The position numbers and the translations under genes are program-made. Positions 1 to 64,000 of a stretch of DNA of 64,000 nt are shown here, piece after piece. Under the pieces are notes generated by a model, which saw only the letters and a program-made list of their open reading frames with translations, had not been told where the DNA came from and searched no databases. Position 1 is the first letter of the stretch; each line of letters starts with the position of its first letter. Origin of the DNA: a virus (taxonomy: Duplodnaviria; Caudoviricetes); IMG/VR virus record IMGVR_UViG_3300026159_000398. One strand, 5' to 3'.

Positions 1-170
1 CTCCGCTTCAGCCACAGAATACAAGCTGCCAACTATCGTTCTGTGTCAACCTCTACTTCAGCGTATCCGTTTACCAGAAGTTTTCAATCGTGGCAGGGAT
101 TTACTTGCTTCTTCGTGTCCTGAGCACGGATTGCGATTAACACTCAGTAAGTCAAATCCAATATGGTCCT
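1..170 (-). ncRNA. probable tmRNA-like RNA, 5' part (runs off the left edge)
   Basis: Minus strand from 170 reads AGGACCA-TATT-GGA-TTTGAC, matching the tmRNA 5' pattern (GGGGACG-TTAC-GGA-TTCGAC; G at position 3). It is followed by GCAAGT and a pk1-like pseudoknot (AATC/GATT stem; loop TGCCA pairs with downstream TGGTA). It lies just downstream of a strong promoter and has no long ORF. The 3' tRNA-like end is outside the window. Confidence 0.5.
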
Positions 171-206
171 GCCCTTTAGGGCGTTCCAATCGTTGTTGAC
201 AGTTAT

Positions 207-245
207 ATTGTAACATTAACCTCGGTTTTTGTAAATACTTTTATT
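207..245 (-). promoter_or_regulatory. sigma70-like early promoter, copy 1
   Basis: AATAAAAGTA-TTTACA-N17-TACAAT. Near-identical copies occur at 24531 and 27859. Confidence 0.8.
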
Positions 246-513
246 ACCAATCTGTGGCATTTTGAATTAAACATGCGGCACCAAAAACTGCAGCCACGGC
301 TATGTCCATAAGTTCTTCATAGACAAAACTTTTTTCGTTGCTTTTGACAGCATCAATCAATTCATGATATTCTTCGGCAACAACACCAAGAATTTCATGG
401 GTTGATTTGAATGTGCCATTTCCTTTTTGTTTGAGACGGTATTCTAAATGCAATTTCAATTGATTCAACGCTTCATCAATTGAGACACTCACAATTGGCT
501 CTCTCATATTCAC
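244..513 (-). CDS. MazG-like NTP pyrophosphohydrolase (all-alpha)
   Basis: EEYHEL...EELMDI acidic helix pattern in an 89-aa protein. Confidence 0.55.
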   Translation of the reverse strand: MNMREPIVSVSIDEALNQLKLHLEYRLKQKGNGTFKSTHEILGVVAEEYHELIDAVKSNEKSFVYEELMDIAVAAVFGAACLIQNATDW

Positions 514-518
514 TCTCC

Positions 519-2453
519 TTACCTCAATTCACATGAACCTGAAGTACATGCGTATTCTTTTGCGCCTTCAGTAAAATCTTCTTTTTCATATTCTGACAAT
601 TTTGTAAAGTCAATTTGAATAGAATCTTTTACCATTTTGTTGTATGTCTCTTCATCGACGTCTTCGTATGGTGCGAGTTGATAAACGTGATCTGAAGCTG
701 GGAAAAATGTTAGACCACCAACATCATCAAAATTATCATACACCCAAGCGGCTGCGTAAATCCATTCATGTTCTTGAACTGTAACAGTGATGCTTGGATT
801 ATGTTCACACCAAAAGTCACGATACATTTTCCAAAACGCCAATTGCTCTTCAGTTGTTTCACCTTCTTTTGTACGAGCAGTTTTTGGTGCTTTACAAGGA
901 AATTCTAAAACCCATGTATTGCAGTTATCAGGAGACTGGCCAACTTCACATTTGAATTGGACTCCTTGATCTTTCATCATTCTGAAGAGTGGGTCTGTTG
1001 CTGAGATTCTGACTCTTCTGATATAATATCCTGTTCTTGTCTGTCTGACATGAGCTCCTGGGCTGCTGTCAACAAGGCTTGAAACAGTACCAGACGGCTT
1101 GACGCAAGTGATTGCAGCCGAACGGTTGATGGCGAGTTTTGCAGCAGTCTTCTTATTTTGGGCAATAGCCACGTGTTTAAGATCAGAGAGCCATTTTTTA
1201 GCAGTGTCGTTGACATGACCCAAGATTTTATGATCACGAACACCCGTAAGAGATACACCAAGTAGTCTTTCATCATCACAATTATCTCTCCATTCTTTAG
1301 AGATATATTTGAAATTAGTGAAAGAAGATTGCCATGTTCCCATCATTGTCGCCAATTTTACTTTCACTTTCAGAGTTTCAAACGTATCATCAGGGCGAAC
1401 AACAACTTCAGTCAGATTGCAGAGTTCCTTATTACGAAGAAGAACTTCACCACAAGGATTTGTTCCAATCATGAGAGTTTCATCACGTCTCTGATTTTCT
1501 GCGGCTTTCTTTTGAGCAGCAATACGATTGAAAATTCCACGCTCACCACTCTTGCTTTTATAAAGGTGTTTCCATTCTTCCAAAAAAGAAACGATATCAG
1601 GTTTTCTTGTGTAGGATACGCTATTGTTGGCCAACATGCGCTGTCCATTTATGTCAAAGAAATTTCCTGTCTTTGCGTTTGCCATTTGATTGTCTGTAAG
1701 ATCAGACATCGAAATGAGAGCAGAACGACGGACACCACCAACGACGACAATTTCAGCAATCTTGCAAACGATATCATGCACATCTATTGGTTGAAGTTGC
1801 ATGCCACGATTTTTTTCAACAAGAGCGGCAGTAAATTTCACAAGGTCCATCAATGGTTCTGGACCACTTGCTCTGCCACCAAAAGTTTTTAATCGTGCAC
1901 CACGTGGGCGGATTTTAGAATAGTCACATTTAAACGGAACTCCAGCCCAAAGAGCTTTGAGAACGAGCTCAAAACCTTTAGCCCATCCCATTTTAGAGTC
2001 TTCAAAGATGATTTCTATTTCTTTTGCTTCATCATTTTTGTCTTGAATGACTGGCAACTTATTGACGTATTTGCGTTCTACAGAAAAGCCAACTCCTGTT
2101 CCATTCATAAGAATGTAAAGGATTTCTGCAAAGTCTTTTAATGATTCGATAGTTGTAAAGGAACAATTGTATAATGCCAAATTATCTGCATCAGCAGCAA
2201 GTCCCGCACTCCATAAAGCTCTCATAGAAGGCATTACTTCGAGATTCACAATCGCGTTGTAGACGTCCTTGTACTCTTTATCGGAGATTTTATCTCCGAG
2301 CTTTTCCTTCATATAATCACAATATCTTTTTACTGTTTCACTCCATTGCTCTCTACGGCCCAAATCATCACGCCACCTTGAATAAGTTCGCACATAAACG
2401 AACTCTTGGAAATTATTCTTCTTCAACGCGATCATTTTAACTACAGCCTCCAT
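519..2453 (-). CDS. nrdJ: class II (adenosylcobalamin-dependent) ribonucleotide reductase
   Basis: RTYSR, MPSMRALW, YNCSF, GTGVG, GGVRRSA, TNPCGE, LCNLTE, CVKPSGT motifs and a C-terminal ACTSGSCE. Confidence 0.93.
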   Translation of the reverse strand: MEAVVKMIALKKNNFQEFVYVRTYSRWRDDLGRREQWSETVKRYCDYMKEKLGDKISDKEYKDVYNAIVNLEVMPSMRALWSAGLAADADNLALYNCSFTTIESLKDFAEILYILMNGTGVGFSVERKYVNKLPVIQDKNDEAKEIEIIFEDSKMGWAKGFELVLKALWAGVPFKCDYSKIRPRGARLKTFGGRASGPEPLMDLVKFTAALVEKNRGMQLQPIDVHDIVCKIAEIVVVGGVRRSALISMSDLTDNQMANAKTGNFFDINGQRMLANNSVSYTRKPDIVSFLEEWKHLYKSKSGERGIFNRIAAQKKAAENQRRDETLMIGTNPCGEVLLRNKELCNLTEVVVRPDDTFETLKVKVKLATMMGTWQSSFTNFKYISKEWRDNCDDERLLGVSLTGVRDHKILGHVNDTAKKWLSDLKHVAIAQNKKTAAKLAINRSAAITCVKPSGTVSSLVDSSPGAHVRQTRTGYYIRRVRISATDPLFRMMKDQGVQFKCEVGQSPDNCNTWVLEFPCKAPKTARTKEGETTEEQLAFWKMYRDFWCEHNPSITVTVQEHEWIYAAAWVYDNFDDVGGLTFFPASDHVYQLAPYEDVDEETYNKMVKDSIQIDFTKLSEYEKEDFTEGAKEYACTSGSCELR

Positions 2454-2645
2454 TTATTTGAGATAACGCTTTTGGACTCCCCTTATATTAAACTTGATAG
2501 GGACCTTGCCAAAAACTTGTTTTACGTTTTCTGCTGATTTACACTTCGGACAAATAGCTTTTTCTGGGCTATGGTCCTCATTCATTGACATGATTTTGTC
2601 AAAGGCCGTTTCACACTTTGAACACCTGTACTCATAAACTGGCAT
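2454..2645 (-). CDS. FmdB-family zinc-ribbon protein
   Basis: MPVYEYRCSKC...CPKC. Confidence 0.85.
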   Translation of the reverse strand: MPVYEYRCSKCETAFDKIMSMNEDHSPEKAICPKCKSAENVKQVFGKVPIKFNIRGVQKRYLK

Positions 2646-2648
2646 AAT

Positions 2649-3143
2649 TTACACCTTCACTATAATTTTTTTAATTGACTTATCTTCTGCAAAACCTTTG
2701 AATTCTTTACGATCATTAAGAAGTCGTTTGAAAATTTTATTCCACGGATCTTTTCTTTTGCGCATATTTTTGATGCGTGTGAAAAGCGAAGCATCAACAT
2801 ATACGACATTGTATTTACGACTGATTTTGTTGCCAAAATTTTCTATAAAATAGCGAATTCCAGCGGGGTCAATGACATACAAATCATAAATAGGATTTGC
2901 AATTTGTTCCAATGTTCCCCAATACCAGTTGCCATCAAAGAAAGTTTTAGCAGCAACATTTTTTTGTTTGCTATAGAGCCTTTCCCAAGTCTCCATTGAA
3001 ACAAATTCATGTTCGACACCAGCAGTTTCTTTTTCGCGTTTTGGTCGGGTTGTAAAGGAAGGAAGTGCGTTCAATTGAAACGCTTCGGCAATATAATTTT
3101 TGCCGCATCCACTCTTACCTACCAATAAAATAATTGGCCTCAT
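2649..3143 (-). CDS. guanylate kinase-like nucleoside monophosphate kinase
   Basis: P-loop GKSGCGK, SFTTRPKR, GVEHEF, YWGT. Confidence 0.85.
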   Translation of the reverse strand: MRPIILLVGKSGCGKNYIAEAFQLNALPSFTTRPKREKETAGVEHEFVSMETWERLYSKQKNVAAKTFFDGNWYWGTLEQIANPIYDLYVIDPAGIRYFIENFGNKISRKYNVVYVDASLFTRIKNMRKRKDPWNKIFKRLLNDRKEFKGFAEDKSIKKIIVKV

Positions 3144-3165
3144 TCGTTCTCTCCTATAAACAAGA

Positions 3166-3191
3166 ATTGATAGACCAACTAGTCTATCAAT
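3166..3191 (-). terminator. hairpin, probable intrinsic terminator or attenuator
   Basis: ATTGATAGAC/GTCTATCAAT 10-bp inverted repeat followed by a T-rich stretch on the minus strand. Confidence 0.5.
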
Positions 3192-3215
3192 CTTTTAATT
3201 AACAATCTTAAGAAA

Positions 3216-3596
3216 TTATATTCTCAGAAGTTTTTCTTTTTGTTTAGCATCCAGTTCAATAGGTTCTGCGTGGCTTATGGCATCGGCCTGCTGTTTGGTG
3301 AACTTAGGAATCAGGAATCGCTTTACGTTGTTTGTGAAGGCGATTCGACGACGAGCTTTACGATTATAGGCAGGAAGAGCCTTAATCAGATTTTGATGAT
3401 CATCGTACGCTTTAACTTCTTTATCATTCTTCTCTTGTGCTTTTTTGGAACGGCATTTCTTTGTGCGCATTGATTCAATTCGTTCTTTTTCAAGTTCGAG
3501 ATCGTTTACAATTGCGTCTGCCTTTTTTTGAAGTGTTACTTGATACGCAGCTTTGAGTTCTTGTGATTTCTTTTCTGTCTTTTTTCTGTGATGCAT
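3216..3596 (-). CDS. basic hypothetical protein
   Basis: 126-aa Lys-rich ORF with an AGGAG RBS. Confidence 0.65.
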   Translation of the reverse strand: MHHRKKTEKKSQELKAAYQVTLQKKADAIVNDLELEKERIESMRTKKCRSKKAQEKNDKEVKAYDDHQNLIKALPAYNRKARRRIAFTNNVKRFLIPKFTKQQADAISHAEPIELDAKQKEKLLRI

Positions 3597-3622
3597 TGTG
3601 TTCTCCTGTAGGAAAATAAAAT

Positions 3623-3687
3623 AAGCGGGGAGATTAAATAAATTTACTTTTCGCCGCGATGGTTCCGCCCCTTGATTCTCCCCGCTT
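3623..3687 (-). promoter_or_regulatory. structured 5' leader hairpin
   Basis: AAGCGGGGAGA/TCTCCCCGCTT 11-bp stem enclosing a GC-rich loop, in a ~150-nt leader behind the promoter at 3751-3781. Confidence 0.5.
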
Positions 3688-3773
3688 TTATGAAGAAAGT
3701 GTCAATGTTTCTTTCTCTTACTTTTTCATGGTGGCATTACCATCTATATAATTATATTTGCTTGACTATGATT

Positions 3774-5939
3774 TTATTTACGTTTTAATGCTTCCTTCAA
3801 ATTTTTTTGTGTTGTAGCGCTCACAGTTCTTGGCCGAAAATTATTAAATTTTTTCTGAGGTTCATAATCTTTTTTCATAACCAAATTGAAGAAGTCATTA
3901 TTCTTGGAAATGTGCATAATTTCATAGGCACCTTTCTTAAAATCCATCATGTTATTGTTCCAATCAAAAATATTGAACACTTCCAAAGAATTTAAACATT
4001 GTACTTTAAACATGACGTACGGTTTTTTCTTGGCAGTAACTTTATTTTTAACTTCAACAATATGAACAGCCACATTGTATTTATCACCATTCTGAAAATC
4101 AGTTACTGGCATGCATTGTTTTGCAGCTTTTACAAGTGGATGAACATTTGTAATAGCCGTACCAAGATACTTGGCTTCAAGCATTGCCAATTTTTCAGTA
4201 TCATCTATCAATGTTCCAAGGTTGACACCTTCTTTTACCAGCGCCGCATGAACTTCTGGAATAGTTCCAAATTCAGCAAATGCGCATGTATAAAGAAGAG
4301 CTACCATGACACGTTTATTCAATGATTTAGTATTTAAACGACTGCAAAAATCTTTAATGCTTTTGTATTTGCCATTCGCTTCACGCTCAGCAACAATACG
4401 ATTGCTAGCATCACCAACATTCATGATGGCTCTCAATCCATAACGAATTGATTTACCTTCAATTTGAAATGAAGCACTTGATTTGTTGATGTTTGGAGGC
4501 AACACTTTTATTTTTGTTTCACGATTGATTGCAAGAATATAAGATGTCACCTTCTCAAGATTTGCTTGTTCATAAATCAACGAACCAGTCCAGAATTCAA
4601 GAGGATAATAATGCTTGAGCCACATAGCATCATACGTATTCTGAGTGTAGGCAACAGCATGAAGTTTTGAAAACAAATACGCTGTGGCTGCAATCAGCAT
4701 CTTTATAAATCCATATTTAGGAGTATAAAGATTGTTGTCGTTGTCAAGCTTGCCATTAAGAAACGCTTGAAGATTTTTATCTTTTGACTGCCATCCATCT
4801 TGTTTGAGATATGGCAGAAAGAATTCATTTAAGAATCCCATAAATGCTGTGTGCCATTTTTTGAGAGCTTCAGGATTTCCTTGAATAGAACCAAGACGAC
4901 CACATTTAACATTATGCGCTTCAAGGAATTTACGAGCACGGTTACCATCAGCAAAAGTCTTACGACCTTTGGAGATCTTTTTAACAAGCTCAGCAACTTG
5001 CTCTTGGTAAATCAAGACACCGTATGAATCACTGAGCACATCAACGCAAATGTTATACAGTTCGTCATTGACTATTTCTTCACGAAGACGAGTTTTCCAA
5101 TAATCGGTGTTGCCCATCTGTATTTCTTCAACATAAGATTTGTACAGATTGTAAGTATCTCGGCCATCTTCTGAGCCGATAATGCGAAGAATACTGCTAG
5201 CATTTGCTAACTCCATAAAATTCATAGGTTTAAGGTCTTCAAAAAGACGCTTGCCAAGTTGTGTTTCAAATTGGAAAATGTTTCGATGCTTATTCATCAA
5301 AACCACATCGCGATAAACTTCTTCATCCTCAACAAGAATTGGAGCATAAGGGTCCATGCCCAACATCTCTTTTATTTTGTGGTTCTGACCTGCAGTAGTG
5401 AGACCAAGAAGGTCATATTTGACGAGACCAATTGGTTGCAACTCATCTTTGGTCCAAAGAGTTGCAATACGTCCTTCATCAGAAGAACGCTGAAGTGCGC
5501 AATAATGAGTGATAGGATATTTGCGGTCAGTTACAACAACGCCACCAGCATGAACACCAAGACCAGAAACGGTTCCAACAATTGCGTCGACTTTATCAAC
5601 CAATTCTGGATATCTGGCAAAAAACGCCGCTACTTTTTTATTCTGCTTGATGTTCTCTTTTGCTGTTATTGCATCATTATACTCTTTTGTACATGCAATC
5701 GTTTCAGAAGCGGGAATATTATAAACTTGGCCTAAATCTCGAATAACAGATTTAGGTGAATAGGTAAGACGGTTCCCAACATAAGCAACATGATCTTGGC
5801 CGTATTTTTCAACGAGATAATTCACTAACTCGTCTTTACCAGACCCGAAGTCGGTATCCACGTCCGGGTATGTAATATCTGGTTTTTTTATAATAATATT
5901 TTTAACTTTTATTGTTTTCATTTTTAATACATTTACCAT
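3774..5939 (-). CDS. dnaE: DNA polymerase III alpha (DnaE), C-terminal catalytic part of a split gene
   Basis: YPDVDTDF, GVHAGGVV, GLVKYDLLGL, IFQFE, YGVLIYQEQ, YLFSKLHAVAY, LPPNINKS, IRYGL. The real start may be Met7 at 5921. Confidence 0.93.
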   Translation of the reverse strand: MVNVLKMKTIKVKNIIIKKPDITYPDVDTDFGSGKDELVNYLVEKYGQDHVAYVGNRLTYSPKSVIRDLGQVYNIPASETIACTKEYNDAITAKENIKQNKKVAAFFARYPELVDKVDAIVGTVSGLGVHAGGVVVTDRKYPITHYCALQRSSDEGRIATLWTKDELQPIGLVKYDLLGLTTAGQNHKIKEMLGMDPYAPILVEDEEVYRDVVLMNKHRNIFQFETQLGKRLFEDLKPMNFMELANASSILRIIGSEDGRDTYNLYKSYVEEIQMGNTDYWKTRLREEIVNDELYNICVDVLSDSYGVLIYQEQVAELVKKISKGRKTFADGNRARKFLEAHNVKCGRLGSIQGNPEALKKWHTAFMGFLNEFFLPYLKQDGWQSKDKNLQAFLNGKLDNDNNLYTPKYGFIKMLIAATAYLFSKLHAVAYTQNTYDAMWLKHYYPLEFWTGSLIYEQANLEKVTSYILAINRETKIKVLPPNINKSSASFQIEGKSIRYGLRAIMNVGDASNRIVAEREANGKYKSIKDFCSRLNTKSLNKRVMVALLYTCAFAEFGTIPEVHAALVKEGVNLGTLIDDTEKLAMLEAKYLGTAITNVHPLVKAAKQCMPVTDFQNGDKYNVAVHIVEVKNKVTAKKKPYVMFKVQCLNSLEVFNIFDWNNNMMDFKKGAYEIMHISKNNDFFNLVMKKDYEPQKKFNNFRPRTVSATTQKNLKEALKRK

Positions 5940-6504
5940 GTTTGTATGCTGGATTTTTGATGCCTTTTCGACATTCTTTTTGTTTTTGACGCCATTCTAA
6001 ATATTTTTTGTTACCTTCTTTTTCACCATATTTGTTAACTAATCGTTGCAACATGGAAATACCATGCATTGGATTTTTCTCTTTCTTGAGACCTTTTGAT
6101 GCTGATAATTGTTGGTTTAATTTTTGAGCATTTTCTTTACCATAACGTTTTTCCCAAATTTGTAAATACGAAAATCCGACAGTTCCTCCGCCACCATCGG
6201 TCATATTATATCCATAAATAGGATTTCTACTTTGAAAAAATTCAATGCAAGTTTTTTCCGCTTCGTCAAGTTCATTTTGTGTTGAACATTCGCCAAGAAT
6301 TTTCCACTGAAAATTTAATTTACCGTATTTGCGAATTGCTCGATAAAAATATCTACCATCGCCACCAAATTGTAAATCATGATTTTTGATCGCTTTCACA
6401 AAATGTTTGTGAATATAAGCGATTGGGTCTGGATAAATAGTTTGTCCTACATAAACTTTATGATTCTGGATATTTTGAATTAAATAAATAATTCCGTATG
6501 GCAT
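5902..6504 (-). CDS. GIY-YIG homing endonuclease (free-standing)
   Basis: GIIYLIQN...KVYVGQT, AIRKYG, GYNMTDGG, KNPMHG/KNPAYK NUMOD-like repeats. Confidence 0.9.
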   Translation of the reverse strand: MPYGIIYLIQNIQNHKVYVGQTIYPDPIAYIHKHFVKAIKNHDLQFGGDGRYFYRAIRKYGKLNFQWKILGECSTQNELDEAEKTCIEFFQSRNPIYGYNMTDGGGGTVGFSYLQIWEKRYGKENAQKLNQQLSASKGLKKEKNPMHGISMLQRLVNKYGEKEGNKKYLEWRQKQKECRKGIKNPAYKHGKCIKNENNKS

Positions 6505-6510
6505 GATAAT

Positions 6511-6599
6511 TACCTCGTAAATAATTATAAGAAAAAATGAGAGGAAGTTAGATTTAATATTACGAGTATCAAATCAACACCGGCCAGTGCTGTCCTTCC
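6511..6599 (-). promoter_or_regulatory. three-way-junction leader RNA whose loop is complementary to the SD of the GIY-YIG gene
   Basis: GGAAG/CTTCC closes AGCAC/GTGTT and GATTTGATA/TATTAAATC stems. Loop CTCGTAA is complementary to TTACGAG at the SD. Confidence 0.55.
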
Positions 6600-6630
6600 A
6601 TATATAATTATATTATCATTGTCATAAATA

Positions 6631-6661
6631 ATTATATAATTTTTCTATGATGTTTGTTTAG
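6631..6661 (-). promoter_or_regulatory. phage promoter CTAAA-N20-TATAAT
   Basis: Exact 20-nt spacing; recurs many times in the window. Confidence 0.7.
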
Positions 6662-6665
6662 GAAT

Positions 6666-7067
6666 TTATTTTCCTAATGATTCTGTATAGGTTTTTTGTG
6701 GAACTCCTTCTTTTTTATCAGTAAGGAAAATGAACTTTGGATAAACTATCCACTGATGATACATATCAATTTTTGTTAATGTGAAAGTGCAAATATCCAA
6801 AGTATTTATGAATTTCACCATTTCATCATTGGTTGAAAAATCTTTAAATTCATATGACCATTTGCCATTCCAATATTGTTGTTGACCAATTACATTCATA
6901 TTCATAGCACCGGAACTTGCGTAGCTATTTGATGTTGAAGTATTGGTAATATATTCGTTGCGAGTTACTTTGATGCCCTTCATGAAAACTTGTACGACAT
7001 TTCCAGCAATTGAAAGAGCAAGAAGAATCGCAAGAATAATTATTGCTTTTGATTTTAACCATTCCAT
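6666..7067 (-). CDS. membrane-anchored hypothetical protein
   Basis: Likely start MEWLKSK at 7067, followed by a hydrophobic helix. The longer 7181 start overlaps the upstream gene. Confidence 0.65.
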   Translation of the reverse strand: MEWLKSKAIIILAILLALSIAGNVVQVFMKGIKVTRNEYITNTSTSNSYASSGAMNMNVIGQQQYWNGKWSYEFKDFSTNDEMVKFINTLDICTFTLTKIDMYHQWIVYPKFIFLTDKKEGVPQKTYTESLGK

Positions 7068-7071
7068 AATT

Positions 7072-7353
7072 TTACCAATCTCCTGAGGCACCACCGCCGC
7101 CAAAATCTCCACCACCACCATCGAAGCTATCGCTACTTCCAAAATCAGAGGAACCACCGATATCGATTCCGCCAATATCATCTATAAGAGATGATGCGAC
7201 AGCGCCAATTACAAGAGCATCAACGATGTCAATGCCACCATCTGAACGATGACGAATATTTTCTTCAACCCTTTTCCTTTCCATAGGAGGAAGAGTTGAA
7301 AGGCGTCTCTTAAATTCAGACGCTTCAAGCCGACTGAGTTTTTTCGCTTTCAT
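7072..7353 (-). CDS. small protein with Gly-rich C-terminal GGGGASGDW motif
   Basis: FDGGGGDFGGGGASGDW terminus, as in TPM/YgcG-type tails. Confidence 0.7.
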   Translation of the reverse strand: MKAKKLSRLEASEFKRRLSTLPPMERKRVEENIRHRSDGGIDIVDALVIGAVASSLIDDIGGIDIGGSSDFGSSDSFDGGGGDFGGGGASGDW

Positions 7354-7549
7354 TGTATATCACACTCTCCTTTTCATCAGGTTTTTGTTCTTCATTTGTT
7401 TTAATAGCTCCAGCACACATTCCAGCAACATTAGCAATTGTTGTAGTGGCTATTACCAAAGATTTGACTTTGTCTTTTTCATCTTGAATTTTATCTAACT
7501 GAGTACTGAGATATTCAAGAATTTTTATGAGGACGTCTTTTTCAGCCAT
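7325..7549 (-). CDS. hypothetical protein
   Basis: ORF with AAGGA RBS in the gene chain. Confidence 0.6.
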   Translation of the reverse strand: MAEKDVLIKILEYLSTQLDKIQDEKDKVKSLVIATTTIANVAGMCAGAIKTNEEQKPDEKESVIYNESEKTQSA

Positions 7550-7568
7550 TGTAATTTCCTTTTAATAA

Positions 7569-7790
7569 TTAAATACTGAAAGCAGGTTTATTTTTAATTA
7601 AACCTTCACTTTCACTTCGTTGCCTCTGTTCTTCTTCAAATTGTGCTAAATCTCTTTCGGTGTAAACTTTTCCATTGAAAGCAAAAAAAACCAGACCGCA
7701 GTCCAAACAGCAAAAATCGGTTTTATCTGATGTTACAATATCACCAGATGCCATCAAAAGTTCTGTTGAACCGCAGTCAGGACATTTCAT
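7569..7790 (-). CDS. zinc-ribbon protein
   Basis: CPDC...CLDCG. Confidence 0.65.
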   Translation of the reverse strand: MKCPDCGSTELLMASGDIVTSDKTDFCCLDCGLVFFAFNGKVYTERDLAQFEEEQRQRSESEGLIKNKPAFSI

Positions 7791-8008
7791 CTTTTCCTCA
7801 TCATAATGTCTTCACATTCTTGGCTGCAGCAATAAACACCGTTTATTACCACATTCGTTATCCTTCCGCAAAAATCGCAACGACTTTGTTTTGCGGCAAC
7901 TTCACGCGTAGGACCAGGAATTCTTCCCGTCTCGTCGATTTGGGTATTTTTACCAACGACGATTTTCTTTGCTGTTGTCTTTTTTGTGGTCTTTTTTGTT
8001 TTAGCCAT
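7787..8008 (-). CDS. small zinc-binding hypothetical protein
   Basis: CDFC...CCSQEC; overlaps both neighbours. Confidence 0.6.
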   Translation of the reverse strand: MAKTKKTTKKTTAKKIVVGKNTQIDETGRIPGPTREVAAKQSRCDFCGRITNVVINGVYCCSQECEDIMMRKR

Positions 8009-8567
8009 TTTGTAACTCCTTTAAAAGATCTTCGAACTGTTTGATGGTGCTTTCAGCGTTTACATAATGAATCGCTACACCACCTTTTTTTCGCCATGCT
8101 TGTACGTTTAATTCATTATCATCAATTAGAATGTCATCTTTGTTTTCACAAAAACCTGTTTTGTCCATTTTTCTGTGATCAACTGGGTCAAGAGTAATAG
8201 TGATTAGTGGAACATCACGACCCAGATATTTATCAATCCATTTGCGTTTTCCTTGCTTGGCTTTAATAAGGACATCTGTGTAATGCGGAACAGCCGTCAA
8301 AATTGATGGATTAAATTCCATTATAACTTTTTTCAACTTAGAAAAACCAGGCATTGGAGGAATGGTTTCCCAGAATCTAGGTTCAATTTCAAGCACTCCC
8401 CAAAAATCGTGGTTCCATTTAAGTTCAGCTTCATCTTTATCGAGACCTATTTTCATCATTCTTTCTACATACCGATCTCGATACGGGTATGGCTTTAGAC
8501 CAGTAATTCGTCTAAAGGCTTCATCAAAATCTGCAAGCGTATGGTCCTGATCAACAAATAGTCTCAT
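8001..8567 (-). CDS. HAD-family 5'(3')-deoxyribonucleotidase
   Basis: FVDQDHTLADF (DxD motif), ILTA, K..W, ILIDD...N...W...GG. Confidence 0.8.
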   Translation of the reverse strand: MRLFVDQDHTLADFDEAFRRITGLKPYPYRDRYVERMMKIGLDKDEAELKWNHDFWGVLEIEPRFWETIPPMPGFSKLKKVIMEFNPSILTAVPHYTDVLIKAKQGKRKWIDKYLGRDVPLITITLDPVDHRKMDKTGFCENKDDILIDDNELNVQAWRKKGGVAIHYVNAESTIKQFEDLLKELQNG

Positions 8568-9331
8568 TACGCCTCCAATATAGATATTTTGTAAGCAAAA
8601 TTTGTTTTAGTTATTTTTATTAAATTTTCTGATTTCAAAATTTTTAATCTATTGGTTACTGCGTTGTAACTTAGTTTGCCATCAAAATATTTTATAATTT
8701 CATTTTTAGTATGACAACCATCTTGAATTGCTTTCAAAATTTGTTCTTTAGAAATAGAATTTATCAATGGTCTTTCACATTGTTTTTGATTTTTTGATTT
8801 TCGTTTTTCAAACATTATATTGCGCGCAATATCAATACCTGCGTTTTTTAAACGATTTTCAATTGCTCTTCGTGAACATGAAAATTGTTCGGCAATTTTT
8901 TGAAGACTATAACCATCTTTACGCATTTTAATCATTTGTGGAATATATTGATCTAGTCTTTCATTATAACACCAATGATTTTTTCCACTTATTGTATTGC
9001 TTATGTTTTTTCTACGTTTCATTTCAACTTCATAATCTAACACATTACCAAATTGTCCACCTGACATGATGTTATAACCAGTTTTGCAAGTGTCATAAAA
9101 ATCAATCCAATAAATTTCTTTTTTGTTTAATTCTTCTTTACTAATCGCGTTATCCAAAATATAACAAGAAAAATTTTCTAATTTATATTTCTTAAATGCT
9201 CTTCTTAATTTGACATTATGACTATAATATTTAACATGGCCAACAATTCTACCTTCTAAAGAATTTTTCGTTTGACCGATATATCTTTTTTGATTTATGT
9301 TGTTTATAATGCAATAAATTATTCCATACAT
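8567..9331 (-). CDS. GIY-YIG homing endonuclease with C-terminal HTH
   Basis: GIIYCIIN...KRYIGQT, GYNIMSGG, SLQKIAEQFSCSRRAI helix-turn-helix. Confidence 0.9.
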   Translation of the reverse strand: MYGIIYCIINNINQKRYIGQTKNSLEGRIVGHVKYYSHNVKLRRAFKKYKLENFSCYILDNAISKEELNKKEIYWIDFYDTCKTGYNIMSGGQFGNVLDYEVEMKRRKNISNTISGKNHWCYNERLDQYIPQMIKMRKDGYSLQKIAEQFSCSRRAIENRLKNAGIDIARNIMFEKRKSKNQKQCERPLINSISKEQILKAIQDGCHTKNEIIKYFDGKLSYNAVTNRLKILKSENLIKITKTNFAYKISILEA

Positions 9332-9372
9332 ATTAAAACCTCTCTAATGGTATATTTACCATTTGAGCGATT

Positions 9373-10932
9373 TTATTCTAAAATAATTTGGTCATTTTCA
9401 CATAATTGTCCGGCCATTATTTTTATTTGTTTGCCGTCACGAATAACATCAATTTCATAAATTTCCAAAAAATCATGTGTCTCGCCGTTTTCATCAACAA
9501 CTAAAATATGGTCAAATAGTTTACTTTCGTCTAAAAAACGAGAAAATGGTAATCCTTCTCCAGTAGTATCCCATCTCTCATCGAATGGATTTATTTTATG
9601 AAGATCAAGCGCAAAGGCAATTAAACTTCCAGCAACAGAACCACGACCAGCACCTATGGCGATATTCTGACTTCTTGCATAATTGACCAAATCAACTAAA
9701 ATAAGAAAATACGTTTCGAACTGAAAACGTTTGATGACGCTTAATTCATATTTGATGCGATCAACATACTTGCGTTCAACAAGATTTTTCTTTTTCATTC
9801 CTTCTTTAATGAGCTGAATGAATCTTTCTTTAGCATTATCAATGATAGGCAGTTTCAAATCAACATTGAATTCAATTGATTCTACTTTTTCATAAATTTC
9901 AGAATTGTTTTTATAAAGCTCTTCAACCACAGGAACCAATTCTTTATGATGCTTCTTGATTTCTTTTTCGATGTCTTTAAAACTCTTAAAGAAAATAGAA
10001 TCACTTGAGAATGTCCAGACCCGAGACACTTCATCAACCGAAACAATTGTCTCTTTGCCAATAACCTGTCCTTCTTTTAGATCTTTGACAGGAATTTTAC
10101 GGAACAATTCGTTTTCAGGGTCTTTGAATTTCTTGGTCTTGCGCTCGCCATTTTTATTTTCATAAACGATCTTGAGGTCAATTTTACCAAGATCTGTTCT
10201 TGACTGGCGATTTTGCAGAAGAAGAAGATCTTGATGAGTGTCTGCATCTTTAGGGTCAAGATAATGTGAATCACACCCGATTAAAATCTTTGTCTTGGTT
10301 TTTTCTGCGGCTTCAAGAATCAGTTTGTTTAATTTCTTTTGTTCTTTTATTCCATTAGCTTGGACTTCAAGATAAAAGTCATCACCAAATTGTTCTTTCA
10401 TCATATCAATGTATTCGTAGATATCTTTGCCTTGTTCATTCCAACGATTTATTGGTCCAGCCAAACAAGCAGTTGAAACTATTATTCCTTCTTTATTGGC
10501 AAATAAAGTTGTGTAGTCCACAAGAGGACGACTGTAAAAGAAATTTACATACGCATCATTGGCGATTTTGATTATGTTGTATAAACCAGTTTGATTCTTA
10601 GCGATGAGAATCAAATGGTGTGCTTCACTTTTCAGAAGGTCACGTTTCTCGGCAATCTTCTTTTTAAGTTTTGCATCTGTTTCATGATGGGATTCATCGA
10701 CCACCTTCAGCAATACTTCGCGTTGTTGATTGACATATACTTCAACACCAAACATAGCTTTCACGTCGTGTTGTTTGGCTAACTTCATATATTCAGGCCA
10801 GCCACTTATAACACCGTGATCGGTAATAACCCACGCCTCACCAAATTCTTTGGATTTTTTAATTATGTCCTCAATTTTCATGAGGCCATCACGAGCTGAA
10901 AACTGTGTATGAATATGTGTATGTGTAAACAT
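9373..10932 (-). CDS. dnaE: DNA polymerase III alpha (DnaE), N-terminal PHP part of a split gene
   Basis: HTHIHTQFS.RDG, ITDHG, FGVEVY, HLILIAKN, DSHY, YFLIL, GAGRGSVAGSL, LPFSRFL. Confidence 0.93.
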   Translation of the reverse strand: MFTHTHIHTQFSARDGLMKIEDIIKKSKEFGEAWVITDHGVISGWPEYMKLAKQHDVKAMFGVEVYVNQQREVLLKVVDESHHETDAKLKKKIAEKRDLLKSEAHHLILIAKNQTGLYNIIKIANDAYVNFFYSRPLVDYTTLFANKEGIIVSTACLAGPINRWNEQGKDIYEYIDMMKEQFGDDFYLEVQANGIKEQKKLNKLILEAAEKTKTKILIGCDSHYLDPKDADTHQDLLLLQNRQSRTDLGKIDLKIVYENKNGERKTKKFKDPENELFRKIPVKDLKEGQVIGKETIVSVDEVSRVWTFSSDSIFFKSFKDIEKEIKKHHKELVPVVEELYKNNSEIYEKVESIEFNVDLKLPIIDNAKERFIQLIKEGMKKKNLVERKYVDRIKYELSVIKRFQFETYFLILVDLVNYARSQNIAIGAGRGSVAGSLIAFALDLHKINPFDERWDTTGEGLPFSRFLDESKLFDHILVVDENGETHDFLEIYEIDVIRDGKQIKIMAGQLCENDQIILE

Positions 10933-10937
10933 GTAGA

Positions 10938-10968
10938 ATTATATTTCGGAGGAAGGCTGTTTATTTAG
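10938..10968 (-). promoter_or_regulatory. phage promoter CTAAA-N20-TATAAT, probably leaderless for dnaE-N
   Basis: TATAAT ends 5 nt before the ATG at 10932; no SD. Confidence 0.7.
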
Positions 10969-10970
10969 AA

Positions 10971-11001
10971 AAAAATAGCCCGAATTGCTTCGGGCTATTT
11001 T
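10971..11001 (-). terminator. intrinsic terminator
   Basis: AAAATAGCCCGAA/TTCGGGCTATTTT hairpin with T-tracts. Confidence 0.85.
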
Positions 11002-11030
11002 ATTATTCAAATTTGAATAGTAAGCTTTTG

Positions 11031-11318
11031 TTATGCTATTGTTCCGATTTGCCATGCAATAGTAATAACGTCGTCTGCTGCCAATGTGGTATCACCGTTA
11101 CCAAGAGTAATACAACCAGTTGTACCACTATAGGAAGCCGTAGCGCCATTTTTTTGTTTTCCAGTTGAATCAACATGACCAACCATGAAAACAACATCAT
11201 CAGTGCTAGGAAGAACTTCTGAAGGTAACAGTTGGATAACTACTGCATTAGCGCTATCTTCTGCAGCAGTAACAGTATGAACAACTATGAAAGGTTTTTG
11301 AAAAATTTGAGCTTGCAT
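11031..11318 (-). CDS. small virion (decoration-like) protein
   Basis: Beta-rich; resembles the C-terminal domain of 11358-12749 (DS.GK.K.G...LA.DDV.TI). Confidence 0.6.
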   Translation of the reverse strand: MQAQIFQKPFIVVHTVTAAEDSANAVVIQLLPSEVLPSTDDVVFMVGHVDSTGKQKNGATASYSGTTGCITLGNGDTTLAADDVITIAWQIGTIA

Positions 11319-11357
11319 TATAATATGACCTCTTTAATTATTTGAATTTATTTTTTC

Positions 11358-12749
11358 TTAATACATTGCACCCAATATGGTTACAACGTCATCAATGGCC
11401 AATTCTTTGGTGGCGGCATCGTCTGAAACTACTATGTAACCTGCGCTAGCGCCAGTTTTATAGAAGTTAAAACATAATCCTGTTTTTTCTTTGCCTGCAG
11501 AATCTTGGACGTAAGGAATAAAAATCATATCTTCTGTGTCATCAAGAAGATCTGAGTCTATTTCTAGACCAAAATTTCCACCTTTACCAGCAACAGCAGT
11601 TTCCAAAGTTGGAGTATATGTGGTTCCAAGAGCGTCAATCGCTGCCAATATACCATTGGAAGCTCCATCTGTTATTGCAATAGCAGAAGAATCACCTTGT
11701 TCTTGAGTAACATCGGCCATCACTTTGATTTTGCCATTAACAATAGTAACTGTTTCAGAATGAGTTGTGGCAGCACGAAGCGATGTTTGAATTTTTCCAA
11801 CAATAGTTGTCCATGTATCGGAGTCTGTTCCGGTATATGTTGCGGCAGTCATACCAAAATCTGATACAAGAGGCGTATTAGTTCCATCTACCAATGTAAA
11901 GGAATGTGTGGAACCGGTCGCCAATCGATTTATTTTGACATGAGTAACTGTTCCAGCAACAGCTTCAACGTCACCATCAATTCCAGCAGTGGCAAATGCC
12001 GCGTTAATTTCTGCAAGTGTAGCGGCCAAGTCTGCATTATTACCAACAAGAGTAATTGTTTCTGGAGTTCCACCATCAATAGCGATTGTGAAACTTGCGT
12101 TTGTTGAAGTAACTCCAGTATATGTAGCGGCAGTAAGACCAAGAACTGTCAAAGCGGTTGCTCCAGCTCCGCCACCTTGTGCAAGAATAAAACTGTTGTT
12201 GGCTCCTGTGTTTTTGTGACGAATTGTAACTTTGTTTGTGTCTCCGACAACAGCTTCAACATCACTATCAATTCCTTCAGTGACGAATTCAGCATTGATC
12301 TCAGCAAGAATTGCGGCAAGATCAGCATCATTAGCGGCAAGATTGATGGTTTTTACATCGCCTTGAACTCCAGCTGTCGTTACGCGAATTGTGAATGAAT
12401 CTGCATTTCCACCAGAAAAATCATGACCACCACTTAAATCAATACTTCCAGTATGGCTAGCAGCAGAAGCAGCAACACTGTAATCTTTTCCGCCTGATGC
12501 ATCAACACTACCTTCATGGGAAGCTGCATCCAATCCGACAACGCTAACTGAAAGTGCATCATGTGCTACACCATCAACTTCAATATTGATAGTATATGCG
12601 CCAGTTGCTAATCCTGAAGCAAGAGCTCCAGTAAACAATCCCAATGAACCTGAGTTACTTATTTGTTGATACCCTGCCAAGTCCACATCCAAAGCATCAA
12701 CCTTTTTACGTACCAAAAATGTATTTCCGTAAATAGTCGCTTGTGACAT
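11358..12749 (-). CDS. virion structural protein with internal repeats
   Basis: Ala/Gly/Thr/Asp-rich; repeated FTI...TI.L...ADLAA.LAEINA.F...GID.DVEAV units. Confidence 0.7.
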   Translation of the reverse strand: MSQATIYGNTFLVRKKVDALDVDLAGYQQISNSGSLGLFTGALASGLATGAYTINIEVDGVAHDALSVSVVGLDAASHEGSVDASGGKDYSVAASAASHTGSIDLSGGHDFSGGNADSFTIRVTTAGVQGDVKTINLAANDADLAAILAEINAEFVTEGIDSDVEAVVGDTNKVTIRHKNTGANNSFILAQGGGAGATALTVLGLTAATYTGVTSTNASFTIAIDGGTPETITLVGNNADLAATLAEINAAFATAGIDGDVEAVAGTVTHVKINRLATGSTHSFTLVDGTNTPLVSDFGMTAATYTGTDSDTWTTIVGKIQTSLRAATTHSETVTIVNGKIKVMADVTQEQGDSSAIAITDGASNGILAAIDALGTTYTPTLETAVAGKGGNFGLEIDSDLLDDTEDMIFIPYVQDSAGKEKTGLCFNFYKTGASAGYIVVSDDAATKELAIDDVVTILGAMY

Positions 12750-12775
12750 TATAATACCTCTTAAAATTTATTTCG

Positions 12776-13546
12776 TTATATGTAGATTTTATTCAAATAC
12801 ATATTTAATAACGATTTTGACTCGACCAACTCGCCCACTACAATGCCAACTTCTTCCATCATTTTAATTGATCTTTCGCCATAAGGCTGATTTTTGATAT
12901 TAACAATAAACCACTTGAGAGCTTCTGGACGAACTTCTTGAAGTAAATCAAGATTTTCGCCAATCACATCTAAGTAACTTTTGTCAAATTTTGGATTTTT
13001 AAACTTGGCAAGCAATTTAAAAAATCGCATGATCATGATGGGGTTCTTGTTTATTTCCGTTTCAGGGTCACTAACAAATTTGATTCTTTGTTCTTTCAAA
13101 TCCTTTTGACCATTAAGTGGGTCATAAATCTTGCCATCACGCGTCATTGACATTGAATTGACCGTAAAGTCTCTTTTGTGAGCATCATTATCCCAGTTGG
13201 CATCTTGTGAGATAGTGATTTTGTGGTCTTTCACGACGATACTGAAGTCAAGAGCACTTATTTCATATTGCTCATTTTCATCAAGAGCAATGATGGCAGT
13301 TCCGTGTCTTATACCCGGAACAACCACTGCTTCTCTTGTTTTGGCTAAAGTATCGAGGATGAAGATAATTTCGGTAGGTGTTGCATCAACAGCAAGATCG
13401 ACGTCTCGTGGCGTTTCTCCGAGTAAAAGATCTCGGATGGCGCCACCTACTATACGAATTTCAAAACCATATTTCTTAAATTCGTCAAAAAGTTTGGTCA
13501 ACCCTGGTGTAAAAATGCTCTCCAGTGCATGAGAATCTATCTTCAT
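12776..13546 (-). CDS. CCA-adding tRNA nucleotidyltransferase / poly(A) polymerase family
   Basis: IVGGAIRDLLLG..PRDVDLA, DAHKRDFTVNSM, IYDPLNGQKDL. Confidence 0.9.
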   Translation of the reverse strand: MKIDSHALESIFTPGLTKLFDEFKKYGFEIRIVGGAIRDLLLGETPRDVDLAVDATPTEIIFILDTLAKTREAVVVPGIRHGTAIIALDENEQYEISALDFSIVVKDHKITISQDANWDNDAHKRDFTVNSMSMTRDGKIYDPLNGQKDLKEQRIKFVSDPETEINKNPIMIMRFFKLLAKFKNPKFDKSYLDVIGENLDLLQEVRPEALKWFIVNIKNQPYGERSIKMMEEVGIVVGELVESKSLLNMYLNKIYI

Positions 13547-13597
13547 TCTGTCCTCGTGACAATTTCTTTGTAGATATATTTGCTACTGGAGGTTTAT

Positions 13598-14077
13598 TTA
13601 TTTACTTTTTTTGGTTAATCCGGAAGAGCCGAAGCCACCCAGACCGCGTTTTGTATCAGCCGATACTAACGATTTTATGAGTTTGACGCGTGTGAAAACA
13701 GGCATCACAACAACTTGGCAGATCTTTTCATTGACTTTGATTTCAACCTCATTATTTGTATAATTATGAATGGTTGCACCAATGAAATTGCGATAGCCAT
13801 TATCAATAGTTCCAAGACTGACTTCTACGCCCGCTTTACTTCTTCCGCTTTTTGGACGAACTTGAAGTTCAACGGATAATCCGAGAAGTTTCATCCACCA
13901 TGGACGTGGTATGGCGAATTTCACATTAAGATCGATTGTGACTCTTTCTCCTGGCAAAATTCGAACGGAAACTGGTGCGTAAATATCAAAACCGCTGTCT
14001 GAATCTGGATGAGCATATTCAGGCTGATGGATATTTAGCATTTCGGCAAAGCTACTTTGTTCAAAAAGAATCTTCAT
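13598..14077 (-). CDS. dut: dUTPase
   Basis: DSGFDI, RPKSG, GTIDNGYR, KICQ, RGLGGFGSSG. Confidence 0.93.
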   Translation of the reverse strand: MKILFEQSSFAEMLNIHQPEYAHPDSDSGFDIYAPVSVRILPGERVTIDLNVKFAIPRPWWMKLLGLSVELQVRPKSGRSKAGVEVSLGTIDNGYRNFIGATIHNYTNNEVEIKVNEKICQVVVMPVFTRVKLIKSLVSADTKRGLGGFGSSGLTKKSK

Positions 14078-14102
14078 GTTTTACTCCTATAACTCTCTCT
14101 TT

Positions 14103-14372
14103 TTATAATCTTACGCGAACGAATTGTTTGACCATGGTGAGTTCTTTTTCAAACGTAAAAACGTTGACTTGACGAACTCCACCAACATTGATAATTTCAC
14201 GACTTTTGTCGTATTCTGCCTGCAGTTTGTCTGCATCTTCCATCAAAGTCGGACGTTGTGCTTTAATAGAAGTTTTGCGAAGAGTTTCAATGGCCGTTTC
14301 TGTTAGGCCACGTTTATCCTCTTTTCCTCTCCAATTTACGGTTACCATCGCTTTTGCTTTTTCCATATTCAC
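14103..14372 (-). CDS. hypothetical protein
   Basis: ORF with AAGGAG RBS in the gene chain. Confidence 0.55.
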   Translation of the reverse strand: MNMEKAKAMVTVNWRGKEDKRGLTETAIETLRKTSIKAQRPTLMEDADKLQAEYDKSREIINVGGVRQVNVFTFEKELTMVKQFVRVRL

Positions 14373-14375
14373 TCC

Positions 14376-15128
14376 TTAATCTGTCATGAAGACTCGCAGA
14401 TCAATAATCTGCTTTGCAATTTGATTATCTTGCTCCAAAGCCGAACCCTCAAGTATCATCATATCTTTGAGGTCTCCACCTTTGGCAGTGGGTTTCTTTT
14501 CATCAATAATTAAATGATGAAATTCTGAATAGTGATATTTAAGTTTGAAGTGTTGAACATTTTCGATAGCAAATCCTTTACGATTGCCAAGATCGCGAAA
14601 TGTTATTCCTTCAAACATCTCATGATAAATCGCGTCAATAAGTTGTTTATTTGCTTCACGAGTTATTGTGAGATATTTATAAATCTCATTGATAGCAGTA
14701 TAAGCCATTTGAACAGTAACAAGATGATTGATGTATTGTTTGCGTTGTTTAGCATCAAAACCAAGTGATTCAATCTCAAACCATTTGCGTGTCATTTCTG
14801 CTTCTACTGGAATGAATTTCTTTTTATTCATTTCGTAATAGGTTTTGAATTGCATGAAAAGATTTTCGACTGCAAATTCACCTATGTCCCATGGAACATA
14901 ATACTTATGATTTGCGTTCAGCTTTTTGCGGAGATTTCCCCAATGCCATTTACTGATCACATTGAAGAAAAACCAACTGTTGCAGCCATACCACCATTTA
15001 CGAATTTTTGGAATGGCGTAAAAAACAATAAAATCAAGAAGGCAAAGACCGATGATAATGTAAATCACTATCATGAAAACCGAAAAAACAGGAGTTGCCA
15101 TAAATGCATTCAAAAGAAGAGGGTCCAT
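14376..15128 (-). CDS. membrane-anchored hypothetical protein
   Basis: N-terminal hydrophobic helix. Confidence 0.65.
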   Translation of the reverse strand: MDPLLLNAFMATPVFSVFMIVIYIIIGLCLLDFIVFYAIPKIRKWWYGCNSWFFFNVISKWHWGNLRKKLNANHKYYVPWDIGEFAVENLFMQFKTYYEMNKKKFIPVEAEMTRKWFEIESLGFDAKQRKQYINHLVTVQMAYTAINEIYKYLTITREANKQLIDAIYHEMFEGITFRDLGNRKGFAIENVQHFKLKYHYSEFHHLIIDEKKPTAKGGDLKDMMILEGSALEQDNQIAKQIIDLRVFMTD

Positions 15129-15422
15129 TTATACTACCTCGATTTTGGATTTATTAGCCGCATCCCACATTTCCAGAACATGTTTCGAATTGATGTCATA
15201 AGTCTGCTGAAAAGCTTTTTTGAATTCAAGATACGTGGTAAGATTGTCTCTTTGCAGTGACATCAAAAATGATTCGAACATCTTAACGGTATTGTCGTAT
15301 TCCTGTTTGAGAATCGTTTCCAGTTCGTCGCGTTTGAATGTACGCAGCCACATTTGAATATTGATATTGGTGAACCAGCGGTCCATAAAATCCCGCATTA
15401 TCACATCACCGTTGATCTGCAT
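15129..15422 (-). CDS. hypothetical protein
   Basis: ORF behind the promoter at 15451-15481, AGGAG RBS. Confidence 0.6.
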   Translation of the reverse strand: MQINGDVIMRDFMDRWFTNINIQMWLRTFKRDELETILKQEYDNTVKMFESFLMSLQRDNLTTYLEFKKAFQQTYDINSKHVLEMWDAANKSKIEVV

Positions 15423-15450
15423 TATGTTTCTCCTAAATATTTGATAAGTA

Positions 15451-15481
15451 ATTATATTCTTTAGACAAAAGAATTGTTTAG
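15451..15481 (-). promoter_or_regulatory. phage promoter CTAAA-N20-TATAAT
   Basis: Exact motif and spacing. Confidence 0.7.
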
Positions 15482-15540
15482 GGTTAATATATAAATGTAC
15501 AATTTTTTCATTTTGGACTAATATAATTCAATAGGAAAAC

Positions 15541-15966
15541 GTGATGAAAAAGAATTTCGTTGAATACCTTGGCAAGCAAATTCCAGTGCCAAAAATAAAA
15601 ACAAAACCTGAAGAGCAAACAATCCAAGAGGATGTCCATGAAGACATTCTTCTGGCGGAGCAGACTCCAGCAGACATGGCAAATGCTTCACATACATCTA
15701 TGACTATTGAAGTTCCACCTGAACCAGTCGCTCCTCCAACGGTTGTTCAAACCAATAAAGAAGTTTCTGATAGTGTGCTAGAAAGTCTCGTTGTAATGTT
15801 GAATCAAATATTACAAGAGTTGGCTGCTATCCATCAAAAACTTGACGCTCAAAAAACCACAACTGAAGAAGTTGAATCCGCACCAAAGAAAAGAAAAATC
15901 ATGCTTGTTTATGCCGATGACGACCCAAAGAGAATTATCGGCGCAAATGTTATTGATGAGGAATAA
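15541..15966 (+). CDS. hypothetical protein
   Basis: First gene of a divergent plus-strand block. Confidence 0.65.
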   Translation: MMKKNFVEYLGKQIPVPKIKTKPEEQTIQEDVHEDILLAEQTPADMANASHTSMTIEVPPEPVAPPTVVQTNKEVSDSVLESLVVMLNQILQELAAIHQKLDAQKTTTEEVESAPKKRKIMLVYADDDPKRIIGANVIDEE

Positions 15967-15968
15967 TC

Positions 15969-16400
15969 ATGCCAAAATCTACTTCTGCTTGTAATAGTAT
16001 TCTTGCTTTAATTTTCAATGCCACTGCATGGGCCGATCTGGCCCAAAATGATGGCTCCGGCCCATTAACAAATCTTTATGTTGCTCTTCATACTGCTGAC
16101 CCATCAGCTGGCGATCAAACTACAAGTGAAGCTACATACGGCGGTTATGCTCGTCAAGCAGTTGTTCGCACAACTAGTGGATGGGCGGCACCAAGTGGTG
16201 GTTCAACTCACAACGAAGGAGTCATTCAATTTCCTGAATGCTCAGGCGGAAATGAAACAATCACACATGTTTCTATTGGCACATTAGTTTCAGGCGCTGG
16301 AGTTATTTTATACAGTGGAGCTCTCACAACTCCTAGAGCAATTTCTTCTGGAGTTGTTGCTCAATTTTTAGCTAGCGCACTTTCAGTTACTGAGAGTTAA
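15969..16400 (+). CDS. phage virion/tail-associated protein
   Basis: LYVALHTADP...E.TYGGYARQAV...FP...TITH..I....G..LYSGAL, a common phage structural pattern. Confidence 0.8.
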   Translation: MPKSTSACNSILALIFNATAWADLAQNDGSGPLTNLYVALHTADPSAGDQTTSEATYGGYARQAVVRTTSGWAAPSGGSTHNEGVIQFPECSGGNETITHVSIGTLVSGAGVILYSGALTTPRAISSGVVAQFLASALSVTES

Positions 16401-16401
16401 T

Positions 16402-16560
16402 ATGCAACACGTTGGATATATCTGTCAAGTATGTCATAGACCAGTTTTAGTTGACACAAACGGAAAATTTACAAAAACCTGCTCATGCACTAACAACGTG
16501 ATCATAGCAAATCTTGAAGCCAATTTATTTGGTCAAGGTTCACTCAATAAGGAAAAATAA
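16402..16560 (+). CDS. small Cys-containing protein (not in ORF track)
   Basis: MQHVGYICQVCHRPVLVDTNGKFTKTCSCTNNVIIANLEANLFGQGSLNKEK; its stop overlaps the next ATG (TAATG). Confidence 0.6.
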   Translation: MQHVGYICQVCHRPVLVDTNGKFTKTCSCTNNVIIANLEANLFGQGSLNKEK

Positions 16561-18179
16561 TGGCACTCGTAGCGTATTTTCCCGCTGATGAAGGTAGCGG
16601 CGCAATTCTCCATGATACTGCTAATGGACATAATCTCACACGTTCTGGTGGTGATTTAGGATGGGTTGCAGGTCATGGCGATCATACTTACGCTTTTTCT
16701 CCAATAACCAACAGTCTTCCATCATATCCTGAAACACAAGCATTTGAGTGGGGTGGAGCAACAAATGGTGGACCATTTTCTTTCGCATGTTGGCTCAATA
16801 GACGAAGCACAGCAATGGGTCCAATTCTTGCAGTTGAACAGGGTGGTGTACACTACCTTAGAAATGGTTCTACTTATATTGATTTGCCAAGTGGTGCCGA
16901 TGGTCTTCCAATGGAAACTTGGTTCCATTTTGCTTTTGTAGTTACTGAAACAACATACACATATTACGTAAATGGTGTTGCTATTTACTCTGGCGCAATG
17001 AGTGGTTTTACACATTATTTAACCATTCAACTTGGTGCCTTCAGCGACGCTTACATGTTTCCTGGTTACTTCAATGACCTTTATTTCTTTGACCATGCAT
17101 TAACTGACTTTGAAGTAGACCAAGTCATGAATAATGCTTGGACTGGAACTGATGTTGATATTTATGAAAGTTTTGAAGTTGCCACATTAGCAACTGGATT
17201 AACTGAAATTGATACTGATGGCGTTCTTTCTTTTCCAAACCATACGCAATTCAAATCTGGATATTATTCAGCTCAATTTAATAATGATGGTGCTGGACAT
17301 GATGCCACAATAAGAGCCTATCCACTCGCAATTACTTCAGACCATGTTTCTGTTGGTTTATGGTATAGAACTGGTGATGGTTCAACTATTCCTGATTATG
17401 GTTACGGGCCATTAGTTTTGTCAATGGGTTATATGCCAGTAACTGGCGGCGGTTTTTTAAATGTCAACGATATAAAAGATACTGGCGATAATCATAGATG
17501 TCTTCGTGCAAGCTTCAGACAAAATGATGATTCATGGCTCTATACTGATTATAATAATCCAGCAAATAATTCATGGTTTTGGATAACAGCACAATACAAT
17601 CGCAATGGAACTTCTTATGTAAGAATTTATGATGCCGATCTTGTTTTACTTGCTGATATCAGTCAACCTCTTCGTGATTATCCATGTGATTTTATAAGTT
17701 TTGGTGGTTCATACGGCTACACAACACCAACGTACATTGATGGAATCATGATTGATTATACTAATGCTGCATTTCCTCTGCACAATTGGTATGAATCTGC
17801 GACGTATGTTGAGATAACCGCGTCTTTAAGTGGTAGTGGTGCTCTCACAGCTGATTTGAATACATATATTCGAACGACAGTCAACATGGAAGCCAATTTA
17901 GTTGGTGCTGGCGATATTACAGTTGCGAGTGTTCAACGTCTTTATGAACTTCCAGGAAATACCACACCTGCAGATTTGACGCTTGATGGAATGGTCTACG
18001 ATGATCTTTCATTGCGTGAAGCTATTAAAGTTTTGTTGGCAGTAAATGCTGGAAAGTCTCGCGGAGGTAATACAAATAGTATTACATTTCGCGATATCAA
18101 TGACACCAAAGATAAAGTGTCTGCAACTGTTGATAGTAATGGCAATCGCTCTAACGTGGTCATAAATAAAGACGTCTAA
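16560..18179 (+). CDS. LamG/concanavalin-like domain virion protein
   Basis: LVAYFPADEGSG...FSFACW...WFHFAFV...YVNG...DLYFFDHALT. Confidence 0.75.
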   Translation: MALVAYFPADEGSGAILHDTANGHNLTRSGGDLGWVAGHGDHTYAFSPITNSLPSYPETQAFEWGGATNGGPFSFACWLNRRSTAMGPILAVEQGGVHYLRNGSTYIDLPSGADGLPMETWFHFAFVVTETTYTYYVNGVAIYSGAMSGFTHYLTIQLGAFSDAYMFPGYFNDLYFFDHALTDFEVDQVMNNAWTGTDVDIYESFEVATLATGLTEIDTDGVLSFPNHTQFKSGYYSAQFNNDGAGHDATIRAYPLAITSDHVSVGLWYRTGDGSTIPDYGYGPLVLSMGYMPVTGGGFLNVNDIKDTGDNHRCLRASFRQNDDSWLYTDYNNPANNSWFWITAQYNRNGTSYVRIYDADLVLLADISQPLRDYPCDFISFGGSYGYTTPTYIDGIMIDYTNAAFPLHNWYESATYVEITASLSGSGALTADLNTYIRTTVNMEANLVGAGDITVASVQRLYELPGNTTPADLTLDGMVYDDLSLREAIKVLLAVNAGKSRGGNTNSITFRDINDTKDKVSATVDSNGNRSNVVINKDV

Positions 18180-18180
18180 T

Positions 18181-18591
18181 ATGGGATATTTTCCAAATAA
18201 CTTCTTTCCTCAAAATTTCTTGCCTCAAAATTTCTGGCCAACATGGCAGCAGGCAACTGTTGTTGTGCCACAATTTGTACAACCAACTGGTGGTGGAGTT
18301 CTTTACACGCCAGTAAATGATATTTTTGACGGCAAAATAGACGATAGTTATAGTCGTTTTAAAGAAAAGAAAAAAGAAGAATTTGAGACGGAAGAAGTTG
18401 TGATTATGAAAATGATCACCATGCTAGATGCTATAAAACCAGTCAAAAAGAAAAAGAAAGCTGTAGTGCAAGAAAATAACGAACGCCAGATCATCGAACT
18501 TATTGACAATCTGGCGTCCATTAAAAACTCCTATAACTCTCAAGACAAAGAAGATTTACAACCTCTCCTTTATATCCTCAGTGCACTGTAG
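18181..18591 (+). CDS. hypothetical protein with N-terminal FP.NF repeats
   Basis: YFPNNFFPQNFLPQNFWP. Confidence 0.6.
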   Translation: MGYFPNNFFPQNFLPQNFWPTWQQATVVVPQFVQPTGGGVLYTPVNDIFDGKIDDSYSRFKEKKKEEFETEEVVIMKMITMLDAIKPVKKKKKAVVQENNERQIIELIDNLASIKNSYNSQDKEDLQPLLYILSAL

Positions 18592-19777
18592 GAAACATTC
18601 CCATATCACGCATTGCGTTATAGACACGTGTCATTTGAGAACGATCAAAAAATTGAGACATTTGACGCATCACTTCGTTCTTTGTTCCACGTAAATCTAT
18701 TTTGCTCAATGCAGACTCAACTGCTTGTTGTAAGAATAATTTGTCGACGCCTTTCATTAAGCCGTGTTTGATGCGATCATGCGACTTTTCGATTTGAGCG
18801 TCTGTAAATTCTTCTTTTAAAAGAGTCACGATATGGTTGAAGAATTGTTCTGATTTGTACAAGTCTTCACCTTCAGAAACTTGGTAGTCTTCAACTGCAT
18901 TTATAACAGTTGTGACAATAGAACCCATTGGAATCATATCAGACTTCCAGTGAATTGCTTCTACCATTTCAGGTTTGCACTTGAACATGTGAACGATGTC
19001 GTGTTCGTCTGTGACATAGAACACAAATCCTTCTGTTCCTTCAATTGTTCCATCTGCCGCTTCTTTATTATGAGCTTGCGCTTCTTCACGTTGCTTTTCG
19101 TAAAAAGCTGTGATGTCTGCATTACCCTTAAAAGTTGCGACATTTTCATTATGGTTCAAATTGAATTCTTCCCAGAATGAAGGAAGAATAATCGCGTGGT
19201 CCTCTTGACGAATACCAAATAAAAGACGAAAATCAAGAGGTACGTGATATTGAATTAAATGAGGATTGCGTCCACCAAATAATTCAAATGAAAGAGCAAA
19301 TGAACCATCAAGAACATTTTCAACGTTTTGTAACTTGAGTTGTGGATATGCTTCAAGCAACTCTTGCCACATGCCAGCAAAATCTCCGAAGCTTCCACCA
19401 CGAAGAATTGGTGTCAAACGAGTCTTGTATGTGACGTAACGATTTCCGCTTGCGTCAGCGTACGAATACGCGCAGATATTTGTGCCATCAAGTTTATCGT
19501 AGACATTGATAGCTTTAAAACGTGGCCAATGATAATGACGGCCATCTTCTTTGCTATCAAATGGATAACGAAGTTTTGGTGTCGCATAAATTACTTGAGG
19601 AACTACACGAACATCATTGACTTCGAAGATAACCAAAGTACCATAGGTATGTGAAGACGAGCTCACACAAATATAGCCACGAATTTTGTTATTGTTATTG
19701 AAGATATCGAATTCGCAGAATTCTTTTAAGTCTGATTCTTTTTTATTCAATAGTTGTGCTGCATCTGTTTTTAACAT
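18578..19777 (-). CDS. ATP-dependent RNA ligase
   Basis: Nucleotidyltransferase motifs DKLDGTN (I), SFELFG (III), EGFV (IV), FKCK (V). Confidence 0.8.
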   Translation of the reverse strand: MLKTDAAQLLNKKESDLKEFCEFDIFNNNNKIRGYICVSSSSHTYGTLVIFEVNDVRVVPQVIYATPKLRYPFDSKEDGRHYHWPRFKAINVYDKLDGTNICAYSYADASGNRYVTYKTRLTPILRGGSFGDFAGMWQELLEAYPQLKLQNVENVLDGSFALSFELFGGRNPHLIQYHVPLDFRLLFGIRQEDHAIILPSFWEEFNLNHNENVATFKGNADITAFYEKQREEAQAHNKEAADGTIEGTEGFVFYVTDEHDIVHMFKCKPEMVEAIHWKSDMIPMGSIVTTVINAVEDYQVSEGEDLYKSEQFFNHIVTLLKEEFTDAQIEKSHDRIKHGLMKGVDKLFLQQAVESALSKIDLRGTKNEVMRQMSQFFDRSQMTRVYNAMRDMGMFPTVH

Positions 19778-19780
19778 TAT

Positions 19781-20353
19781 TTAGAAACTATCTCCTTCCG
19801 TAAATTCAAACCACCCACGATCTTCGCAAAGTGTTGACAATTTATCAAGACCTTGCTGGTAGCGTTTAAGCATGCGATCATATAGAACTAAATAAACCGC
19901 AGCCGAAAGATTCGTGCAATGCCTCGTGGGAATTACGACAAATCTGTGGCAATGTCTCTTCATCATTTGATTTATTGAACCGTCTTCTGGCCCAAAAACA
20001 TACACAGCGTTTTCAGGATGCTCAAATGCTGCAAGATTCTCCGCTCCTGGCTGCAACTCAATTGCAACTGGAACCGCATTAGGAAACATGTCGAAAGGAT
20101 AATCATTTTGGTAAAGCATGACATCCATATATCCTTTCATTCTTTCTTCTCTTGGAATTCGTTTAGCCGCTTTTATTTCAGCTTGGACTCTGTCACCAGT
20201 AAACCAAACTTGCTTCACACCAAAACAAGAAGATGCCCTCAATGTCTGACCGACATTATGAGGATATTTTGGATTGCAAAGAATAATTGACGGTGTTTCG
20301 CCAATGGGCTTTGCGTTTTTACCCATCACTAATGGTTTCATGGTAATCTCCAA
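19781..20353 (-). CDS. SpoU/TrmH-family RNA methyltransferase
   Basis: NPKYPHNVG..LR...FG, VFGPEDG, IP...CTNLSAAV..VLYDR. Confidence 0.9.
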   Translation of the reverse strand: MEITMKPLVMGKNAKPIGETPSIILCNPKYPHNVGQTLRASSCFGVKQVWFTGDRVQAEIKAAKRIPREERMKGYMDVMLYQNDYPFDMFPNAVPVAIELQPGAENLAAFEHPENAVYVFGPEDGSINQMMKRHCHRFVVIPTRHCTNLSAAVYLVLYDRMLKRYQQGLDKLSTLCEDRGWFEFTEGDSF

Positions 20354-20751
20354 ACTAATTGGTTTTTCTTGACACCAAATTTTACAGTTTCTGCATGTGT
20401 CGGAAGAAGAACATCCAGACGGTTTCCTTTAATTCTTCCACCAACATCTACACATGAATATCGCTTTGACGCGAAAATAATCTCACTGCCAAGTGGAATT
20501 ACTTTCGGGTCGACAGCAACGATATTCTTTCCTTGCTTCAAATAAAAATCTATCGTCTTTCCGGTTGCTGTCTGTCCGGCCCATTTGCCATTACAACAGG
20601 CATTTGGACAATATGCCGTGACCGTAAAAAGTTTCATCATTGGTAAAAAATCTCCAGTTGATTCATATTTCACGACAACAAATGCCATTGAAATATAAAA
20701 AAACAAAAGCGTGAATAGCAATATCCACTGTTTACGGTCTTGACTTCTCAT
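20338..20751 (-). CDS. 3D-domain cell wall hydrolase-like protein
   Basis: TVTAY, TATG, VAVDPKVIPLGS, DVGG.IKGNRLDV; N-terminal TM helix. Confidence 0.88.
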   Translation of the reverse strand: MRSQDRKQWILLFTLLFFYISMAFVVVKYESTGDFLPMMKLFTVTAYCPNACCNGKWAGQTATGKTIDFYLKQGKNIVAVDPKVIPLGSEIIFASKRYSCVDVGGRIKGNRLDVLLPTHAETVKFGVKKNQLVWRLP

Positions 20752-21303
20752 TTTGCTTTACCACTTATTATCTGATGATAAAAACCAATAAGATCATTGA
20801 TTTCTACTGGCTGAAAATCCCATACATCAACTCCCACATTAATGAGAGGAACTTTTATTTCATCACCATCAGGCTTATAAATGAATTTCCATTTTTCATG
20901 AACGTGACCACAAATCACAGCATCACAAAACTCAGGAACTTCAAGCTTCATTGTTGGAGGAATGTGAGTAACAAAGAAAATCAAATCACCAAAATGCATA
21001 ATAGCATCAGTAATTAAGGCTCTCACTCCATTGTTGACATCATGATTTCCACGAATGTGAATTATCTTGGCGTGAAGTTGTTCTTCATATATTTGCGCTT
21101 TGACTCTGCCGCCTTGCCCGCCACCATGAAAACAAAAATCTCCAATGTGGTAAATCACATCTCCTGGTTTCGTCTTCTCATTGAACGAATGAATTATCTT
21201 TTCATTCATGTCTTCAAGCGTTTTGAATGGGCGACCACAATACTTAATGATGTTTTCGTGACCAAATTCAGAAGTGTGCGTCAGCTGATAAATAATTTCT
21301 CAT
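20748..21303 (-). CDS. calcineurin-like metallophosphoesterase interrupted near its 5' end (bypass, pseudogene or sequence error)
   Basis: 21303 start gives MRNYLSADAHF-stop. After TGA-A the +1 frame reads FGHENIIKYCGRPF...MNE...GD, GNHD, GHVH, INVGVD. Confidence 0.75.
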
Positions 21304-22134
21304 TTATTTACCTTGACGCACACTTTTATTTTCCTCATAATATGATTGAATATAATCATCTTTATTATATCTTTCTCCCTTTTCATATTTTTGAATCAAT
21401 TGCAAACATTGATTTTGTTCAGACCAATCTCCTTTAAAATTTTTAATGGCTATAAATAATTCATTTAATGTTATTGAATCATTGTCAACATATCTTTTTT
21501 GCTTTTTAGCTACATTTTCACCATGTAATAAAATTTCACAATTCGCTGGATGTCTCAAAATTTCAGGAAAAACTTTTAATTCAAATCCACTTTTTCGTGA
21601 AAATTTATGATCACGAACTACTCCTTTTGTGTTTGTACGACAATTGAAAACTCCATTATTTTTTAATTTTTTATATCCTTTTATTTCATGTCTATCAAAC
21701 ATTCTTGATATCCAATTTGATAAATCGGCATACAGTTTGAATTCATCTTTTTGATTTAAAGGAATCCAATGACCAAATTTCTCCATTGATTTTCTTAATT
21801 TTATTTTGAAATTATCAGTAAATTTTTCACTTGATTTTTGACCGATTTTAATTTTAGATTTTTTTGAATGATGTTTTCCTTTAAAGGAGTTATTAAAAAT
21901 TGCTCGACATTTATGACAATATTGAGAACCACGTTGTATTGGTTTACCGCATTGACAAAAATTTTGAATTCTGCTTCGTCCGTCTTTATAATGACAATTG
22001 TTTTTTCCTGAACTAGCTTTTGATAAAAGTTTCTTCTTACATATTTCAGAACAACTTTTCTTTTTAACTGATGGTGTAAATTCACCAATCAATTTACCAC
22101 AAACTTCACAATAATTTTTAATTTTTTGTTTCAT
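21304..22134 (-). CDS. putative homing endonuclease (zinc-ribbon, NUMOD3, HNH-like)
   Basis: CEVC, SGKNN.HYKDG, FKGKHHSKKSK.KI (NUMOD3), RDHKFS...HPANC...N. Confidence 0.75.
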   Translation of the reverse strand: MKQKIKNYCEVCGKLIGEFTPSVKKKSCSEICKKKLLSKASSGKNNCHYKDGRSRIQNFCQCGKPIQRGSQYCHKCRAIFNNSFKGKHHSKKSKIKIGQKSSEKFTDNFKIKLRKSMEKFGHWIPLNQKDEFKLYADLSNWISRMFDRHEIKGYKKLKNNGVFNCRTNTKGVVRDHKFSRKSGFELKVFPEILRHPANCEILLHGENVAKKQKRYVDNDSITLNELFIAIKNFKGDWSEQNQCLQLIQKYEKGERYNKDDYIQSYYEENKSVRQGK

Positions 22135-22199
22135 AATACATTATATTAAACTGAACAAAAAATTTTTATTAAATAAATTTAATGACCAAAATAAAATCA

Positions 22200-22421
22200 C
22201 TAAAACAAATCTTCAAATGGGTCATAATTAGCTATTGTCCAATCGAGACGAAGTTCTTTACGTCTTTGCTTTTTCATCTTACGTGGCATATCAAATGTCT
22301 TTTGCCATTCCTGATGAATCCACTTCCTCTTGGTCTCTTGAGCTTCCTTCACTGCTACCATTTGATTCATCACCAGCCCGAATGTTCCCATTATCGTTTC
22401 GTTCATAATTGCCTCCAGCAT
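22200..22421 (-). CDS. hypothetical protein
   Basis: Basic small ORF overlapping the 3' end of the upstream gene. Confidence 0.5.
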   Translation of the reverse strand: MLEAIMNETIMGTFGLVMNQMVAVKEAQETKRKWIHQEWQKTFDMPRKMKKQRRKELRLDWTIANYDPFEDLF

Positions 22422-23082
22422 ACTGGACGTTCATCCACCATTTGGTATTTGGCCAGCAATTTAAGCACCACCAACGACAACCAAATGAATTTCCTTGCGT
22501 ATTAGCATGGTAATGGCCAAAAAACCAAAACTCAGGTTTAAATTCATACAACAACTGATTGAGCACAAACATAGTGGGATCATTCGCTTTGTCGTAAATT
22601 CTAAGTCTTTCAAAAATACGAAAATCCCATGGCGCTGTATGACTACAAATTGTATCAACTTTTCCAGGGTACGAGAGACAAAAATCTAAATCACTTTGAT
22701 TCAGTGTTTCTTGTTCCCACCATGAAATATTTGGTTGCCTCCACGCTTTATCGATGGAATATGCTCCACCGACAAACATGAAGTTTCTTTTATTTATTCG
22801 AAGTGTAGAACCAATAGGGCACCAAAAAATATTCTTTTCAATTTCAATTGGTGTTCTTCCTCTGCGTCCTACTTCTTTTTCTATTTGATTCCAGTCAGAA
22901 TGATTTCCGGGTATCAAATAAACTTTGCAATTACTTGGTTTAATTTTTCCAACATTATTTGTTTCTGGCCAAAAATAAGCATTATCACCTAATTGAATTA
23001 AGATGTCCGGTTCTTTTTTATTTATAAGTGTATTTATTGCACCAAATTGCCCGTGAATGTCACCTACTGCTAATACTTTCAT
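22291..23082 (-). CDS. calcineurin-like metallophosphoesterase
   Basis: GDIHG, QLGD, GNH, GGAYSIDK, SHTAP, FFGHYH. Confidence 0.88.
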   Translation of the reverse strand: MKVLAVGDIHGQFGAINTLINKKEPDILIQLGDNAYFWPETNNVGKIKPSNCKVYLIPGNHSDWNQIEKEVGRRGRTPIEIEKNIFWCPIGSTLRINKRNFMFVGGAYSIDKAWRQPNISWWEQETLNQSDLDFCLSYPGKVDTICSHTAPWDFRIFERLRIYDKANDPTMFVLNQLLYEFKPEFWFFGHYHANTQGNSFGCRWWCLNCWPNTKWWMNVQYAGGNYERNDNGNIRAGDESNGSSEGSSRDQEEVDSSGMAKDI

Positions 23083-23087
23083 ATTTA

Positions 23088-23118
23088 ATTATATTCCATT
23101 ATTGATGTTTTCGTTTAG
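23088..23118 (-). promoter_or_regulatory. phage promoter CTAAA-N20-TATAAT (probably leaderless)
   Basis: TATAAT ends 5 nt before the ATG at 23082. Confidence 0.7.
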
Positions 23119-23198
23119 AATAAAGTTCTTTCTTTTTTTGATCGGCTATAATTTTTCCATATTTCTTAATCCAAGTTTCATATTTCCTCCATTTAATA

Positions 23199-23229
23199 AT
23201 TATATTGAAACAGAGTGATTTTCATTTAG
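23199..23229 (-). promoter_or_regulatory. phage promoter CTAAA-N20-TATAAT
   Basis: Exact motif and spacing. Confidence 0.65.
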
Positions 23230-23253
23230 GAAAAGTGGGGCAAGCGCCTATTT

Positions 23254-24498
23254 CTAGGCGCTTTGAGGATGGTCTTCGCCGATTTTCCACGGCTTTGAGA
23301 GGTAGTGACCCTTTTCCCAAATGTCACCAGCAATTTCAGTGATGATTTGGGCTTCATGACGGTCGTAGCGGTATTCAACTTCGAACTTGAGGACATCGCG
23401 AAGAGCTTCACCCATGGCCAGCATTTCACACACTTGTTGGAGGCGGCGAGTCGAAAACGCGGTATTGATAAGTTGACCTTCATCAACAATTTTACGCAGA
23501 ACGTCAAAGTATTGAATTACTTGGTCAGCGAGTTTGAGGTCTTTGGAAAGAATCGTCTTCACGATTTCCTTCTCATACTCAGTATATCCCATTTCAAAGA
23601 TCGACCACCGGTCAAGCCATGCCATGTTCAGTATGTTGGTACCAGTGTAAGATTGCGATTCATCACCGCGACCTTTAGTGTTGGCAGTTGCCCACACCCG
23701 GAAATTTTCATGAGGGATAACTTCCTCATTTTCGTTTTGTGGAATGATGAGGGAATCACCTTCGAGAACCGGCTGCAGAACAGCAAGGTGCTCAGGTTGG
23801 GCATAGTCAACTTCGTCAAGAAGCAGCCACCATCCCTTCTTCATGCAAAGCGTAGCAACACCGTCGATAAAAATGGTCGAGCCATTTTTGACAATCAGTT
23901 TGCCAATGAGGTGACCTTCAGTAGTGCCTATGCTGAGGTTGACACGAATGACCTTGATGCCAAGCAGTTCAGCAAGATGCAGAACAAACTCGGATTTTCC
24001 CGTACCAGTCGGACCGCTGATGAAGATGTTGCGGCCAAGGGCAACACGAGCCAGAATATTGGACGTGTATTTGGGGAAATAATATCCACCCAGTTGGCGG
24101 GGAATTGCTACATTATAATCAATTTTTTCAGAAGCTTCTTCAGAAGCGAGTTGCTCTTCCTCAGACACTTCCTCATTTTTCTTCTGGCGTTTTTTGAGGG
24201 CCATCCCTATGTAGTTTTGGTCGATATTGATGGGCTTCGAAGAACCACCAGAGCGAGGTGCCCTTTGAGGAGCAGACGACGGGTCAAAAGCAAACTGCTT
24301 GACGAACTTGTCGAGCGTCATCCCTTTCTTGGTGAGAGTGCTATAAAATTCCGATGTGGGCATCGGAACCCTAACGACGGATTGTGCTCCTTCGTCACTT
24401 GTTACATTGTAAACATACGCCAGAGATTCGTGCGTTTCGATTTGCCATCCACGCGCAGCCATCCATTCGCGTATAGTTTTAAGGTTTGCTTTTTCCAT
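23254..24498 (-). CDS. MoxR/CbbQ/CobS-like AAA+ ATPase
   Basis: Walker A GPTGTGKS, Walker B LLLDEVD, HENFRVWATANTKG, AWLDRW, FSTRRL. Confidence 0.9.
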   Translation of the reverse strand: MEKANLKTIREWMAARGWQIETHESLAYVYNVTSDEGAQSVVRVPMPTSEFYSTLTKKGMTLDKFVKQFAFDPSSAPQRAPRSGGSSKPINIDQNYIGMALKKRQKKNEEVSEEEQLASEEASEKIDYNVAIPRQLGGYYFPKYTSNILARVALGRNIFISGPTGTGKSEFVLHLAELLGIKVIRVNLSIGTTEGHLIGKLIVKNGSTIFIDGVATLCMKKGWWLLLDEVDYAQPEHLAVLQPVLEGDSLIIPQNENEEVIPHENFRVWATANTKGRGDESQSYTGTNILNMAWLDRWSIFEMGYTEYEKEIVKTILSKDLKLADQVIQYFDVLRKIVDEGQLINTAFSTRRLQQVCEMLAMGEALRDVLKFEVEYRYDRHEAQIITEIAGDIWEKGHYLSKPWKIGEDHPQSA

Positions 24499-24530
24499 AT
24501 TACTCCCTTTTTGTTTTTGTTTACGATATC

Positions 24531-24570
24531 ATTGTAACATTAAGTGGCGTTTTTGTAAATACTTTTATTA
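24531..24570 (-). promoter_or_regulatory. sigma70-like early promoter, copy 2
   Basis: AATAAAAGTA-TTTACA-N17-TACAAT. Confidence 0.8.
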
Positions 24571-24855
24571 TTTCTTTTTCTTCTCAAAATCAATTAGCGA
24601 CTGAAGCACCGCTTTAGCATTTTGATATGCTTCAATAGCATATTTATTCTCGTCGGTAATTTTGAACGCGAAGTGACTGAGTGAACCAATTAGTCCGCAG
24701 AGATCGAGCTGCAAACCTCGCGCCATCAAGACTTGTTGCTTACGTGAATATTTCGTTTTCATTTTGCCACCCCTTTCATCAGTCGAAATAATGAATAAAT
24801 TCCAATGACCAACATGAGAACAAAAAATCCAGGAATTATCATCTTTAAATTCCAA
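24568..24855 (-). CDS. hypothetical protein (true start probably internal MKTKY)
   Basis: ORF track; overlaps the upstream membrane protein. Confidence 0.5.
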   Translation of the reverse strand: MEFKDDNSWIFCSHVGHWNLFIISTDERGGKMKTKYSRKQQVLMARGLQLDLCGLIGSLSHFAFKITDENKYAIEAYQNAKAVLQSLIDFEKKKK

Positions 24856-25031
24856 GTTTGATGTCCCTTAAAATACATTATCAATCCACATGCTGCAGAA
24901 GGAATTAACGTAATGCCGGGAATAATCCACTTCAGGGTTTCCTTAATACGAGCATTATACTGTTTCAGTTGTTCATTTTGCGCATGATGGACGATATTAG
25001 CGTGATCAGACAATTTAATTATCTTGGCCAT
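24759..25031 (-). CDS. two-TM membrane protein
   Basis: Two hydrophobic segments; GAGGA RBS. Confidence 0.6.
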   Translation of the reverse strand: MAKIIKLSDHANIVHHAQNEQLKQYNARIKETLKWIIPGITLIPSAACGLIMYFKGHQTWNLKMIIPGFFVLMLVIGIYSLFRLMKGVAK

Positions 25032-25038
25032 TTTCCTC

Positions 25039-27852
25039 CTAGAAAACTTGCATTAGTTTTTTTGAGAATGTTTCTTTAAGGTCTTGAACACCGTCAAGAA
25101 TTGCAAAGTTGTCAGCTCCCATGTAGTGGACACCCTCTCCACTTTGAATTCCAAAACCAGCGATATCAAAACCATTGTTGCGCAGCTTGTTGATAATTCT
25201 GGCATAAACAACATCATTCAGCATATTGGTATCTATCATGTGACCAATATGATAACCAATGCCATTCAGTTTCTCATTATGCTTGGCAACTTCTTTTCCA
25301 ACTTTGGTTTCGTCTTCGTCAATTTTTTCAAGCTTGATAGCAAGCGATTTTTCAACACGCCATACTCCAAAATCTACATGAGCAATTTGCGTGCCATTTT
25401 CATCATTGATAGGAATTTTGTGGTCATGATTAAAATCAAGCGGAATATTGGGTATTGTCTTGAGAACAATCGACCACCTTTCTATCAGCTTTTCAAAAGC
25501 TTCGTCAATGTCAGCATCATCATATTTTGTCCAACGCTGATTTGCAATAAGTTGCTTGACACCCGGCTGAGCTTGAAGTTCTTGCAGCTTCTTAATAATA
25601 AACTCAGTCATAGAAGTCATTCCAGTTACAAAATCAAATCCAACATTATTTGAGTCTGCAATCGTGAATGAATTAGCATCAAAACTAAAATCAACATTGG
25701 TCTTCGGCATGAGATTGTGAATCTCGTCAGTGTCATAACCACCATCATTCAGTACGAACATGATTTTATGGCCTTTAAATTTCGCATTGCGCTTGTAGAC
25801 GCTGATGAAGCTGGAAAATTCAGGAGTGCCACCCGAGAATTTCCTATGGAACCAAGCCATCTTTTTCTCAGTGGAAAGATTTCCAAGCAGGCATTCCATA
25901 TTCCTTGAATGTTTCTCATTAGCAGACTTCAGAACATACACTGCGCCCTTTGCAGAATCGTTGCGATGACGATCACCATGAAAGTACAGAAGTTCAAGTT
26001 GTTGACGAGCAACTTCCGGCTTGGTGAATTCATCCCACTTATACGTTTGACCTTCAGTTGAGCGACCAGAAATTTCAAACGAACCAGTGGTTTCCCTCAG
26101 AAGATTGAAGGCCTTCACAAAAGTTACGTTTTTGCGAATTCCAAAACCTTCAGAAGTAGGGCTAGTAAAGAATGAAATTTCATATTGAAGGTTCAGTCTC
26201 TTGCAAACTTCCACCAGAAGAATGACAGTGTAAATGCACTGAACCAGTTGATAGTCATTCATCGAACCAGAAGCATCAATGAGAAAAACAATCCGTGACT
26301 CTGCAGAAATTTGCTTATAGACCCTCATGAAAGCCCTAGGATTGTCGGGGTTGATGAGCAGTTCCTTCAGATTGTCTTGATCAAGTTCGCCTTCTTCTTG
26401 GTACACAACCGATTTGGAACGATTGCGGTTTTGTAATTTCAGAGAAAGGTAGCGAACAATCTCATTTATTTGCTTGCGATGCTCATGGACAATGCGATTG
26501 TACTGAAGAGCACCTTTAGTATCATACATTGCAGTCCGAGTAATTTGAAACAGATTGCCAATGTTGATTGAACTTGCTTCACAAAAAGTATTGGGGTCGA
26601 AGTTGTAATTATCAAAATCTCTGCCAAAGAAGTCAGAAAAATCAACAACATAAGAAGCTTGAATTTCACGAGTCAGAGCACCAATGGCAGTTTCAGGTTC
26701 TACTTCATCGCCATCCTCATCATCTTCAATTTCCTCTTCTTCCTCTTCTTCACCTTCGCCTTCTTCGCCGTCTTCATCATCAACGGCATCTTGTCCACCA
26801 ACTTTTTGCACAACTTGGTCATTACTGTCGGTGCCATCATCAACCATTGATGAATGTTCTTCTTCATCCATATCTTCAGGATTTACTGGCGGTTTTGAGA
26901 GCTCACGCTTCAAATCTTCTTCTGCAGTCGTGACATCACCATCAGCATCCTCTTCAGATTCTTCTTCGCTTTCCTCGGATTCTTCTTCAGATTTTTCCTC
27001 GGATTTTTCTTCCTCTTCATCTTCTTCTTTTTCAAAAACATCTTCATTGACTTCGACTTCAACTTCCGTCCTACGCTCCACATCTTCATACGTGTCAGCC
27101 ATAGTCTGAAGAGCTTTTTCCAATTCCTTGGCTAATTTGTGCTTGGGATTTTTAGTAAGTTCAGTTTCAATGTCCTTAGCGAGTTCGACATAAGCATCAT
27201 AAACCTTAGCAGTGTCCCTATCAGTCAGAACCCAACTGTACTTTTGAAAAAGTTCTTCATACTTCTCGACGGTTTTATTGGACATTTCGTAGCTGAATTC
27301 CTTGGAACGCAGCATGAAATACGTGAGGCAATTTGCAGCAGAAAAAGTCGGCTTCAGCATCTTCTCAATTTTTTCAGGAGTATTAAAGAAGACATCATCA
27401 AGTTGAGTAAAACCAACTTTCGCGCCTTTCAACGTCCCTGAAAACAAAGCTTCGACACGGGAATCCTCAACAGTCCGGAAAACCAAGTCAAAGCAATCAT
27501 TCTCTTTGAGTTTTTGCAGTTTGAGGCGGGTATTGGAGAAAAGTGCATGGCCCAATTCATGACGAAGAATCAGAGACCTTGCATAAATTTGTTTGCGGTA
27601 AGCAACATCATCCTTGCAAATTGGAATCTTCGGCACTTCTATATAGAAGGAAGTTCCACCCTTACTGGAAACTTCAAAAGCGCCATTAGAAAAATGAACT
27701 GTGACTTGAGGGCGCTCATGGCCGAAATATTTGAGGATTGATACGCAGTAGTCTGCGATTTTCTTTTCATTAGTCCAGAAATTTATATTGGCAAGTTCCT
27801 GGCCTAAAACATCTTGCAGATTATTGAGGGTAGAATAAAAGGTATCGTTCAT
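25039..27852 (-). CDS. vWA-domain (CobT-like) partner of the MoxR ATPase, with acidic linker
   Basis: HELGH and EDSRVE N-terminal motifs, long E/D tract, EEGELD, MIDAS FLIDASGSM, VLNDG, GFGI. Confidence 0.85.
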   Translation of the reverse strand: MNDTFYSTLNNLQDVLGQELANINFWTNEKKIADYCVSILKYFGHERPQVTVHFSNGAFEVSSKGGTSFYIEVPKIPICKDDVAYRKQIYARSLILRHELGHALFSNTRLKLQKLKENDCFDLVFRTVEDSRVEALFSGTLKGAKVGFTQLDDVFFNTPEKIEKMLKPTFSAANCLTYFMLRSKEFSYEMSNKTVEKYEELFQKYSWVLTDRDTAKVYDAYVELAKDIETELTKNPKHKLAKELEKALQTMADTYEDVERRTEVEVEVNEDVFEKEEDEEEEKSEEKSEEESEESEEESEEDADGDVTTAEEDLKRELSKPPVNPEDMDEEEHSSMVDDGTDSNDQVVQKVGGQDAVDDEDGEEGEGEEEEEEEIEDDEDGDEVEPETAIGALTREIQASYVVDFSDFFGRDFDNYNFDPNTFCEASSINIGNLFQITRTAMYDTKGALQYNRIVHEHRKQINEIVRYLSLKLQNRNRSKSVVYQEEGELDQDNLKELLINPDNPRAFMRVYKQISAESRIVFLIDASGSMNDYQLVQCIYTVILLVEVCKRLNLQYEISFFTSPTSEGFGIRKNVTFVKAFNLLRETTGSFEISGRSTEGQTYKWDEFTKPEVARQQLELLYFHGDRHRNDSAKGAVYVLKSANEKHSRNMECLLGNLSTEKKMAWFHRKFSGGTPEFSSFISVYKRNAKFKGHKIMFVLNDGGYDTDEIHNLMPKTNVDFSFDANSFTIADSNNVGFDFVTGMTSMTEFIIKKLQELQAQPGVKQLIANQRWTKYDDADIDEAFEKLIERWSIVLKTIPNIPLDFNHDHKIPINDENGTQIAHVDFGVWRVEKSLAIKLEKIDEDETKVGKEVAKHNEKLNGIGYHIGHMIDTNMLNDVVYARIINKLRNNGFDIAGFGIQSGEGVHYMGADNFAILDGVQDLKETFSKKLMQVF

Positions 27853-27858
27853 GAATAT

Positions 27859-27897
27859 ATCATAACATTAACCCAAATTTTTGTAAATACTTTTATT
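27859..27897 (-). promoter_or_regulatory. sigma70-like early promoter, copy 3 (probably leaderless)
   Basis: AATAAAAGTA-TTTACA-N17-TATGAT; ATG follows 6 nt later. Confidence 0.8.
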
Positions 27898-27911
27898 CGG
27901 TCCCAAGACAC

Positions 27912-27935
27912 AAAAAAGGCCTCCGTGGGAGGCCT
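27912..27935 (-). terminator. intrinsic terminator
   Basis: AGGCCTCC/GGAGGCCT hairpin followed by a T-tract on the minus strand. Confidence 0.8.
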
Positions 27936-27962
27936 CAAAAGATATAAAAATTTTAATATGTT

Positions 27963-28262
27963 TTAAGTTGTTGCTATGACACTTTCAAATGCGGCAACAG
28001 GAAGTGCAAGCGCTGCGATGTTTCCAATAACCGTGTCGCGAGTTGCTGACGTCGAAAATTTCCAAGTTACTGAACTTCCATTTGCAAGCAAGAAAAGAAT
28101 TCCATATTGTTGAGCGACAGCGTGAGCTTCATAAACTCCACTACCATCATCATACGTATCGCTTGTCGCAGGAATGGTGATTGGTTGAATTGAACATATT
28201 GCTTCAAGGCCAACTGCTGGGTAAGTACTATAGTCGCCAGATGTTATACAAATAATTGCCAT
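27963..28262 (-). CDS. hypothetical protein (possibly virion)
   Basis: AGGAG RBS and its own terminator. Confidence 0.6.
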   Translation of the reverse strand: MAIICITSGDYSTYPAVGLEAICSIQPITIPATSDTYDDGSGVYEAHAVAQQYGILFLLANGSSVTWKFSTSATRDTVIGNIAALALPVAAFESVIATT

Positions 28263-28312
28263 TTAATTTCTCCTGAATGAGTTCAATAATATATTAAAAG
28301 AAGGAAGTCGAA

Positions 28313-28594
28313 TTATTCAAATTTTTCCATTCCTTTCGTATCAATACTGAATAATCCTATTGAATTAAGCTTGCACAATGTATCTTTATGTTGTAAAAAC
28401 AATTCACGAGTTTTATCCATACCAAGTTCTTTCATAAGTTCAGGGTCTGACAAATCTTCAAATGAAGCTTTATGAAAAGCAATATCGTCTTCAAGAAGGA
28501 ATTTGATGAATTCAATTTCGCTTTGTGTAAGAACAAAACTTGCTTGACAACCTGCTGGTCCCCATATTTGAATATTGAATTCAGTTTCCATCAC
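28313..28594 (-). CDS. hypothetical protein
   Basis: GTGA overlap with the helicase. Confidence 0.55.
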   Translation of the reverse strand: MMETEFNIQIWGPAGCQASFVLTQSEIEFIKFLLEDDIAFHKASFEDLSDPELMKELGMDKTRELFLQHKDTLCKLNSIGLFSIDTKGMEKFE

Positions 28595-30138
28595 AACCTC
28601 TCCACTGGTAATTCCAGTTTGTTTTGATAAATATCAAGGCGTTTTTTAGCCTGCTTTCTTCCTATTGGTGAAATGCATGAATCATCGAAGTCAACATAAA
28701 TAGCTTCAGATTTATCGGTTGTTCTTGATTTACGAGTAGCACGACCGAGTTTCTGAATAACATTGGTAGTTGAATGCAATCCAGCCGCATTTATGGCTAC
28801 ATCAATCTCTTCAATGTCTTTTCCTTTAGCCCAGATTTTGGATGCAAAAACAACAACTCCTTCATTTTTGCGAAGATGATCTTCAGCTTCTTGACGAGCC
28901 GCATTATCATGCTGACCATGAACAAGAATTCCGTCAGGGTACATCTCTTTCAAAATTTCGCCATGTTCTATGCGATTAAATAGAATCAAGATGCGTTTAT
29001 TTTCTTTGATAAACTTCTGAGTAACTTCCACAATTTTTTTATTTCTTGCTTTATTAGCAACAAAATGGTTATACTCATCGCCATAGTAAAGGAACTTCTT
29101 GCCAACAAGCTTTCCAGCCACCTTAACGATTGTGTAGCCTTTCTTTTCCAATTCTTCTTGCGGATTTTTCTTTGATACTCTGACTGTGTCATACTTGTCA
29201 CCCCAACTTCCGACTATTTGGATTGGTGCTGAAAGATACGAATAAATCTGGACTTTGGTTTTTGATAAACTATCGCTCTCAATCTGTTCGTTGAGAGTCC
29301 TCTGATAGACAATAGGACCAAAGTTGCCATAGACTCGCATCTGCTCAAATGGGTTGTCAATTGACTCAATTGTGGCACTAAGCCCGATTCTGATTGAAGC
29401 TCTTTGGCAAGAGAAGATAATCTTTTCCGCAGTAGGGGTTCTACCATTCTCATGGACTTCGTCACTAATGATAACATTAACATAAGGAAAAAGTCCGAAA
29501 GCCTTCTCATAGGATGGCGCACAAAGTAACGTAATTCGTTTCGTATCATCATCATTTCCACCTTGAATTACGCCAACATCATTGTGCGTAAATCCATAAT
29601 CAATAAGTTTCTTGTATGTTTGTTCGACTAGGTCGACTGTGTTTTCAATAATAAGAATCCTTGCTTTTGAATATGCAAGGCAGAGTAATGCAATAATTTG
29701 AGATTTACCAGAACCAGTTGGCAACTCAATCAGTCCGCCATGAGTTCTAATAATTTCGTATGTTGATTCAATTTGATAATCACGAGGTTTTTCATTTTTG
29801 GAGCCAATCACGATTTCTCCTGTCATCAACTTCTTCATGAATTCTTTGTTGACACCAGAAAATTTGCGCATCTCAAATATTGTGTATTTGAGTCCTTCTT
29901 CGTTATAATAATATTCGAGATATGGCAGAAAACCAGTAGGTAATATGTTGTAGTCTTTATTATAAAAACTACGAACATCTGATGCGAGTTTTCGTTTAAC
30001 CATTGTGGTGTTGCTAAGACTGAGGTCTTTAGCAGAAAACTTCGAAGTCAAAATTGCCTCAGACTTGTGAATCTCAGGCAATTTTGCTTCGTCATACACC
30101 ACTTTAAGATGTGTGGATTGTACGTAAAGTTTTATCAT
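28591..30138 (-). CDS. SF2 DNA helicase, UvsW-like
   Basis: PRDYQ, LPTGSGKS, DEVH, GLSAT, QKLGRATR. Confidence 0.88.
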   Translation of the reverse strand: MIKLYVQSTHLKVVYDEAKLPEIHKSEAILTSKFSAKDLSLSNTTMVKRKLASDVRSFYNKDYNILPTGFLPYLEYYYNEEGLKYTIFEMRKFSGVNKEFMKKLMTGEIVIGSKNEKPRDYQIESTYEIIRTHGGLIELPTGSGKSQIIALLCLAYSKARILIIENTVDLVEQTYKKLIDYGFTHNDVGVIQGGNDDDTKRITLLCAPSYEKAFGLFPYVNVIISDEVHENGRTPTAEKIIFSCQRASIRIGLSATIESIDNPFEQMRVYGNFGPIVYQRTLNEQIESDSLSKTKVQIYSYLSAPIQIVGSWGDKYDTVRVSKKNPQEELEKKGYTIVKVAGKLVGKKFLYYGDEYNHFVANKARNKKIVEVTQKFIKENKRILILFNRIEHGEILKEMYPDGILVHGQHDNAARQEAEDHLRKNEGVVVFASKIWAKGKDIEEIDVAINAAGLHSTTNVIQKLGRATRKSRTTDKSEAIYVDFDDSCISPIGRKQAKKRLDIYQNKLELPVERL

Positions 30139-30362
30139 TCTTTCTCGTCGACTTTTTCGTCTTCCTTTTCGTCTTCCTTTTCGACTTTGCCACTCAGCTC
30201 TTTAAGCCTCATTTTGTATGCGGTTTTGAGAGCACGTGTGACATACTTTTCGCAGACATCCATTTCCTTCTTGAAGGTTTCGCCCATTACTTCATCTTCT
30301 TGAACTTGCTTGACATCGCCAAGAATACTTTCAAGGGCATAAATTGCGTCAGTAACTTCCAT
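30135..30362 (-). CDS. hypothetical protein
   Basis: AGGAG RBS, ATGA overlap; promoter at 30396-30426. Confidence 0.55.
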   Translation of the reverse strand: MEVTDAIYALESILGDVKQVQEDEVMGETFKKEMDVCEKYVTRALKTAYKMRLKELSGKVEKEDEKEDEKVDEKE

Positions 30363-30406
30363 AGATACTCGCTCCTAAAATTTTAGATATAGAGAATTAT
30401 ATTCTC

Positions 30407-31126
30407 TTAGTGGACATTTCTATTAGGAAATTTGATGATCTTTCCTTCATGGTCCATGTATTCGATATCGGGTTTCTTCTTTGCAACAGGTTTTTCTTTG
30501 TCAATAATTTCTTTGACTTTATCATTAACCTGTTCGGCTGTTTTGGCCAAATTAGTCACAACGGCCCTAACTGAAAGAAGATCATGTATGAAATAGTAGT
30601 ATGAAAGAATCAATAATTCGACCGACAAATCTGTTTCTTTAAAAGAAATTTGTGTAGTAGTATTGACATCTTCCATTGTTATCATGGCATTGGTATTATA
30701 CATCAACCACAACCCAATCCACTTTGAAACTATTTGCGTTACTGCAGGAAAATTCATTTCAAGAAATTCAATAAATTGAGCATCTTCATGCTCTGAAATT
30801 CCTTTATCAAATTTCATTTTCTTGAAAGAATAAGTCCACATGATACAACTTAATTGAGAGACCATTGCATCATGTGGGTGAAAATGTGGCGCCTCTGGAA
30901 GTTGACTTAATTCTGTATAAATCAACATGAGAGTAAAATTGACGACAAGAACAGAACTGAGGAGAAGCATTGAAATTGCTTCATCCTCAGGAATTTCTTG
31001 TGCGTTTATAAGTTCATGAACTCGTTCAACAATAGTAGTTGGAGGAAGATGCTCACCAATCATTTTGCTGATTTCATCATGAAATAGTTTATGCTTTTCG
31101 TAATCTATTTTACTCTTCGCCTTCAT
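30407..31126 (-). CDS. hypothetical protein
   Basis: 239-aa ORF coupled to the recombinase gene. Confidence 0.65.
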   Translation of the reverse strand: MKAKSKIDYEKHKLFHDEISKMIGEHLPPTTIVERVHELINAQEIPEDEAISMLLLSSVLVVNFTLMLIYTELSQLPEAPHFHPHDAMVSQLSCIMWTYSFKKMKFDKGISEHEDAQFIEFLEMNFPAVTQIVSKWIGLWLMYNTNAMITMEDVNTTTQISFKETDLSVELLILSYYYFIHDLLSVRAVVTNLAKTAEQVNDKVKEIIDKEKPVAKKKPDIEYMDHEGKIIKFPNRNVH

Positions 31127-32507
31127 TAGATTCCTCAGTTACTTCGCCTTGTTCAACCATTGGATTTCCTTCTTCATCTTCAAGATCTTCAGAAGCGAGA
31201 TAATCTTCTTCAGTTATTCCAGCTTCTTCAAGAATCTTTTCGTAAATGGCGTTGAGTTCTTCATTCCATTTTTTAATAAGTTCATCACCACCATTTTCTT
31301 CAACGAATTTGGCGATATTGGAACGTTTGAAATATTTGCCATCATACTTGAAAGATGCTTCAGGTTTGTATTCACCATTGACTTCAGGTTTTATCTTGAC
31401 ATCTTTGATTTCACCTTTGGCATTTGTCTTTTGAATAACAGGGTCAATGACACCATATTTTCCAAGAAGATCAACAAGACCACCGAATTTATCTACGCCA
31501 CGTCTGAAATAAAAATACAAGTAGCAATCACGACCTTTAAATTGAATTCTGTTCTTGACAGTTTTCAATCTCATCTTGATGCCAACAGGTGTGTTTGTCT
31601 TTGCATCTTTTATTTCTTTATCACTCACCATTTGAACTGTAAGTGAACTTGCGTATTTGAATCCTGAACCTTTGACGTTGACACTACTTTTTGGAGTTCC
31701 AGGAGGAACCCAACCAGTTGCTATGTTCGCAGTGAGTTGTCCAAGACCAATAATCGTAACATTTGCATATTCGATTTGTTGTTCTATGGCACGGAAAAGC
31801 TCACGCATTTTTACGGCTGATGTCATATCTTTGGTATCTTTCTTACCATTGGCGCGTTTTTCAACACCATCCATTTCTTTTTCAGAAGTCAATTGTGTGA
31901 CAGAGTCGATGCCAATCACGATGCTTTTATTCTTTTTATCTTTTTTACTCATCTGATAATCGATGGTTTTGTAGATAATAGAAGTAAGTTTTTCAACAGT
32001 GATTGGGTCAACATCACCTTTTGAATTTGGTTTGGCTTTGATGATGTGAATTTTTTCTGCTACTTCTTCTGAACCAACAATATGGACAGAAAAATCATAG
32101 TTGGCTGCCGCTTCAATCATTACTTTAAATGAAGCACCACCCATTCTGATATTATTGCCAAGCATGACATCCAAAAGAAATGATTTTCCTTTGCCTTCTT
32201 CACCACTTATAAGAGCGATACGAGAACCAGGAAAACCTGCAAAAAAATCATTTGAGATAATCCAGTTCAATGCGTAACTTCCTGTATCGAGCCAATAAGG
32301 AACATTGCCACCATGTTTCAATGATGTGGCACGAATTCCCGTATTACACTCAAGAAAATCTGCCAGATCGTCTGTAAATTTGATGGCATTTGCGTCATCT
32401 TTAGAAACTTTTACTTTCTTTGGTTTTTCAACCGCATCAGAAGCTTCTTCTGAAGTTTCATCAATATCAACTTCAGCTTCTATGTCTGATTTTTTTCTTC
32501 TTCCCAT
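31110..32507 (-). CDS. RecA/UvsX-like recombinase
   Basis: LDTGSYALN, GEEGKGKS Walker A, IGIDSV Walker B, GSGFKYASS, KNR. Confidence 0.88.
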   Translation of the reverse strand: MGRRKKSDIEAEVDIDETSEEASDAVEKPKKVKVSKDDANAIKFTDDLADFLECNTGIRATSLKHGGNVPYWLDTGSYALNWIISNDFFAGFPGSRIALISGEEGKGKSFLLDVMLGNNIRMGGASFKVMIEAAANYDFSVHIVGSEEVAEKIHIIKAKPNSKGDVDPITVEKLTSIIYKTIDYQMSKKDKKNKSIVIGIDSVTQLTSEKEMDGVEKRANGKKDTKDMTSAVKMRELFRAIEQQIEYANVTIIGLGQLTANIATGWVPPGTPKSSVNVKGSGFKYASSLTVQMVSDKEIKDAKTNTPVGIKMRLKTVKNRIQFKGRDCYLYFYFRRGVDKFGGLVDLLGKYGVIDPVIQKTNAKGEIKDVKIKPEVNGEYKPEASFKYDGKYFKRSNIAKFVEENGGDELIKKWNEELNAIYEKILEEAGITEEDYLASEDLEDEEGNPMVEQGEVTEESNEGEE

Positions 32508-32540
32508 TGTTTTTGTCCTATGTTGTGTAATTAAAAAATA

Positions 32541-32570
32541 GGGTGGTGATGCTATCGGTCACCACCACCC
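32541..32570 (-). terminator. intrinsic terminator after SSB
   Basis: GGGTGGTG/CACCACCC stem followed by TATTTTTT on the minus strand. Confidence 0.7.
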
Positions 32571-32604
32571 CATTGAATGAAACATTTCTCATGAAAATAA
32601 AGAC

Positions 32605-33570
32605 TTATTCGTCATCGAGTTCGCCGAGCATTTCGTCAACGTCTTCCTCTACGTCTTTTGCAGGCGCAGCAGGTTTCTTTGCGGCTTTCTTGGCGATTTC
32701 TTTCATCTCGTCCTTTTGATCTTTATTGACTTTAGGCGCAGTTTCTTGAGCTTTTTCTTCTTCTTCAGATTCAGCTTTTTTGCCGAGGCTGTCGATATAG
32801 TCGTTCAGAATTTGCTCGACAACTGCGTAATTCGTCTCATAAGGAACATAAGTCTTGAGATCGATGCGATTAGCAAACAGTTCCATTTCTTCATCATCAA
32901 GTTTGCGAACTTTCTTTTGGGCAAAGCTGTCAGCATACGTGATGTCCCAGGAGTTGTCACCATCTTTGGCCATTTTAATTGAGAAGTCATGGCCTTCAGT
33001 TGGGCTGATGAGGTCAAAGTAATCTTTGTCTTCATCAATTTCCAGAGAAGTTTGATCTACCCACTGATCATCAATATCTTTGAAGAATGGGAGACCCATT
33101 GTGACGCAAATAACTCGAGCGAGTTTTCCGTCATTTGAGCGGTCTTGAAGAACACGATATTTTTTGGACATATCAGTTTCATCAACAAGCAGACCATGGA
33201 AGAAATAGTGGCGCTTTCTTTTAAGTGTAGAGGCGATTCTTTTGATTTCCCCATCACTGTTTTTCTCTGCAGCATTGTACCATTCACGAACTGCAACATC
33301 GATGGGATCTTCTTTTTCAACACCATCAACTTTGAAGCGGCGAGGAACATAAACGAACTTTCCGCCTTTTCCATTGTCTCCGGTGCCAGGAATATAATGG
33401 TACGCATGAGTATGGTAAAAGAGATCAGCTTCGTCTTTTGCAGGGAAGAAACGGAAATTGGTTTTTCCAATCTTAGGAATAAAATCGAGAGGATTTCTTG
33501 AGCCGTTTTCAATAGCGTCTTCGGCTTTTTTTCTGAGGCGGGTACGCAAGTCTTGTAGATTGTTAGACAT
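32605..33570 (-). CDS. single-stranded DNA-binding protein, gp32-like
   Basis: FRFFP, HAYHYI, DLISPTEGHDFSI, acidic C-tail; adjacent to the recombinase. Confidence 0.7.
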   Translation of the reverse strand: MSNNLQDLRTRLRKKAEDAIENGSRNPLDFIPKIGKTNFRFFPAKDEADLFYHTHAYHYIPGTGDNGKGGKFVYVPRRFKVDGVEKEDPIDVAVREWYNAAEKNSDGEIKRIASTLKRKRHYFFHGLLVDETDMSKKYRVLQDRSNDGKLARVICVTMGLPFFKDIDDQWVDQTSLEIDEDKDYFDLISPTEGHDFSIKMAKDGDNSWDITYADSFAQKKVRKLDDEEMELFANRIDLKTYVPYETNYAVVEQILNDYIDSLGKKAESEEEEKAQETAPKVNKDQKDEMKEIAKKAAKKPAAPAKDVEEDVDEMLGELDDE

Positions 33571-33684
33571 TGTTTTAACTCCTTGTTAATTTTGTTTTTT
33601 GTTTGTAAGTGTTTTATTCTTACTATAGAATTATATTACACCACAACAAAAAATTTTTATGCTTTTTCTGTATCAGATGAAAAA

Positions 33685-33915
33685 TTATTCCACTATACTC
33701 CAATCTTCTGCCATGATATCTGTTTGACTTGCGAGCCATGGGCAACGATTGCCATTAGGATATTCAATGTAGAGGTAAGGAAGATTCATCTTACTATTCG
33801 CATCAGGAAATTGTGCTTTGACTTTGAGGTCTTTTCCATTCCATCCTGATCTTTGAATGGATTTGCCAGCTTTTGCAGCCGCCAGTGCTTCTCCGAAATT
33901 CATTGTGTTTTCCAT
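33685..33915 (-). CDS. DUF2829 / Tad2-family anti-defence sponge protein
   Basis: MNFGEAL...G..I.R.GWNGK...PW.ASQTDI.AEDW. Confidence 0.8.
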   Translation of the reverse strand: MENTMNFGEALAAAKAGKSIQRSGWNGKDLKVKAQFPDANSKMNLPYLYIEYPNGNRCPWLASQTDIMAEDWSIVE

Positions 33916-33926
33916 GTTTTACTCCT

Positions 33927-34259
33927 TTACTCTTTTCTTTTTAATCTTTTGGTGACAAAATTCGGCGCTTCTTCTACTTCATCACCGCTGTTTCCGACAT
34001 CGTTTTTTTCAACTTCATTTTCTTCAGGTGATATTATAACACCTTTAGCCAAATCAATTTCAGCATCAGGGTGTTGGACTTCATACTTGGCGCGAATTTG
34101 TTTTGAAAATTCACGATACTTCTCTTCGATAGCGAAGTATGTTTGAGTAACACGAATCTTTTCAATTTCAAGTGCTGCAATTTTGTTTTCACATTCAGCA
34201 ATTGAATTATTAAGCATTTGAAAATACTTTACGTCTTTTTCACTTAGTTTAATTTCCAT
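33927..34259 (-). CDS. coiled-coil hypothetical protein
   Basis: Likely start MEIKLSE at 34259 with GAGGAG RBS. Confidence 0.6.
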   Translation of the reverse strand: MEIKLSEKDVKYFQMLNNSIAECENKIAALEIEKIRVTQTYFAIEEKYREFSKQIRAKYEVQHPDAEIDLAKGVIISPEENEVEKNDVGNSGDEVEEAPNFVTKRLKRKE

Positions 34260-34740
34260 ATTTACACTCCTCAAAAAGTTCACAATTAAAATCAAAATTT
34301 AAAGCGCAATTATTCAAAAAATCCGTCAAAAAAACGTCCATTTGATCATTGGCACATTTGTAACATGAAATATCATTAGGAATCGGAAAAATAGTTATTG
34401 GAAAACTTTTAGTATTTAATGCCAATGCTGGTACGCCATGCATCAATCTAAAATCCTCTTCAATGATTTTCGCAATACGTTCTTTTAAAATTTTATTAAT
34501 GATGTCTACAATATGTCGTCCACGATTAAAATTAAAAACTTCGTATTTCAATCCTTTATGATTCATTTCGTAATCGAGACACGATTTGAAAATACCACAA
34601 GTTATTTTTAGTCCTTTAACGGTATCATGAGTTAAAGACCATTTACATTTAGTACAGTATTTTTTTCTGAAGTCGTTGTTGATTTCATCATATTTTATCA
34701 CAATATTCCTTCTTATAATTGCACCATTTGCATTGGTCAT
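34249..34740 (-). CDS. hypothetical protein
   Basis: ORF with several Cys; start uncertain. Confidence 0.5.
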   Translation of the reverse strand: MTNANGAIIRRNIVIKYDEINNDFRKKYCTKCKWSLTHDTVKGLKITCGIFKSCLDYEMNHKGLKYEVFNFNRGRHIVDIINKILKERIAKIIEEDFRLMHGVPALALNTKSFPITIFPIPNDISCYKCANDQMDVFLTDFLNNCALNFDFNCELFEECKYGN

Positions 34741-35569
34741 ATTTATTACATTTCAATGATTTCAAATTATCTTTCGGAAGATTAAAAATGAATTCATCGA
34801 TTTCGGCCACTTCAGCAAATAAGTCATCAAATTTCTTTTGCTTTCTCTCTTCATCATCAAGAATTTTAAATTGTTGTTTGAGAAATAAAGCTCGCTCCAT
34901 GCGATTCATAACTATAAAAGTAAATGAATCCATCGGAAAACCAAATTGTTGTTTTGTTAAATGTTCATACAAGATACTTTGAATCTCATAATCCCAATCA
35001 ACAAAATAATATTTGGAACTATCAGTGGTGACTTTTAAATCGAATATTTCGTATCTATTTTCGTCATGAAAAAGCGTGACGTCAGTAATTCCAGTCATGC
35101 GGAGTCTTTCATTATAAGGAACATAAATCTTAAATTCAGAAAGAAGTTTATGAAATTGCAGTGGAATAAACTTATTTATAAAAGAAGTAAGTATGCGGGA
35201 ATATTTGTCACCATCACTTAAATAATCTTCTTCATTATAATCTCTGCTCAGCTTGAATTTTTTGCCAGCTGATTTTCTCATATCATTATAACGATCTGCA
35301 AATTGGCCTTTCACCATGCGAAGCAATGATAATTCATCACGTTCACCAGCGTTTATACTATTAAGAACATCTTCGAGAATAGCGTGTTGAACCTTTCCGA
35401 AAAGAGTTCCAGGCCATGTAGTTTCAATATCACCTATGTTGGTGAAATAGCGGAAAACATATTTCAACTTGCAAGTCTCATAACTATTTATCTGACTTTG
35501 GCTGAGACTCCAAGGTGCTTTAATATCTTTGAATTCAAAATCCATTTTTAATACCAACTTATATGGCAA
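34688..35569 (-). CDS. PD-(D/E)XK nuclease (Cas4/RecB-like)
   Basis: SQS.I..Y..C, FG...H, E...G.TD, IFDLK, C-terminal C..C.Y...C. Confidence 0.8.
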   Translation of the reverse strand: MPYKLVLKMDFEFKDIKAPWSLSQSQINSYETCKLKYVFRYFTNIGDIETTWPGTLFGKVQHAILEDVLNSINAGERDELSLLRMVKGQFADRYNDMRKSAGKKFKLSRDYNEEDYLSDGDKYSRILTSFINKFIPLQFHKLLSEFKIYVPYNERLRMTGITDVTLFHDENRYEIFDLKVTTDSSKYYFVDWDYEIQSILYEHLTKQQFGFPMDSFTFIVMNRMERALFLKQQFKILDDEERKQKKFDDLFAEVAEIDEFIFNLPKDNLKSLKCNKYDQCKWCNYKKEYCDKI

Positions 35570-35817
35570 TCATGTTGTGCCTTTTGTACTGAATATTTTT
35601 GCTTTTCAAAAAAAGTAATGACTTCATCTTCGGGAACAAAACCTATATAAATGACATTTTGAGCATGATTAAAAACCGCTTCCCAAATTTTTCTCTTAAT
35701 AATTTTAATTTCTTTTTTGACAAGTTGTTTATGGACACGTTTAGCATCACGTTCCAATGTGCTATCAAAATAGTTTCTTGTAATAGCTGTCCAATATTTT
35801 GCCTTATGCGCGTTCAT
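35548..35817 (-). CDS. hypothetical protein (probably leaderless)
   Basis: ATG lies 5 nt after the TATAAT of promoter 35823-35853. Confidence 0.55.
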   Translation of the reverse strand: MNAHKAKYWTAITRNYFDSTLERDAKRVHKQLVKKEIKIIKRKIWEAVFNHAQNVIYIGFVPEDEVITFFEKQKYSVQKAQHDCHISWY

Positions 35818-36032
35818 GATAAATTATATAAAGCTAAGAATAAAAACGTATAGGAAAACATCTAAGAGGTATTAAGGAATATGGCATTTGGCCTTTACAG
35901 AGTGATTTTAGTTTTTTTGCATCACTTTTGTTTAGGAAAAGTGGGAGTGAAAATAGTGTATAAAACTAAAAAAAAGAAGACATCCATGAATATAATTTTA
36001 ATATATTAGAAAGCTTAGGAGTAAAAAGAGTA

Positions 36033-36857
36033 ATGAGCGAAAATGAAAAACTGCCTACTAACGTCGAAGAAAAACCCTACGTAGACGTCCATCAAAATCT
36101 AAATCAACAAGAACAGGAGGATCTTTTGGCGCCATTTATGACGAAGTTCGAAAAGTTTCGTAACGCCGCAAAGAAGAGTATATTTGTTCGACTATCTGCT
36201 AAACTTTGGCAATTAGCACATGACCCAATTAGAAAATTAAATTGGCTGTCTTTTATAACAATCATCGTTTTATTTGTGAGTATCACTTTTGTTGCAATGA
36301 ACTACAAAGCTTCTCGCACAAGAGAAAGTGGAGTTGGTTACCAACAATTTGGAATCATGAATCAGCTTGAACAATTAAAAAAGACGCATGAGTACTACAC
36401 AAAAGTAGCTACTAAAGAAGAGCGCCTCATGAGATGGGTTATGGCCTTTAGTAATTGGAAATACCAAACTGATGGTGACCCCAAAAAACTTGAAGGTGAT
36501 TGCGTTGGTGCTCTTTATCATTATTTTTCCAAATGGGGTTCTAACTTCCAACTTGAAAATATTCCATGGTTAATAACAAGAACACAGAATCTTGCAAGTC
36601 GTGGTGAGTTAAAAATTCGCAAATCCATTAGTGACGTACAATCAGGTGACATCATCATTTTAAAAATAAGTGAATCCAATCAGCATCTTGGTGTTGTTTA
36701 TACAACTACAGGAAACTGGATTCAATACATGGATATGAACGTTGCTACCAATATGGGTTTGGAAAAAATTCAATGGGGAAACGGCTGGATAACAAGTGTT
36801 GTTGAAGTTAGTTATTCTCTGTGGATTGGAAATTTAATGTCAGAATTAAACAAGTAA
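36033..36857 (+). CDS. membrane-anchored NlpC/P60-like cysteine peptidase
   Basis: TM helix followed by GDCVG...GDIII...HLGVV (Cys/His dyad pattern). Confidence 0.55.
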   Translation: MSENEKLPTNVEEKPYVDVHQNLNQQEQEDLLAPFMTKFEKFRNAAKKSIFVRLSAKLWQLAHDPIRKLNWLSFITIIVLFVSITFVAMNYKASRTRESGVGYQQFGIMNQLEQLKKTHEYYTKVATKEERLMRWVMAFSNWKYQTDGDPKKLEGDCVGALYHYFSKWGSNFQLENIPWLITRTQNLASRGELKIRKSISDVQSGDIIILKISESNQHLGVVYTTTGNWIQYMDMNVATNMGLEKIQWGNGWITSVVEVSYSLWIGNLMSELNK

Positions 36858-37036
36858 TGGGTGATTTTAAGTACAAATTATTTAATACGCTTTTGGCGTT
36901 GTGGCATTATTATCCTCAATTAACTATAGGTCAGTTGATCAAGTTAATTGGGGGTGATAAGTCCATGAACGACGAAGAATTAGAAAAAGAAGCTGCCGAA
37001 TTATTACAAAAATATCAGGAACAGGGTGAGTTATGA
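36857..37036 (+). CDS. hypothetical protein
   Basis: TAATG overlap gives start MGDFKY. Confidence 0.55.
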   Translation: MGDFKYKLFNTLLALWHYYPQLTIGQLIKLIGGDKSMNDEELEKEAAELLQKYQEQGEL

Positions 37037-37245
37037 GTGGGAAACATGAAAGTTATATTTGTCTCGAATGTGGTCGTTTAGCAGGAATGAGAGAACCAAC
37101 TCCGTGTTTTTTCTGTGGTGCTCGAAATTTCATGAGTGTAGATCGTTTTGTAGAAACCTGGCCAGAACCACACTTCTTAATGCAAGATATTGCTGCCAAA
37201 AAACAAGGCTTCAAAACGGAATTTAATCCGCAACCTACATCATAG
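37033..37245 (+). CDS. zinc-ribbon protein
   Basis: CLECG...CFFCG; ATGA overlap. Confidence 0.6.
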   Translation: MSGKHESYICLECGRLAGMREPTPCFFCGARNFMSVDRFVETWPEPHFLMQDIAAKKQGFKTEFNPQPTS

Positions 37246-38089
37246 AACCAAGTGTATCCGCTGTTGAAGGAATAGTAGGAGGAATTCCAGCTGGATTTGT
37301 TCCAGGAGAACCAGATGGAATTGCAAAATGCTGAGGCTTTGATACTATCCATTGCTGAATATCATTTTGAAGATATGTCGTCATCTTCTCGCTTAACTTC
37401 TGTAAAAATAAAGTCCAATATAATTCACCAATAGTACCAAATTGTTTTGTCGAATTATAAGATTGAAATGTTGAATGAACAACATTATTCAAATCACTCG
37501 CCAATGTTTTCGCGTTTAAAGCACTAAAATCTTTTTGCAATTGACTCTTCAAATCTGCTTCAACAAACGGCACTGTAATTTTTGCTGGCACTGGAGCTGT
37601 CAAACCTGACGTACCAGCAGCTAAAGCGCCAATTGGACATGTATTGGTTGCTGAACTATATGAAGTCGTAACCGCTTTACTGACCACATCACAGATGTCC
37701 GTGAATATCTGTTTGAATGCTTCTTCCCAGTTATACATTCCTAATGTAGAAGAAACCTTTTTACCATTGCATGCGGCCTTAATATTTGTATCGATTATTG
37801 TAGCCGATGACGTGATTTTGCTTACAAATTGCGATAGATCGGGAGGATTTATGAAGATGACACTCGACTGCAATGCAGGCAGGTATTTCACTTCAGTCTG
37901 TTGTATATATGTTAGAATATTTTGATTGAGCGTCTGGCTAAAGTCTACATAAAGAATCCCCAACACCGTCTGCCAATACATGAGACCCAAACTTTTTAGG
38001 TTCGGGTCTTGTGCACTTAATGTTGCTTGAACGGCAGAATGTATTGAACTGCCAGTTATTGCTGGAGAATATTTGAATGATGAAAGCAT
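37235..38089 (-). CDS. hypothetical protein with internal duplication
   Basis: Likely start MLSSFK (TAATG overlap); repeated H......G.LYW..F helices. Confidence 0.6.
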   Translation of the reverse strand: MLSSFKYSPAITGSSIHSAVQATLSAQDPNLKSLGLMYWQTVLGILYVDFSQTLNQNILTYIQQTEVKYLPALQSSVIFINPPDLSQFVSKITSSATIIDTNIKAACNGKKVSSTLGMYNWEEAFKQIFTDICDVVSKAVTTSYSSATNTCPIGALAAGTSGLTAPVPAKITVPFVEADLKSQLQKDFSALNAKTLASDLNNVVHSTFQSYNSTKQFGTIGELYWTLFLQKLSEKMTTYLQNDIQQWIVSKPQHFAIPSGSPGTNPAGIPPTIPSTADTLGSMM

Positions 38090-38493
38090 TAAATGAATCC
38101 TAGTACATGCAGAACCACCAGAAGATCGACGCAATTCTTTTCTTTCATTACATCGACCATTTTTTCTGTAATATCTTCTATTTCATGAAGATAAAGAAGA
38201 GTGTTCAATTCATTGATATATAAAATTTTGAGGCAGCGATCATCAAAATCTTGAGGGTCCATTGAATTACACTTGAACATTGCATCAAGTGTACTAACGA
38301 ATTCCTCGTGTTTTTCTACCAACCACTCTCCAAGTTGTTGGTCGTTCATTGATTTGACTTTCTGCTTATTTGCCTCTAATTCAGTTACCGCTGCTTTTTG
38401 TGCGCGATTAAAATTTTCTATTTCCTTTATTTCTTTTTCGATATCTTCTCGAGCTTCTCTCAAATATTCGTCATTGCTCTTTAATTTGTCCAT
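38089..38493 (-). CDS. hypothetical protein
   Basis: 134-aa ORF in the gene chain. Confidence 0.6.
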   Translation of the reverse strand: MDKLKSNDEYLREAREDIEKEIKEIENFNRAQKAAVTELEANKQKVKSMNDQQLGEWLVEKHEEFVSTLDAMFKCNSMDPQDFDDRCLKILYINELNTLLYLHEIEDITEKMVDVMKEKNCVDLLVVLHVLGFI

Positions 38494-38496
38494 ATA

Positions 38497-39255
38497 CTAA
38501 TCCACGATAGATTTTGGTACAGCCTTCTTAGCAGTCTCAAAATTGTCATCAAGAAGAACTTGTCCAACTGGGCTCAAATGAACTCCTTCTGCTGTGACCC
38601 AAGATTTTGGCATGAGACCCCATTTTCCTGCGAAACCTTTAAACATTGGTAGAAACACGCTGTTCGAATCTTTCACAACCCATTTGTAAATAGCAGCCTC
38701 AAATTCAAGACTATGCGCTGTTGCATACATAGTAACAACTGGAGGAAGTCCATAAACAATGAGTTTGGCTTGTGGCCACATTATACGCAATCCATCAAGA
38801 CACTCAATAGACTTGGCAATAACACTATTTATTTCTTGCCATTGAAGGAGCGGATTTCCTCCAAGCGTTCCAATCATAATATATTTTGGATTAAGTTTTT
38901 TTGCATCAAGAACTGGCTTCAGAGTCATAGCCATTTTAAGCATGTGAAAGTGGTGAAAACCACCCACAGAGAACGGCAGATTTATTGATTGCCAACGATC
39001 ATGCCACATATCAACAATGGAGTCACCAAAGTTGATGGAAAGATTGTCCTTAGGACCTTCATACGCAAGGATGTCTTTGACAAATCCTCTAGCACGAGTT
39101 TCGAAAGATGGGTGATCAAGATATGGACCAACCATAGGCTTCATTGTCAAAGTCATGAGTTTATCCATTTCTTTGACCTTCTTCATTTCGTCATTATATT
39201 TGCCTTTGAGAAACGCAGTTTCAACATACGCTCCCATCAATCTTGCTGACATCAT
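38497..39255 (-). CDS. SGNH/GDSL hydrolase
   Basis: FGDS block I, GGN block III, EGVHLS block V. Confidence 0.75.
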   Translation of the reverse strand: MMSARLMGAYVETAFLKGKYNDEMKKVKEMDKLMTLTMKPMVGPYLDHPSFETRARGFVKDILAYEGPKDNLSINFGDSIVDMWHDRWQSINLPFSVGGFHHFHMLKMAMTLKPVLDAKKLNPKYIMIGTLGGNPLLQWQEINSVIAKSIECLDGLRIMWPQAKLIVYGLPPVVTMYATAHSLEFEAAIYKWVVKDSNSVFLPMFKGFAGKWGLMPKSWVTAEGVHLSPVGQVLLDDNFETAKKAVPKSIVD

Positions 39256-39266
39256 GATATTTCTCC

Positions 39267-39650
39267 TTATGGTGCAGGGTCAGGTACTACAGGGGGTTCT
39301 TCTTCGTCAAAAAGATTTCTGACTTGAATATCTACTGGCTCAGTGTAAAGAATTTTTGTTGGAGTAGTGACATCATCGACAATTTTGCCGTGGAATGAAT
39401 AAACCCCGGGGTCATCGAAGTCACCTTCTTCACTTGTATAAGTAATGATATTGTGTCCTGTTCCAGTAATGGAAGCAGTAACTTCACTAGTGGTTTTATC
39501 GGGTTTTTGAATGATAATAGTTGCGGCGCCAGTCAATCCAATCAATGTTTCAAGATCAACTGGAAGATATTGATAATCCACGACTACAAGGTCAACTGTG
39601 ACTCCAATCGAACCAACATAAATTCTCTGTTCTACAGATTGTATTTGCAT
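39267..39650 (-). CDS. virion Ig-like (BppU-like) protein
   Basis: IQKPD...YT...GDFDDPGVY. Confidence 0.6.
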   Translation of the reverse strand: MQIQSVEQRIYVGSIGVTVDLVVVDYQYLPVDLETLIGLTGAATIIIQKPDKTTSEVTASITGTGHNIITYTSEEGDFDDPGVYSFHGKIVDDVTTPTKILYTEPVDIQVRNLFDEEEPPVVPDPAP

Positions 39651-39652
39651 AG

Positions 39653-39778
39653 TTAACCTTTCAGTCGTGTAATCATTCTAACGTGATACGTGCTAAAGAC
39701 TCGAAATGTTACGCCTTTATTAATTCGTGAATTAGCACGTATCAGGTTAGTTAAGAAAATTCTAAATTGATTTATCAT
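39653..39778 (-). CDS. possible 41-aa basic peptide (not in ORF track) containing a long inverted repeat
   Basis: MINQFRIFLTNLIRANSRINKGVTFRVFSTYHVRMITRLKG fills the intergenic gap. Confidence 0.4.
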   Translation of the reverse strand: MINQFRIFLTNLIRANSRINKGVTFRVFSTYHVRMITRLKG

Positions 39779-39808
39779 AATAAGATATATTTTTGTTTAG
39801 AATTAACT

Positions 39809-40024
39809 TTATGATAAAAATTCTCGCAATTCCATCAAATTTTTATCAAAACGACTACATGGGTCATTCATGTATTTGATTCTCCAGCCGGCTAGATCGA
39901 CATCACTTTCAAAGATAAAATGACCATCTTTGTGATCTATAAATTTGGTGGCCCCATTTGCATCCAATTCTGAGCAAGTTTTTATAAATGCCGCCAGACC
40001 GAGTTTTTTGACTTTCAGTGTCAT
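39809..40024 (-). CDS. hypothetical protein
   Basis: 71-aa ORF. Confidence 0.6.
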   Translation of the reverse strand: MTLKVKKLGLAAFIKTCSELDANGATKFIDHKDGHFIFESDVDLAGWRIKYMNDPCSRFDKNLMELREFLS

Positions 40025-40027
40025 TTC

Positions 40028-40549
40028 TTACTTCTCTTCGATGAGTTCATACAGAACATTCATCAATTCTGGAGTAATAAGACCAGTGTCTGGGAGCCAC
40101 TCAAGCTTGATCTTATAGAGATTGTCGATTGCAATTTCTTTTGAAAGAACTTGACGTTCTTTGAGAATTTGCTCCTTTCTAAATTCAAAAACATCATTAA
40201 ATTCTTTTGAAAGTTCTTGAATTTTTTCGTTGAACTCGTCGCGCTTGTCAACAAAAATCTTAAAGTTGTTGTTCTCGATGACTGCTTTTCCGTCGGCGTC
40301 TTTTTCGGAAAACTCAGTGCATATTTCCATACGCTTTGCTTCGTATGCAGCATTTCTGTCTTCGAGTTCTTTTGAGGGTTTTGTTTCTGCTAAGAGTTGT
40401 TCGCGGAGACGATTGATTTCAGGCTCAATTATGTCTTTATTGCGCTTAAGCGCATAAAGAAGCTTGGAATTAATCGTCGTTTCTTGTGATTGCTGATAAA
40501 AAATAACATTCAGCAAATTGTTGAGTTGAAATAACTGTTCGTTTATCAT
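40028..40549 (-). CDS. helical hypothetical protein
   Basis: AGGAG RBS; 173 aa. Confidence 0.65.
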   Translation of the reverse strand: MINEQLFQLNNLLNVIFYQQSQETTINSKLLYALKRNKDIIEPEINRLREQLLAETKPSKELEDRNAAYEAKRMEICTEFSEKDADGKAVIENNNFKIFVDKRDEFNEKIQELSKEFNDVFEFRKEQILKERQVLSKEIAIDNLYKIKLEWLPDTGLITPELMNVLYELIEEK

Positions 40550-40601
40550 TACTCTCTCCTACATTTTAAATGTTAAATAATTATATTACGCTCTGCATAA
40601 A

Positions 40602-40627
40602 AAAACGAGAACCGAAGTTCTCGTTTT
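40602..40627 (-). terminator. intrinsic terminator
   Basis: AAAACGAGAAC-TTCG-GTTCTCGTTTT (minus strand) with a T-tract. Confidence 0.85.
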
Positions 40628-40643
40628 AAATAAGTGTGTACAC

Positions 40644-40769
40644 TTATTTCTTTGGTTCTTTTGGTGGAAGAACTGGATTGCCAGTGTTGCTTGATCCGCC
40701 GCTGCCAGAACCTTTAGTAGCAGTTGTGCCACCAAGATGGCCGTGAAGATCTCCTAATTGTTTACCCAT
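40644..40769 (-). CDS. 41-aa Gly/Ser/Thr-rich peptide (not in ORF track)
   Basis: MGKQLGDLHGHLGGTTATKGSGSGGSSNTGNPVLPPKEPKK; AGGAGG SD and a downstream terminator. Confidence 0.7.
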   Translation of the reverse strand: MGKQLGDLHGHLGGTTATKGSGSGGSSNTGNPVLPPKEPKK

Positions 40770-40798
40770 TTCTAGGCCTCCTAATATATTTTGTAAGC

Positions 40799-41602
40799 TT
40801 ACACGATATCGTCTTTTCTGTTAGATGGCATTAAACATGAAATGCCAATTGATTGTTTGATGACTCTTTCGATTCTTTCATCAATTTCCATTGCTTTAAG
40901 ATTAGTTTCAATCGCGACATCCCTTGCATTAGCAAAAATGTCTTCAAATATATCTTTTATTTTATGATCAACATCATGGAAGGTATTTTTAAGTTCATCC
41001 AATGAAATAAAAGAATCATAAAAATAATTATCTGAAATGTATTCCAGAAATTGAGAAACAATATAATTAAATTTTTCGTCGCAATAATCATCAAATTCAC
41101 GTTCGTTCATTCTTTCGAATCCATTATCTATGAACGCTGAACGTAAAGTTGTTCTTATGTTATTTTGAACATCCTTCAATATCAATCTATATATCTGGAC
41201 ACTTTTATCATCTGGTAAACTATCACCTTTCTTCTTGTTGTAAAGATCAATGTAGTTTTTTAATAACATTGAACGAATTTGTTCAACTTTTTGGTCAGCA
41301 TAATTCATCTGACTTTTTGTTTTTGCTTTCTCTATTAAATGGAATCTCTCATTTGTCAATCGTACCACTTCATTCATCATTATCAAAACGTCCTTGACGT
41401 TTGGACATTCTGAGTGAGGGTTAATTGATGTCTTTTTTTTACCCTTAGAAGAACCAATATGAACTCCATAACCGTCTTTTCCTTTTGTGAAAGAAATTCC
41501 CTTGCGCATTGCAAGAATCGCTACCACCAGTACGCACACAAGAAATAGTACTACGAAAAAGACCTGAAAAGGAATTGCTAATGTTGATAACCAGGTGAAC
41601 AT
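40799..41602 (-). CDS. membrane-anchored protein (possibly lysis-related)
   Basis: Single N-terminal TM helix plus a soluble helical domain. Confidence 0.65.
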   Translation of the reverse strand: MFTWLSTLAIPFQVFFVVLFLVCVLVVAILAMRKGISFTKGKDGYGVHIGSSKGKKKTSINPHSECPNVKDVLIMMNEVVRLTNERFHLIEKAKTKSQMNYADQKVEQIRSMLLKNYIDLYNKKKGDSLPDDKSVQIYRLILKDVQNNIRTTLRSAFIDNGFERMNEREFDDYCDEKFNYIVSQFLEYISDNYFYDSFISLDELKNTFHDVDHKIKDIFEDIFANARDVAIETNLKAMEIDERIERVIKQSIGISCLMPSNRKDDIV

Positions 41603-41652
41603 AAATATATATTAAATGTCACCCGCAACATGGTTCAATTTTTTTTAATAAA

Positions 41653-41901
41653 TTATTTTGGACGCGGTTGCGCCATGTGCGCCACCGACATCATCGTGGA
41701 TATCATTTCCACTGGCGTGACGTTGCGTGTGATGACGCCGTTGTGTATTTTGCCAACAATATAAAAATCATTCAAGAATTCTTGATTAAATGGAATAATT
41801 CGTTCCACAATAATAGATACCTTTATCTCTGATTTTCCATCTTTAAGTTTCTCAAGAAGCTCATCACATGACTCTTGAACCATAGTCTGAAGTTCATTCA
41901 T
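41653..41901 (-). CDS. hypothetical protein, last gene of the rSAM/YcaO operon
   Basis: ATGA overlap with YcaO. Confidence 0.55.
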   Translation of the reverse strand: MNELQTMVQESCDELLEKLKDGKSEIKVSIIVERIIPFNQEFLNDFYIVGKIHNGVITRNVTPVEMISTMMSVAHMAQPRPK

Positions 41902-43229
41902 ATTTGTTCTCCAATTTCAATTCCAATTTTACTAAAATATTTATACCAACCATCAAGAGCCTCAAAACTTTCAATGGAATATGTCAACCAATCTTGTGTG
42001 TTTTTAGGGTCACCAACAAGATTAAATTGCATATGTGCCAATTCACTTATTCCTGGAATAATTATTCTTACTGTTGGAATTCCAATAAATGGTTGAGTAG
42101 CATCAATAACAATTAAATCAGTATTTAATTTTTGACATGAATTTACTAGAGATTGTATAAAACTATCAGTAGTTTTTTCAGGTGCTTTATACCCTTTAGA
42201 CATGGCCATAAATCTCTGAATATCTGTTAAATCACCCATGAAGCATTGGAAATTTGAACTCCAAAGATCTTTAGTTTTGCGCCATTCTTCACGAGGCAAC
42301 ACTCTATGATTTTGCATATCTACAACGTGGTTTTCCCAACCTTGAAAATATTCTGTAATACATCTCGTTGCCGCGATATTCATATTTGGAGATGCACCAA
42401 AAACAATTTGTCTTCTGCTAACTCGTGTTTCAGGTTCACGAATAGCTTCAAAAATACCAGCAATTACTGGAATAGTACCATTATCGGAATAATCTTTTAA
42501 AGTAACTTTTATTCCTTCTTTTTCAACATTCTCAATAAGTTGCTGAACAAAACTATCAAGACATCTCTTATCAAGTGTTGGAACTTCAATATTGCCAGCT
42601 AAAAGATTTCTTACAGCATAACGTTCAAAACATTCGCTGGCACCTTGAATAATAGCATCTTCAATATTTATGCCAGCAGAAAGTCCACTTGAACCGTTAA
42701 TAATAGACACCAATTGATACGGAACCATGACTTCTTCATTGGTCACAAGAGAAAAACCCTTTATCCAATGTTTAGCAACATTGGTGTTCTTTATTCTTTC
42801 TATATCGTCGTATGAATGTTGAATTTTTGAAAAAATAGATTCAACCGTTACTGGATTTCTTACTTCACTTTGATGCCCATAAAAATAAGCAGTCTGAAGA
42901 TGTTTTCCTCGTGAAGCGGCATGAAGCAGGAATGGAGTTAAATGCGTGGCGCGCATCGTGGTTCCAATTGATGTCTGAAGTCGTTCACATGCTTCTCCCA
43001 TAGCAGAAGCCAATGAAGATTCTGGTGTCGTTCCTTTGCCATTAACACCCATTCCCATTGATGGAAATTTAATAGAACAATAATACGTAGGAACATTTTG
43101 ATAACGAACAGGTTGCACTATCGTATAATCAATGCCAGATTTATCAAGTGCATCCTTCAAAATTATCAATGATTCTTCAATACCAACACTCTTATCAAAT
43201 TCATTCAACACTCTATTCACTAATTTCAT
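41898..43229 (-). CDS. ycaO: YcaO-family ATP-dependent backbone-modifying enzyme
   Basis: NGKG....S.ASAMGEACER, GSSGLSAG...EDAIIQG..ECFER, RCITEYFQG, IPTVRIIIPGISE. Confidence 0.88.
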   Translation of the reverse strand: MKLVNRVLNEFDKSVGIEESLIILKDALDKSGIDYTIVQPVRYQNVPTYYCSIKFPSMGMGVNGKGTTPESSLASAMGEACERLQTSIGTTMRATHLTPFLLHAASRGKHLQTAYFYGHQSEVRNPVTVESIFSKIQHSYDDIERIKNTNVAKHWIKGFSLVTNEEVMVPYQLVSIINGSSGLSAGINIEDAIIQGASECFERYAVRNLLAGNIEVPTLDKRCLDSFVQQLIENVEKEGIKVTLKDYSDNGTIPVIAGIFEAIREPETRVSRRQIVFGASPNMNIAATRCITEYFQGWENHVVDMQNHRVLPREEWRKTKDLWSSNFQCFMGDLTDIQRFMAMSKGYKAPEKTTDSFIQSLVNSCQKLNTDLIVIDATQPFIGIPTVRIIIPGISELAHMQFNLVGDPKNTQDWLTYSIESFEALDGWYKYFSKIGIEIGEQI

Positions 43230-43648
43230 TCAATATCCCACCCATTTTCTACAGGCAAATTGCCATTTATTTTTAAACATTCGATAATATATCTTTCAAT
43301 ATTTGAATCAACAGATTTGCAATTAGAATAAAACTTCTTATTTGGAACTTCTATTTTAGGAAGTTTTTCTTGAACACGCATCCATGTTGTTGGGTCATTG
43401 ATATTAAACAAAGAATCGTTTTTCATTAAATTTTCTACATTCTCTTTTGTATAAGCGAATGAAGGGTCAATCACGAAACTTAATGAATCATCAAGACGGA
43501 CTTCCATCAAATCGGTTTTTATTGTCTTATTATCATGGTACGTATGTGTCAAATACACTTTTACGTACTGAAGCGCATGATCAACCTCAAAACGAGTTAT
43601 TGAATATTCATCAATATTATTGGTGTTTGTTTTCTTTACGTATTTCAT
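43226..43648 (-). CDS. hypothetical protein in the rSAM/YcaO operon
   Basis: 140 aa, AAGGA RBS, ATGA overlap with YcaO. Confidence 0.65.
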   Translation of the reverse strand: MKYVKKTNTNNIDEYSITRFEVDHALQYVKVYLTHTYHDNKTIKTDLMEVRLDDSLSFVIDPSFAYTKENVENLMKNDSLFNINDPTTWMRVQEKLPKIEVPNKKFYSNCKSVDSNIERYIIECLKINGNLPVENGWDIE

Positions 43649-43660
43649 AAAATTTTCCTT

Positions 43661-44422
43661 TTAATAAGTTGAACCATGACATAAAACACAATTTATTGCA
43701 TATGAATAACAAGTGGTATTGCATGAACACGAGTGACCATGGCAAGTCGCCGCATCGCATGTTGTACATAATTCTGCTTGACAATGGCATATACCGTTGC
43801 AAGTACAAGTAATAGAGTAACAAGTATTGTTGCAACCACAAAAAGCAGTATAAGTATAAACACCGGCATTATGCCCAGTATTATAACATCCACAACGCCA
43901 ACCATATGTAGTATTATTACATGTGCATGTTTCAGTGTAACATGAGTTATAACAAGTGCAGTTATCACCAGTTGTGCAACTGTCTGCTGAAGTGTGGCAA
44001 TGCGTACACGTTGGCGCCGTATCTCCAGTGTGGCAAGCCCAACATTGTGCTTCAAGACTCAATAAATTGGTGCGAACTTCATTAGCAACACCGTATGCCA
44101 ATTTAGAATCATATTGTGTTACTGATGTCCATGAGAAATTTCCGCCAGTTCCAAGATACGTGTCTTTATAATTGTCTAGTGTGGTTCGAATGCTGTCCAA
44201 CAATGATTTAAGAACAACAGCATATTGTTTATCTGTAGTGCTTTCACCATAATTGCTTCCATACACATAACTAATTTTTTTATCAGCATGCATAGAAGCA
44301 TTATTATATTTCGTCCAATATGCTTTTATTCTATTGATGACACCTTGAACCCAATCGGCACCAACATAAGAATTATATTGTGAAACAGTATTTACTGTTG
44401 TATTGGCAGGGCAATCGCTCAT
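43661..44422 (-). CDS. Cys-rich repeat protein, candidate substrate of the rSAM and YcaO enzymes
   Basis: Residues 127-253 hold 27 Cys in CxC[NY]xx[CTG][YH] and CxxCH units. Confidence 0.8.
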   Translation of the reverse strand: MSDCPANTTVNTVSQYNSYVGADWVQGVINRIKAYWTKYNNASMHADKKISYVYGSNYGESTTDKQYAVVLKSLLDSIRTTLDNYKDTYLGTGGNFSWTSVTQYDSKLAYGVANEVRTNLLSLEAQCWACHTGDTAPTCTHCHTSADSCTTGDNCTCYNSCYTETCTCNNTTYGWRCGCYNTGHNAGVYTYTAFCGCNNTCYSITCTCNGICHCQAELCTTCDAATCHGHSCSCNTTCYSYAINCVLCHGSTY

Positions 44423-46059
44423 TATTTATTTTCCCAATATAAGAAGAACATTTCAGCTAAAGATTTTTTCTGCGAATCTTCAAGCTTAATCGTACTCAAT
44501 AATTGATCACGATTAAACGCACCCATATTGCAAATACACGCTTTCATATCTTGTGCATTGGTAATGTTTTTCATTTCTTGATCAACCATTGCTCTAATCA
44601 TCATCATCAATGACAATTGATCTTTCATTTCATCAGTAGCAAGACTGCCATAGAGTTGTCTTCTGACGATATCGTCAATCAAATCAGGAATGCTGGCGTA
44701 ATTAGACATATTACATGCACAATTCATAGCGGCGCCATCGCCATTAAAGGTGGAATAAAATCCTTTAACTCCTAACATACCACTATAATGATAAAGAACA
44801 CCAAATTTTATTGCATTCATAATTTCATAAAAAGCCAATTCATAAAGCAACATTTTAATTTTGCATATTTTTCCATCAATTGTGCCAGTCAATACTCCAT
44901 CATTATCATATTTAACTGCGTAACAACCACCAAGACATAACATTTCAATTGGACAATCTTTACAATGCATGAGTGGTGATTGAGCTCCAAGAAAAGTAGG
45001 AGTCTTAAGATCGTTTAATTCATAATACAATTCTTCATTGGTTATATTTTCAAAGATACTGCCAAGACAGAATTTCTTTTCGTGCCATTCGACATCAAGC
45101 GTATTGTGTTTGTTTGTTCTGTGACAAATATAAATGGCGCCTTCAACACTCACACCCATAAAATTACTGCCAGCTCCACAAGCTCTTCCACTTGGATTAT
45201 TTGGAGTAGGTTTACCTAAAATGCCCCTTTGTAAAACAAAACGACCATTGTCGTCAAGAAACTTAGAACCCAAGAAACGTTCCTTTTTTGCCAATAGTTG
45301 TATACGAAAATCTGCCAATTGCTCCAATTCTTTTTTATAATCTTGAAGATCTTGATCGGTCCAATCGGCATCATAATTTTCAGAAAAGAATATGCTGTCA
45401 AACCCCATCTCATAAAAGGTCTTAATGTTCTCAAACATTCCAATGATATTGCCTGGTGTTGGAGTCATTCGTATGCCAGGAAGGTGCTTGTTAAAATTTT
45501 TATACATTTTAACAACATCTTGCAGTCTCTTTTCAATTATAGGCCATGAAGAACTTCCATCAGGAAAAATACGTTCGCTGTTACGTTCTCCAATACCATC
45601 AATAGATAAAAGAAAATGTATATCTCGTGGAAGCAGCCATGCTAATTTATCTTCATTAAGTAATGTTACGTTGGTTGTTCCACCAAAACGAAATTTCTTT
45701 CCAACTTTATTTGCTTCTTCATCAGCATAAACAACTAATTGTTGAAGCAATTCAAACTTCATTAGTGGTTCACCACCCCAAAAATCAATTACAAGATGTG
45801 AATTCATAGCTTCTAAATCTTTTGGTGCTGGCCCAGATACATCATCACGCAAAAACCAATCAATGACCTGTTTGCCAGTTTCGAATGTTAAATCTTTTGA
45901 GGTGTCTTCTGTTTTGCAGGTATTCTGGTCGAATCCATGGTCGGCAAAACAATATTTGCAACGTAGTGTGCAACGTTCTGTGAGGTCTAAAGAAATAGTT
46001 TGAATTGGAGTTCCCAATTCAACTGGTGATTTGCCTTGTTTTAATTGCTGTGGTTTCAT
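44422..46059 (-). CDS. radical SAM / SPASM-domain peptide-modifying enzyme
   Basis: CTLRCKYC, WGGEPL, LSIDG, CGAG...G.IY.CHR, CKDC....LCLGGC...IC. Confidence 0.92.
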   Translation of the reverse strand: MKPQQLKQGKSPVELGTPIQTISLDLTERCTLRCKYCFADHGFDQNTCKTEDTSKDLTFETGKQVIDWFLRDDVSGPAPKDLEAMNSHLVIDFWGGEPLMKFELLQQLVVYADEEANKVGKKFRFGGTTNVTLLNEDKLAWLLPRDIHFLLSIDGIGERNSERIFPDGSSSWPIIEKRLQDVVKMYKNFNKHLPGIRMTPTPGNIIGMFENIKTFYEMGFDSIFFSENYDADWTDQDLQDYKKELEQLADFRIQLLAKKERFLGSKFLDDNGRFVLQRGILGKPTPNNPSGRACGAGSNFMGVSVEGAIYICHRTNKHNTLDVEWHEKKFCLGSIFENITNEELYYELNDLKTPTFLGAQSPLMHCKDCPIEMLCLGGCYAVKYDNDGVLTGTIDGKICKIKMLLYELAFYEIMNAIKFGVLYHYSGMLGVKGFYSTFNGDGAAMNCACNMSNYASIPDLIDDIVRRQLYGSLATDEMKDQLSLMMMIRAMVDQEMKNITNAQDMKACICNMGAFNRDQLLSTIKLEDSQKKSLAEMFFLYWENK

Positions 46060-46096
46060 ACTTACTCCTAATATTACTTAGGTAATTATATTATGT

Positions 46097-46864
46097 TTAT
46101 ACGAAAATTTTGAGATGATGTTCATGCTTCTCAATGATGACACCAATCAATTTGCTATATTCAATTTCATGTTGGAACATCTCAATACTATCTTTTAAAA
46201 TTCCATCACGAGTAAAATACAATCTTCTGCCTACATGGAATTTTTTGGTATCTTGAACATTGACATCCAATTGACCTTTCATACCAACAAATACTGGATG
46301 CTTGTATTTCTTATTGACTCCAACAATAAAGCCAGGATTCTTCGATACGACGCCTACAAACGCATCAGCAACTCCTTGCCATGCGGTTACTCTAAATGAA
46401 TGATGCATGATATCTACGAATGCCAGATCACCAGGTTTTAATGTGCCATCAGATGGAACTTGTTCAGCAATATCATTCCAAATAGCATTAAAGACGCGGC
46501 CAGAAATAAAGTTAGTTGAAGAGTTTATTGTACTAAAAGTTGATGGAATACCAGTTGAAGTGCCATATTCAAATAGACCCATAATATGGCTAGAAGAGTC
46601 TTGAATAGAAAGTTGTGGAGCTGTTCCACTTCCTTTGATAACACCGGTTGATAATAATAAATCTGAAGTAATAGGGCTGATGAATAATTCAGCACGAGTT
46701 ACGTACTTCTTTCTATTACTATCAGCACTATCTTCGATAAGAATATAATCAGCATCAATTGGTGTTGCTTTATGCGAAAGCGCAACAAATTCTCCTAGTG
46801 CTCCTTTTTGAAAGAAGACGCTAGGGTCGACTGTTGTGAAGAGTATGGCACTGGTATTTTCCAT
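46097..46864 (-). CDS. short tail-fibre-like protein with chaperone-like C-terminal domain
   Basis: VFNAIWNDIAE...GVVS.NPGF...VG.KG; shares the IEDSADS..KK.VTRA..F motif with the giant fibre. Confidence 0.6.
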   Translation of the reverse strand: MENTSAILFTTVDPSVFFQKGALGEFVALSHKATPIDADYILIEDSADSNRKKYVTRAELFISPITSDLLLSTGVIKGSGTAPQLSIQDSSSHIMGLFEYGTSTGIPSTFSTINSSTNFISGRVFNAIWNDIAEQVPSDGTLKPGDLAFVDIMHHSFRVTAWQGVADAFVGVVSKNPGFIVGVNKKYKHPVFVGMKGQLDVNVQDTKKFHVGRRLYFTRDGILKDSIEMFQHEIEYSKLIGVIIEKHEHHLKIFV

Positions 46865-46867
46865 AAA

Positions 46868-48220
46868 TTATTTTTGTTTATTAAGCTCTTGTAAGAACGC
46901 TTTTAAATTTCCGATATACTGTTTTTGTCCAACATGACCAGTAGTCATTGACGAATCTACGTATATCTTTCCACCCAAGTCTCTCCATTTCTTGCAGAAC
47001 ATAATGTCCTCGCTGTATAATTCTCCATCAACGACTCCAATATTGAAGATCATCTTTGATGGAACAGGCTTTTGCGATTCTTTATAGTCTTCTGAACTCT
47101 CATATAGTTTTACAATTGCTTCACGCGAAATACACATGAGACCTGTGCCAACTCCTTCGACTTCAATAATATCAGTCTCGAATTTCGTCTGCGTGGTCTT
47201 CACATTGAATGCAATCTCATCGTTCTTCTTGCGACATGGAGCTGCAATAATTTCTTTTTTTGCGTCAAGTAACTTAAAGATATCTTCAGGATTCCAAAGA
47301 ATATCACTATCAATAAATATCAAATAGTCTGCTTTGGCATCGTAAGCCATCTTGAAAAGATCATTACGCGCTCTTTGGATTAAAGCATCACCACAAAGGA
47401 ATATATGTTGGACTGCAATTCCTTTTTGCGCACCGAGTTGCTTAGTGTTAATCAAACAATCGACGTAATTCGCATGAAGATGCCAATCATGACTTGGAGT
47501 ACCAATAACAACCGTAGTTGATGGCATTCCAAGAATACTCTTAAAAATCTTTTCTTCTTCTTGCAATATACCCTTGTCATACAACTTCAATTCATTAACT
47601 GTTGTAGACTTGGCGTGATAAATAGTCTTATTAGTTATAAAGCCAATAGCGTGCTTTTGATCAAGAATACTTTTATAGATTAAATTATCACCAAAGAAAT
47701 ATTTCAGTTCTTTTGGAATTGGCTTATATTGTTCTTTACGGCCGAACATAAACCATCCTTGGAAATTAAGCACTCCATTTTTATCTGGTTGTCTTGTCCA
47801 TTCAGGCTTCGCTGAATTCTTGACATTAAAATAACCAGAAGCGTCTTCTTTTATAATGTCTTCGGTTTTAACGGTAACCAAATCAACATCATGAGCTGCA
47901 TCTGAATCAAGAACTTTAATGCATGAATCTATGATTGATGGCTCAATAACGATATCATCATTCAAAAGAAGATAATATTCAGTACCACAAATCTCAATGC
48001 CTCTATTCCATGATGGATTTATAAAGAAGTTAGAGTCATTGAAGTAATGAATCTTGTCATTCATCATCCATTCTGGTATTGATTTGTCATCACACTCAGT
48101 ATTGTCAAAGATAAAAATCTCTTCAACATTCTCGTCATCGATACACTTCTGAAGCGTATCTTTTAGAATCTCCACGCTCTTTAAGAGTGTAGGAATTATT
48201 ACAGTTACTCGTCCGCTCAT
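46868..48220 (-). CDS. double glycosyltransferase (two GT2-like domains)
   Basis: VIIPT...NPSWNRG...LLLNDD...FFGDN, then IGTP...RARN...FIDSD...GTG.M.I.R...SED..FC. Confidence 0.85.
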   Translation of the reverse strand: MSGRVTVIIPTLLKSVEILKDTLQKCIDDENVEEIFIFDNTECDDKSIPEWMMNDKIHYFNDSNFFINPSWNRGIEICGTEYYLLLNDDIVIEPSIIDSCIKVLDSDAAHDVDLVTVKTEDIIKEDASGYFNVKNSAKPEWTRQPDKNGVLNFQGWFMFGRKEQYKPIPKELKYFFGDNLIYKSILDQKHAIGFITNKTIYHAKSTTVNELKLYDKGILQEEEKIFKSILGMPSTTVVIGTPSHDWHLHANYVDCLINTKQLGAQKGIAVQHIFLCGDALIQRARNDLFKMAYDAKADYLIFIDSDILWNPEDIFKLLDAKKEIIAAPCRKKNDEIAFNVKTTQTKFETDIIEVEGVGTGLMCISREAIVKLYESSEDYKESQKPVPSKMIFNIGVVDGELYSEDIMFCKKWRDLGGKIYVDSSMTTGHVGQKQYIGNLKAFLQELNKQK

Positions 48221-48257
48221 TTACATTCTCCAATAAATTGATATTTAAAGAATTATA

Positions 48258-51200
48258 TTACTTCTTCTTTAATATTTCTATTTCAGTTTTGAGGTCCTCT
48301 ATTTGTTTTGAAAGTTCTTGAACTGCTTTAACCAATGGCAATAAGAGCTTGCCATTTGAAACTTCGAGGCGGTCTGGATTGCTCTCAAGAACCATATTCA
48401 AATAGTCAGCGTCAAAATCCTTTTGTACTTGCTTGATCTCTTGAGCTATGAGACCAACATCCCATGCGTCTGATTTCTTGCTGCCATCAACCACTCCATC
48501 AGGATACCATTCACGACGGTCCCAATGGAACTTGCGAACCTTAACTGCGTTAATGAAGTTCAATCCAAGATCGAAGTCACCAATATCGGCTTTATCTCTC
48601 ATGTCTGAGAGAGCCACAATAGTTTGAGTATTGCAACGAAGTACAGTTACGTTAGCATCACCAAGAGTTATTTCGTTTGTAGCTGTGGCTGCTGAAGCTT
48701 GGGCATTGTAGCCAACAAGAGTTAAGTTACTTCCAGTTGTTATTGTATTTCCGGCTGTATAACCTATAGCAGTATTGTTATTGCCAAATGTATTTGCGCC
48801 TAAAGAACCTCTACCAACGGCAATATTCTGAATGCCTGTTGTATTGGCAATAAGTGCTCCATAACCAACAGCTACGTTACTTGCACCAGTTGTATTTACT
48901 GATAATGCTCCATGGCCAAGAGCAGTATTATAACCTCCAAATGTGTTAGCGGCTAATGTTGAAACACCAATCGCTGTGTTATATTGGCCTGTGGTATTTA
49001 AAGTAAGAGCTAATGTACCAATGGCTGTATTAAATGAAGAAACGTTGGCGTTAAGAGTATTTCTACCAACTGCTGTATTTTGAGTACCAATTACGTTAGC
49101 ACTCAAAGCTCCACTACCAATAGCGGTATTGTATTGACCTGTTGTGTTAAGAGCTAGTGCGTAATAACCAAGAGCTACGTTTCTATCACCTATTGTATTT
49201 GCAGCCAGCGTTTGGTGACCAATGGCAGTATTGTAAACTCCGGTCGTATTAGCAGCCAATGCATTACTGCCAATTGCTACGTTCTGTGTACCAATCGAGT
49301 TAGCAGTAAGAGCATTGTGGCCAATTGCAACATTATCAATACCCGTGATATTCGCATAAAGTGCTTGAAAACCAATTGCTATATTTTGGCGTCCAAATGT
49401 ATTAGTATCAAGAGTTCTATAGCCAATAGCTACATTATCATTACCAGTTCTGTTGTTCACGAGAGCTCGATATCCGAGTGCCAGATTTCTGTTTCCGAAT
49501 GTATTAGCACCTAAAGCATCTCGGCCAATGGCGAAGTTATCGGCTCCTGTTGTGTTAACTGAAAGGGCTTGATAACCAATAGCGATTAAGCTTCCAACTG
49601 TTGAAGCTGCGGCAGCAGCAAAACCTATTGCTACACTATAATTTCCTGTTACACTGGCTGTTAAAGCGTTGTAGCCAATAGCAACATTACTTGCACCGAA
49701 TGTATTAGCATCGAGGGCATAACTTCCAATAGCAATGTTGTAAGCACCGGTTGTATTCGCATTTAGCGCATTATTACCAATGGCTACGTTATCAGTTCCA
49801 ATTGTATTAACACCAAGAGTATTGGAACCAATAGCAACATTACTTACTCCTGTTGTATTGGCATCGAGAGCTTGATGACCAATGGCGATGTTATCGGTTC
49901 CAAAAGTATTGGCAATAAGAGCACTAGAACCTATTGCAACATTATATTGTCCTGTTGTATTTGCAGAAAGAGCACTCCATCCAATGCCAACATTAAAACT
50001 TGAAACGGTATTATTGAGAGTCAAATAACCAATAGCTACGTTTTGTGCACCAGTAAGATTGTTTGTTAAAGCGGATCTTCCAATAGCGACGTTAACATTA
50101 CCCCATGTATTTTTGCCACATGCATCATATCCGATAGCAACATTATGAGAACCTGTTGTATTGTCATAAAGTGCGTAACTTCCAATAGCAGTATTGTAAG
50201 CACCAATTGTATTGGCACTCAATGTGTTAGCACCAACCGCAGTATTATCCCCGCCAGTTGTATTCAAAGTAAGAGATAGATAACCAACAGCTGTGTTTCC
50301 TTGGCCTGTTGTATTGGCTTTAAGCGCTTGATAACCAACTGCAGTCCACCAGCCGTTCGCCATATTAGCAACGTTTAACGCTTCATGACCGATAGCCACG
50401 TTTCCTGAACCAGAAACATTTGCACCTAAAGTATTATATCCAATAGCGACGTTATCAACACCGATTGTATTTGCTTGAAGTGCAGCCCAGCCAACAGCGA
50501 CGTTGTTGTTGCCTGTTGTATTGCTCCAAAGTGCACTAACTCCAATGGCTACGTTATAAACTCCGAATGTATTGAAATACATTGCATTGGCGCCAACGGC
50601 TGTATTTGAATAACCTGTTGTAGTTGAATATAATGCTTGATAGCCAATAGCGGTATTCCAGCTAGTTGTGTTCGTATAAAGAGCTTGATGGCCAATGGCG
50701 GTATTGTTAACACCGATTAAATTTGTATAAAGTGCTCGATAACCAACAGCAATATTGTTTTCACCTGTTGTATTGGCATTTAATGCATAAGCTCCAACAG
50801 CGGTATTATAACGAGCGATTGTGTTGTTTGTTAATGCCCCAGCACCAATGGCTGTATTGTTTGTTCCGGTTGAGTTGGTTCCAAGTGCAGCAGCACCGAA
50901 GGCCGTGTTTCTATCACCTATATCGTTATTATAAAGTGCTAAATATCCAACAGCAGTATTTCTTACTCCAGTTGTGTTGCTTGTTAAAGCACTGTTTCCG
51001 ATTGCTGTATTGAAAGCACCAATTGTATTTGTTTGAAGTGAAGCATATCCAACCGCAGTATTACTTGCGCCAGTTGTGTTGCTTAATAAAGTATTGCTTC
51101 CAACACCAACGTTATAGTTTCCAAAAGTATTGGCACTTAATGCATTATTACCAATACCAACATTCTGAATACCTGTTGTATTGGCATCAAGTGCGGCATT

Positions 51201-54200
51201 TCCAATTGCTAAGTTGGCCACACCAGTAGTATTAAGTGTAAGTGCATTGTAGCCAATAGCAATGTTATAATGTCCAAATGTATTGCTATAAAGAGCTTGC
51301 CATCCAACAGCTACGTTATGATTTCCAGTTATGTTGTTAAACATTGCTTCGTTGCCAATTGCAACGTTATCATAACCATAAGTATTGGATGACATTGCGT
51401 TATAACCAACAGCTGTATTTTGAAAACCAGATACGTTTGCAGCTAAAGTACCAAGGCCGATTGCTGTGTTATAATTACCTGTTACATTGTTGCCTAAAGC
51501 GTTGTAACCTAAAGCAGTATTGTAATTTCCAAATGTATTGTTATGAAGCGCATAATAACCAACGGCTGTATTTTGTGCACCGGTTGTATTGACCAATAAT
51601 GCTTGAGAACCCAATGCTGTATTGCTTGCAATGTCTCCAGCACCCAAACCAATTGTGAGCGAATGAACGGTAAGATCATTTGCAATTGGCTCTAAGAAAA
51701 TTGATGCACGAGTTACTCTCTTCTTATTCCAAGAATCTGCGCTATCTTCAATAATGAATTCATCAAGATCAACTACTGGTGTTTTAGCATCTACGACGTG
51801 AATTTCATTTGGCACATTTGTATGAAGAGCGTAAATGTCTGTAATTGTTGTTGCTAATTCAGACGCGCGATATGGAAGAACGTGAATCGTATTTGCATCT
51901 TCAACAAACAATACTGGATTGCTGAATCCTGTTTCTGGTTCTGTCGCAGTCAAAACACCAGCAGAAGTCGTGCTTACGAAGTAGAATGTTTCAACTGTCA
52001 ATCCATGAGCTGTTATTGTGAATCGACCAGACTGAGCAGCAACAAAGCTATCAAGACCAGTTACTTCTGTAATAACATGAGTAGCCAACGTTAATGAGTT
52101 GTCTGCTAATGCCGCTTTCCAGATACCTGCATCAAAATAGATTGGTGTGAGTACTGTGAATCCATGACCAGTTTGAGCAACAGTAAACGTTGTGCCGGCG
52201 CTTCCACCAGATACTAAATCATCAAGTGTATCAAGAGCTTTTTGGACTGTGTCATCTGCTACAGACAAATTATTGTTAAAATTATCTGTATTAACTGAAA
52301 TACTTGAAGCACTTGTAGCTCCAAGAATTAAGTTGTCTATTGTATCAAGAGCTTTTTGAACTGTGTCATCTGCCGCAGACAAGTTATTATTGAAGTTACT
52401 TGTATCTGTTGGTATTGTAGAGGCGGTGGGCGATGGGCCTGCGGCTCCAATAACAGTACCAGTAGAAGTTGAAACTCGGATGTTGATAAAAGTAGCATCA
52501 ACAAGCTTGATATGTGTGTTTGTAAAAAGACCCGTCGTATTATATAAGAATGTCAAACGATAGATTGGCACAATTTCTTGAATAGCAAGAGCAGCTAAAC
52601 CAGATAGATTATTAAATGACCATCCAGATTCAGAAAGTGTTGTTGTTAAATTAGAACCCACAGATTGCGATTGACCCATAATCGCAATCAATGGTTGGCT
52701 CGTCATGTTTGTTGCACAAAGATATACACAATAGTATCTGTTGGCGGTCATATTGCTCCAACCGCCAGTTGGGTTATTATATTGTGCCGTCATTGAAGCA
52801 ATTGTAGATGCATCTACAGCGGCTCCACCACTTACACCAAGAAAGTCAGTAGTCGGATTTAATCTTCTCCAAGTATAAACTCCACCAACATAACTATCAA
52901 TGTAGAATATTGGAATGCGAGCACCAATTACTATGGCATCTCCTGATACCATTCCAGCTACTGTTGCAACCGTGAAAGATGTACCTGTTCCACCAGCTGA
53001 AATTGTTGTTGTACCACGAACAATAGTAGTGTTTCCTTGCATAACTGTGACAGCTTGTCCAGTCACAAGTGTGTGTGATGTTGAAAATACTATGGTTGTG
53101 TCGTTGGTTCCTACTGTTGCTAATGCCGTAAAACCAAGGAATTGTTCTACCGTAAGAGCCCAATCTGTATATGGAGCTGCAGTTGTAGAAGCTATTGAAG
53201 CGTCAGTGTGGACAATCGCATTACGTATATCTTCATCAAAAAATGAGCCGCTAGAAATTTGAACTTGAGCACGTCCAAAGTTGTCGTTTGTATTTCCCGA
53301 AAGATTAGTAAGTCCATTGTATTGATTGAAAATAAAACCACTATTGTAAACAGCACCTTGCGCGTGGTTTCTTGCGTGTTGGAAAATATCACGGCCTGCG
53401 GTGTGACGTTCTTCACCAATCCATGTGATATTGGTTGTTACTGAATTATAACGAAAATTCCACAAGAGAACATCAGGACTATAAATATCCCAAGGAATTT
53501 GTGTTAATACAAGAACTGGAGTAGCAACATCAGTTGTTGTTTTATCGATATATAAGAACCATAGACCTTCAGCGGCAGTTGCACTTATTGTATATGCTGA
53601 AATATTTCCAGCAGTAACGGTAAATTTCTTTCCATTAATGTAGTAACTAAAAGAGGTGTTTGCCCCAACAAATGAAATTGTAGCTACAATATCAGGAGCA
53701 GAATATGTAATAGCAACTTTAAATTTTCCGCGTTCACTCCATGGAACACCAGTTGCTAATTTAGTGTCAAGGCCGTAATTAACAAAGTTTCTATTTAAAG
53801 AACTGATTGTCACATCAGTAAAAGAAGGAGAATCAGTTGTGTTGATTGCTTGATCTGAATGGTAGAATGATGATGTGTCAACATCGCCACCTTGGAGTCC
53901 TGATAAACCATTGTGAATAGTTATACCAGAGAAAACCATTGTTGTTGCAGTATCTATCTTTGATGCTGTTGAAGCACCAGTTGCTACAATAATACGTCCA
54001 ACCAACATGCTGAAAGTTGTAAACAATGCTGGCAAGTTAGAAGGTGGAGTACTTGCTGCGGCATCTGCCAACGTTCCATAAGCGCTTGTTCCAAGAACAA
54101 CCAAAGTTTGTAAAGAGTTTTGAGTAAGAACACGGTAAATCCAGTTGACAGCGTATTTATTTGGCGTCAGAGCAACAAGATTTGTTCCGTTGTCGTATTG

Positions 54201-55928
54201 TGAATTATTATATTGTGTAATAGTGGTTGATGTCCATACCCCGGCTGAGTGGTAGTACAAAGTCATTTCTTGACCACCGACATCAGACTTAATGGCATCC
54301 AATGTTACATTAGCGGCTCCATACCATACTTTACCCGATGAGATGTTGACAACACGAGTTGCGCTTTCTGTGATAATTAAACTATTTGGTTCTGCATGGA
54401 AGCGGTCTGTTTTAACCAATCGATGTGAGAGTTTGTTTGAGAGGCCTTGAGCCATCAAATCCCACATGAGATAATAGATTGTGCCACCATTATTGAAAAC
54501 AGTCACAATAGGAATTACGTTACTTTGATTGATTGGAGTAACGTCCGTAATCATCTCTACAATAGGATTTCCACTATTGTAGTTGGCTACGATGTAGCTC
54601 GTAACTCCAGAAGTCGGATTAAATGTTCCACCTGCAATTTTGTATCTATTCAGCGATGGGCTGTAATATGTGTCATCATCGTAAAGAAGATATTCACCAG
54701 TTCCAACTGTTATAGAACCAGCTCCTGTACTTATTGATGGGCTTATAAAAATACCAGCACTATCATAGAACACGTAATCTGGCATTTCTTCGACAGAATC
54801 GAAGTATGGGTGCATTACCCCTTCATCTGCTCCCACTTCTATAGCGGCAAAACCAATGTACACACAGTGGTCACGAAGAATTAAGGGCGGTTCAGGAGGA
54901 AGTTCTTGGTGACATTCATCTTCATTGTAGTGTTGTACAGTTCCAAGAGTATAGAATACTTCTCGAACATCGCCAATACTTCTATAGAAGTAACGATTTA
55001 CCCAACGGTTTGCTGTACCGGCGACGGCATTTGTACCATTGTCGTAAAGAGAATTATCGTAGTATGTTTCATGTGTGTATGTCCACACTCCGCCAACGTG
55101 ATTAACACGTGTAAGAGTATGCGTACTTGAATCAAATGGGTTGACAACTATTGGTGTTACACCGGCATAGACTATCGCACTTGTAACAACAACTGTACGA
55201 TAATGTGGCGAACTTGATTCACTGATAATGAGTCCTTTGTCGATTGAACGTCTGTATGATACAGTGTTGTACGCCCAACGGTGAATTTTGTTTGCAAGTC
55301 CAAGACCAAAAGTATCATCACCAATAGAGTGAATTGTTGAATCTTGTCTCCAACAAACAAAGACGGTAAAAATAGAAGAACCATTGATTAAATATTTATT
55401 GGTTTCTTTGCGGCAAATTGGTGTGCCACCATTGTAATCAACAACAACATACTCTTCTGTATTTTCAGTAAAAGTAAGAGTTACTTCAGGAATTGTAAAT
55501 GCTTTAAGAATTCCAGTATAATCAGCATTAGGATATACAAAAGCTACGAATGAACTTATTGTTGCTGTACCATCATTATTATCTGTAAGTGTAGGTTCGG
55601 TAATTGGACCTGCATCTTGTGGAAAAGTAGAATAAGTATTTACTACACCAGCTTCGGCGTATAATACACCATTCTTTGTCAAGAAATTCAAATTGGTAAT
55701 ATTTGCAGTTGTAATATTGCCAGTCGTAATATTATCAGTTGTGATATTGGCAGTGTCAAGATTGGCAGTTGTGGCGCCAAGTGTAGTTATTGTGGCGCTT
55801 GTGGCTCCAAGAGTTGTTATGTCGGCTTCTAACGCGTTTAATCCAGCAGCAGAAAGATCAAGAGTATCACCGTCTTGAATTTGCTGCTTAAGACCACTGT
55901 TGAGAACTAATGGTTTTCTATCTGCCAT
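48258..55928 (-). CDS. giant tail fibre/adhesin with ~14-aa beta-roll repeats and C-terminal S74-like chaperone
   Basis: About 1000 aa of NTAIG..AL..NTTG repeats; SDMRDK...GLIAQE...LVKAVQEL terminus. Confidence 0.85.
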   Translation of the reverse strand: MADRKPLVLNSGLKQQIQDGDTLDLSAAGLNALEADITTLGATSATITTLGATTANLDTANITTDNITTGNITTANITNLNFLTKNGVLYAEAGVVNTYSTFPQDAGPITEPTLTDNNDGTATISSFVAFVYPNADYTGILKAFTIPEVTLTFTENTEEYVVVDYNGGTPICRKETNKYLINGSSIFTVFVCWRQDSTIHSIGDDTFGLGLANKIHRWAYNTVSYRRSIDKGLIISESSSPHYRTVVVTSAIVYAGVTPIVVNPFDSSTHTLTRVNHVGGVWTYTHETYYDNSLYDNGTNAVAGTANRWVNRYFYRSIGDVREVFYTLGTVQHYNEDECHQELPPEPPLILRDHCVYIGFAAIEVGADEGVMHPYFDSVEEMPDYVFYDSAGIFISPSISTGAGSITVGTGEYLLYDDDTYYSPSLNRYKIAGGTFNPTSGVTSYIVANYNSGNPIVEMITDVTPINQSNVIPIVTVFNNGGTIYYLMWDLMAQGLSNKLSHRLVKTDRFHAEPNSLIITESATRVVNISSGKVWYGAANVTLDAIKSDVGGQEMTLYYHSAGVWTSTTITQYNNSQYDNGTNLVALTPNKYAVNWIYRVLTQNSLQTLVVLGTSAYGTLADAAASTPPSNLPALFTTFSMLVGRIIVATGASTASKIDTATTMVFSGITIHNGLSGLQGGDVDTSSFYHSDQAINTTDSPSFTDVTISSLNRNFVNYGLDTKLATGVPWSERGKFKVAITYSAPDIVATISFVGANTSFSYYINGKKFTVTAGNISAYTISATAAEGLWFLYIDKTTTDVATPVLVLTQIPWDIYSPDVLLWNFRYNSVTTNITWIGEERHTAGRDIFQHARNHAQGAVYNSGFIFNQYNGLTNLSGNTNDNFGRAQVQISSGSFFDEDIRNAIVHTDASIASTTAAPYTDWALTVEQFLGFTALATVGTNDTTIVFSTSHTLVTGQAVTVMQGNTTIVRGTTTISAGGTGTSFTVATVAGMVSGDAIVIGARIPIFYIDSYVGGVYTWRRLNPTTDFLGVSGGAAVDASTIASMTAQYNNPTGGWSNMTANRYYCVYLCATNMTSQPLIAIMGQSQSVGSNLTTTLSESGWSFNNLSGLAALAIQEIVPIYRLTFLYNTTGLFTNTHIKLVDATFINIRVSTSTGTVIGAAGPSPTASTIPTDTSNFNNNLSAADDTVQKALDTIDNLILGATSASSISVNTDNFNNNLSVADDTVQKALDTLDDLVSGGSAGTTFTVAQTGHGFTVLTPIYFDAGIWKAALADNSLTLATHVITEVTGLDSFVAAQSGRFTITAHGLTVETFYFVSTTSAGVLTATEPETGFSNPVLFVEDANTIHVLPYRASELATTITDIYALHTNVPNEIHVVDAKTPVVDLDEFIIEDSADSWNKKRVTRASIFLEPIANDLTVHSLTIGLGAGDIASNTALGSQALLVNTTGAQNTAVGYYALHNNTFGNYNTALGYNALGNNVTGNYNTAIGLGTLAANVSGFQNTAVGYNAMSSNTYGYDNVAIGNEAMFNNITGNHNVAVGWQALYSNTFGHYNIAIGYNALTLNTTGVANLAIGNAALDANTTGIQNVGIGNNALSANTFGNYNVGVGSNTLLSNTTGASNTAVGYASLQTNTIGAFNTAIGNSALTSNTTGVRNTAVGYLALYNNDIGDRNTAFGAAALGTNSTGTNNTAIGAGALTNNTIARYNTAVGAYALNANTTGENNIAVGYRALYTNLIGVNNTAIGHQALYTNTTSWNTAIGYQALYSTTTGYSNTAVGANAMYFNTFGVYNVAIGVSALWSNTTGNNNVAVGWAALQANTIGVDNVAIGYNTLGANVSGSGNVAIGHEALNVANMANGWWTAVGYQALKANTTGQGNTAVGYLSLTLNTTGGDNTAVGANTLSANTIGAYNTAIGSYALYDNTTGSHNVAIGYDACGKNTWGNVNVAIGRSALTNNLTGAQNVAIGYLTLNNTVSSFNVGIGWSALSANTTGQYNVAIGSSALIANTFGTDNIAIGHQALDANTTGVSNVAIGSNTLGVNTIGTDNVAIGNNALNANTTGAYNIAIGSYALDANTFGASNVAIGYNALTASVTGNYSVAIGFAAAAASTVGSLIAIGYQALSVNTTGADNFAIGRDALGANTFGNRNLALGYRALVNNRTGNDNVAIGYRTLDTNTFGRQNIAIGFQALYANITGIDNVAIGHNALTANSIGTQNVAIGSNALAANTTGVYNTAIGHQTLAANTIGDRNVALGYYALALNTTGQYNTAIGSGALSANVIGTQNTAVGRNTLNANVSSFNTAIGTLALTLNTTGQYNTAIGVSTLAANTFGGYNTALGHGALSVNTTGASNVAVGYGALIANTTGIQNIAVGRGSLGANTFGNNNTAIGYTAGNTITTGSNLTLVGYNAQASAATATNEITLGDANVTVLRCNTQTIVALSDMRDKADIGDFDLGLNFINAVKVRKFHWDRREWYPDGVVDGSKKSDAWDVGLIAQEIKQVQKDFDADYLNMVLESNPDRLEVSNGKLLLPLVKAVQELSKQIEDLKTEIEILKKK

Positions 55929-55934
55929 AATTTC

Positions 55935-56402
55935 CTACAATTGAATTGGGTCGTTGATTCGTATATCCAATTTGGTTGTTGTCAAAGCGATTCCAACCAA
56001 TGTAATAAATCCTGTTGTTGGTGGACTTTCAGTCAATCGTCCACTTGTTGAATCTAAAAAGTAATATGCATCAGGCGTCAGTGCTGCAGTTCCAGTAATA
56101 CTTGTCCAAACAGCCAATTCTAATTGACCACTTACTTGAACAATAGCAGAACCACCACTCACAACAGAAGCATCATAACAAAGGCCACAAACTTTTGATG
56201 CAGCCAAAGAAGTATTGATAGCACGTCTTACGTTGCCTGAAGAATGAATATATAATGGCATTCCTTTTGTAATGGTAACTGCATCGTTGTTTGTCATTGG
56301 CGCGGTGATATTCAGATTTTGAACATCACCACTTATGACGTCCCCAGCAGGAAGAACGTATTTTGTTCCATCGATATAAACTAAAGGTCTTCGTGCTGTC
56401 AT
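55935..56402 (-). CDS. virion fibre/cement-like protein
   Basis: G.P.Y...A......V.GL...G...LTP...Y.L....G.LT..PP..G....VG.A pattern. Confidence 0.65.
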
Positions 56403-57085
56403 AGTACTATTGATTCCGAAAGATGAACATAAATTCTAGTAGCTGTAATCGCTTGACCAACTTTTGTACTGAATCCAGTTGATGGAGGTGTATCAGAAAT
56501 TGTAGTTCCATTTAAGAACAGAACTGCACCAGGGTCAAATGTCCATGATGGATTTGTAACTTCACCTTCAGCAACTGCGTCTGCATAATTACCAGCAGCA
56601 ACATCTTCAGTAAGAATTCCAGCTATGCGATTGACATGATTAAGGTCGCTTGAATCGGCAGGACCACCCATAATGGTGACAACAGAGAATGCTGATAAAT
56701 CAACGTCACTAATTATTCGTTTAAGAACAGCGGCAGTTGTTAAACTACCAGGGCCAGGAATTCCAGGGTCGCCTTTATCGCCTTTTTCACCTTGAATTCC
56801 TTGTGGACCAGCAGGTCCTTGAGGACCCATAGGTCCCTGAGCGCCAGTGGCGCCAGCTGCTCCTTTTTCTCCACGTAATCCATAAGGACCTTGTGGGCCT
56901 TGTGGACCCGGAGGGCCTTGTGGACCCGGAGGGCCTTGTGGGCCAGCAGGACCAGCTGGACCTTGAAAACCTTGGAGACCGCGTTTGCCTCTATCTCCTT
57001 GATTTCCTTGTTCACCTTGTAATCCCGGATCGCCTTTTACACCACGGTCGCCTTTCGTTCCTTTTAATGTGATTGCGTCGCCCAT
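56399..57085 (-). CDS. collagen-like virion protein
   Basis: About 105 aa of uninterrupted Gly-X-Y followed by a cement-like domain. Confidence 0.85.
56895..56944. repeat. 18-nt tandem repeat in the collagen region
   Basis: GGGCCTTGTGGACCCGGA repeated, encoding GPQGPP. Confidence 0.7.
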
Positions 57086-57088
57086 GGT

Positions 57089-57397
57089 TTATTTTCCGGT
57101 CAAATTGTAAATATTGCCGTCCCTATCAATTAAAGTGGTGATTTGATTTAAAATTTCTTCAGCGCGTGCTTCTATTTCTTGAGGAGATTTTGTCCAATCA
57201 AACATGTAGTAAGCATATTTTTCAGAATCTTTTGCGAAAGTAACCAAAAGTTTTGCTGTGAGTTTGTTTTTCTTCAATAAGGAAATAAGTTCATAAAAAA
57301 ATTCTTGGACATCTTTGCTTTGAACGCCAAATTTTTTTACAAACTTGTCTTGCAACATCTTATTGATGATAATGTAGTTCTTTGTTGGTTGAACCAT
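57089..57397 (-). CDS. hypothetical protein
   Basis: TAATG coupling to the upstream gene. Confidence 0.6.
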   Translation of the reverse strand: MVQPTKNYIIINKMLQDKFVKKFGVQSKDVQEFFYELISLLKKNKLTAKLLVTFAKDSEKYAYYMFDWTKSPQEIEARAEEILNQITTLIDRDGNIYNLTGK

Positions 57398-57603
57398 TAC
57401 TTGTTCTCCTCAAGACGCTTCACCTTCTGTTCAAGAACCTTAATCTTCGCCCAAAGTATTTGGATGAGTTTATGGTCTCTCGCTATATTATTATATTCAT
57501 CGCTGAAGTCTGAATTTAATAATTCTTTTTCCGATAATTCATCAATAATTTTTCCCATATCGGAATATTCAACAACTTGTTTAAGTTCGAATTCTTTTGC
57601 CAT
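57397..57603 (-). CDS. hypothetical coiled-coil protein
   Basis: Overlaps the endonuclease 3' end. Confidence 0.6.
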   Translation of the reverse strand: MAKEFELKQVVEYSDMGKIIDELSEKELLNSDFSDEYNNIARDHKLIQILWAKIKVLEQKVKRLEENK

Positions 57604-58225
57604 AATATCCCCACTTAATTAATCGTTTTTGAATTATATTGTATGTACAATTGAATTGTTTTGCAATATTTCTTAACGATTTACCTTCATTTCGTAATTT
57701 AATAATATTAAACTGTTGTTCATCAAGATCTTTTCTATATTTAGGGTCATTCAATCCACTATTTGGTATTCTTCGAATAGTATTAAAATTTTTAATTTTT
57801 CTTATAATTGTACTCTCTGAACAATTATATTGAAAAGCAATTTGTTTATACGTGAAACCTTTTTTACGTAATTTAATTAATCTATTAAGATTAATATCTA
57901 AATCTTTTCTATAATTTGGATGATTTTCTCCAGGTTTATTTCCTATACCGCCTAGTGCTACATTATAAACTTTACCAAATAAAGAATAATAAAAAATAAA
58001 GTATGATTCCATTTGATTCATTTCATCAATACTATCACAATGCAATAAGATATTCCAAATAAAATTTTCTTGACCATACTTTCTAATTGCTCTATAAAAT
58101 AGAGTATCTGTATTATAATGCAATGCATGATAAAGATGTTGGTGCATTCTTTCTTTAAGTGTTTTAGATGTAGCACCAATATAAATATTATGATTTAAAA
58201 TATTTGTTGCACTATAAATAATCAT
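57581..58225 (-). CDS. GIY-YIG homing endonuclease with tandem HTH repeats
   Basis: IIYSATN...IYIGAT, AIRKYG, YNVALGG, two YRKDLD...IKLR..G....IA.Q.NC repeats. Confidence 0.88.
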   Translation of the reverse strand: MIIYSATNILNHNIYIGATSKTLKERMHQHLYHALHYNTDTLFYRAIRKYGQENFIWNILLHCDSIDEMNQMESYFIFYYSLFGKVYNVALGGIGNKPGENHPNYRKDLDINLNRLIKLRKKGFTYKQIAFQYNCSESTIIRKIKNFNTIRRIPNSGLNDPKYRKDLDEQQFNIIKLRNEGKSLRNIAKQFNCTYNIIQKRLIKWGYYGKRIRT

Positions 58226-58226
58226 A

Positions 58227-58982
58227 TTAACGGAACAATTCTAGTGAATAATCAAGTATTCGTGCTGGAGTTTTCAAATCAATATAAGAACCGTCTGCTG
58301 TTTCTGGCAAATTAAACGACATCAACAATCGAGCATTGGTTGCTTTTGGAATATATCTAATTTGAATAATCGAGCCTGCTGGAGGTGGAATGAAAAATCG
58401 AATTGATGGATAAAAATTTTCACCGACTTCTTCATCATCAAAGTTAGGTGGATTTGCGCCAAACACTATCGAGAGGTCGTATGGAGATTTCCACGTAATT
58501 CCACCATCATCACTGAAGCTATGAATTGCGCTAGCCATGTGTTCACCAGAAAGAGTGAATATTGTTTGCGCTCCATTAGCAGTAAATGACTGAACTTTTG
58601 TGATTTCTGTTTTAGCGCCGATTGTAATGTCATTAAACAAATGAACATTATTTGAACCTTCTTTCCACAAGAGCAACATTGCCGTTGAAGGATTTGCTGG
58701 TTCACAATCTTCTTGAATGTAGTAACCGTCAACTTGAAGATTTCCACCAGCTAATGCTTGACCCAATCCATTATTACGTATGATTATTTCATATTGAATA
58801 TCAGGATTTGGAAGCTTATACCACCAAGTAAATGTCTCAAATGGCAAATCTACATCATCTGGAATATAGAGGTCAAATGATGTGTCATGAATTGCAGCGC
58901 CAGATTCTTTTTCAAGAATAACTACACGCGCTATTGGTGCTTCTTCGTTTCTGCGAAATTTTATTCCAATATACTTTGCCAT
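58227..58982 (-). CDS. virion structural protein
   Basis: FTANGAQTIFTL...F..PPPAGS.I.I.Y pattern. Confidence 0.6.
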   Translation of the reverse strand: MAKYIGIKFRRNEEAPIARVVILEKESGAAIHDTSFDLYIPDDVDLPFETFTWWYKLPNPDIQYEIIIRNNGLGQALAGGNLQVDGYYIQEDCEPANPSTAMLLLWKEGSNNVHLFNDITIGAKTEITKVQSFTANGAQTIFTLSGEHMASAIHSFSDDGGITWKSPYDLSIVFGANPPNFDDEEVGENFYPSIRFFIPPPAGSIIQIRYIPKATNARLLMSFNLPETADGSYIDLKTPARILDYSLELFR

Positions 58983-58991
58983 AGTTCCTCG

Positions 58992-61631
58992 TTAAACTGT
59001 CCAAACTGCGATGTCAGTAAGTCCAGCAGATTTGTAATATCCAACACCACTATCAGCTGTTGTACAATCAGGAGCGTAATTGTGATCAGAGCCATACATG
59101 TAGTGCATTGCATTTTCACGACCAGCGCCAGCGTTGTATTCCCATGTTGGTGCTTCAACAACAAGATGCTTGAAAATCTTGATATTGTCTATTGTCACAG
59201 AATCATTGATGACATGGAATTTGAAAGCGAAATCTCCAGCTGCCCACACTGGAATTGTGGCTGCCCATGTTATTTCAGTTCCATCTATCCAAATTCTTAT
59301 ACGTTCTGTATTTGCATGTAAGCTACCAGTTTGGTCCCACATAACATACACATGGTGGAATGTTGTTCCCAAAGATACAGAGAAATTCGAGAGAGCAAGA
59401 CGTTCAACAACTGGTAAGCTATTGATGTAAATATCCATGTGTGTTTCATCAAAATAGATGAAAGAGTTGGTTCCACCAAGATAAATAATAAATGCTGCTG
59501 TGCTGTTGGTTGCTTCTTCAATTTGAATCCAGAAAGACATTGTTCCTTGAGAGAGCTTATTACCAACAATTACAACGTCACCAATTGTCATTTCATCGAG
59601 ATTATCAACAGTGAAAGATGTTCCAGTTCCACCTGTTGTGAATGACGTAATTCCTCGAACTGCTGTAGTATTTCCAACCATAACAGTAACAATTTCACCT
59701 GGCAAAAATGTTTGTTCGCCAGCAAAAACGATTGTGGTTGAGTTAGTACCGCTTTGCGCAACAAATGATTGTTGATTGCTGTAACCAAATGGATAGACAT
59801 AACCAACATTTGTATATGCTCCAGTAGTTTGAATACCATAACCACCAAATTCTGTTTTGCCCGCTACAATAGAAAAGTTGTCTTCAGTAATTCCAGTTAC
59901 AAATGGAGTCTCGACATCTCTTAATGTTGGATTTGAAAGTTCAGCAACAGAATCACATTTACAAAAATAGTTTGGTCTTGGCAATACAAAACGACCACGA
60001 TTTGGGTCAACATAACATTGTGTTTTTGGTGGTGTTATGTTTGTCGTAGAAAGATCTGCAGCATATACTGCTAATCCAAGACCACCTGCTCCACTGAATC
60101 TAATATTTTTCGCATTGTCAACGATACGGAAAAATTTATTATTAGGAGAAGCTGAAAGAGGACCAGAAGCAGCGGTATCATAAATGCCACCTGATGGGTC
60201 ACCTTCATCTAATCTATCAAAACCGTTATTTGGGTCTTCAGCAACACTCGCATCAAGACGTTTACCATACTGATAATGAGTTCCAGCAAGAACTCCAGCA
60301 TATGCAGCATCTTTTAAAACTTCTTTAAAGCCAATATAACCTTCAGCATATTGAAAATTATTTGCAGCTTCAAGTTGAATTTGTGCGTTTGGTGCAGCTG
60401 TTGGTGGACGAAGTTGCCATGCCGCAGTTTCAAGAACACCACGTTTGTAATAACCAACGCGAGGGTACCAAAGATTTACGAATGTTGGATGCAAAAAGTT
60501 TTCATCATTACCAGTATATTCTGCTCCAGGAGCACTTAAGACATGATTCCAAACTTTGACATTATCAACATAAACAACAGCGTCAGTTTGAATGAGTGAG
60601 TGATTTTGTAATGTTCTTATTTGAAGATCGTTTACATTAAAATTGAGACCGCTCAAACTCATTACTGCTACATTATCAATATAAACTGTAATCGTAGTGG
60701 ATGCTCCAGTATCAGTGGCTGAAGACCATGTCACAGCTAAGTGATGCCATGCGTTACGAAAATTACCAGCAGTAATAGAAACTTCGCCAGCGCCGTTGAT
60801 ATTATATGCGTAACGTTGTCTTGCCCAAATAAAGTTTATGTCCGCAATGATACCAATGTATGTTGATGCGTTGAAATAAACATACAACATTGAATTGGAC
60901 CATGAGCCTTGTGTTAAATAGAACCAACATGTCAACGTACCTTTACCAAGGTTTTGTGACAATGTGAATGGTTTCAACGTAGAATAAGAATCACCCCAAC
61001 CATTATGATAATGGCGATACGCATAACCATATTTTCCTGGTTGAAAATCAAAGATAGCAGTTCCGCCCAATGGAAAATTAGAGCCGGTAAGAATAGTTGT
61101 TGGCATGCTATTTCCATATTGGATTATTGGGTAAACCCAAGAGCTTGTTGAACTTAAATTACTCCAGAAAATAGGACGCGGAAATAAAAACTTTCCTCTT
61201 TGAACATCAACATAAAATTGATTTGCTGGAGGTGATATGAGTTGGTTGTTTGCAAGAGTCAGATTTTTTGCAACTGGGCGAAGTCCAAGAGCACTTTTGA
61301 CGTTAGTTCCTGCACTGTTCATGACACGAAAATATTTATTTGCGGCAAAAGCAGATGCAGCGTTTTGTGTATCATAAATGTCATAAATAGATGGACTACC
61401 GTCTAGATAGTCATCTAGGCGGTAATCAATATTTTCTCTCAGTGATCCAACACTTCCAAGAAGCGCAAGACCACCACCGCTTTTATTTCCAAAAGTGCCG
61501 TAACCATAATAGTTATTAAGTGCACCTTCAGATAATACAGCAGCTGGTGGATTTGAGCCCGTACTCCAATCCCACGCATCTGCATTATATTCTATTGATG
61601 CATCAAATATATCGAGTGCTTTTGTTCGCAT
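58992..61631 (-). CDS. virion protein with two LamG-like repeats
   Basis: Duplicated D.RLD...IYD...F.R...YVD..RG.F..PRP plus G.TL..W...HH....W...DN.K units. Confidence 0.7.
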   Translation of the reverse strand: MRTKALDIFDASIEYNADAWDWSTGSNPPAAVLSEGALNNYYGYGTFGNKSGGGLALLGSVGSLRENIDYRLDDYLDGSPSIYDIYDTQNAASAFAANKYFRVMNSAGTNVKSALGLRPVAKNLTLANNQLISPPANQFYVDVQRGKFLFPRPIFWSNLSSTSSWVYPIIQYGNSMPTTILTGSNFPLGGTAIFDFQPGKYGYAYRHYHNGWGDSYSTLKPFTLSQNLGKGTLTCWFYLTQGSWSNSMLYVYFNASTYIGIIADINFIWARQRYAYNINGAGEVSITAGNFRNAWHHLAVTWSSATDTGASTTITVYIDNVAVMSLSGLNFNVNDLQIRTLQNHSLIQTDAVVYVDNVKVWNHVLSAPGAEYTGNDENFLHPTFVNLWYPRVGYYKRGVLETAAWQLRPPTAAPNAQIQLEAANNFQYAEGYIGFKEVLKDAAYAGVLAGTHYQYGKRLDASVAEDPNNGFDRLDEGDPSGGIYDTAASGPLSASPNNKFFRIVDNAKNIRFSGAGGLGLAVYAADLSTTNITPPKTQCYVDPNRGRFVLPRPNYFCKCDSVAELSNPTLRDVETPFVTGITEDNFSIVAGKTEFGGYGIQTTGAYTNVGYVYPFGYSNQQSFVAQSGTNSTTIVFAGEQTFLPGEIVTVMVGNTTAVRGITSFTTGGTGTSFTVDNLDEMTIGDVVIVGNKLSQGTMSFWIQIEEATNSTAAFIIYLGGTNSFIYFDETHMDIYINSLPVVERLALSNFSVSLGTTFHHVYVMWDQTGSLHANTERIRIWIDGTEITWAATIPVWAAGDFAFKFHVINDSVTIDNIKIFKHLVVEAPTWEYNAGAGRENAMHYMYGSDHNYAPDCTTADSGVGYYKSAGLTDIAVWTV

Positions 61632-61640
61632 GTCCGCCTC

Positions 61641-64000
61641 TTAAATTAACGTTCTTGTTGCAGGGCCACCATCATCTTTAATAGTAGCTCTATAATAATA
61701 ATATTTAGGGTCATCACAAATAAAGTCTATTGTTTCGTGCTGACATCTATTTTTTTGTTGACCAAAATGGAACATTTGATTTGAAGTAAAAGCAATTCCA
61801 TTCTTAGAATCAAAATCAACTTCTGACGCAGTAGTCAAGAATCTTGGTATTGATGTAGCTGTTATGTTTTCATAAATTGACCATTTATCCAGCATTCCAG
61901 TTGTTGCTTGAACAAACAATTGCTTTTGAATTACTCTTGTGGATGTGCTTGTACCAACGAAGATTTTATCTTCAAAAATATTTCCATTGTAAGTCGTAAA
62001 TGAAGCGACTCCATCGTTTTTATTGGCAACTGGGTCTACTATAGAAATGGTGTTTGTTCCTGTGCCAAAAATAATTGGTCTGTGTTCCCAAATATTTCCA
62101 ACTCTCCAGCAAGGAGAATTAGTAGCGATATCAACCATTGTTGTTACGCTTGGAACGGTAACATCTGTATATTCAGCACTTGTAAGAGTAGTAGTAATTG
62201 TCCAAACTGGTTTAAGTGCTCTTCTCAGAGTTGTGGTTCCATTTGTTCCAAATAAATATCCAGATGCAGGAAGCCATGGTGCTCCAATACCAGTAACTCC
62301 AGAAATAATTCTTTGTGGCGTTCTATTACCAAAACTATCCCAGTTAATTATCAACATACTCAATGTGCTGTTTGTGTTGATAATGACGAATGTTTTAGGA
62401 TTCATTTCAGAATAATCACTAGAATCATTCTTACTGAATGTTCTTGCAATGATTTTTGAACTGATTCCTGTGCTAGAGAATGTAAATCCGTTATCGGCAA
62501 CGCCTCTCACATAACCATTTCCACTGTTCTTGACTGAGAATGAACCATTAAATGATCTACGATAATATGTTGCATTGTCGCCAAAGTAGTATGAAATACC
62601 AGACTTAAGATCAAGCATGAACATTCCAAGTGTTGTACTTCCATTACTTTCAACAACATCCCAGAAAATCATGTCGTGATCGATACAAAGATTTCCAACA
62701 TAATAGTAGTCATGATTCGTTTTTGGACCAGCGAGATAACAATTACTTAAGTCAGCTCCACCCATCTTCAAGTTTTGAACACGAATTTTAGTAACATCAT
62801 AACGATAGTTGCCTGAGTTGTTAACGTCACTTAAAAATTCATCAAGATGGAATAGTAAAATACCAGCAGCTTGATATCCAGAACCGCCTACAAATGGACT
62901 GCGATATGCGTATGCCATGTAACTATTATCAGGGCAATTCAATTGATCATCGAATTCGCTTGGATTAAAAAATCTACTTGCTATCGGTGTTTTATCAACA
63001 ATAGTATATGTGCTTGTAATGAGGTTATTGTCATCAATAAATGTATTGACTTGCATAACATCATTATTTTCCAAGCTTTTAACGACTACGAAATTATTAC
63101 CAGTTTGAAGAGCAATAATATCTCCATTTTCATCAAAGTCGATACCGTTGATATTTGTTACAGCGGCAGCAACAACAAATGGAACATTATATACGTGTGA
63201 TCTCCACCATGCTGAATTGGATTGTTTTATAACTGGTAACACATGAATTTGTGATGAAACAGCGGTGTCTCCAGATACAACAAATATTTTTCCTGATTTG
63301 TATGCCAATCCACGATATGTTCCGCCTGTGACTGGTGTATCAGGAAGTTCATAAACATCAGCTGTCCATGCTGGTGTTCCTAGTGGATCTTCAAGAGTTC
63401 CAATAGTCGTGCTTGTTGCTTCAAGAACATACATGATACTGTCATCATAGTTCCATGCAAGCGCCACTGGACCACCAGTTGGAGTAGCGGTAGCTGTAAA
63501 GTCTCCACCGCCTCCACTTATTGCGTAACTGTGAGCATCATCAAAAACAAGACCACTTGTTAATCGATATGAGATATAAAGTGTTCCACTATTATCAGCC
63601 AACACGAACATATATTCATCACCATTTATTGTGACGAATTTAATATCAAAGATGGTTGTTACGCCAGTGATGCTGATGTATTGTGGTACTATACTTTGTG
63701 GATTGAATTGATAAACTCTAAAGTTGGTATTATTGGCTGTGTAATAATAACCATTAGCATCAACTCCGCAAGCAGTTGAATTAGATAGAACAGTGCCTGT
63801 AGTTTTAAATCCACCAATTTGATTTTCAGCCCACAGTCCACTTACAAGAGAACGTTGAGCCAAGAATTTTGCTGTGCTTCCAGCAACAGCCTCAAGAATA
63901 TCACCACGTTGGTTAATTGTAATACCGCCACCGGTTGCTACTTCACCTTCAGCAAAATCAAACAATCCAGAGCAACGAGCAATGTTTGTACTTGCGTCGT
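61641..64000 (-). CDS. large beta-rich virion protein (5' end likely beyond the window)
   Basis: Open frame to the window edge; Thr/Ser/Gly-rich, propeller-like. Confidence 0.65.
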   Translation of the reverse strand, partial: DASTNIARCSGLFDFAEGEVATGGGITINQRGDILEAVAGSTAKFLAQRSLVSGLWAENQIGGFKTTGTVLSNSTACGVDANGYYYTANNTNFRVYQFNPQSIVPQYISITGVTTIFDIKFVTINGDEYMFVLADNSGTLYISYRLTSGLVFDDAHSYAISGGGGDFTATATPTGGPVALAWNYDDSIMYVLEATSTTIGTLEDPLGTPAWTADVYELPDTPVTGGTYRGLAYKSGKIFVVSGDTAVSSQIHVLPVIKQSNSAWWRSHVYNVPFVVAAAVTNINGIDFDENGDIIALQTGNNFVVVKSLENNDVMQVNTFIDDNNLITSTYTIVDKTPIASRFFNPSEFDDQLNCPDNSYMAYAYRSPFVGGSGYQAAGILLFHLDEFLSDVNNSGNYRYDVTKIRVQNLKMGGADLSNCYLAGPKTNHDYYYVGNLCIDHDMIFWDVVESNGSTTLGMFMLDLKSGISYYFGDNATYYRRSFNGSFSVKNSGNGYVRGVADNGFTFSSTGISSKIIARTFSKNDSSDYSEMNPKTFVIINTNSTLSMLIINWDSFGNRTPQRIISGVTGIGAPWLPASGYLFGTNGTTTLRRALKPVWTITTTLTSAEYTDVTVPSVTTMVDIATNSPCWRVGNIWEHRPIIFGTGTNTISIVDPVANKNDGVASFTTYNGNIFEDKIFVGTSTSTRVIQKQLFVQATTGMLDKWSIYENITATSIPRFLTTASEVDFDSKNGIAFTSNQMFHFGQQKNRCQHETIDFICDDPKYYYYRATIKDDGGPATRTLI

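Follow-up and report, generated by a model that had tools for sequence, protein, structure and literature searches.

Within a 64,000-nucleotide stretch of phage DNA (the window), five same-strand open reading frames at positions 41,653–46,059 (minus strand) encode a radical SAM (rSAM)/SPASM enzyme, a cysteine-repeat protein, a 140-residue orphan, a YcaO homolog and an 82-residue orphan. The first two, together with a fiber-type protein encoded directly upstream (46,097–46,864, minus strand), form the core of a real and conserved module, which occupies the tail-fiber position in three kinds of tail module. The rSAM and YcaO enzymes probably modify the cysteine-repeat protein chemically, and we favor, with a probability of about 0.55, a sequence-based reading in which a retained, fiber-associated protein would undergo both thioether cross-linking and a YcaO-dependent backbone change. 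Our literature search retrieved no paper on a phage case of such a system.

All five frames were found on the minus strand at the coordinates given in an earlier note on this DNA: rSAM/SPASM (545 residues; 44,422–46,059), cysteine-repeat protein (253 residues; 43,661–44,422), 140-residue protein (43,226–43,648), YcaO (443 residues; 41,898–43,229) and 82-residue protein (41,653–41,901). The three coupled junctions it described are also present, with a one-nucleotide overlap between the rSAM and cysteine-repeat genes (TAATG) and four-nucleotide overlaps (ATGA) at the 140-residue/YcaO and YcaO/82-residue boundaries. Comparison with a close relative (L007, 85–90% identical) yields dN/dS values of 0.02–0.12 across the five frames, which puts all of them under purifying selection and marks them as real genes. 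The block thus exists as the earlier note had drawn it, but the five genes are not the conserved unit, which is instead the fiber-type protein, rSAM and cysteine-repeat triad. As for the promoter that had been assigned to the block, the TATAAT hexamer is indeed present at 46,085–46,090 (minus strand), in the 37-nucleotide gap 5′ of the rSAM gene and followed by an AGGAG ribosome-binding site, but lacks an acceptable −35 partner and is absent from the sites listed by the promoter scan. Since promoter-like sites in the region show no excess (42 versus 35.2 ± 5.9 in shuffles) and the gap to the upstream gene holds no terminator, a separate promoter is unsupported and cotranscription with the fiber genes is at least as likely.

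The rSAM enzyme is full-length, as had been claimed, with both the PF04055 (33.2 bits, cut-off 29.5) and SPASM (TIGR04085, 33.7, cut-off 27) models exceeding their cut-offs and both cysteine motifs in place. The CxxxCxxC cluster motif read from the sequence (C30/C34/C37; 45,949–45,972, minus strand) is conserved in five full-length homologs, and the SPASM CX2CX5CX3C motif (C366/C369/C375/C379; 44,923–44,964, minus strand), after which comes C399, corresponds to invariant columns in alignment A5. There is no N-terminal RRE domain. Its nearest models are all thioether maturases, namely PapB (E = 1.6e-52; at 178.8 bits the best NCBIfam match, under the 340 cut-off), followed by SCIFF and QhpD, and the protein is accordingly predicted to be a thioether-forming maturase. 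A C-terminal extension of ~130 residues carries two CxC(N) motifs (C447/C449/N450 and C508/C510; 44,530–44,721, minus strand) that are invariant in six homologs, including fragments in L006 and L011, and may represent a putative four-cysteine metal site. The closest precedents for the pair are the archaeal CrpA/CrpC system, in which CrpC cross-links a 28.8-kDa cysteine-repeat protein, and the PapB and NxxcB peptide maturases.

The presumed substrate contains 28 cysteines, 27 of them within residues 127–253, reproducing the earlier count for the last 127 residues. Its N-terminal domain (residues 1–126; 44,045–44,422, minus strand) starts with a conserved MSDCPAN sequence seen in alignments A1 and A10, is modeled by AF2 at low confidence with helices at residues 22–39, 67–90 and 110–129, and matches the N-terminal domain of the type-B repeat proteins discussed below (hhalign Prob 77%, E = 2e-5); the domain may serve in recognition or docking and would be retained in the product. 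The core (residues 127–253 plus the stop codon; 43,661–44,044, minus strand) opens with an invariant CWAC motif, closes with an invariant tyrosine and is built of C-x-C-[NDHY]-x-x-[CT]-[YH] units with a period of 11–12 residues; with an AF2 pLDDT of ~25, it is predicted to be unstructured before modification. The combination of an N-terminal domain and a disordered core is also compatible with a RiPP-like precursor. Selection on the gene is strong (dN/dS 0.059 versus L007), with no sign of hypervariability, and the core is conserved to the same degree as the N-terminal domain, the extreme N- and C-termini being invariant.

The repeat extends well beyond the window. The same 11–13-residue unit, with the consensus C-[ST]-C-[ND]-x-T-C-Y-G-Y-x-x, is common to three architectures, namely small proteins of two types, A and B, and large fused proteins, all of the comparative loci being uncultured contigs. 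In the fused group the repeat forms the C-terminal part of 650–1201-residue tail-tip or fiber-like proteins, including TipJ/Phage-tail_3-like ones of 1034–1201 residues, encoded near homologous rSAMs; the adjoining enzymes in L008 (35% identity, E = 1e-64) and L013 (31%) are recognizable homologs of the window’s. An rSAM match lies within 6 kb of the repeat in six of seven distinct IMG/VR loci, with a strong SPASM-type match in four; L020, also from IMG/VR, has no rSAM within that distance, and L016, L022 and L009 (the last by inference only) have a weak or no SPASM-type match in reach.

Each repeat unit has three cysteines, which could coordinate metals as an alternative or in addition to forming thioethers. 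We considered that the main role of the repeat may be that of a metal-binding or Fe-S/redox structural domain in a fiber protein, devoid of iterative thioether cross-linking, with the rSAM and YcaO playing limited or different roles such as a single modification or a chaperone-like function. The frequent histidine or tyrosine in the units, the CxxCH-like motifs at each end of the core, the extra invariant four-cysteine site in the rSAM itself and the suspected metal binding of CrpA (PMC13692751) all fit such a scenario. It nevertheless leaves the need for an rSAM unexplained, and in many lineages the repeat is accompanied by a dedicated SPASM maturase, an enzyme whose closest families are all thioether-forming. 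Moreover, embedded in the repeat are NxxC and CxxN/D, acceptor motifs familiar from known thioether systems, NxxC and CxxD/Q being published rSAM β-thioether motifs (PMC9389541; PMC13692751). We consider a mainly metal-binding repeat very unlikely.

Thioether formation would be only one of two modifications. The YcaO identification in the earlier note is borne out by PF02624 (159.5 bits, E = 1.7e-46) and TIGR00702 (112.8, cut-off 75.65), and no equivalog cut-off is reached among the NCBIfam models. The protein is stand-alone, and alignment to E. coli YcaO (4q84) reveals retention of the GEacER and SEcFER motifs and of R289/E293, so that it looks active, with conserved ATP/Mg-binding motifs. 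As previously observed, the C-terminal PxP is missing, a proline-rich C-terminus being found in none of five homologs, and no TfuA, dehydrogenase or E1-like partner is encoded in the record. The 140- and 82-residue proteins, described as unknowns in the earlier note, indeed have no counterpart among the families of Pfam, NCBIfam and PHROG. All six members of the 140-residue family are found in the cassette, and the protein, whose confident AF2 model (pLDDT 88.8) returned no match in a fold search, is a candidate accessory or partner for the YcaO step. In L006 it occurs without YcaO, whose place is taken by something else, and in L011 and L012 both are missing beside the core triad; by sequence comparison, YcaO and the 140-residue protein are an add-on confined to one subclade. 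The 82-residue frame, 96% identical in L007 (dN/dS 0.02) and absent from L002, L003, L004 and L012, is a real gene outside the conserved module, seen besides the window only in L007.

This dispensability would also suit a scenario in which YcaO and the 140-residue protein are merely colocated with the rSAM/cysteine-repeat pair and act on another substrate, such as the 255-residue fiber-type protein, a host protein or a conserved 41-residue Gly/Ser/Thr-rich peptide encoded 1.1 kb downstream. The nearest solved relatives of the YcaO, E. coli YcaO and MJ1094, are protein-directed. Outside the window, however, the 41-residue frame was seen only in L007, itself a close relative, and the rSAM/cysteine-repeat/140-residue/YcaO order is identical in L002, L003, L004/L005 and L007, at 29–52% identity and amid unrelated flanks, with order and coupling kept in four divergent lineages. 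Furthermore, a cysteine-free insert in the repeat protein (YNTGHNAGVYTYTAF, residues 180–194; 43,841–43,885, minus strand) tracks with YcaO linkage: in alignment A10 the members that carry it are those of the window and L007 along with P0002, P0003, P0005 and P0004 (for which the genomic context is not known), whereas it is missing from P0006, P0018, P0019 and P0020, and L006, L011 and L012, where no YcaO adjoins the cassette, have insert-free members (the context of P0019 was not seen). Through this correlation the insert is a candidate YcaO target, and we regard a separate YcaO substrate as quite improbable.

Genomic position ties the module to the tail. In the window it comes after a giant 2556-residue tail fiber with a C-terminal Peptidase_S74 chaperone domain (48,258–55,928, minus strand; PF13884, E = 3.8e-10), in L002 after the baseplate wedge, and in L012 after the tape measure, a tail protein and a J-like protein and before the endolysin. 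A 450-residue glycosyltransferase with two GT-like regions (46,868–48,220, minus strand; PF00535, E = 2.7e-12; phrog_1574) separates the giant fiber from the short 255-residue one. Residues 8–76 of the latter resemble residues 1358–1426 of the giant fiber, and its C-terminal domain (~170 residues) is 37–48% identical to proteins encoded directly 5′ of the rSAM gene in L002, L003, L004 and L012, making it the constant upstream neighbor wherever a locus extends that far; the rSAMs of these four loci are 40–52% identical to the window’s. In L018 a type-B cysteine-repeat gene is directly preceded by a weaker match. Atlas neighbors of the 255-residue protein are phage fiber clusters (score 0.92; TM 0.53–0.62), and these look-alikes tentatively suggest a fiber-type C-terminal domain; a Peptidase_G2 HMM and a PDB profile search gave no match. 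The block is kept, always at a tail-fiber position, in divergent phage contigs, bearing out the linkage that the earlier note had anticipated. The metagenomes that contain the sequence come from biogas fermenters and anaerobic digesters. Recent capture of a bacterial cluster, which that note had raised, is contradicted by the absence of relatives from 185,579 species genomes, except for one prophage-like contig, and by the block’s unremarkable composition.

These comparisons also bear on whether the module makes a released RiPP-like product, with a long leader domain and a modified core set free by lysis or by proteolysis in the host, that could serve as a bacteriocin, signal, anti-defense or host-takeover factor. 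The leader-like N-terminal domain and unstructured cysteine-rich core would be in keeping with it, as would the stand-alone state of the repeat protein in the window phage, two enzyme classes that are both typical RiPP maturases, the multi-pass membrane protein (weak MFS-like match) between the repeat gene and rSAM in L018, and the three tandem repeat paralogs of L010, reminiscent of many precursor arrays. However, no transporter, protease or immunity gene family was detected, as already remarked, and proteases, exporters and immunity genes were found in none of the type-A cassettes; the purifying selection on the core, the invariant termini, and the constant setting amid tail-fiber genes next to a fiber-type protein likewise argue against release. 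In other phages the repeat sits at the end of tail proteins, making a hardened virus part likelier than an antibiotic-like peptide. A released product is therefore unlikely, and the earlier proposal of a fiber-modifying system, as opposed to a secreted RiPP, gains comparative support. Because the window’s repeat protein is not fused to a fiber, its attachment to the virion is proposed by analogy with its relatives.

We therefore propose that the block could act as a tail-fiber accessory module of a ~205-kb anaerobic-digester phage. The 253-residue protein would be made late in infection, keeping its helical N-terminal domain uncleaved and presenting a C-terminal half in which C-[ST]-C-[ND]-x-T-C-Y units form an unstructured array. 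The rSAM/SPASM enzyme would move along this array and join cysteine sulfurs to side-chain carbons, most likely the Asn/Asp β-carbon of the embedded NxxC or CxxN/D motifs, and the resulting cross-links would stiffen it into a rod or knob. In the subclade that has it, YcaO, aided by the 140-residue protein, would install an azoline, thioamide or amidine on the repeat protein in an ATP-dependent manner. The modified product would then stay with the virion as a distal fiber or adhesin part, alongside the upstream short fiber-type protein. If this is true, its thioethers would outlast the reducing, anoxic habitat of the phage, where disulfides would not.

The block lies on the minus strand of a 205-kb IMG/VR record, estimated to be 83% complete, where a 2556-aa fibre gene, a 450-aa glycosyltransferase gene and a 255-aa ORF (46097-46864) precede five packed ORFs: a radical SAM/SPASM enzyme of 545 aa (44422-46059), a Cys-repeat protein of 253 aa (43661-44422), a 140-aa orphan (43226-43648), a YcaO protein of 443 aa (41898-43229) and an 82-aa orphan (41653-41901). 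The three overlapping gene junctions described in the earlier note are present, with overlaps of 1 or 4 nt, as is the reported crowding of cysteines into the last 127 residues of the 253-aa protein, where we count 27 of its 28 cysteines in residues 127-253. The radical SAM-SPASM and YcaO assignments are borne out by PF04055, TIGR04085, PF02624 and TIGR00702, all of which exceed their cut-offs, and the 253-, 140- and 82-aa proteins have no matches in Pfam, NCBIfam or PHROGs. Comparison with L007, a close relative at 85-90% identity, gives dN/dS values of 0.02-0.12 across all five ORFs; all are real genes, with the Cys-repeat gene (0.059) under strong constraint. The G+C content of the block is that of the remaining phage. 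A TATAAT promoter of its own had also been proposed for the block; the hexamer exists (46085-46090), yet the promoter scan gives no scored promoter there and promoter-like sites in the region are not more frequent than in shuffles, so that a separate promoter was rejected as unsupported. The sequence occurs in metagenomic runs from biogas fermenters and anaerobic digesters, and no RNA datasets are listed for the stretch. Farther downstream, 1.1 kb beyond ycaO, lies a 41-aa Gly/Ser/Thr-rich ORF (40644-40769, minus strand) that is called as a gene in L007 (95% identity, dN/dS 0.10) and was not seen in the more distant cassettes.

Following the Cys-rich protein and YcaO through their homologues, we reached independent contigs, uncultured throughout, among which the gene order radical SAM enzyme, Cys-repeat protein, ~140-aa protein and YcaO is repeated in L002, L003, L004/L005 and L007 at identities of 29-52% and within otherwise unrelated flanks. 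A search for co-occurrence of YcaO, SPASM radical SAM and Cys-rich ORFs near fibre genes, as the earlier note had suggested, thus finds them linked and in the same order on several divergent contigs. Two further loci, L011 and L012, contain the radical SAM enzyme and the Cys-repeat protein without YcaO and without the 140-aa protein, and L006 (1743-2851) carries a homologue of the 140-aa protein and, instead of YcaO, a 274-aa protein without family. Of the five-gene operon originally envisaged, the radical SAM and Cys-repeat genes therefore stand and are joined by the upstream gene for a fibre-type protein to form the conserved core, YcaO and the 140-aa protein are an add-on restricted to one sub-clade, and the 82-aa ORF, seen in L007 only, drops out. 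Beyond these contigs, a megablast search of GenBank phages with the cassette gave zero matches, scanning IMG/VR with YcaO alone, with the Cys-rich protein alone and with alignments A1 (Cys-repeat proteins) and A7 returned only the phage's own record, and the GTDB species genomes yielded no relatives with alignment A1 and one occurrence of a distant Cys-repeat family member, P0020, in a Spirochaetia MAG contig.

Several of these loci carry additional genes. In L002 (12530-14390) and L003 (4855-6747), ycaO is followed by two extra conserved genes, for a second, DUF512-like radical SAM protein (36% mutual identity) and a 233/234-aa protein (35%); this pair is absent from the present record, in which we found no second radical SAM gene. 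In L006, a 95-aa ACP/PP-binding-like ORF with weak Pfam matches follows the gene for the 274-aa protein, and in L011 (1496-2687) the Cys-repeat gene is followed by a QueC-like PP-loop protein and a multi-pass membrane protein, read by eye from the sequence, which we would guess to be 7-deazaguanine genes.

Identifiable tail and fibre neighbours place the module in a phage tail-fibre context, and this position is kept across three tail layouts: the module follows the giant fibre, with its terminal Peptidase_S74 chaperone domain, in the window, it follows a baseplate wedge (phrog_219, 3.6e-28) in L002, where gp25-like and tape-measure matches are also found, and in L012, a Spirochaetia MAG contig, it stands between a series of tape measure, tail protein and J-like protein on one side and an endolysin on the other. 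The ~170-aa C-domain of the window's 255-aa ORF also ends the protein directly upstream of the radical SAM gene in L002, L003 and L004 (37-48% identity) and in L012 (40%), and the N-terminal parts of these proteins vary: L002 has a DUF4815-type region, L004 has collagen repeats, and the window protein has a segment that it shares with the giant fibre. In the Atlas, a protein-cluster resource, the clusters resembling the 255-aa protein are phage fibre clusters (TM 0.53-0.62), in the top one of which PF11962 is carried by 28% of members. Assignment of the C-domain to Peptidase_G2 (PF11962) was rejected, as the HMM gave no match by hmmscan at E 1 or in a six-frame search at E 10, and we therefore call the domain just "fibre-type". 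At the other end of the 255-aa protein, residues 8-76 (46637-46843, minus strand) share 38% identity and the motif IEDSADS..KK.VTRA with a stretch of the 2556-aa fibre (residues 1358-1426; 51651-51857, minus strand); judging from the sequence, this may be an attachment segment common to both.

Tail proteins reappear in the Cys-repeat family itself. Its profile matched 33 of 1.84 billion representative proteins, which split into full-length type A, small type B and large repeat-bearing proteins, all sharing the repeat unit C-[ST]-C-[ND]-x-T-C-Y-G-Y-x-x with a period of 11-13. The small type-B proteins have a three-helix N-domain related to that of type A (hhalign Prob 77%, E 2e-5), and in the large proteins the repeat makes up the C-terminal or central part; the N-terminal parts of two of these (1034 and 1201 aa) match phrog_8917 and resemble Phage-tail_3/TipJ clusters, and those of others are C1q-like, collagen-trimerisation or lectin-like. 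Radical SAM enzymes accompany the repeat here as well: in L008 a radical SAM/SPASM gene directly follows that of the 1201-aa repeat protein (35% identical to the window enzyme, E 1e-64), in L013 one (31%) stands a single small gene away from a preceding 1064-aa repeat protein, and overall a radical SAM match lies within 6 kb of the repeat in six of seven distinct IMG/VR contigs, being of strong SPASM type in four. In L018 the repeat protein is again directly preceded by a protein with the fibre-type C-domain. These features bear on the possibility that the module makes a released RiPP-like factor, as the leader-plus-core appearance of the Cys-repeat protein could suggest; with a constrained core, invariant termini, protease and exporter missing and the repeat fused to tail proteins, we consider such a product unlikely.

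Two type-B loci are more elaborate: L018 (6536-7567) has genes for a 343-aa multi-pass membrane protein (weak MFS-like match) and a 300-aa ORF between the repeat gene and the radical SAM gene, and L010 (36-3446) has three repeat paralogues in tandem (235, 237 and 450 aa, the last with an inserted domain of ~200 aa) and a GNAT acetyltransferase gene between them. In Phage Phass-1 (OQ749652.1, genetic code 15; L027:5118-6668), the ORF after a distant radical SAM gene (25% identity) is unannotated; its 174 aa comprise a helical stretch with the motif FQLIFNAINTAK and a C-terminus rich in Cys, on which grounds this gut phage may hold another variant of the same theme.

The AlphaFold2 fold of the window's Cys-repeat protein is unusable at a pLDDT of 35.9. 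Nothing was found for the protein in NCBIfam and Pfam even at E 10, and a tblastn search of GenBank phages with the repeat region gave no match, for which the low-complexity filter is possibly to blame. No DNA-level tandem repeat is present within the gene, indicating that the protein repeats are old and diverged. A Cys-containing repeat of 12 residues is also reminiscent, as a lead only, of thin beta-solenoids, among them the beetle antifreeze protein.

The adjoining enzyme carries the radical SAM signature CxxxCxxC at C30/C34/C37 (PF04055, 33.2 bits vs 29.5) and a SPASM domain (TIGR04085, 33.7 vs 27) in which C366-x2-C369-x5-C375-x3-C379 and C399 are invariant. The leading models are all of thioether maturases (PapB, SCIFF, QhpD and CcpM), each scoring far under its own equivalog cut-off; the best of 41 NCBIfam families is PapB (NF047865) with 178.8 bits, below the cut-off of 340, so that the enzyme is PapB-like rather than a PapB equivalog. 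It lacks an N-terminal RRE, its core beginning at about residue 17 and the SCIFF-maturase profile aligning only from position 94, and neither it nor the 140-aa protein matches PqqD/RRE families. It has instead a C-terminal extension of ~130 aa with two CxC(N) motifs, whose four cysteines (residues 447-510; 44530-44721, minus strand) are invariant in all six homologues and may bind a metal or an Fe-S cluster as a fourth such site, a reading that is at least as likely from the sequence as one of pseudo-substrate motifs. A Cys repeat that is itself mainly a metal-binding domain would leave this dedicated maturase unexplained, and we regard that explanation as very unlikely. Radical SAM proteins of GenBank phages with 24-28% identity were discarded as examples of this system, being SCIFF-type maturases beside classical SCIFF peptides; such peptides (GGCGECQTSCQSACKTSC) adjoin the maturases in L028 (586-732) and L029 (4498-4641), two faecal "Bacteriophage sp." sequences (MT836452.1 and MT835472.1).

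PapB, acting on PapA (freyrasin), and NxxcB, acting on NxxcA, are radical SAM enzymes whose products, ranthipeptides, contain beta-thioethers between Cys and Asp or Asn. The window enzyme and its L008 homologue both have PapB as their best NCBIfam model, and the phage unit, like PapB and NxxcB substrates, holds [ND]-x-x-C as well as C-x-x-[ND]. The former corresponds to NxxC, the motif at which NxxcB joins Cys to Asn through a beta-thioether, with Asp also tolerated (PMC9389541). PapB and NxxcB substrates are, however, short secreted leader peptides, as opposed to the 250-1200-aa proteins of the tail modules, and their clusters are without YcaO. The CXXX-repeat system (TIGR04114/TIGR04115; PF27846) likewise couples a Cys-repeat target with a radical SAM/SPASM maturase, but it has Cys at every fourth residue, whereas the cysteines of the phage 12-mer occupy positions 1, 3 and 7, with a spacing of 2/4/5-6 in the window's Cys-repeat protein; the CXXX system too is without YcaO. 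The phage module does not belong to it, with 89.6 bits for the maturase against a cut-off of 350 and the target model unmatched; an Atlas look-alike cluster that carries PF27846 and is mostly viral (score 0.82) is a lead only.

The nearest published system is CrpA/CrpC, in which CrpC, a radical SAM/SPASM enzyme of Methanococcus voltae, installs ranthionine cross-links on CrpA, a 28.8-kDa Cys-repeat protein (PMC13692751, 2026). Both the archaeal substrate and the putative phage substrate are protein-sized Cys-repeat proteins in which an N-terminal region for recognition, a candidate one in the phage, precedes a repeat array poorly modelled by AlphaFold at the C-terminus, both adjoin a radical SAM maturase with a SPASM domain, and neither cluster has a protease or a transporter. 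The C-x-x-[ND] of the phage unit resembles the C-X-X-(Q/D) motif of CrpA, and read from the genes alone the Crp-type features, namely a Cys-repeat protein 100 aa or longer beside a radical SAM/SPASM enzyme and a C-X-X-(Q/D)-like motif, are present in the phage. Unlike the phage module, the Crp system is archaeal, cellular and possibly tied to metal or pyrite metabolism; its repeat spans 17 residues rather than 11-13, CrpC has an N-terminal RRE where the phage enzyme has none and carries the four-Cys extension, and YcaO, a 140-aa partner and a fibre context are all lacking. TIGR04463 is not among the 25 families listed for the window enzyme.

The add-on YcaO belongs firmly to its superfamily (PF02624, 159.5 bits vs 25.7; TIGR00702, 112.8 vs 75.65), with S75, E79, E82, E199, E202, R203, R289 and E293 invariant and aligned to the corresponding E. 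coli YcaO positions, which we take to bind ATP; its nearest solved relatives by sequence are among the protein-directed enzymes, E. coli YcaO (4q84, E 1.7e-16) and MJ1094 (E 3.7e-12). It shares the kinase fold of the TOMM and cyanobactin enzymes (SagD, LynD/TruD and McbD), and its candidate substrate is Cys/Ser/Thr-rich as theirs are, but it falls under every equivalog cut-off and does not fit the azoline type: it scores 78.7 bits against the SagD-type model TIGR03604 (cut-off 219.25), and its homologues end in GEQI, KHG or TF instead of a Pro-rich tail, in agreement with the lack of a C-terminal PxP pointed out in the earlier note and unlike the PxPxP of the azoline formers. Their partners are missing too, with E1-like, Ocin-ThiF and RRE families undetected and a nitroreductase/FMN dehydrogenase absent from the 205-kb record. 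Protein-directed YcaOs provide a second comparison, the E. coli enzyme being an accessory of RimO in ribosomal S12 modification and the methanogen enzyme acting with TfuA in thioamidation of an McrA glycine. Like these, the phage YcaO is stand-alone and its probable substrate is a folded or large protein; it nevertheless remains under both equivalog cut-offs (98.8 vs 700 for the E. coli type and 75.1 vs 365 for the McrA thioamide type, TIGR03266), has no counterpart to the C-terminal domain of E. coli YcaO (586 aa) and has a new 140-aa protein and a radical SAM enzyme as partners. TfuA has no match in the phage record (83% complete), and a TfuA-independent thioamide route is conceivable. The nearest YcaO relatives outside the cassette, at 27% identity in metagenomic loci L030 (364-5311) and L032 (1065-7401), stand behind two to three radical SAM genes, so that YcaO and radical SAM clusters occur beyond this phage family too.

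The 140-aa family is confined to the cassette, and its confident AlphaFold2 model (pLDDT 88.8) matches no solved or Atlas fold (Foldseek against the PDB, best E 0.013, TM 0.23; VIA-align, best Z 4.7; Atlas, best TM 0.47). Profile searches of the PDB with alignments A2 and A3 gave no matches either. We set aside its identification as an RRE, having seen no resemblance, though weak fold matches prove nothing; a predicted complex with YcaO (score 0.01, mark 0.32) counts neither for nor against pairing. Within the Cys-repeat family, a Cys-free insert (residues 180-194) is confined to the YcaO-linked members and is a candidate YcaO site; that YcaO works on a substrate other than the Cys-repeat protein seems to us quite unlikely.

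In its most far-reaching form, to which we give a probability of roughly one in three, our proposal is that the module matures a distal fibre or adhesin protein by iterative radical SAM thioether formation together with a backbone change introduced by YcaO and its new-fold partner, yielding a redox-proof rod of 12-residue repeats suited to strictly anaerobic habitats. In what we consider the most likely mode of action, by analogy with the known maturases, the phage enzyme would staple each repeat unit through a thioether, with the N-domain of the Cys-repeat protein serving as a retained recognition or docking domain, and in the YcaO sub-clade YcaO and the 140-aa protein would add the backbone change. 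The product would stay on the virion alongside the fibre-type protein, its thioethers substituting for disulfides in a reducing habitat.

RiPP enzymes are best known for small secreted peptides, and to our knowledge few whole-protein targets of such enzymes have been described, namely QHNDH, McrA, ribosomal S12 and, since 2026, CrpA. In the literature we found neither a phage case of a radical SAM- or YcaO-modified virion protein nor a YcaO and 140-aa-partner add-on combined with a radical SAM/Cys-repeat module; the add-on, with a partner without known fold, is a new combination, and the module supplies thioether and YcaO enzymology with substrates that are repetitive by nature and of protein size. 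Such modules would be overlooked in viromes or mislabelled there as "RiPP BGCs" or "auxiliary antibiotic genes", and stapled fibre tips could bear on phage stability and engineering. If the proposal is true, it would explain how Cys-rich extracellular structures stay cross-linked under anoxic conditions where disulfides fail, and phages that harden their host-recognition apparatus by RiPP chemistry would represent a new class of virion maturation.
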